Of a stretch of DNA of 64,000 bases, positions 1 through 64,000 are shown one piece after another (within the stretch, counting starts at the first letter, position 1; each line of letters starts with the position of its first letter). Made by a program: the position numbers and the translations under genes. Source of the DNA: Guillardia theta CCMP2712 (Eukaryota > Protista > Cryptophyta); NCBI RefSeq assembly GCF_000315625.1, contig NW_005434608.1, positions 1 through 64,000 of the forward strand. Direction: 5' to 3'. Under the pieces are notes generated by a model. That model had not been told where the DNA came from. It did not search any database and saw nothing but the letters and a program-made list of their open reading frames with translations.

Positions 1-92
1 AAGGGATCCTGCCTCAGATAAAGGGATCCTCGCCTCAGATAAAGGGATCCTACCCTCAGATAAAGGGATCCTTCCTCAGATAAAGGGATCCT
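1..92 (-). repeat. 20-bp tandem array (GCCTCAGATAAAGGGATCCT)n; probable 5' end of a distal telomeric element
   Basis: About 4.5 slightly variant copies, ending GGATCCT|CTAAACCC. This junction is identical to the one at 5512/5513. Confidence 0.9.
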
Positions 93-108
93 CTAAACCC
101 TAAACCCT
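93..108. repeat. Short internal telomeric tract (CCCTAAA)2
   Basis: ctaaaccctaaaccct lies between the 20-mer array and element 1. Confidence 0.9.
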
Positions 109-215
109 GAGATCATAGTCTAAAGAGGCGCTCGAGCACTGGGAGTACACGGCCTACAATGCGAACCCTGCTTCTGAGGCGTCTTTCTACTCTCTACTTC
201 TGCTGTCTTCTCTTG

Positions 216-430
216 GCTTCCTCAGCCTCAGTCAGGAGAGTTGCCTCTCCTCACCTTGGCCTTCGGTCACCACCTACTCTACCTCCATTCAGCTTCCTCA
301 GCCTCAGTCAGGAGAGTTGCCTCTCCTCACCTTGGCCTTCGGTCGCCACCTACTCGTCCTCCCTTCAGCTTCCTCAGCTTCAGTCAGGAGAGTTGCCTCT
401 CCTCACCTTGGCCTTCGGTCGCCTCCTACC
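216..430. repeat. 76-bp tandem repeat, about 2.8 copies, in the 3' region of element 1
   Basis: Units start at 216, 292 and 368. Each contains the hairpin AGGAGAG-TTGC-CTCTCCT. Confidence 0.9.
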
Positions 431-454
431 TTCTCTCCTTACCTTGGGCTCAGC

Positions 455-2629
455 TCAAGCTCGGTACGGGCTCGCCCCGTCTTCTTCCTCGCCCTCGCCT
501 TGCTCTTCCTCCATGTCTTCCTCTTCTTCGTCATCTTCCCTCATCTCCACTCGCAGTCGGTCCTTCTTGTCCACCTTCAGCGAGCAGGCCAGCACATGCA
601 TCTCTGCGAATTTACTCAGTGCTATGAACAGGAAGCTAAGAGATCGACGCTCTATGTCGTCGCTCTCCGCCTCCTGCTCAAGCTCAGCAGCTGCCGTTGC
701 CCGTGGCGAGAACGCGCTGCCCCTCCTTGCCTTCTTGCTCTCTCCTTGCACGCGAGTCCAGCGCTTGCTCTGCAGCCACTTCCCCAGCTTCTCCTTGAGC
801 GCGTTGCGTCCCACTCCCTGCTCCTCTGGCATCTTCGCCCACTCTCCCAGCGCCATGAACTCCAGGCTCCCCGGAGAGTAGAACGTGTCGTGGAGGTTGC
901 CAACGGCCTTGTCCAGGACCAGCTTGATCGGCTCGCTCGTCCCTGCCTCGTTCAAAGAAGCTGCATCTTCGATGACTGCTGACAGCTCGCTGACGAGCTG
1001 CATGTCCTCTTGGCTTGACGGAGATGCTGCCTCCATTGTGATCCTCTCCAGGTCTGTAAACTCCAGCCACTCTCCCTCGCTCTCCTCCTGTCGCTGCGCT
1101 GCGTCGCTGGTGCCCCGCTGACCAGCCGCCTCAGAGTCAGGCTCCTTGTCGAAGCCGACTGCTTCGAGCTTGGTTGCTGCGCCTTCGAGATAGAAGGGCA
1201 GCTCCTTCATCATGCGTCGAGCATCCTCCGTGGAGCCGAGGAGGATGCATAGCTTGGACCCGTTCCAGGACTTGGTGTTCAAATCCTCCTCCATGTCGAT
1301 GCCTTCAACGTTGATCTCGAGCCTGTTAGCGATCTCCAACAAGACTCTCTTGACTCTTGCGATAGACGTGTTGCCGCCGTTGCACAGCCCCTCCATCTCC
1401 TTCCTCGTGAAGCGACCAGATGCCGCCGTCGACTTGATGATGATCTTGATCTCCTTGCCGTCCTTGCCGCCTGCCTTCTTCTGCATCCTTGATGCCTTCT
1501 TCAACTTATTTCTGGACACAAAGCGATCAGCTGTCAACTCGACTGCGAGCGCCTCTCTGATCTTCGGGTCCTCGCTGAACAGAGTCAGGTGTACTCCCTC
1601 CATCGCTTCGCTCTCTCGGAAAGCTCGAAATGCTGTATCATTCGCCTCTGGGCAGCTCGAGGAGACGATCCACTCCACCTCCCTCTGTCTCCAGATGACG
1701 TTGGCCCCTACAGCGACGAAGCCTTTCTGACCTAAGCCTTTGTGGACTTGCTGTCCTGGCGCCCCAGCGACCAGCATGCCTGCCAGCGGCTGGAGTTGGA
1801 CCGCTGCAAGGGACTGGCGCAGCAGCTGATAGCGATAGACGGCAGCTATCTCAGCCGTTGTCATGCCGCCCAAGGTTAACAGGTGGGTCAGCTCTGCCAA
1901 GCTGCCCCCTTTGCCCCAGGGTCCTCTCTTGGCTCGAATCTTGAAAGATCGATCGTGCACGATGCTCACATGTACAGCTGTGAACTTGCGACCATCGATC
2001 GCGAAGTCCTCTCTTCCCTGCCAGAGCTTCTCCGCTTGTGCATTTCGGAGGAAGGAAACAGTCACCGGGATCTCCTCAGCACTCGCTATCTCGGGTCTAT
2101 ACGGAGCCTTCCACATGATTGCTTTACTCTCTTGCACTGAGTCTACGATCAGTCCGATCTCTTCGAATTTCTTCTTTAGCTTTTCTTCATGGTTGACATA
2201 CACCGAGGAGATGCCCAGGAGAGTCATGGAGATGAAGGAAGTTACCTCGTTGCCTGCTGAGGCGGTGTATGTCTCGACCTTCTCCTTCTTGGCTTCCTCA
2301 ATCTGCTGCATAAACCACTCTCTGGATGCGTCACTCCATCCAGTCATCGCTTCTTGCAGAAGCTCACGTCGTGCCTGCTGACATGTCGAGCGGATGGCTT
2401 CTGCGATAGCGTCGGGGGTGCATCCCTCCACAGCCTTGCAAGCCTGGGCTGTCCTGCTGTTCGGATAACGCTTCGCGAAGCTCTTCACCCTCTCGACGAG
2501 ATCAGCTTCGAGGACAGAGGCATCCACAAGTCCGCTCTGCGTGTATTGGCATGATCTCCGATACAGCAGTTTGCGAACATTTTCATCATACTGAAGAACC
2601 ATACTTAGAAAGCTATTTGAAGTATACAA
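455..2629 (-). CDS. ORF1/gag-like protein of element 1 (RRM-like modules, acidic C-terminus), 5'-truncated
   Basis: 724-aa intronless ORF. It shares blocks such as RAKRGPWGKGGSLAEL, FRESEAMEGVHLTL and RKEME..C.GGNTSI.RVKR with ORF 3485-5281. No RT or endonuclease motif was seen. Confidence 0.65.
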   Translation of the reverse strand: MYTSNSFLSMVLQYDENVRKLLYRRSCQYTQSGLVDASVLEADLVERVKSFAKRYPNSRTAQACKAVEGCTPDAIAEAIRSTCQQARRELLQEAMTGWSDASREWFMQQIEEAKKEKVETYTASAGNEVTSFISMTLLGISSVYVNHEEKLKKKFEEIGLIVDSVQESKAIMWKAPYRPEIASAEEIPVTVSFLRNAQAEKLWQGREDFAIDGRKFTAVHVSIVHDRSFKIRAKRGPWGKGGSLAELTHLLTLGGMTTAEIAAVYRYQLLRQSLAAVQLQPLAGMLVAGAPGQQVHKGLGQKGFVAVGANVIWRQREVEWIVSSSCPEANDTAFRAFRESEAMEGVHLTLFSEDPKIREALAVELTADRFVSRNKLKKASRMQKKAGGKDGKEIKIIIKSTAASGRFTRKEMEGLCNGGNTSIARVKRVLLEIANRLEINVEGIDMEEDLNTKSWNGSKLCILLGSTEDARRMMKELPFYLEGAATKLEAVGFDKEPDSEAAGQRGTSDAAQRQEESEGEWLEFTDLERITMEAASPSSQEDMQLVSELSAVIEDAASLNEAGTSEPIKLVLDKAVGNLHDTFYSPGSLEFMALGEWAKMPEEQGVGRNALKEKLGKWLQSKRWTRVQGESKKARRGSAFSPRATAAAELEQEAESDDIERRSLSFLFIALSKFAEMHVLACSLKVDKKDRLRVEMREDDEEEEDMEEEQGEGEEEDGASPYRA

Positions 2630-2713
2630 ACCTCTCGCTTGCAGCTTCCTTGGCGCCCTGGCAGCTTCCCCTACACCACGCGTGCAGCCATGGTGCCTGA
2701 ATAACCGGCGCTG

Positions 2714-2773
2714 CCTAAACCCTAAACCCTAAACCCTAAACCCTAAACCCTAAACCCTAAACCCTAAACCCTA
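2714..2773. repeat. Internal telomeric tract (CCCTAAA) about 8 copies
   Basis: Perfect CCCTAAA repeats between elements 1 and 2. Confidence 0.97.
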
Positions 2774-3326
2774 GTAGTAGTAGTAGTTGAGTTTATTAGA
2801 ATGCTAGGTAGTTTGCATGGTTTGTTATCACCTTGCACTATTCTAGTCTAACAGGGATCTCGTGACCTGGCAGTTCGGCCCGACTTGGCTGGCCCTTATG
2901 GCAGCCGTGCTTCTGCTCTGCTCCCTCCTCTGCTATACTTCAGTGGTCTTCCCCGGCCTCAGCCAGTGGAGTTTCCTCCGCCGGCCTTGGTCTGGGTCGT
3001 CCGTGCTTTCAACTTGTGTTGCTTCCTCGGCTCCGACACCCCTTGACGGTCTCGGCCGGCCTTCGGCCAGTGAGTGGATGAAGGATGGGTTGGTAGGTGG
3101 AATGCGTATGGGTCCCTGGGACTCACGTCCCTTCCCCGGGGCCTCGGTCCGGACCGGGCCCGAGAGCCCGGCCGGCCTCCGCCCGGCCTCCTCCTCCCGG
3201 CCCCCCTCCCCCTCTCCCACCGGCTTACCTGCCCTTACCTTCGTTGCTTGCCCCATGTCCACCTCATTTATTTCTTCCTCCTTCCCCCCATGGGGCCAAC
3301 AGCTCCGCTCCGCCTCTTGTCCACCT

Positions 3327-5281
3327 CTAAGACTTGACTCGAGCCTCAAGCGCGCGAGGGGCCTGCACCGGCCTCCTCCTCCTCGCCCTCGCCCTCCTCA
3401 GCCTCCATGTCGACTTCCTCCCTCATCATCAGCCGCAGTCGGTCTTGCTTGTCGACCTTGCCCGTGCAGCTCAACCCATGGTTCTCAGCAAATAAGAAAC
3501 AAGAGGCTTACAGATCGACTCTCGATGTCATCGCTCTCGGCCTCCTGCTCGAGCGCATCAGTCGCTGCTGCCCTTGGAGAGAAGGCGCTGCCCCTCCTCG
3601 CTGCCTTGTTCCCTTGCACCCGAGTCCAGCGCTGCTCGCCGAGGTACGCTCTGAGCTTTTCTTTCAACATGTTTCGCTTCGATCCCAGCGTCGGCGTGGC
3701 TGCCCAAGCTCCGAGCGTCATGAACTCCACGTTGCCCGGCGAGCAGAAGGTGTCATGCAGCTTGCCAACACTCTTGTCTAGCTCCAGAGAGATCGGCTTG
3801 CCAGCTAGCAGCTCCTCCTCTGATGTCTCCAAGAGCATCGTCGAGAGGTCGACCAAGACCTGTTGATCGACTGGCCCTGACGGCGACGCTGCTTCCATGG
3901 TGATCCTGTCGATGTCGCTGAGCTCCAGCCATCCAGCGCCTTGCTGCTGCCCTTGGGGCTCTTGGGCTTGCTCCTCGCTGCTCGGGCTCCTCTCCTCCTC
4001 ATGCTGAGGCCCGTTGAGCTTGAACCCCACCGCTTCGAGCTTGACTTCCAGGATCCCTTCCAAGTAAAAGGGCATGTCGTCCATCAGGCGTCGAGCGTCT
4101 GCCTTGGTCGCCAGGGAGAGAGCTATCGAGCTTCCGTCCCAGCTGAGCGTGTCACGATCCTCCTCGACCTCGACGCTGACCGGCGTCACGCCTATCCTTC
4201 TTGCTAACTCCAACATGGCTCGCTTGACTCTCGTGATCGATGTGTTACCTCCTCCGCACAGCGCTTCCATCTCCTTCCTCGAGAAGCGGCCTGTGCTCAT
4301 GCTTGACCTCGACTTGATCTGCACTCTGAAGCTGCTGCGCCCCGCATGATCTCTCTCGCGAAGTGCCCTCCTCTGCTTGGCGATCTTTCCCCTAGGAACG
4401 AAGGTGTCGGCTGTGAGCTCGACTGCAAACGTCTCTCTGAGCTTGGCGTCGTCGCTGATGAGAGTGAGATGCACCCCCTCCATCGCCTCGCTCTCTCTGA
4501 ACGAGGCCAAGGTCTGCTCGCAACTTGCCGTCGAAGGCGAGCTGAGCACCCACTCCAGCTCTTTTTGCTGGAGAGTTCCCGTACTTGCCCCAACAGCGAC
4601 ATACGTCTTCGGGCTCGGCCCCTTGCGACCTCTCTGCCCAGCACCCTGCACGAGCATGCCTGCAAGCGGTTGTACCTCTGCGGCTGCAAGAGATTGCGCA
4701 GATTTTTTCAATCTCATTTCGGGAGAACTTCCCTGACGGCACAGGAGAGGAGCTAGGAGCTGTGATAGCTCGGCAAGGCTCCCTCCCTTGCCCCAAGGTC
4801 CTCGCTTGGCTCGAAGCTTGAAGGACCGGTGCAGCGCCGTTGCTTCCATCTGCACTGAGAACCATTTCAGTATTTTGTCATTCTCTGAGACCAGTCCCAA
4901 AGTGACTCCTGCACGATCCTTTCCATGTCGATCGAATGCTTGAAGAACGATGTCCGCTGCTTCAAGGCTCGAGCACGTTGCGATCCAGTCGACCTCTCTG
5001 TTCTGGTTGACTGTTTCTATTCCTACCGCAGCGAACACCTTCTTTGGCGGTAGGTTCCTCTTGGGGGGGAGGTTCACTGTCATTCCCGCGTTTGGGATCA
5101 GATCAATGATCGCTAATCCCTGCTTCAGGCATAGCTGCCTGTAGATCTCACATATGTCACCTGTGCTCGAATCGTTGAGCCTCAGGAGTTGGGCCACCTC
5201 AGCTAGGATTCCAACTCTGCCCATGTTCTCCTTCTTTGGCCGCATCTTGAACGAGATCGGTGGGTTGGCTGCTGGGTTCAC
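3327..5281 (-). pseudogene. ORF1/gag-like protein of element 2, frameshifted near the C-terminus
   Basis: 598-aa ORF (3485-5281) homologous to the element 1 ORF. Homology resumes in another frame (FAENHGLSCTGKVDKQDRLR vs FAEMHVLACSLKVDKKDRLR), implying an 11-nt deletion near 3493. Confidence 0.65.
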
Positions 5282-5409
5282 TGCTAGAATTTATGGGGAG
5301 GTTTGAACCNNNNNNNNNNNNNNNNNNNNNNNNNNNNNNNNNNNNNNNNNNNNNNNNNNNNNNNNNNNNNNNNNNNNNNNNNNNNNNNNNNNNNNNNNNN
5401 NNNNNNNNN

Positions 5410-5512
5410 CCTGCCTCAGATAAAGGGATCCTGCCTCAGATAAAGGGATCCTGCCTCAGATAAAGGGATCCTGCCTCAGATAAAGGGATCCTGCCTCAGA
5501 TAAAGGGATCCT
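5410..5512 (-). repeat. 20-bp tandem array (at least 5 perfect copies)
   Basis: CCTGCCTCAGATAAAGGGAT repeated five times and running into the gap. Confidence 0.95.
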
Positions 5513-5574
5513 CTAAACCCTAAACCCTAAACCCTAAACCCTACACCCTAAACCGTAAATCCTAAACCCTAAAC
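5513..5574. repeat. Proximal telomeric tract with degenerate units
   Basis: CCCTAAA repeats with variants CCCTACA, CCGTAAA and TCCTAAA toward the inner edge, as expected for the oldest telomere portion. Confidence 0.95.
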
Positions 5575-7726
5575 ACTACTTTTTTTAAATTTTACCAAAA
5601 AAGAGAATCCTAAGCTTTTTTTGGAAGCGCCCTACATCTTGGGATACTCAATTTCTCAAATCGCTAGATCTGAGCGATCCGACCGTAGTCGGATGGTCGG
5701 CCGTGGCAAGGCTTCCGGCGTCCGGGCCCATGGCGGCCCATGGTCCTCCGACCACTTGGCTCGAAGCTTGCCAAGAAGGACCGGTCATGTGCAATGTTGA
5801 CCGTACTTCAGATGCCCGGCAGTCCGTTCTGCTACTCTCGGTTTGGCGGTTTCAGTCCAGTGCCAGGTGCCACGGTGAAGATCGGACTCTCGGATCAGGC
5901 CTGAGCTGCCCGGGCCGGGCCGCTGTCCGGCCGCACTTCAAGGCTTTCAAACCCGGAGCTACCCTATAACGTTTTTAAACTTCTCACTTCTCATGGTACC
6001 CCACCATTCGCCGCAGCTAAAAACATAATATACTGCATCCCTACCATGGGATTGAACATGAAATACACCCCCACCTTCCTATCTGAATGAACCGAATGAA
6101 CTACCTACCCCTTGCCCTACCACCGCACGCGCTAGTTTGAGATTCTGACCACCCGATTATTTCATCCCAACATCCCCAAAGACCCCTTCAAAAGCCATAT
6201 TTCAGACCGGTAGTATACTCTGTCCCCTAACAACGCAGTGGGATTCACAACTTTGTCCCCGACTACCCGTTCTTCAAAGACCCCAGTCCGGATATCTTGG
6301 GGGTGTTACCGCTGGTAGGGTCGGTGATTCTGGAGATGGAGAATGGAGAAACTGGCTGAGGGTGGGTATCTCTTTCAAAAAGTGGCTAGAACGAGGGAAA
6401 GGGGGGTAGAGATAGGCCGGAGGAGAGGTGGTTTGTCCTAAGGGGGTAGGGTGGTGGTAGGGTAGTATGCCATAGGGATGATCGCCTTGCACATTGCCGC
6501 TTTGCTCTCCTCTTCTCCTGTCCTGACTGCTGCTGTCTCGTCCTCAATCTTCACAAACTTCCTCTCGCTTCCCCCCTCATCCCCATCGTCCGTCCCCCTC
6601 CCGCTCTCCCCACTGCTCATTCACTCAAGCTCAACTGCCTCTCCTGCTTTTTCTTGCCCCTACTCCTTTTGCAGTTTCTTGAACGCTCTCCTGCACCACC
6701 TGCTTCTCCATCCAGTTCTGATTCTCAAAAACCTCAGAATATTGCATGATTGCATTGTTCTGCATTGTTCTGCTCCTGCTCCTCGTCCTCCACGTTCCTC
6801 ATGCTAGTCTTGCTCTTTATGGCGACAGCTGTCAGTAATCCATTCAATATGATGCACCTCTCCTGCTTCTGATTCTGTCCACCCTCAAATCTCTGGTGTT
6901 GTATCTTTTATAGTCCCCTGCGTTCTCTTGACCGCCCCCCCCGCATACCCCAAACCCTTCTTGCTTCTGCTCCTTCTTGTCTCATTATCATTTTGCCCTC
7001 ATTGCCTCGGCCGGCTTCCGCCTTGTGTTCTTGCTCATCCATATGTGCACGATCACCTATTACCCATGTCATGCTCAGGAACAAACACTTCTTCCTTCTT
7101 TAGCTTTCAAGTATCTCCACCCTCTTCGAGGGCTCGGGCTGAGTTGCCCACAGACGATCCTCATATGATATTCTCACCAACATTCTCGTCAAAACATGCT
7201 GATCACTCTGCTCGAAGTCCCAACAGAATCTTCCTCCATGACCTATCATATTGACCAGCTGATGGTACTGTGCAGATCTCACTCTATCTTATATGTCCTC
7301 TTCAAACAATCCAATGTCATGTCATTTCTTTGATTGAATGCCTCTTTAGATTCAAACTTTTTCTGTTCCTGTTTGCACTGGTTTAAGGCAGCTTGTTATG
7401 AATAGCATTCACCAGTGTTCTTGTACTTCTATCATTGCTGTTGATTATTCCACATGATTTGCAAGGCCCTGGGAATCCTGCTCCCTGCCGTTCCCTTAGT
7501 TCTTTTGGACTATACACTAACAAAAGGATTACAGCACCCGGCAGATAGCCTTCTGTATCCTGTTCTTGAGCGCCAACTTCAGCAGACCTGAGGTACATGC
7601 ATGCTTGTGTGCTGTGTCCGAGTGCCAAAATGATTGCTGAATACCAGGTTTCTGGCTAGAAGTGAATGGTTCAGCGGATCTTTGCTATCTAAACTTCGCT
7701 GTTGATATTCTTGTACTTGTCTTGCG

Positions 7727-9936
7727 ATGATTGACAATTATCATGGGAATTCCATGGATCAATCAGTAGAATGGGGAAATCAACTGCCGAATGAAAAAAG
7801 AAGCCTTGATGGTACTGATCAGGGAGCGGATGACCTCATTGCTGCTGTGAAAAAGGCAAAGCTTGAGTATGATCAGAATTGGGGAAAAGACAAAATCGTT
7901 AAAAAGATTGAAGATTCAGCAGCATATTCTTGTGATCAGCAGGATGTTGGTTTTCGACCAATCGAAACAAAAGAACCGACTTACACAGGGGTCCGATGGA
8001 GCGGAAAGAAGGGTAAATGGCGGGTAAGAATCAAAGCAAATGGCAAGGTAATTCAGATGATGATTTTGAGAACATCGTGAACAATGTGTTTCAGGACAAC
8101 CATGTTGGCTTCTTTCAGGATGCTAAGAGTGCAGCACTGGCATATGATCGAGCTGTCAAACGTTTTTTTCCGAATTGGGAAACTGATCGATCGATCAAAC
8201 TTAATTTCCCGCCAGACGACAAAGACAAGCAATCTTCTCATCCCAAGAACGAAGACAAGACTCTCTCCGGAATTAGTGCACTGTTGGCAACGGATGCAAG
8301 GATTTCGCTGTCACCAATCAAGTCTCTCAGCCCACATGGTTTTTCAAGGAACTCTTCTCAGCAAATAGAGATTCTTTCTGCTTCTGGCATGATGGCCCCA
8401 GCTAGCACAATGAGTGGTCAACTGCCTAAAGAGCAGAAATCTGGAACCTTGCTTGCCCCGCTGCAAATGAATTTAGATAAAGACAGAGTTAGTGACAAAT
8501 CGTCTTTGGCTCACCTCCTCGATGATAAGACGGTTAATCTTCTAAATGTATGTTCAAACTATTTACCATCCGTACAGGCCCTGGCGAGGACGCCCAGTCC
8601 GGCTGGTACGACAACTCCCTCGAACGCTGGCGGCGGCAACGTATCGAATATCTCGACTCCAGCTACTTTACCATCTCCTTCAACTCTTTGGTCACCCGTT
8701 CATGGTGGACATGCCTCCAACCGTAGCAATGTTGATACTCCTCCGGGTATTTCAGGCCCCCCTCGTCTTTGTGCGGTAAGAACATTCCTCTGTATGTTTG
8801 ATTCGAATCATGGCTTCTACAGAATGCGAGTATTGCTGGCGCGGTTGCGCCAGCAGTGTGGACGCCTGGTCCCCAAGCTCTGTCAAATCAGGATCGATAT
8901 CCAGTCCAGCCTGGTGGTTTAAATATCGAACAAGAGGCACTAAAGGTACGTTCCTTGAAGGAGGAGTCTGGCTTCACATTGTTTTCTGAATTCGAATCAA
9001 CTTTTTGTTTTCAGGGTCTAGTTGAACTTGGCAAGAACCATCATGTTGACTACGCGATGGCTCATCACAAGAAGACTGTTCAAACCATTTCTACATCAAA
9101 CATTCGAACGAAAGACCATCTTGCGACCAAGTCTGAAAATGCGGGACCAAGTAATGACTCAAATGAAACTTTGAGTCACAACTTTTATCCAAGAAACACG
9201 TGGAGTTCTGTTGCTATAGGGAATTCCTTGACTGCTCAAACGTCATCGAACCGAAATAGGTGCCATCCGGTCGACCAGTTCTAATTCATGCTTACATATG
9301 TCGTAGGCCATTCGGAGATCCAGATCCCTCTGGGCGCAGAAGTCAAAATTTTCGTGGAGTAACGTGGGACAAAGCAAAGCAGGTATGCAGAAAACATTTA
9401 CACGACAATGTGCTCACTGGAAGGAAAGATGTGGAGAGTTCGTCTTTGCTTGGCTGGCGGAGGACGGGAGCACATTGGGTACTTCTCAGATGAGCGCGAA
9501 GGAGCACTAGCATACGCAGAAGCGCTTCAGAGATTGAAGAATGAGCTTCCATTGTCTACAAAGCAGGATAGCAAAGGAGTTCTTGATAGGTCTACTACAT
9601 TCCCATTATCTGCCGCCTCGAGCATTACATCCCCTCATCAGGCAAGTCTTTCTGCTTGACTTGGACTGTTGGTAATCGGTTACTTTTGCAGCACACCGGA
9701 GCTTTCAGTCAGGTTGGCAGCGATCTGACAGTAAGTCTTATGCAACATGACAGTTGAAGACTGATACTATAAGCAGAGAACGTTCAGCCTTGCACAAACG
9801 GTTGGGCCTGGTAGATTGAATGCTGTAACCAACTGGCAACGTATGGGCATCACGGGTTAGTTCCTTCTAGTATTCCTTGGCGGAGCCTCTGACGTTCTTT
9901 CTCATATACACAGAGAACAGCACTCCTCCAAAGTAG
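7727..9936 (+). CDS. AP2/ERF-domain transcription factor with two AP2 domains (multi-exon)
   Basis: Domain 1: YTGVRWSGKKGKWRVRIKANGK|DNHVGFFQDAKSAALAYDRA...LNFP (intron 8048-8094). Domain 2: FRGVTWDKAKQ|MWRVRL...HIGYFSDEREGALAY. The 3' end is approximate. Confidence 0.85.
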
Positions 9937-10499
9937 ACTGTATCCAACGCCCGCGTCAATTTCATCTATTCATTTTCTCTTATGTTGACCTCATATCAGT
10001 CGAACTCATTTCCGGCTCTATTGGCTTTATTTCTTCAGTAACGTCTGACTTCGTACGTACGGTCTTCTGTTCTCTCAGATTTTGCAAAAGAAAATCTTTA
10101 AGGGCATTCTTCCTGTCATTCCTGCATCTATCACCTGCCTGAAAACGCGATGAACCTGCACGGGCGTCAGAGCGGGCGACCAGACATGAGTTTCACATGT
10201 GGGAGACTGACTCAGCTAAGTCCTTGCACAGCGGCCTCAAACCATATCCAGTGCACTGCATGCTAAGTTAAGTGTTGTGAAGAGATCGTGTTGTATCGCA
10301 CCAACGCCGGAGGAAGCAACATGTCAACACCATCCGCTCTCCAAGTTTGGCTGAAAGAGAAATATTTCACCGTGTGACTAAGAGCGTACTTTCTGTTGTC
10401 TGTGAAATTTTCTCTCTCTGGTGAAACTGTCCACCTAGCAACACTGTCAGGCTCGAAATGACTTACTGCCACTACCTGCTTGCCAACATTCTTGAGTGG

Positions 10500-12267
10500 A
10501 TTCCCTGCTCGTGAAACCTCACGTCATTCAGATCATTACGTGCAGACATCTTTTTCAGAGTTTCTCCATTTTGAGTGTTTAGGTAAAGTGTCTGCAGACA
10601 TGTTACAAAGGTTTGAAGCTGATCCTGTGCTTGCTTGGTTCGTTTCAAAATGAGGTCGAAGATTCAAAAGCAGTGGCGTCCGGTTATGGAGCCGATTCAT
10701 CTTTCTGATGGAGTTGCAAACCGACTCGTAATAAATCCTATAGTGACTTCTTTTAAGTCAGTTTCACATCTGGTTGATGTACAACTCTCACGGCCGACAC
10801 CCGGAATCGCTATATGCTTCAGGTTCAGGTACATCGACATCAAGGACTCTTCTGCTTAACTTCCTTGCGAGTCAAAAGTAAAGCATGAAAGCATCTTGTT
10901 ACCTTGCAGTAAACTATTGATGGACAAACACCAAAGATGTATGACAAATGTTCTTTCAAATTGAGCGCCAGTGTGAGTATATGATTTTGACTCTACATTA
11001 AATCATGCGGAGAATCAACTCAAAGCATCACAACCTTTACCTCTTGACAACCTTCAGCGCAATCTCGCAAACCAAAGTCTTTGACTATATTTCCAGAATG
11101 TGGGACAGTAATGATAATAGGCAAAACTCCGTATTCATACACAACAAGCTCTTTCAACAAGACGAATTCTGCGCGATGTTTCACGAAACCTTGCTCGCAG
11201 CTATCAGGTAGGACAGGCATGGCAACCCCTGAAAGCGTGTACCATTCAACTTGACCACCACATACCAAAGTCCATCCAATATCCGCGCTGATTCCTGTGG
11301 GCATCAACGAGCGTCAGCTATGAACCTCGAAATTAAAATAGTCAATGTCATCGCAAGACTTTCCTGTCCAACATTCAAAGAAGACCAGCTCCATGTTGCT
11401 CTCTGACCTAGGATTTTGACAATTTCGTTATGGTGAAATCTGGGCAAACTGCTAAGCATAGCTACGTTTAAAGTTTCGAAGTAATCGACCTTCTTCCATC
11501 AGGTGCATACCAGGAGTAGGTAATTTTATCAAGCTTTTCCACCAGAGAGAACTTGACGTTGCAATATATCTTCCCAGCGCTGGGGAGGACCTGCCACCCA
11601 CGTCAAGATTGTCGGGTAAGAGCTGAATTCTACGTAGAACGCGGTTATTCCCGGAGCAGAACTGGATCTTGCATCTAGCTCTAGCAACCTTGCGAAGAAA
11701 ATAACCACCAAAAATGCCTTGGTGATACCAACCACTCAGGATCAATGCTAGATTCTTCCTCCCGATCCATTCTGACAACAGAACTGGAACGTAATCAGTA
11801 AAGACTAGGGATAATAGGGAGATCACTGGGTCACTAAACGACTTTCATCTGATGCCGATGTGTACCCACAAACTTCAAGAGGGTCAAGGAATTCAAAGTG
11901 GGCCGCAGCAACATTGCGCTAACCTTTCCAGTCGGCGATTTTCTTACTAGAACCTTTAAAGGAAATAGTGTGCTAAGGATACTCGTATCAATTAGATCAC
12001 TGCCTAATTCCAATTTACCTCATGATTGAGCTTCTGCAGGGCTTCAAGAATGGCTTTTTCGTTTCTCAACGCGATGTAGGGGAAACATTTGCTCAGTTTG
12101 CACTCCATTATATTTTTGTTGCCATGCTCTGCTTGTTCTTGTCCAGCACTTGCTCCCAACCCAAGCGAGGCCTCAAGTTCTTCAACGTCCATCTTCAACT
12201 CAACTGATATGACGATGCGTGATGCGAAACCATAGTCTGCATCAAAGACGGTATGAACTTTCAACAA
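10500..12267 (-). CDS. Hypothetical multi-exon protein
   Basis: A run of minus-strand ORF fragments (12004-12267, 11452-11826, 11020-11307) with GT-AG-like breaks. No recognisable domain; boundaries are uncertain. Confidence 0.3.
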
Positions 12268-12489
12268 CTTGCCCTACAACAGCTATAGAGGGGGGGTACT
12301 GATAACTTTGTAGATGGGGGTGGGTGGGTATGCCAGTTTTGCCAGGGGTCAGCAGAAACCGGAGATGATGGTGGAGCCAAGTAATGGCCTGAGCATGGGC
12401 TGGAGTAGGGGTGTAACGAAGGGGAATATGAGGGGTACTCAACCTCTTGTGGTTGACTGATTTGGACTTTCGGAAGAGGCGCGGACGAC

Positions 12490-13982
12490 ATGCGGGGAAG
12501 GAGGCTAGCGATGGGCGTCCTTGCGCTGCTCCTGGTACTCCTTCGTCGCCTTGCAACACATTTTTATGTTTGAATCATTCTTCTTGTCACCTTTGCTTCT
12601 CAACCCTCGACTGTTATGCCAAAGCATTCGCTGACGTTGTCATGCCAGTCCATAGCTGTGGCTGAGAAGGCAGAAGATCTTGAACCGAATGCAAATGAGG
12701 CGGCAAAGGATGAAGAGGCTGCAGCGAAGGAGCACTTTGAGGAAGATGATGTCAGGCCCTCTGCTCTTACAATCAAGTCGTACAACTGCACGGAGATTGT
12801 TCCAACTCTTCCAGCGAGGTGCATCGACAATCTTCGAAAAGATGCTTGGATAATTCTTGTTCTAGGATGGCTGTTCATGCAGACTCGTGTAGTCTTTGGA
12901 GGAAGACTGGGCACGTAGAGGATGAGTGCGACATACTCTTTGTTCTCAGTTCTGTTTCTCATTCTAGGTTGATCAGGTTCCGAAGAAAGCTTATGGATTT
13001 TGGCTTGAACTGCCTCAGTCTCACCCCCTCAGATATCAGTTTTCTCACAGCTGACGGAGATCCTGCATTCCGCACATCCGAAAAGTTGTCAATGTTTCGC
13101 TTTCATCTTTTGGTGCTCATCAATGTCGCAGGTATTTTGACTGGGGGGTGCAGATAACTGTGCGAGATTGCAATGGACATCCGATGGTACAACGGCTGTT
13201 CAAACACGCAATCTTGACAGCTACGACCAGGCTGTCATCAAGGAAAACTTGCTGCATTCATTCGCCCACATGCCTCGTGCTGAATATGTTGTAGAGCTTC
13301 CAGATGGTAGGCTGTTCGTTCCCCCCATTGCGTGGGTCACGTTGTGATTCGACAGGAACTGAAGTTGCCAGGAGCAAGCAAGGATCATTTCTTTCAGATA
13401 CATTCATGGTGTTCAATACTGATCCCTCAGCTGCTGCGGATGAGGGCGAAGGTGAAGAGGGAGCAGAGGCAAGCCCCAAGGGGCCAGAGCCTCTCGCATA
13501 TGCCCGATTAAGCAAAGGGAGCAAGATTCGTGGCCAATTTTGTGCGTTAATCTGTGCGACTCTTCTGCCAATAGCCTAATGATGAACAGGTATGGGTGGT
13601 GCCTGGCGATTGAACGTCAATGAGTACGCTGGTGGATTTTGGAGTGATCCCAGGAGCAGGTTGAGATCAAGGATAACTTTGATAGATCGTGTTGATTTGT
13701 GAGTTTTCAGAGAGGTTCTGATGGTTCTAGTGACGGTGAAGTCTGTGCGTGATGCCGATCGGGACAATATGGGCCGGGTGAGCGAAGCAAGGTAATTATC
13801 AACAAGCTTGGAAGGCAGCACATTGATGTGAATGCTGTAGATGCCAAGAAAGCTTCTGGCTGTCAATTGTCGTTGTCCCGCTTTTTCTTTTGGCAATCGT
13901 ACTCGCGTTTTTCTGCTTGCCGGACAGTGCTTGCAGCATCATCTGTGGATGCTTCAAGCGGATGAAATATCATCCGGTCTAA
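12490..13982 (+). CDS. Hypothetical type I membrane protein, possibly with a LURP1/scramblase-like ectodomain
   Basis: Signal-like MRGRRLAMGVLALLL; beta-rich exons (VQITVRDCNG, EYVVELPD|GTEVARSKQGSFLSDTF); C-terminal TM FWLSIVVVPLFLLAIVLAFFC, then KRMKYHPV and stop. Confidence 0.45.
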
Positions 13983-14231
13983 AGAGGCTCAAGCGTAATT
14001 AGTAGACCTGGATCAGAAGGGGATGCAGGGGATGCAGCTTAAAATCGCCCTTTATCCTTGCAAGCAACTATTTTTTTATCTAGCTTTGCATGTTAGTTTA
14101 GATTGTGCAAAATTAATGGCGGGAAAACATTTCTCAACTAGTTGGCTGTCTTGTTCATAGTGAATTTGAGAAATACTTTAAAAACTGACCGAAACTCCAT
14201 GTCATAGATTCCAATGCTTTCTGAAAATCTT

Positions 14232-15357
14232 TCATGCTTTGCTCTTACGGCCACTATCCTGTTTGATATCTTTAGTTCGCTTCTTCTTGATTACTTTTTC
14301 TGTTTCATCGGGTTTGCTTCGTTTCTTAGGAGTTGATTTCTGTGACGGACTTTCTGCAGGTTTCTTTTCACCGTCCTGCCTTTTCTTGTTCTTGCTTGTT
14401 TTCTTGGGAGGATTCTCAATTGGGAGGGCTCTTCTCAGCTTGACCGTCCTTTCCCCGACAATGAAAGGATGCTCTTGTGTCCTGAGCCTTCGTGAGCAAC
14501 ACAACACGTCGTAGGTAAGACAAGACGAAAACATAACTCGACGCCACATCATAGCATAACATGTAGTTATGGTTATCATCATAGCAAGTTGTCACAGCGA
14601 TGATTTGAGGACACGTCGTCATCGCAACGAAGTCATTGCAAAATGCAGGCTTCATACATGTCAATGACTTCCGATGCCATCGCGGCGGTTTCCAAGTCGA
14701 AGAAGCCCCACCTAGCACTCACATTATCGGGCCTCTGTCACTTCCGATGCTCACCCATTGTTCCGCGGTCGTCTGCCAGGAAACCGAAGGCCAAGTATAT
14801 TGATCGGCACTTTGGTCAAATGCTTCTTGACATGATCTTTCAAACTTTGCAAAAGCTCTTCTCCTTTCAAGCGATAAGGAGCCCCACTGAAGAAAAGCGT
14901 GTTTAAACTTGTTTCATTAACTGCTCTGTTAAACGAAGCAGTGCCCTGTGTCCAATTGATCAAAGCAAATTTAAAAAGAAAAAAAGAGTGACACAAAGTT
15001 ATGAAAAACCTCGGCATCTTTTTGAGTTGGAAGCTTCTTCTTGGCTGCAGTGACCTCCTTGGCCGGCTTGTCTTTCGATTTCTTTTGGGGTGTGTTGCTA
15101 GTTTCACCTTCCATCTTTCGCCTCTTCTTCGCTTCACTCACTGACTTCTTCTGACTTGCTTGTGCACTCTTCTTTACCTTCAACTCAGCCGACCCTCCCC
15201 GCAGGCTCAGGAGAGCAGGACATCTCTCCGATCTCACTCGCGCGCCCGCTTGACCCTCGGATCCGTGGGTTTCACTGAGAGCTGAGAGCAGGCAGGTCAA
15301 GAGTCCCAGCAACAGCCAACGACGCGAGCTCATGTCGCACACTCCCAGCCCCTCCAT
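14232..15357 (-). CDS. RRM-like RNA-binding protein with signal peptide, LRGG motif and Lys-rich termini
   Basis: WLLLGLLTCLLSALS signal; LSLRGG; RNP2-like TLFFSGAP; RNP1-like WGFFDL; FIVGERTVKLRRA. Confidence 0.7.
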
Positions 15358-15747
15358 TCCGCCTCTTGTTGTATCCCGTGCTCCCCGCCACCCCCCGCCT
15401 CAGCTGGAAACCTCTGGATTGGAAAAACCAATTAAAGAATGAGTTCAGCTGCCTCTGTTTCTCAGTATCCCTTATCCTGAGGTGGACTGGTAAAGTTATT
15501 TTTTTTGGCCTTCAAGTAAATAATGCTGACTTCTCTGTCGAGTCAGTTGGAGTGTTCCTCGATAATACTGGTATTACTAGGCTGCCACACTGACCGCCGG
15601 GCTCTTTCAGTTGCCGTGACTCGTCAGGATCTTCGAAAGATCAACCGCAGCCTGGGCAGCGTTTGTCATGATTGACTATGATTGACTAACCGTGACACAG
15701 ACTCCAGAAGCAGTTTAATAACAAGAAGACAAATGGGGTCCACACGC

Positions 15748-17753
15748 TTAGATCTTCGTCACATGGCAAAACCTGTAAATGTTGATTAAAAACGCAGGTC
15801 GTTGAAGCGCCAGACACCCACATGCCATTGACGGGAGTGATGGGAATCTTGTATGGATGCGACTTGTCGTCTTGACCTTGCGCTGGTGAGAACTTGTATC
15901 TCGAGAAGAGAAGTCCCAATACGATCCTTGACTGCATGGAGCCATTGACTTCAACACCAGCAGGTTCAATCGCATACCTCAAGAAGCGAGAAGTGTTGGC
16001 CGAGACAGTTGCGAGGTCCTGCCAAACCAGGTAAGAGGGTCTGGGGAGGGGAAAGGGGGCGAGCAAGACACCGTTGATGAAAGGGAGAAAAGCCCAAGGG
16101 TCAACACCTTCTCCGAGGCCCAGCTGAGGCGAAGGCGTGTCGAGGACGTCTTAATCCTCGTCAACCATTGACATTGAAATCTCTGCACTAACCGAATCTC
16201 GAGGGAAGAAATTCATTCACGTCTCCCTGCAAATCAACAGTGGTTATTGATGCGAATCAGGATCAATCAGGCTCTACGAACGTTGGGCCAAAGATCCTGC
16301 CGTTTGTGTATTCCATCCATGCATATCAGAGCCACAGCCCCCTGAGGGATGCTGCGAGCAAATATGACCATGTTAAAGAAAGAAACACAAAAGAGGTCAA
16401 AACAATACCTGACGTCTCCAACAACATCGGGTTGGACCACCTCTCTAGTAATGACCGGGACTGGAGGATGAAGTCGCAAAGTTTCTCTCAAAACGTTGAA
16501 GGTGAATGGCAAGGAATTTTGCAATTCGTCATAAGAAGGACGCGTATCATCTTTCGGGAAAAGCGACTTCGATTCGTTGTAAAGTTTCTGCCTGGTTTGT
16601 TCACTTTTCATCACTTCCCACAGGGTCCAAGTAAGCATGCACGCTGTGGTGTCATGTCCAGCAAACAAAAATGTTTTCAATCCATCCCGCAGGTCTTGTA
16701 TGCCGTCTTTTTGAAACTGAGCTGGGTCCACACCTAATCTGGCTTGTCACAAGAAGCGACAAACTGGCATGTCATGCCTGATAAAATTCGATCCAGTATA
16801 TATTTTGGAGAGTTCTTTTCCTTAGCATTCGCCATGGATTGCCAACGATCATTGATCTGTAAGAGAAATTGTCAAGACTGCGCGAACAGAGCAAATGATG
16901 TTGACAAGCACACATCTTCTTACTTTTGCCACGAGATAATCGTTAAGTTGTTTGACCAGCGATCTGTGCCTCCACCATGCGTTTGTCGGAAGATACATGC
17001 GGTAGGGATACCAAATTCTGTCGTTGCATTCTAAAGCAAAGATCAACGACTGATACAAGCATCGGAGTGTAAAGGACAGATGCAAACACGGCACGTACCA
17101 TCGATGATGGGAAGGTATAGGTTTGAAATCTCTCGATCGCTCTCTGCAGGCTCAACTCCCAGAACAGCGAGAGAAATCACTTGCAGTGTCAATTTTCTGA
17201 ATATCTCTGCCATGTCCACTGCAGCCCCACTCTCTGCTGCTGCATCCAATGTCTGAAAGAGGTTTCTCGTTATCTCTAATGCGGCACTGGCAACCTCCTC
17301 CAAGATTTCAAGTTTGAAGGTTGGCGCGAGCTCTCGCCTAAGCCTGTGCCAGCGCTCCCCTTCGCTAGTGACGATCCCAGTTCCAAGAAGACAGTCAAAG
17401 ACTTTGTAGGTCCCCGGGTCTTTCCGGTAGTTCTTTGCCTTGGTTTGAAGCACATGTCGAGCAAATGCAGGGTCAGCCATCACGATGTAGACTCGTCCAA
17501 GCACATGCATGCGGAAGAAGTTGCCGTGCTCTGCTGACAGGGCTCTGAAGGTGTCCCAGACATTCCCTTGCAGCAGTTTCAATGCGTGGCCTAGGAATGG
17601 AATCCTCCCAGAGGGGCAAGGAATGTGCCTGCACTTGAAAGAAAGGTATACTTCTTTGAAAGTGAGCTGTGCTACGAAGAACAATACAGGCAACACGCCA
17701 AGCAACCACAGATGATCCGGAGAGAAGAGTGAGAGCACATAGCTGTCTAACAT
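15748..17753 (-). CDS. Cytochrome P450 (multi-exon)
   Basis: N-terminal TM plus Pro-rich hinge; I-helix FAGHDTT; K-helix ETLR; spliced heme motif FLPFING|PRNCLG. Confidence 0.95.
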
Positions 17754-18179
17754 ACTGACGGGCGGCTACGCCTCCTCTTCCTCCTCGTCCTGTGCGCCAC
17801 TCACGAGCCGCCTGATGACAAACGTTTGAGGGGGAATTGAGCAAGCAAGTCCCCCTCAGAGTTCAAGCGAAGACAGCATCCGGTGCCAATTCGAGCAGTA
17901 CAAGCGAATTTGAAACGGCTTGACAAGCCGTTTCACGTTCAGCGTGAAATCAGCGTGAAATGGCCCTGATGAGCCTGACTACCTCTAGCTAGGGTGAGGA
18001 TGGATCGAAGTTAGATAATAGCAAGACAATGCATCAAGTAATTGAAGGAGCCTGATGTGATCTTCCAGTACTCTTGCCATGATAGTTGTGGATCCCTCCC
18101 ACCAACCTTTGAACCTTTCCTCCCATCCCTCCTGCTCTTGGCATATCTTGTAGTTCCTGGACTTACTTTCCTTCCAAAG

Positions 18180-20641
18180 ATGTCCAACCTTGTCAGCTAT
18201 GCGACGGTGAGGGAGCAGCAAAAGAACGCTTTCACTCGAGGTCCAGGGCTGGGGCGAACAGATAGGCCATCATCCAAAGCAGCGACTAGCCCCAGGAATC
18301 AAGCAAATCAAGCGGCAGTAACTTGATATGGAAGCCGTTGATGTCAGTCCGCTTGACAAGAATGCAGGCGAGCAAGAGCAAGAAGCTCAAGTCGATGAGC
18401 GTGGACGAGATTATGAAGAAGTTGAGGCATCTCATCTCCATCATAGGAAAGACTGAGTGGAACAAGCACATCAGGTCTGCAAGTCACAATAGTGATTGTG
18501 TGTATGTGTGTGTATGTAATAGTGATTGTGTGTGTGTATGTAATAGTGCTTGTGTGTATGTGTGTATGTAATAGTGATTTTTTGCATTTGTGTGTATGTA
18601 ATAGTGATTGTGTGTATGTGTGTATGTAAGTATGTAATAGTGATTGTGTGTATGTGTGTATGTTGTATTGCGTTGTGAATTCACTTTTCTCTTCCTACTC
18701 TCACTGCTCTCCAGGTCATTTGATGCAGACAGGGATGGAATTATCACTTTTAACGAGCTCATGAAGTCAATGAAATCTCCCTTGGTTCATAGAAACTTTA
18801 GCGTGAGCGAATCTGAGGTTGTCGGAGTGCGAGTGGTCGGAGTATCGCTCACGAGTTGTGATGCAGATGTTGATGTTCTGGAACGCCATGGAGAAGACTT
18901 TTGAAACGTCCAACGGAGTTGCTCTCAAGGACCTCAACGCTTTCGTTCAGAAGGATGAGATGGAGGCGTATGAAGCTCGGCGAGGAGCAGCTGGTAGATC
19001 TCCCCCCGGGGGGATGAAGGTTTTGAACCAGATGCCGGTGAGACTGCAAGGAGAGGTGGAAGATGAAAATGATCGCCTACCGCAGATGCCCTTTGAAAGC
19101 GACAGCACGAGAGATCCGCCTCAAACCTCATCAACTTCCTCGAACATCGGAAATAACCAAGAAAATGGGTTGTCACGCATGAGCAAGTGCGCAACCTTTG
19201 ATTCGGGTTGTGAAAGTAAGTTTCTTGTTTGATACAGGTACAAGTTGGACACGTTGCGGATAAAGTTTCGATCTGGGGCGTCGGAGATGAAAAGAGATGA
19301 CTGGAAAGCTTTGTTGCAAGAGTGATGATTCCTCGGTTGTAGCCTCGCGGCTGATACATTCTGCAGCCACGACAGAAACCTGGATGGAATCATTCAATTT
19401 CGTGAATTTGTCGCAAGTATTCGCGATCAGTCTACTGAGTTCTTGCACAGCTTGTCTTCGTGGACTGACAGGTCGTTTTTCCCCGTTTGATATCGTCCGT
19501 GAAGTCTGAGAATGCCAATGGCAGAGAACTGGCGGAGATCTGGAGATGTGTGGACGTGAAAGGGGAGGGCGTTCTCAAGATTGAGGAGCTCCTCGACTTC
19601 TTCTTCTCTCAGGTCTCTTCATCTTCCCCGCAGCAAGAACAATTTCTCTCTCCTCTCGATCTTCCATCCCAGGAAGGTGGAGGCGGCAAGCCAATCCTTG
19701 TCGCGCCTGGAACTGTTTTGTCCTCTGCACAGTTTGAAGGAGAAGCGGCGGGGACGTTGGATCTGGGAGGAGATGCAAGTGCTCCCGTCATTGAGCGAAG
19801 AGAAGATCGAGCAGTGGAGTCCAAGAAATTCATTGAAGGGATCGAGAAGGAAACAAGCCTGTTGGAGGAAGAGCTGAGAATCAATCGCTCTGAAATCTCA
19901 TGCCTGAAGCATTCGGAGGCGGTGAAAGTCCATCACTGGATTTCTCTTTTGCCTATTCCTTTCTCTGCATTCTCCTCTCCTCATCCCTCCTCTCTCCCCG
20001 TTTCCCCCTCCTCGTTTCCCTCACCAATATCTCCTAGGTACTTATGATGTGCTTGCGGAGCCTATTGACCCATGGCGAAGAAGCCAGTCCGCTCGACCAG
20101 CAACCCACAACCTCCCGCGAGGTCGCAGCGGTCGCAAGTCATTTGCAGGTGAGAAGAGATGGAGGGGAGAGCGGAGAAACGAGGACAGAGATGAATTCAC
20201 CAAGAGAACGCGAGCAGGAGAAGAGGGAGAGGAGCAGACTGAGGGCAGGGGGTGAAGGAGATATTCACGCTGACAGAAATCCAGCAGGAGAACAGTCGCC
20301 TTCACAACCAGTGTGTGGCTGCCAGGAGGGAACTTAGCATTCTCCGCCACCTCACAAAGAAAGCTCTGTCCTCCCGAGACTTGACCAGCGAGCAGGAGGA
20401 GGCGATGAAACTTGCCGGCCAGATAAGAGACGATGAAAGCTCCTCGACGAGGCAAGAGAGGGCGAGGGACGCGCAGAGCGTCAAGGCGGTCACAGAGAGC
20501 ATGTCAATCGCGTCTTCCCTAGGGCTTGACGGGAACCATCCAAGTCAGCAGGAAAGGAGCGAGACAAGTGTCACCCTCTTGCAGGCAAGTATTTCTACGT
20601 TGCCCTCGTTCTCCTTCCTGTCCTCCTCCTCCTCCTCCTCC

Positions 20642-20697
<56 letters not shown>

Positions 20698-23600
20698 TCA
20701 ATCACCATCTCAATCATCATCTCAATCATCATCTCAATTCTCTCAATCATTTCAATCATCATCGTCAAAGCTCTTGCCCATCCCATCCATCTACGTGTAC
20801 TCCTTTGCCTGCTCCTACTCATCTTTGCCCCACTTCCCTCCGATCATCCCATCCTTGCCCGGCTGGCTTGGCTTGGCGTGATCTCATGCAGGAGCATCTC
20901 CTGAGCACCAACGAGAAGCTGTGGGATATTGAGAAGCATGTCAACCAGCTCGAGGAGAAGCTCAGGGCCCAGCAGCTCTCCTCCTCCTACCTCAGCAGAC
21001 CCCCCGATCTCTCTGACAGGATGCAGGGTGGCTGGAATCTCCCGGCTTATCCCCCCATCCTCGCCTATCCTCCGCTTCTTCCTCCCACCGCGCTCAAGCA
21101 GGACGAGCTGCTCCAGCGCATCTCTGTTCTCGAGGCTCTGATCCAGAAGCATCTGAGCGGCAGGGGAGAGGCACAGGAGGGGAGCATGAAGGAGAAAGTC
21201 GCGCAGGCCCATCCTAGCACCGCCCGGACTCCTCCTCCTCCTCCTCCTCCTCCTCCTCCTCCTACTGTCCCCCCTACAGTTGCGGCTCAATTACCTGCTT
21301 CTGTGGATGAATATCCTCCTCCTTTCCCTCCTCGAAGTGGATATCCTTCTTTTCTCCCTCCTCCTGGTCAATCTTGGTCTTCCCCCAGCCCCCTCCCTCC
21401 CACTCAGTCTTCGATCTCTCCTGTTCTTCCTCCTGCTTCAGAAAGGAGCAGACGCGGGGACGAGCATCTGTCCATGTCGCAATCGTCGCCCAACTTGCTT
21501 GGGCCTCGAGATGGCAGGGAGGAGCCAAGGCAAAGCGAGCAAGTAAGAGCGCAGGGGCAAACAGTGCAGGCAGCCCAAAGACGGGAGGAAGAGCAACAAG
21601 TGCCAAGACTAGAAGCGAACGCAGAGAGATCAGGCGAGTCAAACTCTCTTCACCTTGTGCCCTGACAGGCAGAAGCAGAGCCGATTGTGTTGAGCTTTAC
21701 ACCAAAAGAAGAAGAGAATTTCAGTGCCACAGTCAAAGAGAGCGAGAGAGTCAGAGACGAAGGAGGCAGAGTCAACAGCAGCGAGAAGCACAATGAAAGC
21801 AAAGATGATGACACTTCAATCATGTCTGACAAGTCGGCGGTGGAGAGAAGTCTCCAAGCAAGGATAAAAACCTTCAGCAACTGGCCGTTTGTTGACAAGG
21901 TGAGATGAGGGGGAGGGGCTTGACATTGTCCTGCCCGACCCTCGTACTGACTTGCCGAGACCTGACTGACTTGCTGGTCAACAGCTGGGCTATCCCTCCG
22001 TTGAGCAGCTCGCTGTGGCAGGATTCGTGTACAACCCGACAAAAGATGCGAGAGATGGCACAACCTGCGTTGAGGTCCGCCGATGCTCTCACAGATCCGC
22101 TATCCTCCTTGCTCGTCACTGTCTCCTCCTCCTTGCTCTCTCCCTCGCCCCTTCACCTTTCGTCCCCCCTCTCGCTGCCTTGCATCCAGCTCCTCCCTCG
22201 CATGCTTGTAGATAGATCCCTTGCTCACTTCTCTTATCCTCCCTATTCCTCATCCCTCTCTTTACTCTCTCATCTCCCCCTGTTGTATCTTATCACTCCG
22301 CCTCCTTTCTCCTTTAATCTTTGCTCAACCTTTCTTTCCTGCAGTGCAAGGCTCAACTTGCTACGTGGGAGGGAGTGCGCGATCCCATTGCTGTCCACGC
22401 TCTCATCTCTCCAGCTGTCAGGATCTTATCTTGTCTTCCATTGCTTCCTCCCTCTCTTTCCTGCTGTTCAACGGATCTCTTCTGCCTCTTCTCTGCTTTG
22501 CTTTCTTACCTCCTCCCAGTCCCTCTCATCTTCTCTTAACTCATTTACTTCCAGTGCTCCTACGTGCGAGAACTCGCAGTACCTCCTGGCTTGCACGAGA
22601 CTTCTCGCGATCGATTCTCGGAGGCCGCAGAATCAAGCCCTGTCTTGGAGCAAGAGGCACAGGTACCACAGACTCCTCGAAGGCAGGCCAACGAGGAGGA
22701 GGAGGAAGGCAGAGCAGCCTCGTCAGATCCCGTGCGAGAGAAGACGAGAAGAGAGGAGATAGGGGAAGAGGAGAAGCAGGAGGGGGAGAGGGAGAAGGCC
22801 TCCCGTGGTCTTGCGCTATCACCTGGCTCGCTCGCCCTCCAGCAGTCAAGGTGTCGACCAGACGTTGAGATGTGAGAGATGACGAGGCGGCAGAAACCTC
22901 GTGGAAGCTCTCAAGGAGGACGAGACACATCTCGTTGACACAGCGAAACATGTCGATGCTGGTCCAAGACGCGTTTCCAGTCACTCAGACTTTCATGATG
23001 TCAGGGTAAGCCGAGCTGATTTCTTCCTCATCTGTCTAAAGTGCTTCTTCTCTCTCAATGGTCATCTCATCTCATCTCATCTCATCTCATCTCATCTCAT
23101 CTTATCTCCTCTCCTCTCCTCTCTTCTCCTCTTCTCGTCTCCTGTACTCTCACATCTCATCTCATCTCACTCTCCTCTCATCTCATCTCGTCTCATCTCA
23201 TCTCATCTCCTCTCCTCTCCTTTCATCGCATCTCATCTCATCTCCTCTTCTTTCATCTCATCTCATCTCCTCTCCTCTCCTCTCCTCTCCTCTCCTCTCC
23301 TCTCCTTTCATCTCCTCTCCTTTCATCTCATCTCATCTCATCTCATCTCATCTCATCTCATCTCCTCTCCCCTCCTCTCCTCTCCTCTCCTCTCCTCTCA
23401 CATCTCATCTTCTCTCCTTTCATCTCCTCTCCTCTCATCTCCTCTCATCTCATCTCGTCTCATCTCCTCTCCTTTCATCTCATCTCATCTCGACTCCTCT
23501 CCTCTCCTCTCATCTTACATCTCCTCTCATCTCATCTCTCTCCTTTCATCTCCTCTCATCTCATCTCTCTCCTTTCATCTCATCTCATCTCCTCTCCTTT

Positions 23601-25147
23601 CATCCCATATCATCTCATCTTCTCTCCTTTCATCTCATATCATTTCATCTCCTCTCCTTTCATCTCATCTCCTCTCCTTTCATCTCATCTCATATCATAT
23701 CATCTCCTCTCCTCTCCTCTCCTCTCCTCTCCTCTTATCCCCTCCTCTCCTCTCCTTTCATCTCCTCTCCTCTCATCTCCTCTCATCTCTCATCTCATCT
23801 CGTCTCATCTCATCTCATCTCGACTCATCCTCTCCTCTCTTTTCATCTCATCTCCTTTCATCTCATCTCATCTCCTCTCCTTTCTCAATACTCTCCTCTT
23901 TTTTGGTGCTCTCGATTTCATTTCCTTCTATTTCTTCTCCTCTCTTTCTTTATTTTTTTTCTCATTTGTTTGCTCAATCTTCTTTGCCATTTTCTTCTGA
24001 TTGTTTTCGTGTCCCTCGTTCGTCAATTTGCAGCCGCGAGCACCTTCGGCACTAACAGCTGAGGCAACAAGCGGTGCTCATGACGGCGACGAGAAGTTTG
24101 TCCCTCCCAAGTTGAAGCATGCAGCCTCTGTGAACGACTTCGGTTTGCGAGCTCGGGCAAAAGAGGAGGACCAGGACGCCTTTTCTCCTCGCAGCGCCAC
24201 CATCGAGCGATCGAGAAGTCTCATCCTGCAGATGGCCAAGGTCGAAGGCTCCTCCACCCCCCAACCTGATCCGATCCTTTCAGCAGGAGGCACAGGAACC
24301 CCCCCGCTCGCCTCGTAGACTGAGCCCAGAGGTGACTTGCAAGTGAAGCAAGAGCGAGGAGGGAGGGAGGGCGCGACTGAGAGAAGCAGGGAAGCAGGGG
24401 AGCAGGGAGCGAGGGTACATAGACGAGGACGATGATTCCTGATGACATTGGTCGCTAAGCTCGCTGGACCTCAGGGCTCAAGGAGGCTCAAGCGGATAAG
24501 CAAGGAAGGCAGCAGGAAGGGTTTCGAACAGCCGCAAACATCCCTGGGGATCGTGGTGAGACCTGAAGGCCAGCTGGTGATGCAGTTGGAGTGACAGACT
24601 GGTCAAGGTTGGGGACATGCAGGGCTCCATGCGCCGGCACCTCATCGTGGAGAAGCTGGAGCGAGACTCGCCGGCATGGCTCAACGGAAAGATCAAGGCA
24701 GTCTCGCTCAAGCTCCCGCCGTGTTTGAATCGCATGCAGGTTGGCGACAAGATTATCGCGATCCTCTCAGCCGAGATGAAGAGCCCGATCCACGTGCGAG
24801 AGGACATGGACGTAGCGCATGTGCAGCAGGTCATGCCGCCCTTGTCCTTTCCCTTCTTACCTGAAGTCCAGGTGCTGGATGAGGGCCCGTCAAATTCCGA
24901 AGGTGAGCGACTCTTCTGCTCGTGCGCGTGCTCAATTCTGTTGCAGTGGAGTTGGAGATGAAGACCAAGTTTCTCGGAATGAGCAAAACCTACTTTGTCT
25001 CTCTCATACGCAGCTGAGCAGCGAGAGAGGTTGTGAGATGTGATATCACACTTGAGATGTGACATCACACTTGAAGCTGCTCCACAACAAGTTGCCTCCT
25101 CAACGACAGGATTGAAGCTCAATGAGAACAGGAACTATGTTGACTGA
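18180..25147 (+). CDS. Large multi-exon protein: EF-hands, coiled-coil/Pro-rich region, BIR domain and C-terminal PDZ (possibly more than one gene)
   Basis: EF loops DADRDGIITFNE and DVKGEGVLKIEE. BIR: RIKTFSNWP..LAVAGFVY..CVE|CKAQLATWE..DPIAVHALISPA|C. PDZ: SLGIVV..IVEKLERDSPAWLNGKIK|VGDKIIAI. Confidence 0.65.
18488..18665. repeat. Intronic TG/TA-rich compound microsatellite
   Basis: Repeated AATAGTGATTGTGTGTATGTGTGTATGT-like units. Confidence 0.85.
20620..20765. repeat. (TCC)n/(TCA)n microsatellite, probably intronic
   Basis: Direct trinucleotide runs that generate spurious poly-S, poly-H and poly-M ORFs. Confidence 0.9.
23062..23885. repeat. Long intronic pentanucleotide satellite (TCTCA/TCTCC)n
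   Basis: About 820 bp of mixed TCTCA/TCTCC units. Confidence 0.95.
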
Positions 25148-25471
25148 AGCTACGTTTTTCATAGCTCAAAGACAAGCCTTTTTGAGAGCCGGACTTTGTT
25201 AGTTTGCGATATCAGATTATATGCACAAGTATCAAATACATACAGCAAAAACAATACAAACCACGAACACGATGATCATGACACATATGTTGAAGTCTGC
25301 CTCAAAACATTCATCTTGACATCCTTGTTAGGGTTTCAACAAAGTAAAGTTCCTTAATTTCAGGACGATTCACTCTCCTTCTCTTCTCTACTTTACTCAT
25401 CTCATCCTCGAGCAGAGCAGTTTGATTGTCTTACATTCATTGTCATATAATCTTCAGCTTCTGTACATATC

Positions 25472-25898
25472 AACGCTCTCCCCCCCTCATGAGTCTCCAT
25501 GTGTCAGCATTCGAAACCTGGATTCAAACGACACAAGGAAGATGAAGCAGGCCAACAGCAGCACGCAGAACGAGCACATCACTTTCGACCAGCCCGAGCA
25601 CTCGCACCAGCACCTCCGCCCTTGCAGCTCCCCTAGCACATCTGCCTCCTCCTTCTCCATGGAGGGGCTCTGGTGTCGGGGTAAGACGCAGATGAAAGGC
25701 TCAACCTGCAGGGTAAAGTCCGGGGGCACAACCACTACAAGCTGATCACAGTCACACCCCTGATGAGACAAGCTCCTTCCTATCTGAACTCCACCCTCCA
25801 GCTTGTGAGGCCGGAGTCCCGGGTCGCTCGTCGACGCTGAGAGAATGTTGGGTGTATGCGCTATCTCCGTCACTTCATGCAAGTCCGCAGGCAGTTCC
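25472..25898. repeat. 427-bp direct repeat, copy 1
   Basis: Matches 27802-28228; one mismatch noticed (25877 A vs 28207 G). Confidence 0.95.
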
Positions 25899-27801
25899 AT
25901 CTGAGGATGTACAGCAACAGACACTACCGCGCAGGAAGTCATGATTACCCTGCTCATGACGACGATTGAGGGACAGCACAAATTGTACGGGAATGAAACT
26001 GCTCTGACAAGTTGATATGCCGCAGAAACAGTTCTTGCACAAACAGTTCTTACGAGAGCTTTCGGGGAAATCAGATGCTGTGGAGGCGTGGATGAGAGCG
26101 TTGAGCAGACAGATAAGCGTCGTGTTCCCAATCACCGCACCATTGCATTCCTCTGGTTCGAACTGCTTAGAGCGTTGGGGGAAATGGAGGGGGTGGTAGA
26201 ATTGAGGAATCTTGAAAGGGGGGGGTAGGTAGCAAAAGTGACCAGCAGGGTACCTTTATTGCAGGCTACCCACTAGGGAGAAATCGTATATTGTGGGTAT
26301 TGGTGGTGGGTACGTGGCATGGTCCCTTCCCTGCAGGTGGTGGGGTACATTGTCAAGCATGGGTGCTACATCCAAGCAGGTAGTAGTAGGGTATTCTTTA
26401 CTACAGAAACTTTTACTACAACAGCACGAGGAGATACAATAATAATGAACATGGAGAAGCCGTGTTGTAAATACTGAGGGGTGGTGATCTTAGAAGACAG
26501 GGGTGGGGTACAGATGACTTCCAGATAGGCATTCCGACTGGTTCCGACAGACTCTCTACCACCCTACCTACCTTTTCGGTCAAAGTGAGGGTGGGGTCCC
26601 AGACGGGAGCATGCCGAAACCGACAGGAAGCAAGATGGCTCCTGCAAATGACAAGAAAAGCAAGTGATGTAAGCTCTCAGGCTTTTGAGGGAACGGATGA
26701 TAAGGCGATTCCGCAGAGAATGAGTACAAGACAGGACACAAGAGATCCTGGATAGTCTAGTTGTGTCGGAAGCTCAGGTCGCCATGCACATACTGCTTTT
26801 GGCCAATTCTGCAGGTGCTTGTCTGACCATAGCAAAGCACAGCCCTGAGCGAGCTCAACTCAGAAAGGACTTACGCTTGGTAAGGTTTAACACTCGTCGG
26901 TAAGGCTAGCCTTGATTATCAATCAAGTCGACAGTTGGAATCTAAATGGATGTACGTCACAATTGCCGGATCCTCGGTTGTCGACGGAGCCTACTGAGTA
27001 CAATCGACTTCCCTCGCTCCTGGTAGGATGAGGAGCAAAAGCTTGTCGTGAGAAACGAGAGCTCGCACGAGACACGCGACTGCTTGCAAAGCATACAGCA
27101 CATAATTGGATTAGTGTCAATATGATCTAATCTTTAAGGGTTTCTATTCTCCTCATTCGTTTACCAAGCTGGTCTAGTATCGCCAGTCAGATACAAACCC
27201 CTTGGTCTTCCAGCAACGGTACTCTGAGCTTTGGTCGAGTTAATATCGACAACTCGAGAATCTTGGCGGAATGACACGAAATTTAGCAATGGAATTTGTG
27301 CTGCAGTGAACCTTGTTTCCCTTGTCCTGCTTTTCCTTCCCTCTGCTCGTGGCCTGACAGTGTTCCATTTGGTAGATTGAAATGTAATGCCAAAATCGAA
27401 ATATCTTTGTGAAAATTCGGATGGAAAACATCTTTGGCGATTGTAGCCGAGCCCCTACGATTTCACAACAATTGCCACAACAATCGAGCCGATTGTCGCC
27501 TATGAAAAACACATACTCCGCTGGCTCTCATAGATAGTGTTGTAAATGACGTGAATAAATGTGTGGGTCCGGTGTATCACAAAATGAATACAGGTATCGA
27601 ACATCTGATTGGGTACAAAGAAACCGACAGACATTGTTTTCATGCAGGACTTGGAACGAGGACATGCAAGCGAAAACAAGAAGGCCGATGAAGAGAAACG
27701 AATTTGCAAAGAACGAATTGGGCAACATGAACAACACAAGTCCAAGAACTTATACAGGTCTTTTATTAATTGACATCCGCTGTACAACCATCTATGCCCT
27801 T

Positions 27802-28228
27802 AACGCTCTCCCCCCCTCATGAGTCTCCATGTGTCAGCATTCGAAACCTGGATTCAAACGACACAAGGAAGATGAAGCAGGCCAACAGCAGCACGCAGAA
27901 CGAGCACATCACTTTCGACCAGCCCGAGCACTCGCACCAGCACCTCCGCCCTTGCAGCTCCCCTAGCACATCTGCCTCCTCCTTCTCCATGGAGGGGCTC
28001 TGGTGTCGGGGTAAGACGCAGATGAAAGGCTCAACCTGCAGGGTAAAGTCCGGGGGCACAACCACTACAAGCTGATCACAGTCACACCCCTGATGAGACA
28101 AGCTCCTTCCTATCTGAACTCCACCCTCCAGCTTGTGAGGCCGGAGTCCCGGGTCGCTCGTCGACGCTGAGAGAATGTTGGGTGTATGCGCTATCTCCGT
28201 CACTTCGTGCAAGTCCGCAGGCAGTTCC
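27802..28228. repeat. 427-bp direct repeat, copy 2
   Basis: Matches 25472-25898, with the same minus-strand ORF tail ELPADL...HGDS*. Confidence 0.95.
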
Positions 28229-28580
28229 TGGTGGGCTGAGGACCGCAGCTGCATAATCAGAATATGTCTCTGCTTGCGCTGCTTGCCATGACTGCGCTAC
28301 TCCCGGCGGCCGTGCGGGTATCCCTGCAGGGATCCCTGGGTTATTTTAAAGGAAAAAAAAAGATTGAGTCATGGTCGTTGCGAAAAAGAGCTTTTTCGAT
28401 AGTTGCGATTACATCTTTACTTAACAAAACTGAGCAGAGCAACCCCCGCCTCAGCCTGTGCAGTCACAAAACTAAAATTTACTCACTATCACACTACGAG
28501 CTAGCCTCATTAGCGAGGCCTAGGAAGAGGTGAGGGCAGCATGAAATTGCTCTTGATGTCATTCTGCCAGGATCAACTCC

Positions 28581-31153
28581 ATGGCTGGAAGGGGAATGGT
28601 GGGGCTGCAGGGATGGCGGGAAAGAAGGATGGTGCAATGGCTGAGAGAGACATGCTCCTCGCATGCTGCGAGCTTGCAAGCAGTGAGCGGAATACAAAGA
28701 CAGGTAAGAAGAGCAAGACCTACCTCCCTAGGCCGGACGGGAAGCTGCGCCATGCAGATTCTTCACAAGTCGGAGGCATTCAGGCATGGACGCGGAATGG
28801 ACGGTGCTCAGACTAATCGCAGGATAGTCACGAAGCCTCAAGTGAAAACAGGGTTGTTTGGGATCAAGGGGCTTGAGAGGCCGGATGACTTTCCTAAGAA
28901 GGCAAAAGAGGCAGCAACGAAGATTGTCAGTCTGCGAGACCAAGTGATCGAAAGTTCTTCTCAGATTCCAGCAAAGCAGATCCTGACCCTGATGGATGAG
29001 ATCTCTGACTCGCTCTGTCTGGTGATCGATGCAGCCGAGCTCTGTCGCAGCGTTCATGAACACTCCGCGTGGAAGGAGGGAGCGGTCGAGGCGTACGAGA
29101 TCCTTGGAGACCTCATCTCGGAGCTGAACTCTGACGAGAAGTTGTACCGAGCTCTAGATTCTTGCGTTTCCAACATGGGAGCAGACGGACGAGCGTTTGA
29201 CGAGGAAGACGTGCGAATGGCGTGGTCGTTGCGAGAAGAGTTCGAGCGAGGAGGGGTGCACTTGGACAGAGCTGGCAGGCAGGAGATGATCGAGTTACAA
29301 GGAAGAGCCTCTGCTTTGCTCTACCAGTTTACGTGCAATCAATTCGACGAGGCTGATCCTCAAGTCTCTTTCCCAGCGCCTCTCTCTGACGCCTTGCCCG
29401 TCTGGATGAAAGGAAGTCAGACCAGCGATGGGCGCACTGTGATCAGTCTGAATCAAGATACCCTCCAGGGTATCCTGCAAGTCGTCCCAGACGAAGACTT
29501 GAGGAGGGAGGCGTATATCAGCTACCATCGGCAGGAACTCAGAGTTCGAGCTCTGGAGGAATTGTTGCTTGTCCGTCACGCCATCGCAAGGAAGATGAAG
29601 TTTAGCTCTTTCGCCGACTATGCCATCTCCGGCAAGATGGCTGCGTCACCCAAGGTAGTTGAAGACTTTCTGAATCATCTCAGCGAGCAACTGAAGCATA
29701 GAGCTCAACAAGAAATTGAGACCTTGAAGAAGCAGAAGCAGCATTACCTGGGCCTGCAGAGCGACAGCAGCCCTGAAATCTTTCCCTGGGATTTTCCGTT
29801 TTACTCCCGGCATTGTCGAAACCCAGAGCATGAGCTCGCTTGCAAGTTGATCAGAAATTTCCTACCGCTTGGTCGTGTCCTGCAAGGCATCGGGAAGCTT
29901 TTGGAAAACACCTTTGGAATCTGCATGCGAGAAGCAGAGTTAAGCGAGGGCGAGGGCTGGTCACGTGAAGTGAAGAAGTTGGAGCTGACGCTGTCGGGCA
30001 CTCTCAGTGACGAGCAGGTGCTCAAATTTCCGACGGATGATCGCGGTCTGCTTGGCATCCTCTACCTCGACCTGATCAAGAGGCCCGCAAAGCTTGGAGG
30101 TGCCGCTCATTTCACCATTCAGTGCGGAAGGCTGATGGAGGATGGGCATTACCGGCCCCCTGTGCTCGCTTTAGTCGGCAACTTCAGTCCCCCGGCGCAT
30201 TCGCAAGAGCCTTTGCTTAGCTTCGGAGAGCTGGAGATGCTGCTGCACGAATTTGGGCATGCGCTTCATTCAATCGTAGGAAGAACGAGATATCAGGTAC
30301 CGATGGCGGATGCCGGAAGAGATTTTGACTGTCAATCCTCAACAGCATCTCAACGGTACAAGAATATCGATGGATGTGGTTGAAATTCCTTCTAGTCTGA
30401 TGGAGGTCTCATTAGAGCCTCATGTCTCGTTGCCTGATCCTTGTCTCCCAGTACTTTGCCAGGGACCCGGACTTTATTCAATCTTTCGCAAAACATAACA
30501 TCACTGGTGAAAGTATTCCCAAACATATTTTAGACTGCGTTCTTCAGGAAAACAGCCGATTTTCTGTTTTAGAGACTGTTCAGCAGATCATCTATGCCCT
30601 GGTTGACCTTCATCTTCACACCCACAACAATGAGGTTGGTAATACACGGATGGACACAAGCGGCTGGTCTCGCAAGGTGGCGTACGAGGCGACAGGAGAG
30701 AAACGGTACATCCGTTACATCGAGGACTGCGACTGGCACGCCAGTCTATCTCATCTAGGCATGTACGGGTCAAACTACTACAGTTACTTATGGTGTAAGG
30801 TGCGCCCCTTCTGGTCTTCTTGTCCTTCCTCCTGTGGTTGTTCTGCTTTCAGACTGGATTGCATATCAGGTGATCGCTTCCTTCATCTGGAAGCACGTCT
30901 TCGAGCGCAACAAGTCTCAGCCGCTGGCTGGGCTCCCTCTTATCCTCAAATTTCTCAGGTGCTGCTTGAACCTCCGCTTCCTCCACCTCCTCATCTTCTC
31001 TCCAGCCACGGCGGTTCCAAGGACCCCAATGAGATGATAGGAGAACTCTTGGAGGACGTGCTGCACCGCAAGGTAGACGCCCCACTAGCAGAGGTTGAGA
31101 TCATCTTGATCTTTTCTGCAGAAAACGTCATGCCAGCCCATTCTACAAGATGA
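28581..31153 (+). CDS. MIPEP: Mitochondrial intermediate peptidase (M3A metallopeptidase)
   Basis: Arg-rich presequence; TGLFG..L..P..F; D.ISD.LC.VID.AE; K.GGAAHFTIQCG; zinc motif HEFGH; D.VEIPS.LME; HL..YGSNYYSYLW. Confidence 0.92.
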
Positions 31154-31224
31154 AAACGATGTGAAGCTGCTCTGCAGTGCTTTCTTACATGATCTGAAAT
31201 CCGTCGAAGACTAGACACAAGTAC

Positions 31225-34200
31225 TTAACCTTTTCCTTCGCCTGTGAATGTCGATGAATACGAGAGAGAGAAAGGGGGGGACAGAGGGAGGGAGGGAGGG
31301 AGGGAGGGAGGGAGGGAGGGAGGGAGGGAGGGAGGGAGGGAGAAGTCAAAGGCATCACCAAAGTCGTCCTCCTCATCCTCCTCGTCGAGGTCCTCGTCGT
31401 TGTCCTCAGCCACATCCGAAGTGAAGGCATCCTTGTATCGGTCGTTCTTCTTAATGTTGTAAGTGTCTAGTCCTGAAAGCTCCTGGTTCTCCAAGGCCTC
31501 GAAGAAAGTAGGATTGCCTTCTTTGATCTCTTCAACGCTTTCTCTCCCAATCCTGCGCGGAATCAGAAACGCTTTTACCATGAGATGAGACCTCTTCAAG
31601 ACGAGATGATACAAGGCTGGTCCAAAACTCCTCGAAATGATTTCAAACGAGAGATATATGATGAAAGAGATGTAGAAGAAAAATGACGGCGCCTTCGAAA
31701 ACTTGGTGACAAACATGGTTCCAAGGCCGCTCATCACATCCTCAACAAAGATCTTCTTGAAGATCGAAGGCAGCCCGAGGGCCGTGATGTCATCAGCCTC
31801 GATGTACCCGAAAAACCAGGAGCCGAACGCCAGATGAATCAGTGTTCCAACCGACATCATGTTGGTACAGAAGACAGCCAACTTCTCGTCGTACTGCGCC
31901 GGTTTCTTCACTGCCCTCAGGATGGCGATCTTATCGCACCAGTAGGCAGTCACGAAGAAGACAATGCCGAAGAAGTAAAGGGTGGGTATGGACGAGGCGT
32001 AAGTGAAGATGACAAACATGATGTTGAGCATGGAGCCATATCGCTTCGAGAGCAAGTACTCCGGGCCCTCATACAGCCGATTGAGCTCACGTTGAGTCAG
32101 CTTCCTCTCCTTCAGCAGCTGCTGCATCATCTGTGCTGGGGTCAGGACTAGTAAACAAGAACAGAGATGTCAAAAACAGCGAAACCAAAGACATAGAAAC
32201 CAAGCTCTTAGCCTCTTATCCTCTTAGCTTCATCTTACCACTGCCTGCGGCCATTTCGCTAATGTTGTCAAATTTGGCGTGAAAGACGCAGTGACTGTTT
32301 GCATGAAAACCTTTTCTCCGACAAGAGCATACCAATCGCTGTTTGTGTCTTTCATTGTTCCAGGCAAGCTTTGCAGTAGGTTCGTGATCCCCAGAGTCTT
32401 CTGCAGCTGAGGATTGACAACTGAACTCCACTCGCCGTTGACCAGCATAACAAGCAAAGCTGCGTCAGACACGTCATTTGACATCAAGTCACGGAACAAA
32501 GTATAACCTGTATTCACGTATTGTGCAATGAAAATGAATTTTGCGATCCTGGTTTCCAACCCGGATATTGTATGGGGCTTTGTGAAGGCCGCAAGAGTGT
32601 TGAGGATTCTCTCGAGAAGCTGATTGATAGCCAAGATGGTAACGACGGCTACGATGGACATAATCTGAATCAGCCTTTCGTTGTTGACGTAAGCTTGGCA
32701 GAACTCAGGCTGTGAAGGAAGCATGTTCCCATACTGGGGAGCACAGTAACACATCAGATAAGCTTGGTATATCTGGTTGGATTGCGAGTACCTGTATATT
32801 TGCTCAGACTGATCCTAGTTTACACCTTGTGCATTACCTGCTCCACATGATTTGTTCTTGAACATTCGGATCGTCAATTTTGGGACCATTCAGACACACC
32901 AGGTTTCCTCCTGCAACTTGAAGTTGACTTTGCTGGATTTGGACAAACAGGATGATGAGCAGCGATCCTATCAGGAGGCTGACGGTGATGGCATTTGCAA
33001 TCATGTTTCGCCCAATTGAATCAAGGCCGCGGTGCTGCAGGTTTTCCCAGAGGACGTTCGAAGGCTCCGGAGCTCGCTTCACCCTCAGATGATACTTATT
33101 GCGGAACTTCTTCACTTTGGAGTTTGGAAAGAATCTACTCAACAGTCCAGCTGTATACGCTTGAACACAATCTGTCTGGCCCTTGTCCTCGTTGAAGGTG
33201 ACAAAAGCGCAGATGGATTTGAAGTCTGACTTGGCTCGCAGCTTTATGATCTGCTCATCGAGATATCGCTGCCTGCAAACCTACCAGTTATTCGCTCTCA
33301 CACAAAGCAACTCTCACCTTTTCTTCATCTTCTTCAGTTTCTTTTGTAGAGGCTGCAATTTGTATCTGGGATCAAAGGTGTCAAATTTACAACAAGGCAC
33401 AAAGCGAAGGTGTAATTTACAGCTTCAACTTAGCGGTCTGAACTTCTATAGCGAAATCGTTTTGACCTCGCCTTTGGAATAAGTCTATCAGACGTCCGTT
33501 GTTCAGACCGATGGCTACGTCAGCGACTTCGCCATATCTCGAGAAAAATGCACGAAACTCTTCTGGGTCAGTGGCGTCTGTTGGAATATTTTCGACGAGA
33601 ATAGTATAGTCAGCAGCTGAGATAGTTTCATCGTCAAGAAGCTTAATGTTCCTGTCTTGAGACATCTTGAGAAACCAAGTTGCTCCTATCAAGATTACAG
33701 TGATAGCCAGATCGATACATGCCAAGATCAAGCTCAGAGTCTTCAATCGAATAGCAAAGCAAGCTCCAAAAATACAAAGCGGTGGTGAGGGAAGAGTTGG
33801 ATACTGTTGAGACCATCCGGTTCCTATGTTGCCAAGACTAGTACGGATCTGTTGAGGGACATCATTCCGGTTCGAGTACTCTTTGCCCCAGCTGTTTCCA
33901 ATCAATGAAGGAATGCAGATGAAAGCCATCACGGTCGAGACCACAGTCATGTATCGGAGGTATGAGAAGTACAGCCCTACACCTGTTCCTAATTGCCCCA
34001 AATCGATGGTGGAAGTCTTCCAGAGTGGGTAGAGTTGGACGTTATTCTTTCTAACTTGGTTTCTGTTCTGTTCTAACATGGCAGTCTTAAGGCTTGGTTT
34101 TTGCCATTCCCCGCCAGTATCATGAACGTACTTGGCGTTCTTCTTCAAGTACCTTTGGCGCTGCAGGGCGACGTAGAGCACAAAGACGATGACCGAGACT

Positions 34201-37200
34201 GAGATGGCGACGTTCTGCCTCAGAAGTTTCTGTGCACTGATGGGCGTGACATACTCAACGACAAAGCAGCTGTTCGGGTCACAGCTCTGCAGAGTCTTAG
34301 CCGAGTCGATCCCGTTCATTGCCACTGACATCTGGCACGACCCTGTGGTCTCATGAAACTGACCAGGGACGCTCGGAGGTTTGCAAAGCACCCGACTGGT
34401 CGCCTCGAAATAATGAGAACCGAAGACTGTGAACGTCTGTGACACTGGCGGTGGAGATTTGCACGGCAAGTCGTTGCAGAGCGCCTTGTAGGTGCACTTG
34501 AACAAGGAGGAGTTCCTGAAGTACTGTCCCGATACAGTGACCACTGCATTTGCGCCGTTGGCTGCGTTCCATTTTCCGTTCTGAAATTGAGGAACACTCT
34601 GAGCTGGCTCAAAGGTGGACTCGCGATAGAAGGTGAAGGTATTCTTCAACTCAGAGTTCTGATTGTACTCAACGGACGTGAAATCACCGATGCAGCCGCA
34701 CCTCTCAAAGCTGCTCGTACAAGGCTGGCAGGGATTTGTAAGCTTTCCCACAGAGTTCCTGAGGCAACATATTGCATTTAGTGAAACCTGAATCTCCGTG
34801 GAGTAGTACATGTCCTCTGACCTTTGACTCCTTGTCACTTTGCTGCCGTCAGCCTCGTACTGTTGACAGAACGGGCCTTCGGGGCAGCCACAAGTGGAGC
34901 ATTGGTTGGTGAATGGACACGAGATCCACTTGCTGCAGCCCGTCCAGGAGGGGTCAAGGCTCGAGCTCCCGTCGCAGTAGGTCGATGGAGTGCACAGGTT
35001 GGCGATAGACGGGCTGACGCATTTGACAAGAGAGTCGTTGAGAAACACTCCCTGCACGTCCATCACGATTGACGGATCGTTGACACCCACAAACCTGCAG
35101 GCGGGTTGACTTGGCAGCTGAAAGAAACCACTTCCATTGACAAACACCACAGTTTCACCCTTGGAAGGGCCCGAGAAAGGAAAGATGGAGTAGACCTTGG
35201 GGTTCTCATAGAAAAGAAAGAGAACGCTGTAGTCCTTGCCGAGACTGGGAGAAGTAAAGTCCACCTCGTTGAGAGAGACGGCAACATCCACGTAGCCAGC
35301 AAAGAGACTTGCCGGCGTCGTACAGATGACAGCTGTGTCTAGCATCACCACAGCCTCCACCACTGATCGACCGAACTTGCACTTAGGTGTGCGAATCGGA
35401 TCACTGAAGGCACCAAAGCCCGAGCCCGTCACGGTGACTCGCGTGCCCCCGTTGAGAGGACCTCCCGTCGGCTGCACCTTCAAGACCTTGGGATGTTGGT
35501 AGTAGATGAACTGCTCAGAAAGCAGCGATCGGAACAGCTGATTGCTCCTTCCCCAGTCTGTGACAGGCTGACCTTCGTACCAATTGGTGTAATGAGGAAC
35601 AATCTTGTTTTGAAAGATCCAGTTGGGCTCATCCCAGGGAAAGTAGGTCATGTCGCATCGGATGTTCTTGGAGGGGTCATTGGGTGCCGAGGGGTCAGGT
35701 TTGCTGTCAGAAGGAGAGATACAGAAGTTCCTGCTGCCCGCCGGCTCGTACGTCTGATTGTTGAGAGCGATCGAGATGCCGATTCCTCTCGTGTATTTAC
35801 CCGTTAGCTTCCCGTTGGTCTTCCAGGTGACTCTCTGAGCATTGGTGAGAGGGATTGCAGAGTAAGCAGAAGGAGACATGGCGACAATCTCACTGTCGGA
35901 TATGATTCCTCCTTGTGTTTCCACCTTGATGTCATCAATCGCCCAGTTATCATAGTCTCCTTGACCATGTAGCGCTTGCTTGAACATGATCCTCGTCTTC
36001 TGATTCCGACACGGCTTGGACCAAGGACATTGCAGCAATGGTTTCGTTGATCCAGAGCCAAATGAATTTTTGCGGACATATCGAACACCGCGACTATTCT
36101 GAAACAACTTGTGAGACACAAAAGTGAATGACTCGTACTCCTTGGTGTTGAAGACAGCCACTCGATTCCAATTCTGGATTTGGCTCCACTCAGGAGGTGA
36201 ATCGATAGGCGCGTATTTGATTTGGACGGTAAGCTGGACAGGAGCAGAAGTGAGGGCATCAGGTAAGAAACAGTTGAGAGCCCTGATCTTGTCCTGACTG
36301 GCAAAATTGAAGGGTGCGACAGTGCAGTTGACATGCTCTTGAACGGAGCACTCGCACTGGTTGGGGCATGGAGGCAGTTGGCAAGAAGTTGAGCTCACGC
36401 AATGACATTCCTGCATGAAAACAACTCGGGATCCTTTAGTAAAGGTCTGCGTGGGTGCCGTGAAGACTTCAAGCGGGATAATCATTTGGGACATTGTTGA
36501 AGGCTGCTTGTCCAGCGCTGGAATGCCTATTCGCACAAACTTGTAATCGCTTATGTAGTCAAATGACATCATGAAGTCTCTTTGAGAAGAATCAACCATC
36601 ATGGAAAGTTCACACTGAGGAACCACGTACTGGAGATAGGTTATATTCTTTGACAACAATGAATATTGGAGTGTGACTTGTGACTTGTAGGCATTAGGAA
36701 CCGTCAGATTGCTAACATTGTATGCAGAACAGACTGAAATATTGATGACGGGAACTGCACTACAAGAGTCACACTGCACATTCGCATGAAACCTCCCTGA
36801 TTCAGAAATTTGCAGCAAGGTAAGGTCGTCTGCAACGTCTGGAGCCTCGCAAGATAGCGGAGAGGTCTGATTTCCCCTTTTCACCCAGAAAGAAATGCCG
36901 TATCCCCGTGACAAGTCCATCTCCTTGGACACGATGTACCGCCCAGCAAGTGGAATCAGGTTAGAGCCAGTGAAGTAGAGGGATCTGCTCTGAACAGGCG
37001 CAGGTAACACCGTGGTCTGCCCGGGTAGGTAGGCGACATCTACCTTAAGCCGAGAGTTCTCAAGATCCATACCTTGACATTTCGAATTTGAAGCTACCGA
37101 TGTGCTGAAATCCCACATGGTTTCGTCATAAGAGTAAGGGCTAGTCTTCAAGAACCAGTCATTCTCCAGCACAGAAGCTTTTTGAGAGATTTGATCGTTT

Positions 37201-40200
37201 GGAATGCTAAAGGGAGAGACGGATGCAGGGCTCGGATCGAAATCATCCCACAACGAAGTGCCGCCCTTGTACTCTTCGGGGAAAGTTCGGTAGTTGCCCC
37301 ACTGAACCCGCAGGTCTCCGTTGTTGTACCGATTGAAACCCTTCCCTCGAAAGGTCACCAGCGTTCCTCCATCTGCAGGGCCCCCAAGGGGACTAAAGGT
37401 AGAGAATTCAGGTTGAAGGTAATACCTGAAAGAAACATTGCTCGTTAGAGTGAAATCTTGACCATTAAGAGCAATTTCCACCCACACATCGTAAATACAG
37501 TACAAGCAGTTTTTCTCAAATGTAATCTTTGGCCAAGGAGTGTAACACTTAATCAGTCTGTCCCCTAAGACTGTTGCTGTGGTAACCAAATCCTGAAACT
37601 TGCATAAAGGATTTCCAGCATAATTCAGAAAGCCAATTCCAAAAATCTCAACGGTCGTGGGTTGCTTATGAGCTGAATCTGCTGTTTCATAACGGATGAG
37701 CGGACCTCCAGCAGGCATTAGAGAGAAAATGTTAGGATCCAAGTAGAAAGAAAACAAGTTGTTTGTAGATTCCGTGTAGTCCTGTCCGTTAAGTGTGATT
37801 GTCAAATCGATTGTTTGACCAAAAATTTCAATCGTTTGAATGGTTGGCATTCCAAATCTTTTGGTCAAGTACTCTAGCAAGACTCCATTCCGCACTGACT
37901 CGATGATTTTCAAAGAGTCTTCCACATTTGCATCGGTGACATTTCCGTACACGCAATGCACACAGAAAGCAACATCAATGCTACCAATGTTCGGTGCTGT
38001 ATTCGGGGTCTCACGGACGAATTGAATGACAACGTCACTAGGTAACACCAGGATATCTCCATAGACGTTTCTAGTTCCTACGACTTCAGCTATGGCAAGC
38101 TTGAAAGCTTGAGTGCGAGCGAATGTATTGAAGGAACACAGCTGGGCATCGCACATGGCAGGATCATTCGGATACTGAATACAACGAGAAGTGCAGCTCA
38201 CCTCCGAGCCTGAAAGCGTCACGACGATGAACGGAGGGGTTTGACAAACTATTTCATTGTCTCTTTGCTCCGCACTGACTGGAAGGTAAGCTGCCCTGGT
38301 CCATATAGTTGTTCGAGCACCGAATCTACATCTCATATCCTCACTGAAAACTTGAAACCCTCTTCCAAAGACTTTGATTTCTGCGTTTCCACGAAGAGGG
38401 GATCCAGCAGGAAGTATAGATAAGAGGACAGGCTGAGAGTAGTAGACATACGGACAACCATTCAGTCTTGTGATGTTACCAACTGTGTATGGCACAAGTG
38501 CGGGTATTTGTTTGGCTGTAGTTCTGAAATCTGACCATATCACGTTTCGTCCTTCAGAGCTGTTGTAACAGAATCCTTGCTCTAAATTATAGTCTTGACC
38601 ATTCAGAGTGACTGAGAAGGGTAAATTTGCTTCCACTTTGTTCGGAGGAGACTTGCAGATGATCATACTACCGGAAGCAACCGTTGCTTGAGATGTCCAG
38701 TTGGTGAGGGGAAGATAGCGCGCATACAGATCACTGTACTGACGCTCCATTCCAAAACGGCACAATACGTCTCCATTGAAAGCAGCAAAGCCCTCGCCAA
38801 AAACGGTCACAACTGTCCCTCCTTTCAAAGATCCCCCAGAAGGTTTCAATCTGTGAATGGACGGTTGAACATACAACAGATAATTCAAACTAGCAACATC
38901 TGTGAAGTCTCGTGCATTTAGAGATACATCGACTTTCACAGCATGAGCTTGATTGCTAGGAGCTTGACAACGTAAAAGTGTGCTTGATAAATATGACGCA
39001 AAAACCGCATACCGGCTCAGATCTGACGTAAGATGAAGACTTCCATAGTATGGAGATGATGTTTTCACTGACTCCAGGGAAACAGTCTCATTGCCAAATC
39101 GACAGGTAATGCTTGATTGATTGAACACTCGATTTGATGCTTGCAGAAGAGATGGAGCAAGGTATACTGGAGGGTTAAAACCTGTTTCATTGATGAACCA
39201 ATTTGTGTTTGGCGAATCAATCTCATTATACAGGTTGAATCCGATTCCTCGAATGATAATCTCGGTGCCTCCCAGTGTTGGACCTCCCAAGGGATAAGAG
39301 GACAGCAGAATTGGTTCTGGATAGAAGAAAAATTGCTTTCCTACAGAGCTGAGCCTTGTCAAAGGTGGTGGACTCCTCGGCCAATCACTGTAAGGGAAAT
39401 CAATGTAGTCTTGAGCATTGAAAGTCACAGTGAAAGGCATGGGAAGTCCTCCGCTACCGCTTATATTGGCAGCAATGATGTTGTCATCGTAGGTTGAAAG
39501 GTTTCCATCCTTTCCGGGAAAGGACGCACCAAGAATGGTTGGGTGAATCGCTTTCCGTCTCTGCTCCCAATCTCTTATTGCATTGTCTATCTCAGTTTGA
39601 AGCTGCGCAATGGCAGCAAGAGTCGCGCTAGATGGCAATATGCTCTGTGCTTGCACTAACACCGCTTGTTGCTGCTTCAACGTAGCAATATGATTTATCA
39701 TCTGCTGATTCTCATAGATATCTATTTTGCGAGGAGCATCGTAAGGGATGGTGGGAATGGGGCAAACAAGAAGAGTGTCGTTCACTATCCATGCTGAAGT
39801 ATTTGTCTGAAAAGAATAGCTTATCCAGCCTGGAAATGTCGTACTGTTTCCAACAGAAACAACAGTCTGTTTTCCAAATTGACACATGGGAAACCACTGA
39901 AACTGTTGGAAACCTTTTCCATACACAAAGACGTACTTTCTTGAGTTCAAAGGACCACCATTTGGAGTGAGGTGTGATACTATTGGTTGCCTGTAGTATC
40001 TGTAGTATAATGCTCCGGAAGCAGGCAACGAGCAATCCACATCCAGACAGGAAGGGTAGACATCTTGTCCATTCAGTTTCAATCTGAAAGTGGCATCGTA
40101 CAGAGAAGAATCCAATTGAGGGGTATGAGGAGGTGCTGAACATCGCAGAGTGAAATCGTCTACCCTTTCTGCTCTGCTCTCACATGCCTCGATGCATGAA

Positions 40201-43200
40201 ATAACCACTTGTGTGGTGGTATTGAAACCTCGAAAGCTTGGAGTGTACGGCTTAGAATATGATGGAAGAAAATTCATGATTCCAGTCTCTCTGTTGTATG
40301 TTGGACACCCTGTAGAGTTGTATGCAAGAGCGCATAAAAAAATTGTCCCAAAGTGTATGATGTCAAACACGTGTGCTGGGTATGGCTGGTCGAAAGCAAA
40401 GACATTTTCACTGACGAACCTTCCATTTAATGGTAATGAATGCCTGGCATTGCCCGTTGTACATTTTGGGCCGATACTGTTAGCATAATCACTATATTGA
40501 CATCCCCACACACAGATAGAAAGCCCCTCAATTGCTGGGCGGAAGCCAGAACCTCGTACTTCAACAGTTGTACCACCAGCAAAAGGGCCTCCATATTGTA
40601 AATTGATTCCTTGCGACGGCGAAAATGACGTGAGATTCGTGAGAAAACGTGGAGCAGAAAGTGAAGAAAGGCTTGGATTCTCATAGTACTGAAAGGTCGA
40701 CGTAATATCACCGTAATCAGCGCCGTTCAGGCTTACTCTTACGTTCACATTTCCAATGACTAGGGGGCAATCTGTACATCGATCCTGCCTGTTTGCTCTG
40801 TTGGTGGGATTTATTGACGCCCGTACAATGCCCTTAATGCAGGTGGTACTGGTATCAAAAAGCCCAGCGCATTGACATTGTAGATCAAATCCGGGAGGGC
40901 AAAGGTTCACACAAGCTCCATCGTAAGGTAAAATGCCACTATTTGATGGACCGGAGGGAGGAGACACTGTTGTGATCAGCGTGCTCGTGATGATACATCC
41001 ACGCATCCAGTTATTTCCAGAATCACCAAACCGAACTCTGACATCATTGGCTGTTTTGATGTCGAAGCCGTAGCCAACCAGTAAGATGTAACTTCCTCCT
41101 GTTATTGGTCCAAATTGTGGAACAACTTTTAGAACTGCTGGTAAACTGACATACTTGAAAGTAAATATTTTTTGTGTTGGGAGCATTAGTTTTTGTTTCC
41201 ACCAAATTGTAAGATTCCGAGGAGTACTCAGCTTATCAAGATTATTTTGCATTGCTGCCAAATCTACCTTTCCATTGCTGCTGTATATCTGGACGTCTGG
41301 TGTCATGCAAATAAGCCTTACACTGCTGTATCGAGTTGCAGGCATTCGGAGTACTTGTATTGAAGCATTCATCAAACTTCCAGGGTACTGACTGTAATGA
41401 GTTCCATTAGAGTACACACTGAGACGACATTCCAAATTCCCAAGAAAGGTATTAAAGCCTTGTCCGATCACGTAGAGAGGGGTACCTCCATTTACTGGCC
41501 CTGTATCAGGCGAGTAATCTAGAATGTAAAACCCCTCGTCTTTGCTGCGGGTGATGGTGTGGCTGCTGCCGCTTGCAACGCTCGTTGTGTTCTTCCCATA
41601 CAGAGAGACGAGTAAGTGCGGGCTAGTTATTAAATGGCCCCATAAGTCCGGGGAACCAATGCCAATCTGTCCGAAAGTATTCAAACCCCACGCGTAAACA
41701 TTCAAATCTTTGCTGATGACATAAGAGGTGTAATCTCCTGCGAAAACTCTGATTCCAATGTTGCTGATGGGCATCAGCGGCTCACAATCAGCGGACGTGT
41801 ACCCAACCGTTTGGTTTGCAGGGCCACAATCTCGGCGTTGAAGAGTGTCAGTGCATCTGCGGCCGCAGGGAGTTCGAACCTTACTTCCAACGCAAACATA
41901 GTCGGCAAAACTGGGTGAGACTTCTGATCCAAAAGGGGTATCACACCATATACGATTTGGAATCGGGACGAATGAGATTGAAGATCTGTCGATCGAATTG
42001 CCAACACCGAGCTGACCTGCGTCATTACGACCAGAGCTAAATACATGTCCAGAAGAGTTCAAAAACAGAGAATGCCCATGCCCTGCCGCTATCGAGATGA
42101 CAGGCCCCAGCATTTGGAATTCCTTTCCTTGCAGCTTTACAGGAGCAAACCGATTCAACTTGTCACCAAGCCCAAGTTGTCCATGCCTATTTCCGCCCCA
42201 GATCCAGATTTCACCGTCCTTTGAAAGAGCAATGCTGTGCAACCAACCAGCAGCGACCTGTACAATGAACTGGTCCTTCAGTCCTGGCACGAGAATAGCT
42301 TCCAGCGATCTCCTCGGCTCAACAGAATTGGGACCGATATCCAAAGAGTCCTGACCAAGTTGTCCAGATGAGCCAGAACCTACCGAAAAAGATCAAGATA
42401 GGAAGCAAGTATGCTATCTTTACCCCAGACATATACTTTTCCCAAGGACGTAACGGCCATGCTATGTTCTCCCCCAGCAGAAACTTGGAAGAATAAAAGA
42501 TCCTTTGAGTTTTTTGTTGGGGTAGGCTGGAATCTATCCGCTGTGTCCCCTGTGCCAAGTTGTCCCATATGATTGATTCCCCAAGCAAACAAAATTCCAC
42601 TCCGCGAGAGAGCAAGCGTATGGTGATTGCTATGAGAAGGATGTTTCAGGAAAGGAAAAGGCAAATCAATCAGGGAAAACGTACGATGAAGAGATTTGTA
42701 TGATTTCTTGCCCAAAAAGGTCATTTATTTCGGCAGGAAATCTGAATTTTTGATGATCAGGGCACAGCTTTGCACAAATGTGAATAGAATTACGTAAGTT
42801 TCACAGATTTCTCGACGGAGCAAGGCGGATAGGTGCATAGATTGATTCCTGCATCAGTCAATCCCAATTGCCCCCGGTAATTTCTACCCCAAGACCACAA
42901 TCTTCCTTTTAGAGAGGATGAAACGGAAAACTCTTCGCCTGCTGCAACCGCGCTCATGTTTTGATTCCTCAGTACCTTCAAAACTTCAGATCTCGTGTTA
43001 CTGGAAAATGCAGAACATTCACCGGGACGATCATTGGAATGACCGTATTGTTGAGGGAACCTGTACCTTCGTGGGGATCTCAATCAAGAAATGAGTAGAA
43101 AGGGTCTTACCAAGTTGACCAAAGTTATTTGATCCGAATCCGTACACATCGCCTTCATTGATGGTTAACGTTGAAAAGGGATTTCCGTATCTGCATATAG

Positions 43201-43548
43201 CTTCAATGGAACGTGATGAAGAAAACTGAATTACAATAGAATCTCATCGCTACTGAGGTTGTGCATTCCGATGTCGACATATGCCCCAGTAGACAGTAAA
43301 TTGCGTCTAGTGCTCAAATTGAAAGCCCAATCGTTGCTTTCGAAATCAGTCTGCCACAAAGATATGTGAATACCATTTACAAACTTGCGAAAACATCGCA
43401 GACAAGGATGTGATACCTCTATCTCCTGGGATCTCATGGCATGTAATCTTCGATTGTAATGTGAAGTCCTCTCTTCATTTGTAGAGCACACACCACCAAA
43501 AATGCTCAACGAAAACAAAAGAAACAAGAATTCCGTAGGCGCTTTCAT
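31225..43548 (-). CDS. Giant membrane protein: signal peptide, RCC1 repeats, about 12 IPT/TIG domains, reelin-like domain and OSCA/TMEM63/TMC-like (anoctamin superfamily) channel
   Basis: RCC1 motifs (VAAGWLHSIALSKDGEIWIWGGNRHGQLGLGD); repeated P..GP..GGT.V.V.G.GF; a 2975-codon open frame leading into TM VAISVSVIVFVLYVAL, then LGTGVGLYFSYLR and ADYTILVENIP; downstream exons APEPSNVLWENL and YEGPEYLLSKRY...YWCDKIAILR. Confidence 0.85.
31284..31341. repeat. (GGGA)n microsatellite
   Basis: Tetranucleotide run between the convergent 3' ends of MIPEP and the channel gene. Confidence 0.9.
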
Positions 43549-44145
43549 TGATTATTGAGTTGTGTCATACAGGTTGCATCTTATCTCAAGCCAAATGTGG
43601 ATTGACATTGAGATCGGCAAGACAACCCGCCCGAGCCAAGTGAAGCATCAACGGCGAGACTTCCGCGGACTCTACAGCAGCCATGGCGGCTTTGCCATAT
43701 CTACGTTGTCCTACTCCTGGGCGGGCCTACACCGTGGCGAATTTGTTGTGGACCTGTTTGTAGTGGACCATTGCTGTCCGCCGAACGACTGCAATACTAG
43801 CCTAGGCCTAACTGAGATCGGGTCTTGAATGAAGCGAGTCACTGAGTTTCAAGTTTAGTGACTGGGCCAGTGCCGGACTCCGGGAGCCTGCAGTGCCGCC
43901 GCCGCCGCCCGGCCGGCAACTGACAAGTCACCGCGGCCGGGTCGTGAGACTCAAGTGTTGTGCCACGGTGTAACGGGAGCCTGGGAGTCCGTCACTCAGG
44001 CCATCAGTCTCGTCATGTGACGATGCGGTGCCACGGTGTACACGGCCCGACGGTCACCGGGCTATTACCGGGGGGCAGTGAGCCCCGCGTACTACGGGCG
44101 GGCGGCCGCAGCGGCACAGCCTAGCACTGAGCCAGTGAGGTACTG

Positions 44146-45667
44146 TGATGGAGCGTATGTCAGCCGTGCCAGTCAGATAGCGCCGAGTTAACAAAAACTC
44201 TCCTGTAAACCAAGACGACTTACGTGTCAAGGCGGCAATGTAGTACGTGTGATGAAGAGGAGGCCTTCCTAGCCGTCTTGCTAAGGTCCCCTCATGTCTG
44301 GATGCTTGGGTTTCACATCCTAGCATACAGTCTATCTCTCATGTGCTCCTCAATTCTGGTTTTTGTGTGCATTAAACTCGGTCTTGAGCAAAAACTGTCT
44401 TGTTACAACTAAGGTCGATATGATATCTGCGTGACTTTGGACTAGTACAAGTCTAACAAACTTGTATTCCGTCGGTTATGAGCCTCGATTACATGCTCAA
44501 TCATGTTGATCTTATATTTGGTTAGTTGAATTGTTTACTGGAGTTTTTTCTTTCTTGGTATCGTTTCGTTACTGTCGAAAATTCATGCAATTCAAGCCTT
44601 ACAAATTCGGATGACTCCTCTCTTCAATCAGGCTCTCTCTCTAGCCGCAAGTTGTTTAGGCCTCTCATCTCAGCCTCAATTTGTTTGATTGATCTTCGAA
44701 TTGGAAAAACAAGCCTTCCCCAGCCAGATTGGTCGGTCGAATATCTGCTTAACCGTGTGGAAACGCACTTGAAGCTGATTCGATTTTAATCTTCTTGATC
44801 TTTGAGTAGGATCAAATGGAACTACCAGGAGATCTGGCGGAAGTTTCATGTCATGGAGCTAGGCTGTGGCATGCATAACTGGAGCTACTTCTGGATCGGC
44901 GAACAAGGTACAACTGCACAACAATCTTCGAATGCCTTGAAACGGATGTTCCATCTCGCGGCAGCAATCTCTGGTCACAAGTTCTTTACGGTTCAAAATT
45001 TATCTTTTGGTCTTCAAATGCCGGCGGGCACGCTCTCTCTCTCTCTCTCTCTCTTATCTGAACTCCGAAGTTCTCTCCTCAGACTCTCTTATCTTATCCT
45101 CCTTCTCTCGTCATTGCATCAGCTCGCCAGGCATCTCCCTTATCTCTGCACTGCACATCTAATAGCCCTGCATGAAAATCTTCTTCAGAATGGACAATCC
45201 TTGAATGGTTATTGCCCACTCAGCATGACTGTGAACTTGACGTTGTATCATCGTATCTTGACTTGGATCTGCTGACATTCTTGTTTGCGTGACTTTCTGA
45301 CGTCCGATGTAACGTACTATTTCAGAAACTCGGGGGGAGGATGGAGCGTATGTCAGCCGTGCCAGTCAGATAGCGCCGAGTTAACAAAAACTCTCCTGTA
45401 AACCAAGACGACTTACGTGTCAAGGCGGCAATGTAGTACGTGTGATGAAGAGGAGGCCTTCCTAGCCGTCTTGCTAAGGTCCCCTCATGTCTGGATGCTT
45501 GGGTTTCACATCCTAGCATACAGTCTATCTCTCATGTGCTCCTCAATTCTGGTTTTTGTGTGCATTAAACTCGGTCTTGAGCAAAAACTGTCTTGTTACA
45601 ACTAAGGTCGATATGATATCTGCGTGACTTTGGACTAGTACAAGTCTAACAAACTTGTATTCCGTCT
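44146..45667 (+). mobile_element. Non-autonomous Ty1/copia-type LTR retrotransposon (TRIM-like), recent insertion
   Basis: 327-bp LTRs (44147-44473, 45340-45666), identical by eye; PBS GGTTATGAGCC at 44474 (half-tRNAiMet type); PPT GGGGGGAG at 45332-45339; 5-bp TSD TACTG; no gag or pol recognised inside. Confidence 0.88.
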
Positions 45668-45876
45668 TACTGCGCCTTTACTCAAGGTTAATTTCAAGAT
45701 CAGAGGACAATCATGATCAGGAGAGTCACGAGTCGAGGAGCCAGTCATCGGCAGTCACTGAGTGGCCGGGCCTGAGACCGGCCCGGCCGGACGATCGGTC
45801 GGCGTCCCGGCGGTCACGGTTGACTCCCCGGCGGGCTGTTTTTTGAAAATTCTACCACGCCTACCCGCAGGACGAG

Positions 45877-47668
45877 ATGGCCGATGCGGAAGTGGACATA
45901 CTCTTCAACCAGGTTTGTTTGTGTCATCCATCCTGCTTGTCCCTCTCTCCTTCATCACCCTCCATCTCCATTCTTCACCTCTTCTGCTGTTCATCCCTTC
46001 GTTGTTCCCGAATAATCTCTCAATAATCCTCTCGAGCGTTTCTATTACAAATTCATATCTCATCCTTCCCACCCATGCTGCTTTGTGGAGCTGCATTACA
46101 TTTCCAACTGCGCTTAAGTACTCCTTTAAGGATGTGGCAAAGATAAAGAAGTTGCTTCCTTCAGTTGAGGTTCGCCATCACCGGATCAGAGTACAGAAGT
46201 ATGGTAGAGTGCACGTTTGCTTGAGTTGATGTATGCTGGTTTCCCAGGTGGATCTCGGCACTCAGCGAGCCTCTAAAATGCGAAGCCTGGAAGAGAAACA
46301 GAAATTTGTACAGTCAGTGTCTAGTTCGGATGCTTGAGATGTATCACATTTCCCATCGAGTTTACCCGGCTCACTGACATCCATGCTCAGCGGCACCATC
46401 GAAGAGCCTTTCATCAAAATCCCTCCCCTTCCTCTTCAGAACTTTCCGTCACACCTTGTAGGAAGATGGAACCTGGTTGATCCCTACCGACTCTGGAACT
46501 TCGTTTGCCTGACCAACTGAAGCAGGCAACCAGGAAAAGTGCTGGTTCGCCAACAGCAGGCAAAGAGGCTTGGAAACATGTATGTGTGTGAGTGTTCCAT
46601 GCATCTCGTTGACCTTGTTTATCATCCAGACAAGGCCTTTGAGCTCCCTCTCAATGAGCAGCGCCATACAGGACGAAAACTCTCCTCCTCCTGGCCAACC
46701 TCGTCGCCTCTGGACTAGCAACTTTTGCAATGTGACGGAGGTGTTGTCCCCTCTCAATCAACTCCGCGTGATTGACCCTACAGCATGGTTTGACCAAGCA
46801 TGCCAAGGTTTGCACCCAGACCGAAGGGCCCCAGGTGCTTTCAGCATTATCATCTACTTGGACAGGCACAAGAGACGACTGATTGCATCATCAAGCTCAA
46901 ACAGGCAGATGCAAGCCACCTCCCCTTGAGTCTATGTCAGATCAGATCTTTGCCGCACGACCAACTCGTCCTCCGCATGCTGCAGGTGCCGCTCTGAACC
47001 TCTGATTTCTGTAGCTCACGTTTTCTCAGGAACAGAAACTTCGGCTCGCCGCTGAGCGCAAAGTGTCAGTGCTTTCCAGTGAGTGATGAGGATCGTCAGT
47101 TGTCAAGTTGCTGAAGTACGCGTAGAGAGCGGAAAGGACATCAAAGCATACCAGGGACAAAGACAGAGCTTCTTTCGCAACTTCCAGACAAGCAAAAAAA
47201 CGCCTGAGCAAGAAAAACAAGGACAGCTGAATGGAGGGAGACTTGAGAAGGTTACATGGCCTCGGTTGCTTCCTGTGTCTTGCTTGTACGGCTCACAGCA
47301 GCGATTTTTTCCTGCAGTCTATCTCGCCTCAACCCTCACTCTCGATACAAGCAGCTTCGACTCAACACAGAAGGTATCTCCTCCTCGACACCGTCTGAAT
47401 GCCGCGCTCGTCTTCCTGTCTCCTGCAGCATCTACATGCTTCCTATTCGCTCTTTCCCTCACTTTCCGTTCAGTGCAGATGAGAGCTCGCAGTCTCGGCG
47501 CTTCCTTGCTCCTGACCTCAAGCTCCTAGAGCGTGCGAAGGCTGCACCACAAGCAAGAATGACAGGACAAGGTGCAGGAGAGCCCGAGCATCTCGACGAG
47601 CTCGACAAGGATGAAGACTTTGCCTCCTTCCTCGCGGTGTTGTTGTATCATTACCGTGTAACTCTCTA
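45877..47668 (+). CDS. Hypothetical multi-exon protein
   Basis: ATG at 45877 (MADAEVDILFNQ|gt) followed by a chain of short GT-AG-bounded exons to DELDKDEDFASFLAV. No domain recognised. Confidence 0.4.
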
Positions 47669-48061
47669 AACTCCATGACAGGATTTTGAGAAAGACATAG
47701 TGAATCTGACATGTCAATTCAAACAAGTTCCGGCATGAAGATCAGATCCGTTTTGATACTAAAAACGATATGTTGTCCCCTCCAGGTGAAATAATGAAAG
47801 TAACTACACATGACCGTCCTTACAAGCTAAATGATTGTGGCACGATTATAATTGGGCTTTGGGATTCCAAATGTCTACAGAGCAATTTGGGCATGTATGC
47901 TGCACAAGATCGTGCGGGCACGAAAGGACGTCAAGAGCACAATGACGAGTTTCTGATTCCTTTGTACGCCGCTCTACTACTCAGTCTGTGGGAAGCAGAG
48001 CCCTTATCAGTGAAGCAGTTTTGCTCGTTCTCACATGTAAGGCGATTTAAGCTCGTATTGT

Positions 48062-49721
48062 TTAATGATGTTGTTCGAAGTGGCCGATAACTCCAGCAAC
48101 TCCTGGAGGTCCAGCTGAACCTGTGCTCACAAATTCTTTCAGAGCCCGCAAAGATTCCAGCTCATTCGTCACCTGCCGGCCCTGCAGCCCCTGCAGCTCC
48201 CGGGCTTCCAGTTGGACCCGGAGGACCTGGAATGCCGTCTGGGCCTCGCACGGGAACACCGGCCTGTCCAGTGGGTCCCTGAAAAGATTTGAGCTTCTCA
48301 ACATGGCAGAAGAGTCTGGAGAACCTGCGGTCCTTGTACCCCTCGTGGGCCCTCAGGTCCAGGAGGTCCAGGGGGTCCCATTCGACCAATTCCAGGGGGA
48401 CCCTGCGATAAGAGTCAGGCTGACCGACTTCAGAGCAGGCCTCGTTACCTGCGGGCCTCGCGGTCCTGGTTCTCCATCAGGTCCTGCCAGGCCTCTAGGT
48501 CCTTGTGGGCCTGCCAGCCGATCAAACGAGGAGCCGAGCAGCAGGCAAACAGACCTGGAATGCCCATGTCCCCTCGGGGGCCCATGGGACCAGGAAGTCC
48601 ATCTCGACCATCCCTGCGCAGCCAAGAGTCAGATACGCGGTATCTCTTGTTTCATATCCACCCACCTTCCCCTAGCTCCCTGGTACCCAGGAGGCCCGCG
48701 GGGTCCACGCGGCCCAGGAAGGCCTGTCGGACCCTGAGGTCCGGGCTTGCCGTCAAGACCAGGCTTTCCGGGAGCACCAGACGGTCCAGGCTGTTTCTCG
48801 AGGACTGCAAGCTTGACCTGACCACACCATCAACTTCATGTAGCTGGCACATGCTTCAAACTTCACCTTCATGTCGCTGACGCGTCTGGCCATTCCCACC
48901 TTTGCGCGACCAAGAGACGAGGTCAAAGAAGACACACGGGCTGACAAATAGTTATCCCGAGACATCATCTGTGCCTTGATAGCTGAAAGCCTCGTCTTGT
49001 AGCCTCGCAACGACTTCTTCAGTGCTCCAATTGCAGCCCAAAGAGCGCTGTTCGAGGATTCAAGCTCACGGCTGTTCTGTTCTTTGACCGCCTTGATGTT
49101 CAGTCTAGCCTTCTCGATCTCCTTTTCATTGAAAGCCTCCTTGTCCCCCGCCTTCTTGGCCTCAGCTAGGGCATCCGCTGCATTTTGCACGGCTTGGATT
49201 GTAAGAGGATGGGGTTCAACTGGAGTGACGGGCTGTGTGAACTGATAGTGAACCTCTGGTGGGCTGACTCCGTAAGGATCACATGGCGGACTCAAGCACG
49301 AGATAACAGAAGCAGTAGCCAGCATTTGGCGTCGTTGTGATGCTCCTGACTTGGCGTTACTCTGTAAAAGCTCCTCTCTAGGAGATCGCTGTGAAGAGAA
49401 ATAGAGAAGATAGAGGAGGATAAAGGCATTGGTGAGGAAGAGGCCGTGGCGTAGGAGAGGGTGAGGGAAGCAGGAGAGGAGAATTTCGTCAGATCACAAA
49501 AAAACCAATATCCCATCCCATCCCATCCCATCCCATCCCATCCCATCCCCTCCCCTCCCCTCCCCTCCCATCCATCCCATCCCATCCCATCCCATCCCAT
49601 CCCATCCCATCCCAACACTTCTACATACCTGCAGTGTTCCCACGAGCACCAACATCGCGACCCCTACCGCCGCTGCTCCACCCCATCGCAGCATGCCGCG
49701 AAGAGACAGGCAGCAGTTCAT
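48062..49721 (-). CDS. Collagen-like protein: N-terminal TM/signal anchor, coiled coil and Gly-X-Y repeats
   Basis: [16 protein letters not shown]; heptad-rich exon 48865-49325; Gly-X-Y exons ([74 protein letters not shown]). Confidence 0.85.
49511..49612. repeat. Intronic (CCCAT)n microsatellite
   Basis: Pentanucleotide run in the first intron of the collagen-like gene. Confidence 0.9.
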
Positions 49722-50107
49722 TCACTGCCACCCCTTTAAAGAGTATACCACCCGTGATAATTACCAAATTTTCTGGGGAAAACACCCCGTGAAAAGGAAC
49801 ACTCTAGTAGCACCACCCCCTTTTCCTGAGGGGTCTAGTCCGATACTTCAAATCGGGACTCATACAGCTCATCCTCTTTTTCAAGCCGCCCTCAGAGTTG
49901 ATATGGAATGCGGCTTTTGCTCAAACCGGCCTTGAGACAAGTGAAGTGAACGATGGCGAGGAGGATGAGGGAAGTCAGAAGGTGTAGAGGACCCGATAGG
50001 ACATTTCATCATGAGAGTCTCAATTTGAACTTGTTTCCATCTTTCGTTTAATTTGACTGAAAGCTACCAGGTCCTGCGGCGATGTCTTTTTCGGACAGGG
50101 CTTGAAA

Positions 50108-51168
50108 ATGTCGAAAGCCAACAAGAGGATTCTTCTTGTCCTCGATGTAAACGGATTTCTATTAGAACGAACGCGAAAGAAACTCCCGAACTTGCCCTGC
50201 GTGAAAGTTCGGAGTACTTACGTGTATAACCGACCTGGAATGATGGAATTCGTAAAGTGGTGCACTGAACTGTTTGTACTCGGCGTATGGTCTACAGCAA
50301 AGCGAGAGAATGTTGTCGAGCTGGTCAAACACATCTTCGGCACGAGCTACCATCAGGACGTTGCATTCATTCTCGATGGCTCCTCCTGTACACCGACCGG
50401 GCTGAGACATCCTGAGAACAAGTACAAGGAACTCGTGACCAAGGACTTGGAAACTGTTTGGAGAATGCCAAACATGTCAAGTTTCGCCAGGAATCGTACT
50501 CTTCTGATTGATGACAGCCCCTACAAGGTGCCGTACGGCATGTGGGCTTCCAAGAAAAACACCTAACCATTGTTGGTTTGGTCGCGCAGGCGGCGTTCAA
50601 TCCCGTGGGCACTGCTATAAACCCTCCTCCATGGAACGTGACTGATATGAACGATACTGGGCTGATGCCCGGCAGCGACTTGCGAAGGTGCTTCTGATTC
50701 CTGTCGAGCCTCCTTCACTGTCCTTGGCAGATTCCTCGAAGATTTGGGTAAGGAGGGAGAAAACGTCTCTGTTCCAGACTTTGTGATCAAGAACGATCCT
50801 TTCGAAAGCGTGAGGGCCCTCAAGACAGGTTCCCCGCCAAGTCTGTGTCTGAAGGATCTGATCCCTGAGTCAGACCCGCTCACCCTCAAGATCTGGTCGA
50901 GAGCCTCCAAGATTCCTTCTCGAGGTTCCCCAGCTCGACAACCAAAGGCAGTTGCAGCTGGAGCCGTCGCTCGCACTCAGAACGCTACCGATGACAGCAC
51001 CGATCTCGTCGAGCTGCTGCAAAAACTTGACCTTAGCATTAGCACCAACCAGACTGAGCTGCCTGCAGCCTCGCAAGTCACCGCAGATAGGAACGAGACA
51101 CGTACAGGACCGAAGGGCAGGAAGCCAGACATGGCGTTAGCTAGATCAGGGAGAGACGAGAGCAAGTG
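50108..51168 (+). CDS. FCP1/SCP (NIF)-like HAD-superfamily phosphatase-domain protein
   Basis: LLVLDVNGFL, RPG..EF, WSTA, KDL..VW and TLLIDDSPYK. The start may lie further upstream. Confidence 0.85.
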
Positions 51169-51590
51169 AGAGCAGAGGAGAAAAGAGTTCAGTTCGTCTT
51201 CATCCTGAGACCTCTAGCGAGAGTGCTGACATGTCTGCCTTGTCATACGTCACTTGGCTGCTGCTTGTGCCTGTGGCTACGAAAAATCTGGTCTTGATAG
51301 ATTCCGCTGAAAGTGAGACATGGTGATAGGGAATGTTAGAGCACCAGCAGACCGAGTAGTAAACTTTGTCATAGTAACAGAGTGATGAAGCTTGTCATAG
51401 TATAAGAGTATAAGAGTGAATCTTGGTCATTAACGATGGAGACGAATCAAAGCGTAGGAGCTGGCGTTGTGTACAAGGCTTCACTCAAACAAAAAACAGA
51501 AACAAGAACGATGATTCAAGTAGACAGATGGTCAAGTGCAGGACATGATGAATACGTGCAACTGCACGAATAAATCGATGGTTCAGATCA

Positions 51591-53637
51591 CTACGTCAGA
51601 GGATGCATTGTTTGCGGTGGGTACATGTGGAGTACATGTGATTGTGCAACGACCGATCCCGGATGTGGCAGGACATAGCCAAAGGCTACGAGCTCCTCTG
51701 CTGGGACGTTGAGATGGATCTGAAGGGGAGGAACAGAGGCCTCTTCTTCTGTGATCCCCGGGTCCCGCTGACTGCCGTCCGGATGCTTGATCGGCGCTCC
51801 CCCGTCAGCTTTCCGCTCGTCAATGCCAGTGACTGCTGCAAATCCGGGAATGTACAAGAGGAGGGCAGTGATGCCGATGGTGGGCATGCTTGCCCTGTGA
51901 GCAACCTCAGACACGAAGCCGAAGAACAAGGTGGCGGCTGCAGACACACCTGCATGTTGTCAGGACATCGACAGTAAATAAGGCGGCAGAGCTCACCAAG
52001 GGCGAGCAGAAAGTATTGCCACATGTAAGGCTGGCCGATCCACGCCCAGTTAGCTCCTGCTGTGACACAATCGATTCCAGTAGAGTTCAGTCCGAGAAGA
52101 GCTGAATCCCCGGCACAGCCGCATGCCTCGTGGTAGGGCGGGAAGAGAACGCCGTCGCGAGCCATCTGAACGCACTGACTAGGACCTTGGGTGATGCCAT
52201 ACGCAGAGACTGACAGGACGGCAGCAAGTCCTCCGAATATAAGCGAAGACTCAGAGACCACTCGCAGACCCAAGGGTGTGTCCCAGATGCCCCCGAGCAT
52301 GACCGGAAAGAGCCAGCAAACTGCCAAGATACTAGGCAGCAGAAAGATTGACAGGACTGCATAGTTTGCAAGAGCAAATGGAACTATGATGACAGTGATT
52401 ACAAGAACACACCCTCGAGCCCAGATCAGAGGCTTTCCCCTTAAGAACTGCGTTGAAATGGTTGCTGCTAGCCCATTCTGCACGCTATCGATGGCAGACT
52501 CGTTCATGACAGCTGCGAGCACAAGGACCAGGACTTCTATGAACTGATTGACATGCACGTTGTTTTGGTTCGGAGATGATTTGAACACCTGGAAGAGATA
52601 CAGATTGGGATTTCCCGTTTGAAAGTCGATTAGTCCACCCCATGCTGCGAGAAAGCCTCCAAGTCCGAAGAGAAACACGACGCTCACCACAGCAAGACAA
52701 GCCAGGACCCCTCCTCGTTTGAGCGATTGCGGATCTTTTGCAGCCCATACCCTTTGCCACATCCCCTCGTTGAACATAACTGAGGACATGAGCGATGCTG
52801 GCATGACGAGGATTGAGCTGTATCCCGACTGATTCGGCCCCAGTGATTGTTTCAAACTGCCGAAGTTGGGCGGCAGCTCCCGTTTGAAGGTGGCAGCAAC
52901 ATATATACTGATGGTTGTGATAAGAACGACGCTGGTGATGCCTTGAACCTGATCCGTCACGATCGAAACCAGAAGTCCTCCATACATGGTGTATACCTGC
53001 GTGATTTGTTAAGCCATCCGAGAGGCATGTCAAACAAGGTGAGTACCGTCGTAACGGTGGCTACAATCAGAATGATTGGAAACCCTTCCGTGCCTACAAA
53101 ATCGCGAAACAGCCCTCCAATGGTGGTGAACTCAGCAAGCATCATGACAGCCATATTGATCAATGCCACCCCTATGCACGCCAACTTAGCTGTGGGTCCA
53201 AACCTGCAGCTGGAGTAAGATTGCAGGCAAGACGTCGGAACGAGTTCAGATGTAGACCTTGCGGTGATGAAATCCCCGAACGAGTTGACAGTGGGGTACT
53301 TGGATTGCACCATGCTACCGAAGTATGACTGCACGATGAGAGGAACACCAGTGCCTATGGCCATGAAGATCATTCCGATCCATCCAGCATAAGTAGCGTA
53401 GTTGGAAGGGCTGGTGATACACCAGGATCCAACGCTTCCAGCATAGAAACTCCATGCGATTCTGTACATCCCCTGTGACTTCTTTGCTGTCAAAAATCCT
53501 TCCGAAGTTTGAAGCAAATGGCTGGTCTCGGACGAGCTCTTCAATCGCAACTTTGTATAAATTACAGCGTACAGCGCTATCGACACCAGAGATGTCACAG
53601 TCAACGCGTATGACAAAGCTACCCAGTCAGTTGCCAT
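51591..53637 (-). CDS. Sodium:solute symporter (SSS/SLC5-like) transporter
   Basis: FLTAKKS, AWSFYAGSVGSW, ARFG, YTMYGGL.VSIVTDQVQG, WQRVWAAKD, and many TM segments. Confidence 0.9.
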
Positions 53638-53964
53638 GGTGTATGAATTCTCCAGATCAAACTTGAAAATTTGCCCAGCAATTCATCAAGGTAGTGTCTT
53701 GCCCCTCGGTCAGCCCTAAAATGGTGAACGCAATCAACACATGCAGGAAGCATGGACCAATGACAACCCAAGGAAGATTAGAGCAAGGGATGTGTTCAGT
53801 GATAGCAGTCTAGATAGGAGGTGTACAGATTGACGTATAGCCACAATGCAGAAGAAACAAGTGCATAAAGATACACAAGATAGATCTAAAGAGGCGAAGG
53901 ATCATGGTGGGGCAAGCAGCAACAGATGAAAGGATGGGAATGATGAGATCAGGAGCTCAGAGAG

Positions 53965-54229
53965 GAAGGAGTCATCTATGTAGGGATAGAAGGAGTCATC
54001 TATGTAGGGATAGACGGAGTCATCTATGTAGGGATAGAAGGAGTCATCGATGTAGGGATAGAAGGAGTCATCTATGTAGGGATAGACGGAGTCATCTATG
54101 TAGGGATAGAAGGAGTCATCTATGTAGGGATAGAAGGAGTCATCTATGTAGGGATAGAAGGAGTCATCTATGTAGGGATAGAAGGAGTCATCTATGTAGG
54201 GATAGAAGGAGTCATCTATGTAGGGATAG
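53965..54229. repeat. 24-bp minisatellite, 11 copies (GAAGGAGTCATCTATGTAGGGATA)
   Basis: Near-perfect head-to-tail copies with no spacers. Confidence 0.97.
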
Positions 54230-55611
54230 GAGGGAGAGAAAACTGCAGAGAGAGCGGACAGGAAGAAAGTGAAGCAGAAGAGTTGGGGAGCAGGAGGAGG
54301 CGAGCAGCGGCTTTATTTTCTTTTTTGGGTTTTACACGGGTCAATTATTTGAGTGAGATGGTGCTTCCAGATAGGGGTAGGGGTCCTCAGGGGTACTCTC
54401 ACGGTACCAAGTGACTAAGTGGGTAGGGTTCCAAGACCCGCAAAGACAGGCGCAAGGGGGGTAGGGGTGGATTATCAAGATAATCTTGTGGCATGTCACG
54501 CCGGGGCCCGGGGAACTGAAAGGTAGCGAGTCCGCCTCAAGTCCCCTGTAGCAGTTGGCAAGTTGGCGGACCCCATGGTAAATTTCAATCAATTTTCACG
54601 CAAAGCTCAGCAATTTGGGGCGACACCTTGAATTTGACCCATCCTTACCCTCATATGCCCCGAATTTTAATACCAAGGGTGGGTGCTTTTAAGCAGAAAA
54701 TTCTGAAACATGACCCACTCTTGGGCAGAACATTGGAAATTGTACCCACCCTGTGGAGATTCTGAACTTCAGGTACCCTACTGTCTGTCACCGCTGATTT
54801 CTCGAGAACAATACCGGTTCTTGATTACCCTACCCCTGGTAAAACACTACCCAGGATCAAGCCACCCCCGTCGGCTCCCTTCAGTTCGAACGCAGGGATC
54901 AACGGTCGTTACCCCGTACAAACTTCCGGCTCGCCTCAGAATAATACCCCTACCCCCTCCATAGAGCGGTCCATGGGGGGTTTAGGGACCCCTGCCCCCC
55001 TCCACCTTGCGCTTATGGATCGAGTATGGCCTGGCGGTCGGGAGAGGGAGAGAGAAGGGAGAGTTGCTTGATGTCTCGAGCTGCCTCTAAGAAATATCGG
55101 GAGAGATTCTCAGCCTCACTGGCCCTCTCCTTCCTCTCCTTCCTCTCCGCGTCTGAATGTCGCTCATATGATCTTGAGATATTTTTGTTGCCTTCCCCTA
55201 GAGATTGCAATTGCTATGCCTTAGCAGTTTTTGGCGAGGGAAGTGAAACCTAGAAGCCCGCGTTTGATGGTTGAATCTAGAAGATCTTTAGATTAAGAAG
55301 AGTGGATGAGCTAGAATGGCTTTATCATTTGCACAGTTCTGGCTGAAATGTGAAAACTTATCCATGTATCTAACAAGTCGTGGATTACACATTTTTCCTG
55401 ATGTGGTAATGATGCATGTTCTTGGCAGATTCGGCCCTTACATCTATGAGATAAAGTGGGTTACATTCATTACTCGAGTTTCTCGATCGGAACAGCATTT
55501 AGATACAACATCGTACGTTGAAGTCTATGGGACAAGAATTTTTGTTGCCTGAAATATAGGAACGGACATCGTGAAAAGGTTTCATCATCGCACTCGACTT
55601 GTTTGTGCACA

Positions 55612-58600
55612 ATGGGAAAGCTTGAAGAATATGAAGTGATGAAACTTCTCGGGAAAGGATCTTTCGGATCTGTTTACTGCGTTCGTCGTTTGGCGGTTTG
55701 TTCCTTTGGGGATGTGGTTTCAGTTGATGACTCGTTCTTCTAAATCAGGATCGCTCTCTTCATGTTATGAAGAAGATTTCGATCCACAACATGCCTGCAA
55801 AGGAAAGGACGGCCACTGAGCAGGTAGACATAATTCATGCATGTTGTGCAGGCTGCAGTGAACTTGTTGCCAACAGGAGGTCAAGGTTCTGCAAAGACTT
55901 CGACATCCTGGAATAGTCTGCTATGAAGATAGTTTCATTCACAAGAATAGACAGGTCGATCAATCTCTCATATCCCTGCTTGTTCTGAATTGCTTGATTG
56001 CAGCTTTGTATCGTGATGACCTATTGTGAGGGCGGGGATCTCGCTACTGTCATTGAGAAGCGAAGGATGAGGGCTTTTCCCGAGAATGAAGTACTTGATC
56101 TTGATGCCAGCTGTGTTCATTGGTTTCTCCTCTAATGCTCCTTACTTTTACAAGGTCGTCAGTTGGTTTCTGCAAATTGCACTGGCACTGCAGGTGTAGG
56201 ATGTCGTGAGCAAACCGTCTGAATTGACCAGATTTTGATTGACAGTACATGCACGAGGAGCACATTCTTCATCGTGATCTCAAGACGCAAAACATCTTTC
56301 TTACACGAAACAACATCATCAAGGTTTGTCTTGCCATGATGATGGCTCTAGACTATTTTGGTAGCTTGTTAGTAAGGATTCTCTCTGTTTCAGCTCGGTG
56401 ATTTTGGGATCGCAAAAGTTCTCGAGGGAACTTTGGAAATGGCAAAGACAGTCATTGGTACGCTAGTGAACGCTGGATCAACGTGAATTATGAAGCTTAT
56501 TGTATGGACTCCAGGAACGCCATACTACATGTCACCTGAGCTTTTCCGTAATCAACCATATTCTTTCAAGGTGACCGAACGACCTGACACCCAGCGAGAT
56601 TGGAAATGACCAACCTGTCAGTCTGATATTTGGTCGTTGGGGTGTGTTCTGTATGAGATCGTCTCTCTACGACATGCATTTGAGGTTTGGTCGATTCACC
56701 GTCTCAATTATTGTAACTTGCAATCAGGCTCGAGACATGAATTCATTGGTTCAGAAAATTCTGCGGGCTTCTTACGGTGAAATCATCTGAGATTGTTTTC
56801 ATGTTTAATTCTTCTCTGTCAGGACCAATTCCAGCCACAGTCTCGAAGGTCTGCGCTAAGATCAGAATGAAATCTCTATTCATGGTTGATCCAGGAATTG
56901 CGATCGCTTTTGAAAAATATGCTTTCTCTATCACCACAATCCCGTCCCAGGTAATAGTCTTATGGATTCCCGTGGTATCGGATCCAACGCGTTGCACACA
57001 GTGTCAACGAGATCCTTGCTCTCCCTTTCATTAGGAAGGAGATGGGTGCCTACGTGCAGTATCAGTTGGGTGACGATTCAGGTCCTTGCAGCTGAAAAAC
57101 CTTGAAATGAGCTCAATATTACGCAGCTGCAAATTTGCTTCGAGATGACCCCAAGTTGATGGGATTCATTCAACAAGAGCAGGTGTACTCGATTTTTCGT
57201 CAGCCATCAAGGTGACACTGGAATAGAATCGTTTGGAACAGCAAGCACGAAAGCTTGGGTTCGATATAAAGAAGAAATCTCACAGCGGTTCTAGTTCAGG
57301 TATTGACTGATTTTGAATTCTTCCGCTCAAAGTTCCAGTAGGAGAAGTGGAGTTCAATGACGGCAACAAACCGAATCCTCCTCAACCAGACCAGAAAGCT
57401 GAGCAGATCCTGGCGCGGGTAATCACTTCATTTCCGTTTCAAAGAATCCCGAAAGCTGATAAGAAGTTGCAGAAGCCGACACCCAACTCATTGCCGTCTG
57501 CTGCAGACGCTGAAAGGGTGAAGACAGGAATGGTTTTGACATCCAACATTGCTCTGAATCTGTTGTGCAAGATCCGCATGGAAGAGAAAGAGAAAGACAG
57601 AGTCAAGCGCGCACAGGTTTGATTCATTTCGTTTTCACTGGGGATTTCTGAGTTCTTGATAGGCTTTCCTTGAACGAGAATTGAGAGCCAAAGAAAGAGC
57701 AGAAGCAGGTGGATTAGTCCGCAGTTTTTTGACCTCCAAACTCGTTAACTTTGCTGCAGCCTTGCGACAATTGCAGAAGGAGAAACAGGACAGGATAAAG
57801 GCTCTTCAGGTCCTTGCTTACCCTCTTTGCTAGTTTTGTGAAGAAGGGGTTGACATGCATTACAGGAGCAAAGAGAGCTCCGAGCCAAGAGGATGCAACA
57901 AGTGAACAAGACGATCCTTTGACTTCCTTGATCCTCATTCCATGGCTCAGGTTCATCCCAAAGGCGAAGCTGGTCTCATGAACGAGTGGCAGGTGCGTTG
58001 TACTTTCGAAGTTGATGTCCGGTGCAATCTCTTGACGCATCTGAACCTGACACCATCAGCATCGACTGCAAGAAGCTCAGAAGAAGCACGAGCAGCGAAG
58101 GAAGGAGATGGGGATGGTTGCCCACCTACGTCTTTGCTGCTTGCGGCTGACTGTCGCTCAGGTTCCTGGGGATCATCGCCCGAAGCCTCCGTCCAAGTCA
58201 AGGCTGGAGGAGGTTGACGCGAGGGGTAGAGATGAGGATGTCTCATGCGTCATGCAGCAACCGAAGAGGAGCATCCTCGAGCAGCGAAACGTGAACGCAA
58301 GAGAGCGGGAAGGGGCACCGGTACCGTCTGATCCCATCGATGAAGCATGCAGTCACCAACGATGCAGATTCGCCGGGTGGAGGAGAAGAATCAGATCGTC
58401 GAAGATAAGGAGGTACAACCACGCGAGCTTGCAATGTTCGTTCAAGTGATGAGATCTATCAGAATGTCAAGAATGTTGTCGAGAAACCTAGCTCCCAACA
58501 CAATGTACAAGGCTATGGAGCCTCTCTTGAAGGGAAGGTTGACGACTGCATGCAGGAACAAGTCATGAATGCGAACCAGCAACGAATGAAGGAGCAGGTG

Positions 58601-61600
58601 AGTGAAAGCAAGGCTCGTGTTGACGTGCCTGACTCATCAGCAGGCGGAGGTTGAACAGCAGAAAGTGGATGCGATGAAGCAGGTAAGCCCACTGCCCTGA
58701 TCTGCTTACTGCAGAAGTTAAGAGCTCAACAGAAGCGAGCTGAGAATGAGAAACTGCGCGAAGAGATGAATCGCGACATGCAGGTAAGATGCTTGCCCTT
58801 GCTGCGGGAATTCCTGATGGTTCCGGAAGATGATGGAGATGAAGCTGAAGCAGCTCAAGGCCAAGAAAGATGCTGACGAGCGCATGAAGGTGAGCGAGTA
58901 TTTCCGTGTCCTCCTCCTCGACCTGGACCGCATCCTTCTCCTTCTCTCGCTCTCCTGGTCTCTTCCTCGTGCTCCATCTGATGGAACCTACAGCGGGAGA
59001 GGATGGCGCTGGCGAGGCAGAGGCAAGATAGCAATGCAGCACAGGTTCAGCAGGTGCCCACCTGAGACCTGCTGACGAGGACTTGCAGGCTGAGCAGCAG
59101 GTGGTGCAGAAGGAACCGCAACCTCAGAGGGTTCAGAACGTCCGGGACGTGAACCCGCTCTCCTCGCGGTCTTCCGCTGACGTCGACGAGTCGATTCAGA
59201 CCCCCGCGCCCTCCCACGCCGCCAACGTCTGCAAACCTTTCGGAGTATGCGAGAGCTTCCTTACCCCAGCGCAGCTTCCTGCACGCAAGGGCATCGTTCC
59301 CGCGCCTGTTCCTGACGTGCAGCAGGCGGAGAAGGTATCGTCCTACCCGCCCTCCTTGCTCTGTTGGGGTTGACGGCACAGCAGGGCCCTGAGTTTCGCA
59401 AGGACAAGTATCAGGACGCAAGAAACAGGTGCGAAAGGAGGCAGGAGAGGAATCTTGATCTCTCTAACGCCCTTGCCTTCAGACCGCAACAGCCTGTGCG
59501 GTATGTCGACAGCCGCGCCCCGCAAGCTGGAGAGCAGAAGGGAGGGTACAGGTCGATGCCCTCCCCCTCCTCTTCCTCCCACTTCCCCTCCTCTTCCTCC
59601 CCCTCCCCCTCCTCTTCCTCCCCCTCTCCCTCCTCTTACTTGAGCGACAGGTACATGGTGGAGAAACCTCCTGCTGTGCAGGTGGATCAGATCCGATACT
59701 CAGGTGAGTCACATCTCCCTCGACCTCTCCTGCTGATGCCAGCACCAGAGCCTCACTTCACTCCTCCTCTCTTCGCTCCGCCTCCACATCCTCCTCCCAA
59801 CCGGCTTCAGGTGAGGGGAGGGAGATGGGAAGCTTAAGGTTGGAGGAGTTGACGCAGTGTAGGTTCTACACACTCCTGTCAATGGCGTATACGGGAACAA
59901 TGGGGACTTCTTTGGTGCGGATGGCATCGGTAGGAAAAAGGCGATGGAGTTGAAGCTGCTGATCCTTGAGCAGGAGCAGACTTGATCAGCAGGCAGAAGG
60001 AGCTTGACAGAATGCATGTGAGTGCGAGGGAGAAGGAGAAGGAGGCAGGGAGATGGTGGGAGGGGTTGGGGGGCGCGGGGGGGGGGGGGAAACTTCAAGA
60101 TACACTTAATAAAACAAGAAACAAAAAAAGCGAGAAATGAGGAGGGCCAGGAAATGAGCCTAAAGAGCCTGTTGACTTAACGGTCACACAAGATGGAGTA
60201 TTTGACTCATTCGATCTCTTCGTGGTGAGAACTGGAGGAGGGACGAGAACAAATCANNNNNNNNNNNNNNNNNNNNNNNNNNNNNNNNNNNNNNNNNNNN
60301 NNNNNNNNNNNNNNNNNNNNNNNNNNNNNNNNNNNNNNNNNNNNNNNNNNNNNNNNGAGAGGGGGCGTCAGCGGACCAAGGCAAGGAACGGAGGCGCCTG
60401 ATCCGATCCCCCGTCGGGACTCATTTATTCCCCCCTAGTAGGACTTGCGATGTAACTCATTTGAGTGCGAGATTTCCACAGCACCAGGGCAATAGGGGAG
60501 TGAATCAGGGGGGGGGGGGGGGGGGGGGTTCTTTCGACTTCTCATCATTTCTCCGCGTCTTACAGGCAAGGCAGCAAGTAGCCCAACAAACGCAGCAAGA
60601 GATGCAGGTGCAGCGATCTCCTCTTCCTCCTCCCTCTCCTCCTACCTCTCCTTCTCCCTCTCCTCCTCCTCCTCCTCCTCCTCCTCCTCCTCCTCCTCCT
60701 CTCCTCCTCCTCCCCCTCTTCCATCTTCCTCTCCCTTTCCTCCTCCTCCTCCTCCTCCTCCTCCCTCTCCTTCTCCTCCCTCTCCTCCTCCTCCCTCTCC
60801 TCGCCTTCCTCTCAACGTCTGCGCACAGGAGTTTCAAATGACGGTGCATCGCATCTCCAAGGTTTCGCTTGCTCCCGCTAAGCTCGACCTCTGATGGACT
60901 TGCAGGCCATCGGATCGTCTGCAGTCTCCAGGCCTATGATGATCCAAGCGGAGGTTGCCTCCTCCTGAACTCCTCCCCCTCCTCCCCCTCCCCCTCCATC
61001 GCCCTTCTCATCTGCTGCTCCTGTCCTCTCCCTTGGCTATCTCCGCCCGCTGAGATGCTGAGCAGGTGGGTGCCAAGATCTCAGAGCGCGATCGCCTCCT
61101 CCGCCAGGTTCTTTCGTCCTCCCCTCTGACCCCTCTGACCGGCCCCATCAGCGTCAGCAGAGCGACGCTCGTCGAATGCGCAAGGCAGGAGGGCAGGAGC
61201 CATCGGTCCGCCTCTTCGGTGACGTGGCGTACGAGGGAGGGCTCTACTCCCCTCAGGTGCTCCCCCTCCTCCATCCCGCTCCCGCCTCAACCCGCTGGCA
61301 GCGCGGCAAGGCGTACATGAACAACGGGGATGAAGGCATCGAAGAGGAGATCGAGGTGAGGGAGGAGGAGAGAGGGAGGAGGAGAGTGGGAGAGAGGCGA
61401 GGAGGAGTCTGACTGAGGTCACGGCAGGAGTACGTGCATGCGGCTCCGTCAAGGTACTCGCCTAGCGAGGAGATCGACGAGCAGCTGCTCTACTACGATG
61501 AGGTGATTTTGGTGGGGTCGTGTGACCTGCTGATGTGGAATGCAGGAGGAGGCAAACTTGGAGCAGGAAGTCGCTCACCGCACGCTGAAGATCCAGGTAG

Positions 61601-61699
61601 GAGGAGGAGGAGGAGGAGGAGGAGGAGGAGGAGGAATAAAAGGAAGCGAATTTGACTGGACTGCAGATGTTGAAGACGGCGCTGATAAAGGACGAGTGA
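55612..61699 (+). CDS. NEK: NIMA-related (NEK) Ser/Thr kinase with a long coiled-coil C-terminus
   Basis: Spliced motifs [53 protein letters not shown]|[16 protein letters not shown]. The 3' half crosses a gap and its end is approximate. Confidence 0.9.
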
Positions 61700-61970
61700 T
61701 GATAATACAATTATTCTTGGTGGAGGAAGAGGAGGAAAATGAAAAGAATTTGTATGTCAGGTTGCGAAAGCAAATGTTGTACATGAATAAGTCCAGCAGA
61801 CTTGAAGGAATTCTTATTGATGGTATTGTAACTCGTATGCATTATTTAAAATGAATCAACTGATGTGACGGATCTTTCAAAGCTTGACAACTTGACTAAC
61901 AAACTTGTTTTCATCACCATGAGATCGTTTGCTGTACATGTTAGGCGCCTATCTTACAACTTGCTCTCGC

Positions 61971-64000
<2,030 letters not shown>

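Follow-up and report, generated by a model that had tools for sequence, protein, structure and literature searches.

A head-to-tail array of ORF1-only units in telomerase repeats at a Guillardia theta chromosome end, very probably built by a two-component telomere-targeting LINE family

Few groups of organisms are known to have retrotransposons that target telomeres: insects, Giardia, Chlorella, rotifers and some fungi. In Bombyx mori, SART1 and TRAS1 (R1 clade) are APE-type LINEs with an ORF1 and an ORF2 that insert into telomerase repeats in a single orientation and always in the same phase, and that coexist with telomerase. Their copies are mostly full length, with a poly(A) tail and CCHC knuckles in ORF1; the sense strand of SART1 runs with the G-strand, with its 3' end toward the tip, and its ORF2 starts directly after the ORF1 stop (UAAUG). 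In Drosophila, the gag-only HeT-A outnumbers the RT-coding partners TART and TAHRE on which it depends, and head-to-tail arrays of these elements form the chromosome end. HeT-A-like terminal elements have the 3' end toward the centromere and no endonuclease. MoTeR1 and MoTeR2 of Magnaporthe oryzae likewise form head-to-tail arrays in telomere repeats, pairing an RT-coding element that has a CRE-like, restriction-like endonuclease with a non-autonomous partner lacking an ORF1 homologue, and they bear variable short 5' tandem repeats. Two algal LINEs have a large ORF2: Zepp of Chlorella, which accumulates at telomeres, carries poly(A) tails and nests in itself, and Dualen/RandI of Chlamydomonas, a dual-endonuclease element that combines APE with further domains and has a restriction-like endonuclease C-terminal to the RT. 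Here we describe a cryptophyte case, in which SART-like insertion into telomerase repeats appears to be combined with a gag-only partner that, as with HeT-A, is more numerous than the RT element.

The window analyzed is a 64,000-nucleotide stretch of Guillardia theta CCMP2712 that begins at the left end of contig NW_005434608.1, and the array occupies its positions 1-5578. Read outward from the centromere side, it consists of a degenerate telomere tract (5513-5578; TRF, 9.4 repeats, 88% matches), a perfect 20-mer tandem array (5410-5512; TRF, 5.2 copies), an assembly gap of nominally 100 N (5310-5409), element 2, a family B-type ORF1-only unit (2788-5309), the tail of element 2 (2772-2787), a perfect telomere tract (2714-2771; TRF, 8.6 repeats) that lies between this tail and the 5' end of element 1, element 1 itself, a family A ORF1-only unit (112-2713), about two telomere repeats (93-111) that separate element 1, at its shortened 3' end, from the unit that follows, and a 20/21-mer array (1-92; TRF, 4.5 copies), the 5' array of a third unit, which lies farther out and is interrupted by the end of the contig. 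Everything except the gap is on the minus strand, so that both elements and the 20-mer arrays share one orientation. The DNA beyond 5578 is single-copy within the G. theta genome, and the degenerate tract that adjoins it is the innermost and the oldest telomere tract of the array. The first-pass annotation, made from the letters alone, had described this architecture and the common orientation of the units, and we found each part in its place; the left end of the window is confirmed as a real head-to-tail array of gag-like ORF1-only units within telomerase repeats.

Element 1 begins with a single 5' monomer (about 2691-2713, minus strand), followed by a six-codon upstream ORF (2671-2691, minus strand), ORF1, which encodes 715 aa from its ATG (455-2602, minus strand), and a 3' UTR holding 2.8 copies of a 76-bp repeat (216-429, minus strand). 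The ATG at 2691 was rejected as the start of the long frame; it opens only the upstream ORF. Element 1 had been read as 5' truncated, its frame being open right up to the upstream telomeric junction. This reading proved incorrect: the frame is open there because the 5' UTR lacks a stop in that frame, and element 1 starts at the canonical 5' end of family A. The unit is instead shortened at its 3' end by about 68 nt, which in canonical copies include AATAAA and the (ATA)n tail.

Element 2 has an ORF of 598 aa with a duplicated central module (3485-5281, minus strand) and a 3' UTR (2788-3484, minus strand) that ends, as annotated, in AATAAA (plus-strand complement at 2792-2797) within a shared 3' motif, followed by the sense-strand (CTA)5 tail, seen as (TAG)5 at 2772-2787 (minus strand). 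The ORFs of the two elements are homologous, as had been noted (51% identity over 460 aa, E 4e-137). The 5' part of element 2 is lost in or beyond the gap. Three relatives extend its ORF about 217 codons upstream of window position 5290, whereas none of them has a counterpart to the 19 nt that adjoin the gap (5291-5309). The gap, nominally 100 N, is thus likely either to conceal about 0.7 kb (the 5' UTR and about 217 N-terminal codons) or to join two pieces. The 20-mer array at 5410-5512 is probably the 5' end of element 2, and a unit at locus L033 has the same arrangement of array and body. The absence of an RT between ORF and tail extends to the whole window, where neither an RT nor a remnant of ORF2 was found.

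We next consider how units of this kind begin and end across the genome. The 3' UTR of ORF1-only units ends in the shared motif TCTAATAAACTCA, followed by a trinucleotide tail; 35 ends show TAATAAACTC and then (ATA)n, (ACT)n or (AAT)n. Units end a few nucleotides past AATAAA, and their trinucleotide tails, which take the place of the poly(A) of SART1 and TRAS1, are family specific. At complete 3' ends the tail passes into GGG-telomere sequence in a single phase (33 of 35), and 5' ends are joined after TTTAG(G). The numbers of telomere repeats and of 5' monomers differ at every junction, which indicates independent events. The flanks fit a target overlap of 2 to 4 nt in a target that is itself a 7-nt tandem repeat, so that a duplication cannot be read there. 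The 20-mer arrays had been treated as a separate component of the chromosome end. In complete units at L033 and L012, the 20/21-mer monomer of positions 1-92 heads the unit directly after a short telomere tract, and the arrays are instead the variable 5' repeat of each unit.

Shared 3' ends combined with variable 5' ends, which the first-pass annotation had expected of a LINE-like family, were found in part. They occur in the RT-coding family, in its 3' region (common 3' ends at about 620-637, 5' starts from 113 to 451), and in one 5'-truncated family A copy of 150 nt, while almost every ORF1-only unit has a complete 5' end. Units truncated at the 3' end and healed by telomerase are present as well, as are abortive-looking units that retain only 100 to 150 nt of the 5' end. 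Locus L012 contains template-switch chimeras and mini-units, and telomere repeats directly follow unique DNA, a gypsy-like pol, and ORF1 units that are cut at many points. We take the 5'-truncated copies with common 3' ends, the chimeras and the healed 3' truncations as support for retrotransposition. The complete 5' ends of the ORF1-only units are atypical of LINEs and equally compatible with recombinational copying; copies of SART1 and TRAS1 are mostly full length too.

The first-pass annotation had suggested looking for a longer copy that encodes both an RT and an endonuclease, and such an element was found, in the same arrays at other contig ends. These autonomous elements, of at least three families, measure about 10 kb. 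They have a 5' tandem repeat of 19 to 22 nt, and their ORF1 of about 700 aa, which contains a predicted RRM-like domain, ends in TAA. ORF2, about 2,500 aa long, encodes an APE endonuclease and an RT and gives a weak Ulp1-like match; its in-frame ATG lies 9 nt after the ORF1 TAA, comparable to the UAAUG of SART1. At locus L040, the tail of a family A unit leads into two telomere repeats, 29 copies of a 20-mer, an ORF1 (703 aa) and an open ORF2 frame of 2,503 aa. RVT_1 matches (126 bits at C15:1041992) lie inside open frames of about 2,500 aa at contig ends, and copies with RT and ORF2 have the same contig-end position and orientation as the ORF1-only units. The Exo_endo_phos match in ORF2 (residues 450-636, E 2e-8) is above the cut-off and N-terminal to the RT; the Peptidase_C48 match is weak, as is that of the endonuclease to the L1 endonuclease in PDB. 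The APE endonuclease sets the element apart from MoTeR1, and its combination with further domains recalls Dualen. A profile search for RNase H (PF00075) gave no match in the telomeric elements, which in this respect differ from Dualen/RandI and Zepp. In the main autonomous family, about 850 aa of ORF2 follow the RT. A 3' end common to the partner and the ORF1-only units is shown only through a related RT-family 3' fragment.

A search of representative sequences returned only 25 weak or fragmentary relatives; the one long relative is a metagenomic APE and RT protein of 2,578 aa, encoded on a 10.7-kb contig. Its RT shares 33% identity with the G. theta RT over about 500 aa and matches R2 and L1 ORF2p in PDB, and the part after its RT has no match to the G. 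theta elements. A homologous-protein search with a metagenomic RT yielded fragments only, and one with the N-terminal part of ORF2 gave no match in the searched length range.

By sequence comparison, the ORFs of elements 1 and 2 are collinear homologues of the ORF1 of the autonomous element. The Pfam search with both ORFs gave no match. Element 1 ORF1 aligns end to end with the autonomous ORF1 (28% identity, 699 aa, E 9e-80). Residues 382-487 of element 1 ORF1 are predicted to adopt an RRM-like fold, based on structural resemblance to RRMs (Z of 8 to 9.6; Foldseek E of about 0.01, TM up to 0.75) in an AlphaFold model that is poor overall (mean pLDDT 51). An RRM domain is a feature of L1-type ORF1p, whereas the ORF1 of SART1 and TRAS1 has the CCHC knuckles that are absent from G. 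theta ORF1. Further differences from SART1 and TRAS1 are the size of ORF2 with its weak Ulp1-like match, the variable 5' arrays of 19 to 22 nt and the abundance of ORF1-only partners; retention of ORF1 by the non-autonomous partner distinguishes the system from MoTeR2.

Mapping of families A and B across the genome placed the copies almost only at contig ends and in one orientation, as had been predicted. Among minus-strand family A copies, 30 of 31 lie within 24 kb of the contig start (binomial p of about 2e-21), and on contigs of known length the plus-strand copies are found close to the contig end. We counted at least 62 copies of family A, with 97 to 100% identity, and about 35 of family B, in arrays that hold assembly gaps and whose unit order and number are uncertain. 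Identity of this degree could mean gene conversion instead of recent transposition. Together, the copy positions and the partner in shared arrays support the proposal of a telomere-repeat-specific, non-autonomous, ORF1-only LINE-like family that coexists with telomerase repeats.

We consider it very probable that window positions 1-5578 are the inner part of a chromosome-end array built by a two-component LINE family that targets telomere repeats. We infer the nick site, the mobilization in trans and the origin of the 5' arrays as follows. ORF2 protein acting in trans would nick the C-rich strand of the telomere, always in the phase 5'-CCC^TAAA, and prime cDNA synthesis on the tail of the element RNA; with cDNA primed in this way, the sense strand would run with the G-strand and the 3' end would point toward the chromosome tip, as in SART1. 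The 5' end of the element would then be joined after TTTAG(G), and the first 19 to 78 nt may often be reiterated through template jumping or slippage of the RT, giving the variable 5' arrays. Between insertions, the end would erode and be healed again by telomerase, leaving short telomere tracts between units, along with units that have lost 3' sequence, element 1 among them. Unlike Zepp, which nests in itself, the elements lie in telomere repeats.

Several features of the arrays also suit a subtelomeric gene array like yeast Y', in which ordinary, albeit perhaps retro-derived, genes spread solely by recombination or break-induced replication from interstitial tracts and no retrotransposition is ongoing. 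One orientation, intact 5' ends, 97 to 100% identity and telomere tracts between units, as in Y', are all compatible with it, and template switching is also possible in break-induced replication. However, each junction has its own telomere-repeat count and 5' monomer structure where shared multiunit haplotypes would be expected, some copies combine intact tails with variable 5' truncation, and 3' ends a few nucleotides past AATAAA with family-specific trinucleotide tails, like an APE and RT partner with a homologous ORF1 in the same arrays, point to retrotransposition. Recombination probably contributes, but it leaves the origin of the units unexplained, and we regard a Y'-like gene array as an unlikely account.

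Still less probable is reverse transcription onto the chromosome 3' overhang, with no endonuclease nick, in the manner of HeT-A or Athena. The predominance of ORF1-only units resembles HeT-A, the units alternate with healed ends, and the abortive-looking units keep 5' sequence, yet the analogy drawn in the first-pass annotation fails on orientation: the G-strand continues into the sense strand, with the 3' tail facing the chromosome tip, opposite to HeT-A, TART and TAHRE, and end-priming would need an antisense template. Telomerase repeats separate the units, unlike in Drosophila, both junctions sit at a fixed phase of the repeat, and the partner encodes an APE endonuclease. A mere assembly artefact, with repeats collapsed or misjoined at contig ends, is hardly credible. 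N gaps do occur within arrays (window 5310-5409; L030, L033 and L039) and on scaffold C72 arrays meet head to head with gaps between them, but at least 44 contigs show this architecture, and at each one different single-copy DNA adjoins telomere repeats.

On the favored reading, G. theta chromosome ends combine telomerase repeats with a LINE system of two parts, and each end can be read as a record of cycles of erosion, telomerase healing and insertion. The system accounts for the breaking of G. theta scaffolds at their ends and for dozens of proteins annotated just as hypothetical, ORF1 being a lineage-restricted protein without a known Pfam domain. The 5' arrays may shed light on the joining of LINE 5' ends. 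Two linked and rather unlikely readings are that these arrays are made anew at each insertion, by a telomerase-like stutter of the RT that restarts at nucleotide 1, and that the ORF1-only units have been co-opted for chromosome-end maintenance, buffering erosion beside telomerase, and are not mere parasites. We found no description of this two-part telomeric LINE system in the openly accessible literature searched.

Relatives of ORF1 comprise G. theta proteins, a transcript filed under Heterocapsa arctica that is 99% identical and probably represents cross-contamination, a Hanusia phi transcript (37%) and two other entries. Expression of element 1 was also sought in sequencing runs: 73 to 78% of its words are present in presumed RNA runs that come from six or more studies. 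In X20, X22 and X23, the element 1-containing runs also covered by the flank search, 1 to 8% of the words of the neighboring stretch were present.

The first-pass annotation described the left end of the window, itself the first 64 kb of contig C66, as a chromosome-end array of retroelement-like units, and tandem-repeat and sequence inspection located every part that it listed. Reading inward from the first base, a 20/21-mer array (1-92) is followed by about two telomere repeats (93-111), element 1 (112-2713), a perfect telomere tract (2714-2771), (TAG)5 (2772-2787), element 2 (2788-5309), a gap of N (5310-5409), a perfect 20-mer array of 5.2 copies (5410-5512), and a degenerate telomere tract (5513-5578). 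Both elements are coded on the minus strand; their sense strand thus runs on into the G-rich strand, and each 3' end faces the contig (chromosome) end. The DNA inward of 5578 is single copy in the genome except for one 48-nt motif (5600-5648) at the inner array edge, which may be a small dispersed repeat: copies with 98% identity occur at internal positions of six or more further contigs (C74, C601, C276, C16, C14, and C11). Another assembly gap of 100 N lies at 60257-60356.

We searched the 87.1-Mb genome of Guillardia theta CCMP2712 (669 contigs) in six frames for further copies. The element 1 ORF was recovered at least 62 times, at 97 to 100% identity, from 672 first-look candidates, and about 35 element 2-type copies were found at 76 to 97% identity. 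When copies were mapped against contig ends, almost all proved to be terminal: 30 of the 31 minus-strand copies of family A, to which element 1 belongs, start within 24 kb of the contig's first base (chance expectation, about 18%; binomial P of about 2 × 10^-21), and on contigs of known length (C15, C19, C45, C46, C65, C72, C83, and C187), the last base is no more than 30 kb away for 11 of 12 plus-strand copies. Arrays of this kind are present on at least 44 contigs.

The bodies of the family A units on the loci read (n = 35) all have an identical start point. Upstream, the order is always a short telomere tract (2 to 18 repeats), TTTAG(G), an array of 0.5 to 40 copies of a 19-nt monomer with two variants, a conserved uORF of six codons, and the ORF. 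The uORF, at 2671-2691 on the minus strand of the window, follows the 5' monomer and precedes the main ATG in all family A units; its peptide is MAARVV with one monomer variant and MAPRQV with the other. Non-A families have their own monomers of 19 to 22 nt, the RT-coding element has a further distinct one, and still more occur in loci L003, L005, and L028. Some units reiterate their first 22, 25 to 28, or 78 nt rather than 19, always restarting at nucleotide 1. The window's 20-mer had been treated as a separate component, a reading refuted by loci L033 and L012, where the same 20-mer heads complete units; the window's 20-mer arrays are therefore 5' ends of units. The array at 5410-5512 is most simply read as the head of element 2, and that at 1-92 heads a third unit. 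Complete 3' ends consist of TAATAAACTC and a trinucleotide tail, which is (ATA)n in family A, (ACT)n in family B, and (AAT)n in the RT-family fragment; in 33 of 35 complete 3' ends, GGG and telomere repeats follow in a single phase.

The first-pass annotation took element 1 to be 5' truncated, but it is intact at that end, where one monomer heads it at about 2713. Its ORF of 715 aa starts at the ATG at 2602; the ATG at 2691, which opens just the uORF, was rejected as the start. The last ~68 nt of element 1, including AATAAA and the tail, are absent, and two telomere repeats follow, while element 2 ends in the complete form, with motif and trinucleotide tail. The 3' UTR of element 1 contains a 76-bp tandem repeat (216-429; 2.8 copies) that differs in copy number among family copies, which is why several BLAST matches appeared short. 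The ORFs of elements 1 and 2 are 51% identical across 460 aa, and a Pfam search of both detected no domains. The element 2 ORF (3485-5281, minus strand) is unusual in that the central ORF1 module is present twice: residues 1 to 147 resemble residues 148 to 300, with 37% identity to the corresponding part of element 1. At the DNA level, residues 1 to 147 are 92% identical to the L033/L021 type and the remainder matches family B, which suggests a chimeric origin from two families. L033 (two copies) and L021 (one copy) contain relatives that match element 2 from window position 5290 inward; in all three, the ORF extends upstream for a further 217 codons or so, and beyond it lie a 5' UTR and this same 20-mer array. 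None of them matches the 19 nt that directly precede the gap in the window. For a normally built element 2, the gap of 100 N would hide about 0.7 kb; alternatively, the scaffold may join two pieces at this point.

A longer element encoding RT and an endonuclease, which the first-pass annotation had considered, does exist, with an APE domain and RT in ORF2 frames. The two top-scoring groups of Pfam RVT_1 matches lie at contig ends, follow the same orientation rule, and sit inside open frames of up to 2,504 aa. In locus L040 (contig C15), a copy of this partner is separated from a preceding family A unit by two telomere repeats and begins with 29 copies of a 20-mer, an ORF1 of 703 aa, its TAA stop, and, 9 nt on, the first ATG of ORF2 in the same frame; this junction (L040:6489-6503) is suggestive of termination-reinitiation or readthrough. 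The first 1,169 residues of ORF2 include an Exo_endo_phos (APE) domain (450 to 636; E = 2 × 10^-8) and a weak, sub-threshold Ulp1/C48-like match (148 to 259), and RT follows directly. The partner ORF1 matches the element 1 ORF over its full length (28% identity, 699 aa, E = 9 × 10^-80), indicating that the window ORFs are genuine LINE ORF1 homologues. In a weak structural model of ORF1, the sole confidently folded part (residues 382 to 487) is RRM-like, as would suit an RNA-binding protein. These ORF1 and partner data, along with the terminal copies, support the initial view of the units as telomere-associated, RT-less, and LINE-like. There are at least three ORF2 families, one at 96 to 100% identity and the others at 36 to 45%. 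The protein libraries searched held almost no relatives of ORF2; the sole long one is a 2,578-aa APE and RT protein on a 10.7-kb metagenome contig (L041), where a distinct 622-aa ORF, carrying an RNase H domain, lies downstream.

In eight elements, RT is followed at a constant distance of ~3.15 kb by a 637-nt fragment comprising the ORF2 end, the 3' UTR, and the (AAT)n tail. At other sites, copies of this fragment have a common 3' end and eleven different starts (113, 165, 211, 240, 268, 341, 343, 354, 386, 418, and 451), the pattern of shared 3' ends and variable 5' ends that had been predicted. Two of these 5'-truncated copies were read directly: telomere tracts flank the first, and the second adjoins unique DNA. 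In addition, L005 contains a 150-nt family A copy, tail intact, flanked by telomere tracts. Locus L012 contains mini-units, in which a 5' monomer is joined directly to the final 35 nt of a 3' UTR plus tail, as well as a chimera with three parts from different families; RT template switching would produce such forms. Telomere repeats in varied registers directly follow units cut at many points, a gypsy-like pol, and unique DNA, and we read these junctions as the mark of erosion or breakage, telomerase healing, and subsequent arrival of a new unit. At L003:1-1400 (contig C106), a Ty3/gypsy-like pol cut in its RNase H region is joined directly to telomere repeats, which a family A unit follows; here the chromosome broke within another retrotransposon and was healed.

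A C-strand nick at CCC^TAAA would be consistent with the APE domain and with the phase, which is fixed at both junctions. The APE would nick there and cDNA would be primed on the tail of the element RNA, which would yield the orientation observed; end-priming as in HeT-A predicts the opposite one. Recombination or break-induced replication in the style of yeast Y' can surely move arrays and may homogenise them, but it leaves unexplained the tails, 5'-truncated copies, chimeras, unique junctions, and APE- and RT-coding partner. Telomere-repeat and monomer counts are individual to each junction, which argues for independent events and against copying of whole arrays. While the order of units within arrays is uncertain, an assembly artefact is excluded by the recurrence of arrays on so many contigs with different unique flanks.

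The system resembles SART1/TRAS1 in targeting, with an insertion orientation that SART1 reportedly shares, and HeT-A and MoTeR2 in having an RT-less partner. It has neither a poly(A) tail nor a CCHC ORF1, and we do not assign it to any of these clades. Literature searches, with Repbase outside their reach, found no description of this system.

Six or more studies contributed small contig sets, presumed to be RNA, that contain 73 to 78% of element 1's words; X20, X22, and X23, sets also covered by the flank search, contain just 1 to 8% of those of the neighbouring stretch. ORF1 is also present in poly(A)-selected transcriptome collections, including that of the relative Hanusia phi (37% identity). 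A transcript filed under Heterocapsa arctica (P0013) is 99% identical to G. theta ORF1 and probably reflects cross-contamination of that data set. At L005:1-900 (contig C244), an inverted unit and the array stand head to head. On scaffold C72 (L031 and L033), two oppositely oriented telomeric arrays are joined across gaps, probably through a scaffolding mis-join.

What the first reader, a model, noticed from the sequence alone, without database searches (positions are those of the whole stretch)
31225..43548. Giant receptor-channel fusion: RCC1 propeller and IPT/TIG stalk attached to an OSCA/TMEM63/TMC-like pore
Seen: signal peptide, RCC1 repeats and about 12 IPT/TIG repeats. In the same uninterrupted frame follow a TM with basic cytosolic flank (~34161-34212), a TMC-like GTGVGLYFSYLR (~33960-33990) and an OSCA-like ADYTILVENIP (~33580-33620). 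Later exons give APEPSNVLWENL and the C-terminal TM bundle. The fusion point lies within one exon, so it is not a gene-model artefact. Known: OSCA/TMEM63 and TMC are mechanosensitive channels, normally under about 1000 aa, and OSCA has an extracellular N-terminus before TM0; IPT arrays form the stalks of fibrocystin and plexins. Inference: a >3500-aa channel with its own extracellular tether and ligand-binding head, conceptually like polycystin-1 but on a different pore family, and possibly a flagellar or surface mechano/contact sensor.
Basis: partly seen in the sequence, partly recalled or inferred. Interest (0 to 1): 0.88.

Follow-up and report, generated by a model that had tools for sequence, protein, structure and literature searches.

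The report
Giant surface receptor fused to OSCA-like channel
A cryptophyte alga makes one 3,875-residue protein in which a huge extracellular propeller-and-stalk is joined to a membrane module with the fold of the OSCA/TMEM63 force-sensing ion channels; the same design occurs in uncultured marine and freshwater eukaryotes, and I found no description of it in the papers searched.

Summary
Window 31225-43548 (minus strand) is one expressed gene of 13 exons and 3,875 aa. It encodes a signal peptide, a 7-blade RCC1 propeller, about 12 IPT/TIG domains with a Reelin-B-like insert, a stop-transfer helix (TM0) with a basic cytosolic flank, and a 10-TM module carrying the RRM-like PHM7_cyt domain.

Spliced transcript contigs from three studies join the last TIG domains to the C-terminal TM bundle. 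All introns are GT..AG. One 10.9-kb contig spans from the channel exons into the ectodomain, and its length matches the exon model up to the start codon, so this is not a gene-model artefact.

A confident AlphaFold model (pLDDT 87.7) of a 52%-identical relative matches OSCA/TMEM63 best (Z 26, 572 residues) and TMEM16 less fully. By sequence the module is not a canonical OSCA. It carries the Pfam signature of the uncharacterised CSC-L1 family of the anoctamin superfamily, and the "TMC-like" motif is a general TM1 motif of this clade.

Non-fusion relatives lack TM0. The gene therefore looks like a type-I RCC1-TIG receptor fused to a 10-TM channel. Fusion proteins from metagenomes form one clade. 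The scan also noted a possible paralogue elsewhere in this genome (unchecked).

Function as a contact- or force-gated channel is inferred, not shown.

The parts
31225..43548 (-). Whole coding region, ATG to stop, 13 exons, 3,875 aa
   Evidence: Gene model built. Splice joints from transcript contigs.
43235..43548 (-). Exon 1. Signal peptide (43483-43548) plus about 80 aa of N-terminal region with no recognised domain
   Evidence: The donor GTAATT at 43234 is inferred and was not checked by reads.
43044..43190 (-). Exon 2, first RCC1 blade
   Evidence: homology to P0004, GT..AG. Inferred.
42794..43000 (-). Exon 3, RCC1 blade
   Evidence: Inferred.
42685..42741 (-). Exon 4, RCC1 blade part
   Evidence: Inferred.
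42424..42629 (-). Exon 5, RCC1 blade
   Evidence: Pfam RCC1 6e-13 and RCC1_2 2e-14. Junction read.
33421..42379 (-). Exon 6 (8,959 nt). Holds the rest of the RCC1 propeller, all TIG domains, the Reelin-B-like region, TM0, TM1, TM2 and the start of the PHM7_cyt domain. The fusion point lies inside this exon.
   Evidence: ORF. Pfam. Transcript contigs cover 33421-36900 and run on beyond it.
41630..43190 (-). RCC1-like 7-blade propeller (approx. aa 115-560), predicted extracellular
   Evidence: Pfam RCC1, RCC1_2 and WD40_RLD. Seven GQLG/GQIG motifs in the sequence. It lies between the signal peptide and TM0.
35010..41530 (-). Array of about 12 IPT/TIG domains (aa about 595-2767) with inserted regions
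   Evidence: Pfam TIG 7e-52. Iterated self-profile finds 11-12 units.
35920..36995 (-). Cys-rich region with sub-threshold Reelin subrepeat-B similarity
   Evidence: 24.3 and 20.3 bits against a cut-off of 27. The same weak hit appears in relatives P0008 and P0172.
34161..34226 (-). TM0, a stop-transfer helix followed by the basic flank RQRYLKKNAKY
   Evidence: Hydropathy scan. A helix in the model of the relative. Absent from non-fusion relatives.
33954..33989 (-). GTGVGLYFSYLR motif at the start of TM1
   Evidence: Both glycines are nearly invariant in the 60-sequence family alignment.
33038..33614 (-). Cytosolic RRM-like PHM7_cyt domain between TM2 and TM3, from ADYTILVENIP to APEPSNVLWENL. 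It is interrupted by introns 33366-33420 and 33273-33317.
   Evidence: Two partial Pfam PHM7_cyt hits of 17.4 and 18.8 bits. 47-64 bits in relatives. RRM matches in PDB.
33318..33365 (-). Exon 7 (48 nt)
   Evidence: Joints 33365/33421 and 33271/33317 in three runs.
32838..33272 (-). Exon 8: end of the cytosolic domain, TM3, and the start of the Cys-rich outer loop
   Evidence: joints. alignment.
32508..32791 (-). Exon 9: outer loop, TM4, TM5
   Evidence: intron 32460-32507 removed. Weak anoctamin-6 similarity.
32239..32459 (-). Exon 10: TM5-TM6 region
31592..32130 (-). Exon 11: TM7-TM10
   Evidence: Pfam RSN1_7TM 18.9 bits. TMEM63B alignment..
31359..31552 (-). Exon 12: cytosolic acidic C-terminal tail
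   Evidence: The tail is conserved in P0005.
31225..31241 (-). Exon 13: last 5 codons and the stop
   Evidence: Deduced from contig numbering and GT..AG ends.
31242..31358 (-). In-frame 117-nt intron containing the SLPP-coding-looking repeat
   Evidence: Contig positions skip it. GTGATG..CACAG ends. The joint itself was dropped by the tool as repeat.
31116..31188 (-). Intron in the 3' UTR. It overlaps the end of the convergent peptidase M3 ORF.
   Evidence: Joint seen in three runs..

Best explanation
Shown: this is one expressed gene for a 3,875-aa membrane protein.

Domain order, inferred from the signal peptide, the positive-inside flank and the fold of a relative:
- A cleaved signal peptide puts about 3,000 residues outside the cell: a 7-blade RCC1-like propeller at the tip, then a stalk of about 12 IPT/TIG domains with a Reelin-B-like insert.
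- A single helix (TM0) brings the chain back into the cytosol.
- A conserved roughly 60-residue linker then leads into a 10-TM module with an RRM-like cytosolic domain between TM2 and TM3.

The module has the OSCA/TMEM63-type fold. By sequence it sits in a protist-wide, functionally uncharacterised branch of the anoctamin superfamily with the signature of CSC-L1.

Origin: relatives without the ectodomain also lack TM0. The gene therefore most likely arose by fusion of a type-I RCC1-TIG surface receptor to the cytosolic N-terminus of a 10-TM channel or scramblase.

Most likely mode of action (inference): it is a surface sensor. Binding or pulling at the ectodomain (contact with particles, cells or the cell's own surface layer), and/or membrane tension, opens a cation-conducting groove in the TM3-TM7 region and gives a Ca2+/cation signal.
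For: Gene and mRNA:
- Seven joints are reported with GT..AG ends on the minus strand, each seen in contigs of three runs from three studies.
- One 3,867-nt contig links 31358 to 34453 fully spliced.
- One 10,921-nt contig runs from 32239 past 36900, and its length fits the exon model up to the ATG.
- The Hanusia phi transcript protein P0001 (83% identical) also runs from RCC1 through TIG, TM0-TM2 and into PHM7_cyt.

Fold:
- A family profile hits TMEM63B at 3e-23, TMEM63A at 5e-23, OSCA3.1 at 1e-13 and OSCA1.2 at 2e-10.
- The AlphaFold model of P0005:985-1790 (about 52% identical to the window's channel part) has pLDDT 87.7 and pTM 0.84.
- The top 34 Foldseek PDB hits are all OSCA/TMEM63, with E down to 5e-14.
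- VIA-align gives Z 26.4 over 572 residues for OSCA3.1. TMEM16 gives Z about 21-22 over 363-435 residues.

Topology:
- Signal peptides are present in the window and in P0008, P0172 and P0192.
- There is a basic flank after TM0.
- The ectodomain has 93 Cys and 35 N-x-S/T sequons.

Conservation and spread:
- Full-length relative P0004 is 49% identical over 3,070 aa.
- The same RCC1 + TIG + PHM7_cyt order occurs in P0008, P0172, P0192, P0193 and P0194.
- The channel parts of the fusions form one clade, SH-aLRT 98.
- TM0 is absent from 43 of 45 complete non-fusion relatives.
Against: - No functional, localisation or proteomic data exist for this protein or for any member of its closest family (CSC-L1-like).
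- The window's own RSN1_7TM hit is below Pfam's cut-off (18.9 against 28.7 bits), and no RSN1_TM hit was found.
- The structure model is of a 52%-identical relative, not of the window's protein.
- OSCA/TMEM63 and TMEM16 proteins can be lipid scramblases as well as channels (PMC11534332, abstract, seen). The transported species is therefore open.
- Force transmission through TM0 is speculative. Known OSCA/TMEM63 gating is by membrane tension, without a tether.
- The Hanusia transcript ends at the first downstream intron (retained intron, immediate stop), so truncated isoforms cannot be excluded.
- Exons 1-5 are not read-verified.
Confidence: 0.6

Rival explanations
1. Adhesion or surface-matrix receptor whose membrane module is a lipid scramblase, or a regulator of membrane properties, rather than an ion channel. 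Engagement of the ectodomain would locally remodel the membrane, for example during secretion, surface-plate assembly or ejectosome docking.
For: - The closest relatives repeatedly hit Pfam Anoctamin as well as RSN1_7TM.
- The family profile hits the anoctamin-6 scramblase in TM4-TM5.
- TMEM16 scramblases are structural neighbours at Z about 21-22.
- TMEM63B is reported as a mechanosensitive scramblase (PMC13332465 abstract), and OSCA/TMEM63 can be made to scramble (PMC11534332 abstract).
Against: - The cytosolic RRM-like domain and the TM7-TM8 hairpin align with TMEM63B rather than TMEM16.
- OSCA/TMEM63 matches cover more of the model, 510-570 residues against 363-435.
- No Ca2+-site analysis was done.
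Confidence: 0.2
2. Mainly a structural or adhesive surface protein. The 10-TM module serves only as a membrane anchor or an inactive relic, with no transport function.
For: - Most of the mass is ectodomain.
- Many giant TIG-rich surface proteins without any channel exist in algae and stramenopiles.
- The RSN1_7TM score is weak.
Against: - The TM module is as well conserved as the ectodomain: 49-53% identity to P0004/P0005, with long near-identical blocks in the linker, the RRM-like domain and the APEPSNVLWENL motif.
- It has kept the full fold in a clade that has diverged to about 35-38% identity.
- A single helix would suffice as an anchor.
Confidence: 0.1
3. Gene-model artefact: two adjacent genes (a TIG receptor and a channel) read together.
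For: - The Hanusia phi protein P0001 stops exactly at the end of the big exon.
- No annotated full-length protein of this genome appeared in the protein searches.
Against: - TM0, TM1, TM2 and the start of PHM7_cyt are in the same exon as the TIG domains.
- Spliced contigs in three studies bridge all downstream introns.
- Uninterrupted 2,700-4,070-aa ORFs with the same order are found on metagenome contigs.
- The Hanusia stop is the TAA inside the retained GTAA donor.
Confidence: 0.02

Closest known systems
OSCA/TMEM63 (CSC family, TC 1.A.17.5) mechanically activated channels
   Same: - Best structural match: Z 22-26 over 510-570 residues.
- Profile E 3e-23 to TMEM63B.
- RRM-like PHM7_cyt domain between TM2 and TM3.
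- AP-x-P-x-x-x-W-x-NL motif before TM3.
- TM7-TM8 hairpin alignable to TMEM63B.
- 11 TM in total with the N-terminus outside.
   Different: - No RSN1_TM match was found, and RSN1_7TM is below the cut-off in the window and its close relatives.
- TM0 did not superpose on OSCA's TM0 (model ranges start at residue 48 or later), and TM0 is absent from the nearest non-fusion relatives.
- It carries a roughly 3,000-aa ectodomain. From the structures and family sizes seen here and from my own knowledge, OSCA/TMEM63 proteins are about 700-850 aa with only a short N-terminus.
CSC-L1 family (TC 1.A.17.3) of the anoctamin superfamily (Medrano-Soto et al. 2018, PMC5868767)
   Same: - Same Pfam signature: PHM7_cyt plus overlapping RSN1_7TM/Anoctamin matches, and no RSN1_TM match found.
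- Wide protist distribution (compared with Table 1 of the paper).
- Function unknown.
   Different: - The paper gives an average size of 903 aa. It only remarks that some members are much larger and may be fusions. It does not mention TIG, RCC1 or Guillardia.
- I could not compare directly with TCDB sequences.
Polycystin-1 (PKD1) and PKD1-like proteins
   Same: Same concept: a very large modular ectodomain on the same polypeptide as a multi-pass channel-like C-terminal part. This rests on my own knowledge and was not tested here.
   Different: - Unrelated pore family: TRP-like in PKD1, anoctamin/OSCA superfamily here.
- Different ectodomain modules.
- No GAIN/GPS or PLAT domain was seen among the Pfam hits.
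Fibrocystin/PKHD1, plexins and Met-family receptors (IPT/TIG stalks)
   Same: A run of IPT/TIG domains forming an extracellular stalk, followed by a single membrane helix. There is a weak TIG_plexin hit. Many algal and stramenopile giant TIG proteins are the nearest ectodomain relatives.
   Different: Those proteins end in a short tail or a kinase/GAP domain, not a 10-TM module. An N-terminal RCC1 propeller replaces the sema or PA14-type heads (the latter point is from my own knowledge).
TMC1/2 with the protocadherin-15/cadherin-23 tip link
   Same: A member of the same superfamily coupled to a long extracellular filament (own knowledge). This is the working analogy for tether gating.
   Different: In hair cells the tether and the channel are separate proteins. 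No TMC Pfam match was found here.

Membership tests
OSCA/TMEM63 (CSC, Pfam trio RSN1_TM + PHM7_cyt + RSN1_7TM) | N-terminal RSN1_TM domain (TM0-TM2), PF13967 | tested here: not met
   No PF13967 hit at E<=0.01 in the window's exon 6, nor in P0001, P0002-P0005 or P0008. No hit at E<=0.001 in P0172.
OSCA/TMEM63 (CSC, Pfam trio RSN1_TM + PHM7_cyt + RSN1_7TM) | Cytosolic PHM7_cyt (RRM-like) domain between TM2 and TM3 | tested here: met
   In the window the domain is split by introns into two partial hits of 17.4 and 18.8 bits. The intact domain scores 47.5-63.6 bits (cut-off 27) in P0004, P0002, P0003, P0005, P0006, P0008 and P0011. The model shows a beta-alpha domain with two long helices.
OSCA/TMEM63 (CSC, Pfam trio RSN1_TM + PHM7_cyt + RSN1_7TM) | RSN1_7TM domain at Pfam gathering score | tested here: not met
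   18.9 bits in the window exon and 17.8-24.2 bits in close relatives, against a cut-off of 28.7. Only more distant clade members pass: P0013 at 38.3 and P0057 at 31.6.
OSCA/TMEM63 (CSC, Pfam trio RSN1_TM + PHM7_cyt + RSN1_7TM) | OSCA/TMEM63 three-dimensional fold | tested here: met
   Tested on the model of relative P0005. The top 34 Foldseek hits are OSCA/TMEM63. VIA-align gives Z 26.4 over 572 residues, rmsd 4.5. It was not tested on the window's own spliced sequence.
OSCA/TMEM63 (CSC, Pfam trio RSN1_TM + PHM7_cyt + RSN1_7TM) | Mechanically activated cation conductance | not testable with these tools
   Needs electrophysiology.
CSC-L1 (TC 1.A.17.3) | PHM7_cyt plus overlapping RSN1_7TM and Anoctamin matches, without RSN1_TM (as described in PMC5868767) | tested here: met
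   The pattern is seen in P0013, P0076, P0172 and P0011, and in atlas clusters. It was compared with the paper's description.
CSC-L1 (TC 1.A.17.3) | Clustering with TCDB 1.A.17.3 reference sequences in a tree | not testable with these tools
TMEM16/anoctamin | Anoctamin domain at gathering score, and no RRM-like TM2-TM3 insert | tested here: not met
   No Anoctamin hit in the window pieces. PHM7_cyt is present. TMEM16 structures align over fewer residues. The Ca2+-site residues were not examined.
TMC | TMC domain (Pfam TMC) | tested here: not met
   No TMC family hit in any Pfam scan of the window pieces or relatives. No TMC chain among the 50 best Foldseek matches or the 50 best VIA-align matches shown.

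The most novel reading that the evidence does not exclude
A naturally tethered member of the OSCA/TMEM16/TMC superfamily. A single polypeptide carries both the extracellular filament (RCC1 head on an IPT/TIG stalk) and the pore. Pulling or ligand contact at the head is passed through TM0 and the conserved TM0-TM1 linker to the cytosolic domain, and gates the pore. In cryptophytes this could be the contact or shear sensor that triggers escape responses. If true, it would be an independent, one-chain solution to the tether-gating problem, which hair cells solve with TMC plus tip links.
Probability: 0.25. Interest if true: 0.85.

Novelty: new variant of a known kind. Interest (0 to 1): 0.64.

Why it matters
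OSCA/TMEM63 channels are thought to be gated by membrane tension alone. In the same superfamily, TMC channels need separate tether proteins.

A conserved, expressed protein that joins a 3,000-residue extracellular head-and-stalk to an OSCA-fold module offers three things:
- A natural test case for tether gating against lipid gating.
- A handle on the function of the large, wholly uncharacterised CSC-L1-like protist family.
- A candidate surface sensor for contact, shear or prey and particles in ecologically important flagellate algae and uncultured plankton.

It also shows how a 10-TM channel with a cytosolic N-terminus can acquire an ectodomain by adding one helix.

Tried and rejected
1. The first AlphaFold run, with an 8-row alignment, gave pLDDT 42.9 and was discarded. 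The 60-row alignment fixed it.
2. Single-exon phmmer searches against PDB gave only marginal hits: TMEM63B at 0.041, anoctamin-6 at 0.99 and RRM proteins. They are not usable alone.
3. Assigning a taxon to the metagenome relatives failed. Atlas look-ups of neighbouring genes and a protein search with the neighbouring kinesin gave no named close relatives. Cluster look-ups gave no organism names. tblastx showed no synteny with the window.
4. An exhaustive intron search for the 5' exons gave too many solutions. It was replaced by junction-by-junction choice.
5. Literature searches for this architecture found nothing relevant.
6. My first 3' model missed three in-frame introns. It was corrected.
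7. Strand evidence from the raw RNA run X19 was too thin (22 reads, library strandedness unknown). The transcript direction rests on the GT..AG polarity instead.
8. A gene-model artefact and a TMC affinity were considered and rejected (see rival explanations and membership tests).
Full report
**What is in the sequence**

The interval holds a 2,975-codon open frame on the minus strand (42344-33417), flanked by shorter frames. Pfam finds the following:
- In the big frame: RCC1 repeats (4e-31), IPT/TIG (7e-52, seven stretches), a sub-threshold Reelin-subrepeat-B match, and the first third of PHM7_cyt, the cytosolic domain of OSCA/TMEM63-type proteins.
- In the downstream frames: the last part of PHM7_cyt and a sub-threshold RSN1_7TM match.
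- In the upstream frames: further RCC1 blades.

**Gene model and expression**

Homology to a full-length relative (P0004) and GT..AG sites gave a first model.

I then laid public runs on 31000-36900. Contigs from three runs of three studies lack seven segments, each bounded by GT..AG on the minus strand:
- 33366-33420
- 33273-33317
- 32792-32837
- 32460-32507
- 32131-32238
- 31553-31591
- 31116-31188 (3' UTR)

The contig numbering also implies removal of 31242-31358, which has GT..AG ends. The tool dropped that joint as repeat.

Contigs without introns can only come from spliced RNA. Two of them matter most:
- One 3,867-nt contig links 31358 to 34453, that is, the C-terminal TM bundle to TM0 and the last TIG domain.
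- One 10,921-nt contig runs from 32239 past 36900.

My exon model from 32239 to the ATG at 43548 sums to 10,878 nt. That leaves 43 nt for a 5' UTR. This supports exons 1-5, which were otherwise only inferred.

The final model has 13 exons and 3,875 aa. Three of the introns are in frame and read like coding sequence. The SLPP repeat that appears in the raw translation is intronic.

The only raw RNA run gave 22 reads. It adds nothing on strand.

**Architecture (numbering of the model)**
- Signal peptide, residues 1-22.
- About 90 residues with no recognised domain.
- Seven RCC1 blades, about 115-560.
- Eleven to twelve TIG-like domains between 595 and 2767, with a Cys-rich Reelin-B-like region.
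- TM0 at 3029-3050, followed by RQRYLKKNAKY.
- A roughly 60-residue linker that is highly conserved within the fusion clade.
- TM1, beginning GTGVGLYFSYLR, then TM2.
- The RRM-like domain, from ADYTILVENIP to APEPSNVLWENL.
- TM3, a Cys-containing outer loop, TM4 to TM10, and an acidic tail.

The ectodomain has 93 Cys and 35 N-x-S/T sequons. The signal peptide, the positive-inside flank and these features place the RCC1-TIG part outside the cell. This placement is inference.

**Organism**

The nearest protein is a Hanusia phi transcript product: 83% identical overall and 94% in the TM0-PHM7 stretch. The window therefore comes from a close cryptophyte relative, probably Guillardia theta. That is my inference; the source is not stated.

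The Hanusia protein ends exactly where exon 6 ends. The stop there is the TAA inside the GTAA donor, and the same transcript also carries an unspliced upstream intron. It is an incompletely spliced transcript, not evidence for a shorter gene. A truncated isoform cannot be excluded, however.

**What the membrane module is**

Single exons give only marginal PDB sequence hits.

I searched 1.84 billion representative proteins with a profile of the channel part. It returned 6,281 relatives at E<=1e-3 and 789 at E<=1e-30.

A 60-sequence profile gives these PDB hits:

| Target | E-value |
|---|---|
| TMEM63B | 3e-23 |
| TMEM63A | 5e-23 |
| OSCA3.1 | 1e-13 |
| OSCA1.2 | 2e-10 |
| Anoctamin-6 (TM4-TM5 only) | 2e-5 |

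With that alignment, AlphaFold models the channel part of P0005 at pLDDT 87.7 and pTM 0.84. P0005 is about 52% identical to the window's channel part.
- Foldseek's first 34 PDB hits are all OSCA/TMEM63.
- VIA-align gives Z 26.4 over 572 residues for OSCA3.1 and Z 22-25 for the other OSCA/TMEM63 entries.
- TMEM16 entries reach Z about 21-22 over only 363-435 residues.

The fold is OSCA/TMEM63-like.

**Family placement**

The module is not a canonical OSCA.
- No RSN1_TM match was found, and RSN1_7TM is below the gathering score in the window and its close relatives.
- The wider clade shows PHM7_cyt together with overlapping RSN1_7TM and Anoctamin matches.
- It is spread over ciliates, green algae, diatoms, oomycetes and apicomplexans.

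This is the signature and range that Medrano-Soto et al. (PMC5868767) give for their uncharacterised CSC-L1 family. That paper notes that some members are much larger, possible fusions. It does not mention TIG, RCC1 or Guillardia.

The so-called TMC-like motif is the conserved TM1 motif of this whole clade. No TMC match was found anywhere.

**Origin of the fusion**

- Among the 45 complete-looking non-fusion relatives whose TM1 motif lies within the first 120 residues, 43 have no hydrophobic segment upstream of it. These relatives start in the cytosol, like TMEM16.
- Other enlarged relatives carry cytosolic additions such as PDZ domains (P0041).
- TM0 did not superpose on OSCA's TM0.

TM0 is thus best read as the stop-transfer helix of a type-I RCC1-TIG receptor that became fused to a 10-TM protein.

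In a maximum-likelihood tree, the channel parts of all RCC1-TIG-bearing proteins form one clade (SH-aLRT 98) nested in the non-fusion family. This is consistent with a single origin.

**Spread of the architecture**

- P0004 (4,019 aa, a cluster of 18 members, on Tara Oceans contigs) is 49% identical to the window's protein over 3,070 aa. It has RCC1, TIG, PHM7_cyt at 47.5 bits and RSN1_7TM at 22 bits.
- P0008, P0172, P0192, P0193 and P0194 (2,700-2,920 aa) share the domain order at about 35-38% identity in the channel part.
- Three of them (P0008, P0172, P0192) begin with signal peptides.
- The two fetched contigs carry intron-free genes next to kinesin, DnaJ, PDZ and OTU genes, so they are eukaryotic.
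- I could not name the organisms.
- The scan's first stage also noted a similar gene on another piece of this genome (s1-431611). I did not check it.

**Function**

Nothing here measures function. I consider a surface sensor most likely: contact or pulling at the ectodomain and/or membrane tension opens a cation path in the OSCA-like groove. The basis is fourfold:
- The OSCA/TMEM63 fold.
- The retained cytosolic domain.
- Strong conservation of the TM0-TM1 linker.
- The receptor-like ectodomain.

A scramblase role is a serious rival, given the anoctamin-like sequence signals and the reported scrambling by TMEM63B and OSCA mutants (abstracts listed). A purely structural role is unlikely because the 10-TM part is conserved as well as the ectodomain.

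**Novelty**

The parts are known kinds. The membrane module belongs to a named but uncharacterised family. The combination with a giant RCC1-TIG ectodomain was not found in the literature available to me. In the databases such proteins are unnamed or called RCC1-family proteins. I rate it a new variant of a known kind, of fairly high interest.

**Limits**

- The structure is of a relative, not of the window's protein.
- The spliced window protein could not be submitted to Pfam or AlphaFold, because no reference exists for it.
- Exons 1-5 are not read-verified.
- Statements about polycystin-1, fibrocystin, plexins and tip links rest on my own knowledge.

Noticed in passing
window 32460-32507, 31553-31591, 31242-31358: Three short introns (48, 39 and 117 nt) are in frame and free of stops, so they read as coding sequence. 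The 117-nt one holds the CT-rich repeat that translates as SLPPSLPP. Transcripts remove all three.
   Followed up: yes
window 28581-31153 (+): A convergent peptidase family M3 gene lies here, as two ORFs (Pfam 4e-55 and 6e-15). Its end overlaps the 3' UTR intron (31116-31188) of the giant gene, and transcript contigs run across both genes.
   Followed up: partly
P0001 (Hanusia phi transcript protein): The only named relative comes from an incompletely spliced transcript. It retains an in-frame upstream intron and stops at the TAA inside the retained donor of the intron after the big exon. This may be an assembly of pre-mRNA or a real truncated isoform.
   Followed up: partly
P0041 (PDZ + channel), P0076 (Pythium oligandrum, 2,442 aa), P0057, P0114: Other members of the same channel clade carry long N-terminal additions of a different, apparently cytosolic kind (PDZ domains, or long regions without Pfam hits and without a TM helix). 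The family seems prone to N-terminal fusions.
   Followed up: partly
window 36000-43000 against its flanks; L001 and L002: The giant gene is lower in G+C (0.44-0.47) than its neighbours (0.51-0.54). The same contrast is seen for the relatives on the two metagenome contigs.
   Followed up: no
another piece of the same genome (scan note s1-431611): The first stage noted a second RCC1 + about 12 TIG + Reelin-like + OSCA/TMC-type gene of about 10.8 kb. It may be a paralogue.
   Followed up: no
L003 and L004 (both from one public run): P0005 (TIG + channel, 1,825 aa) and P0190 (RCC1 + TIG, 1,765 aa) come from the same run. They look like the two halves of one further full-length homologue, 43-52% identical to the window's protein.
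   Followed up: partly
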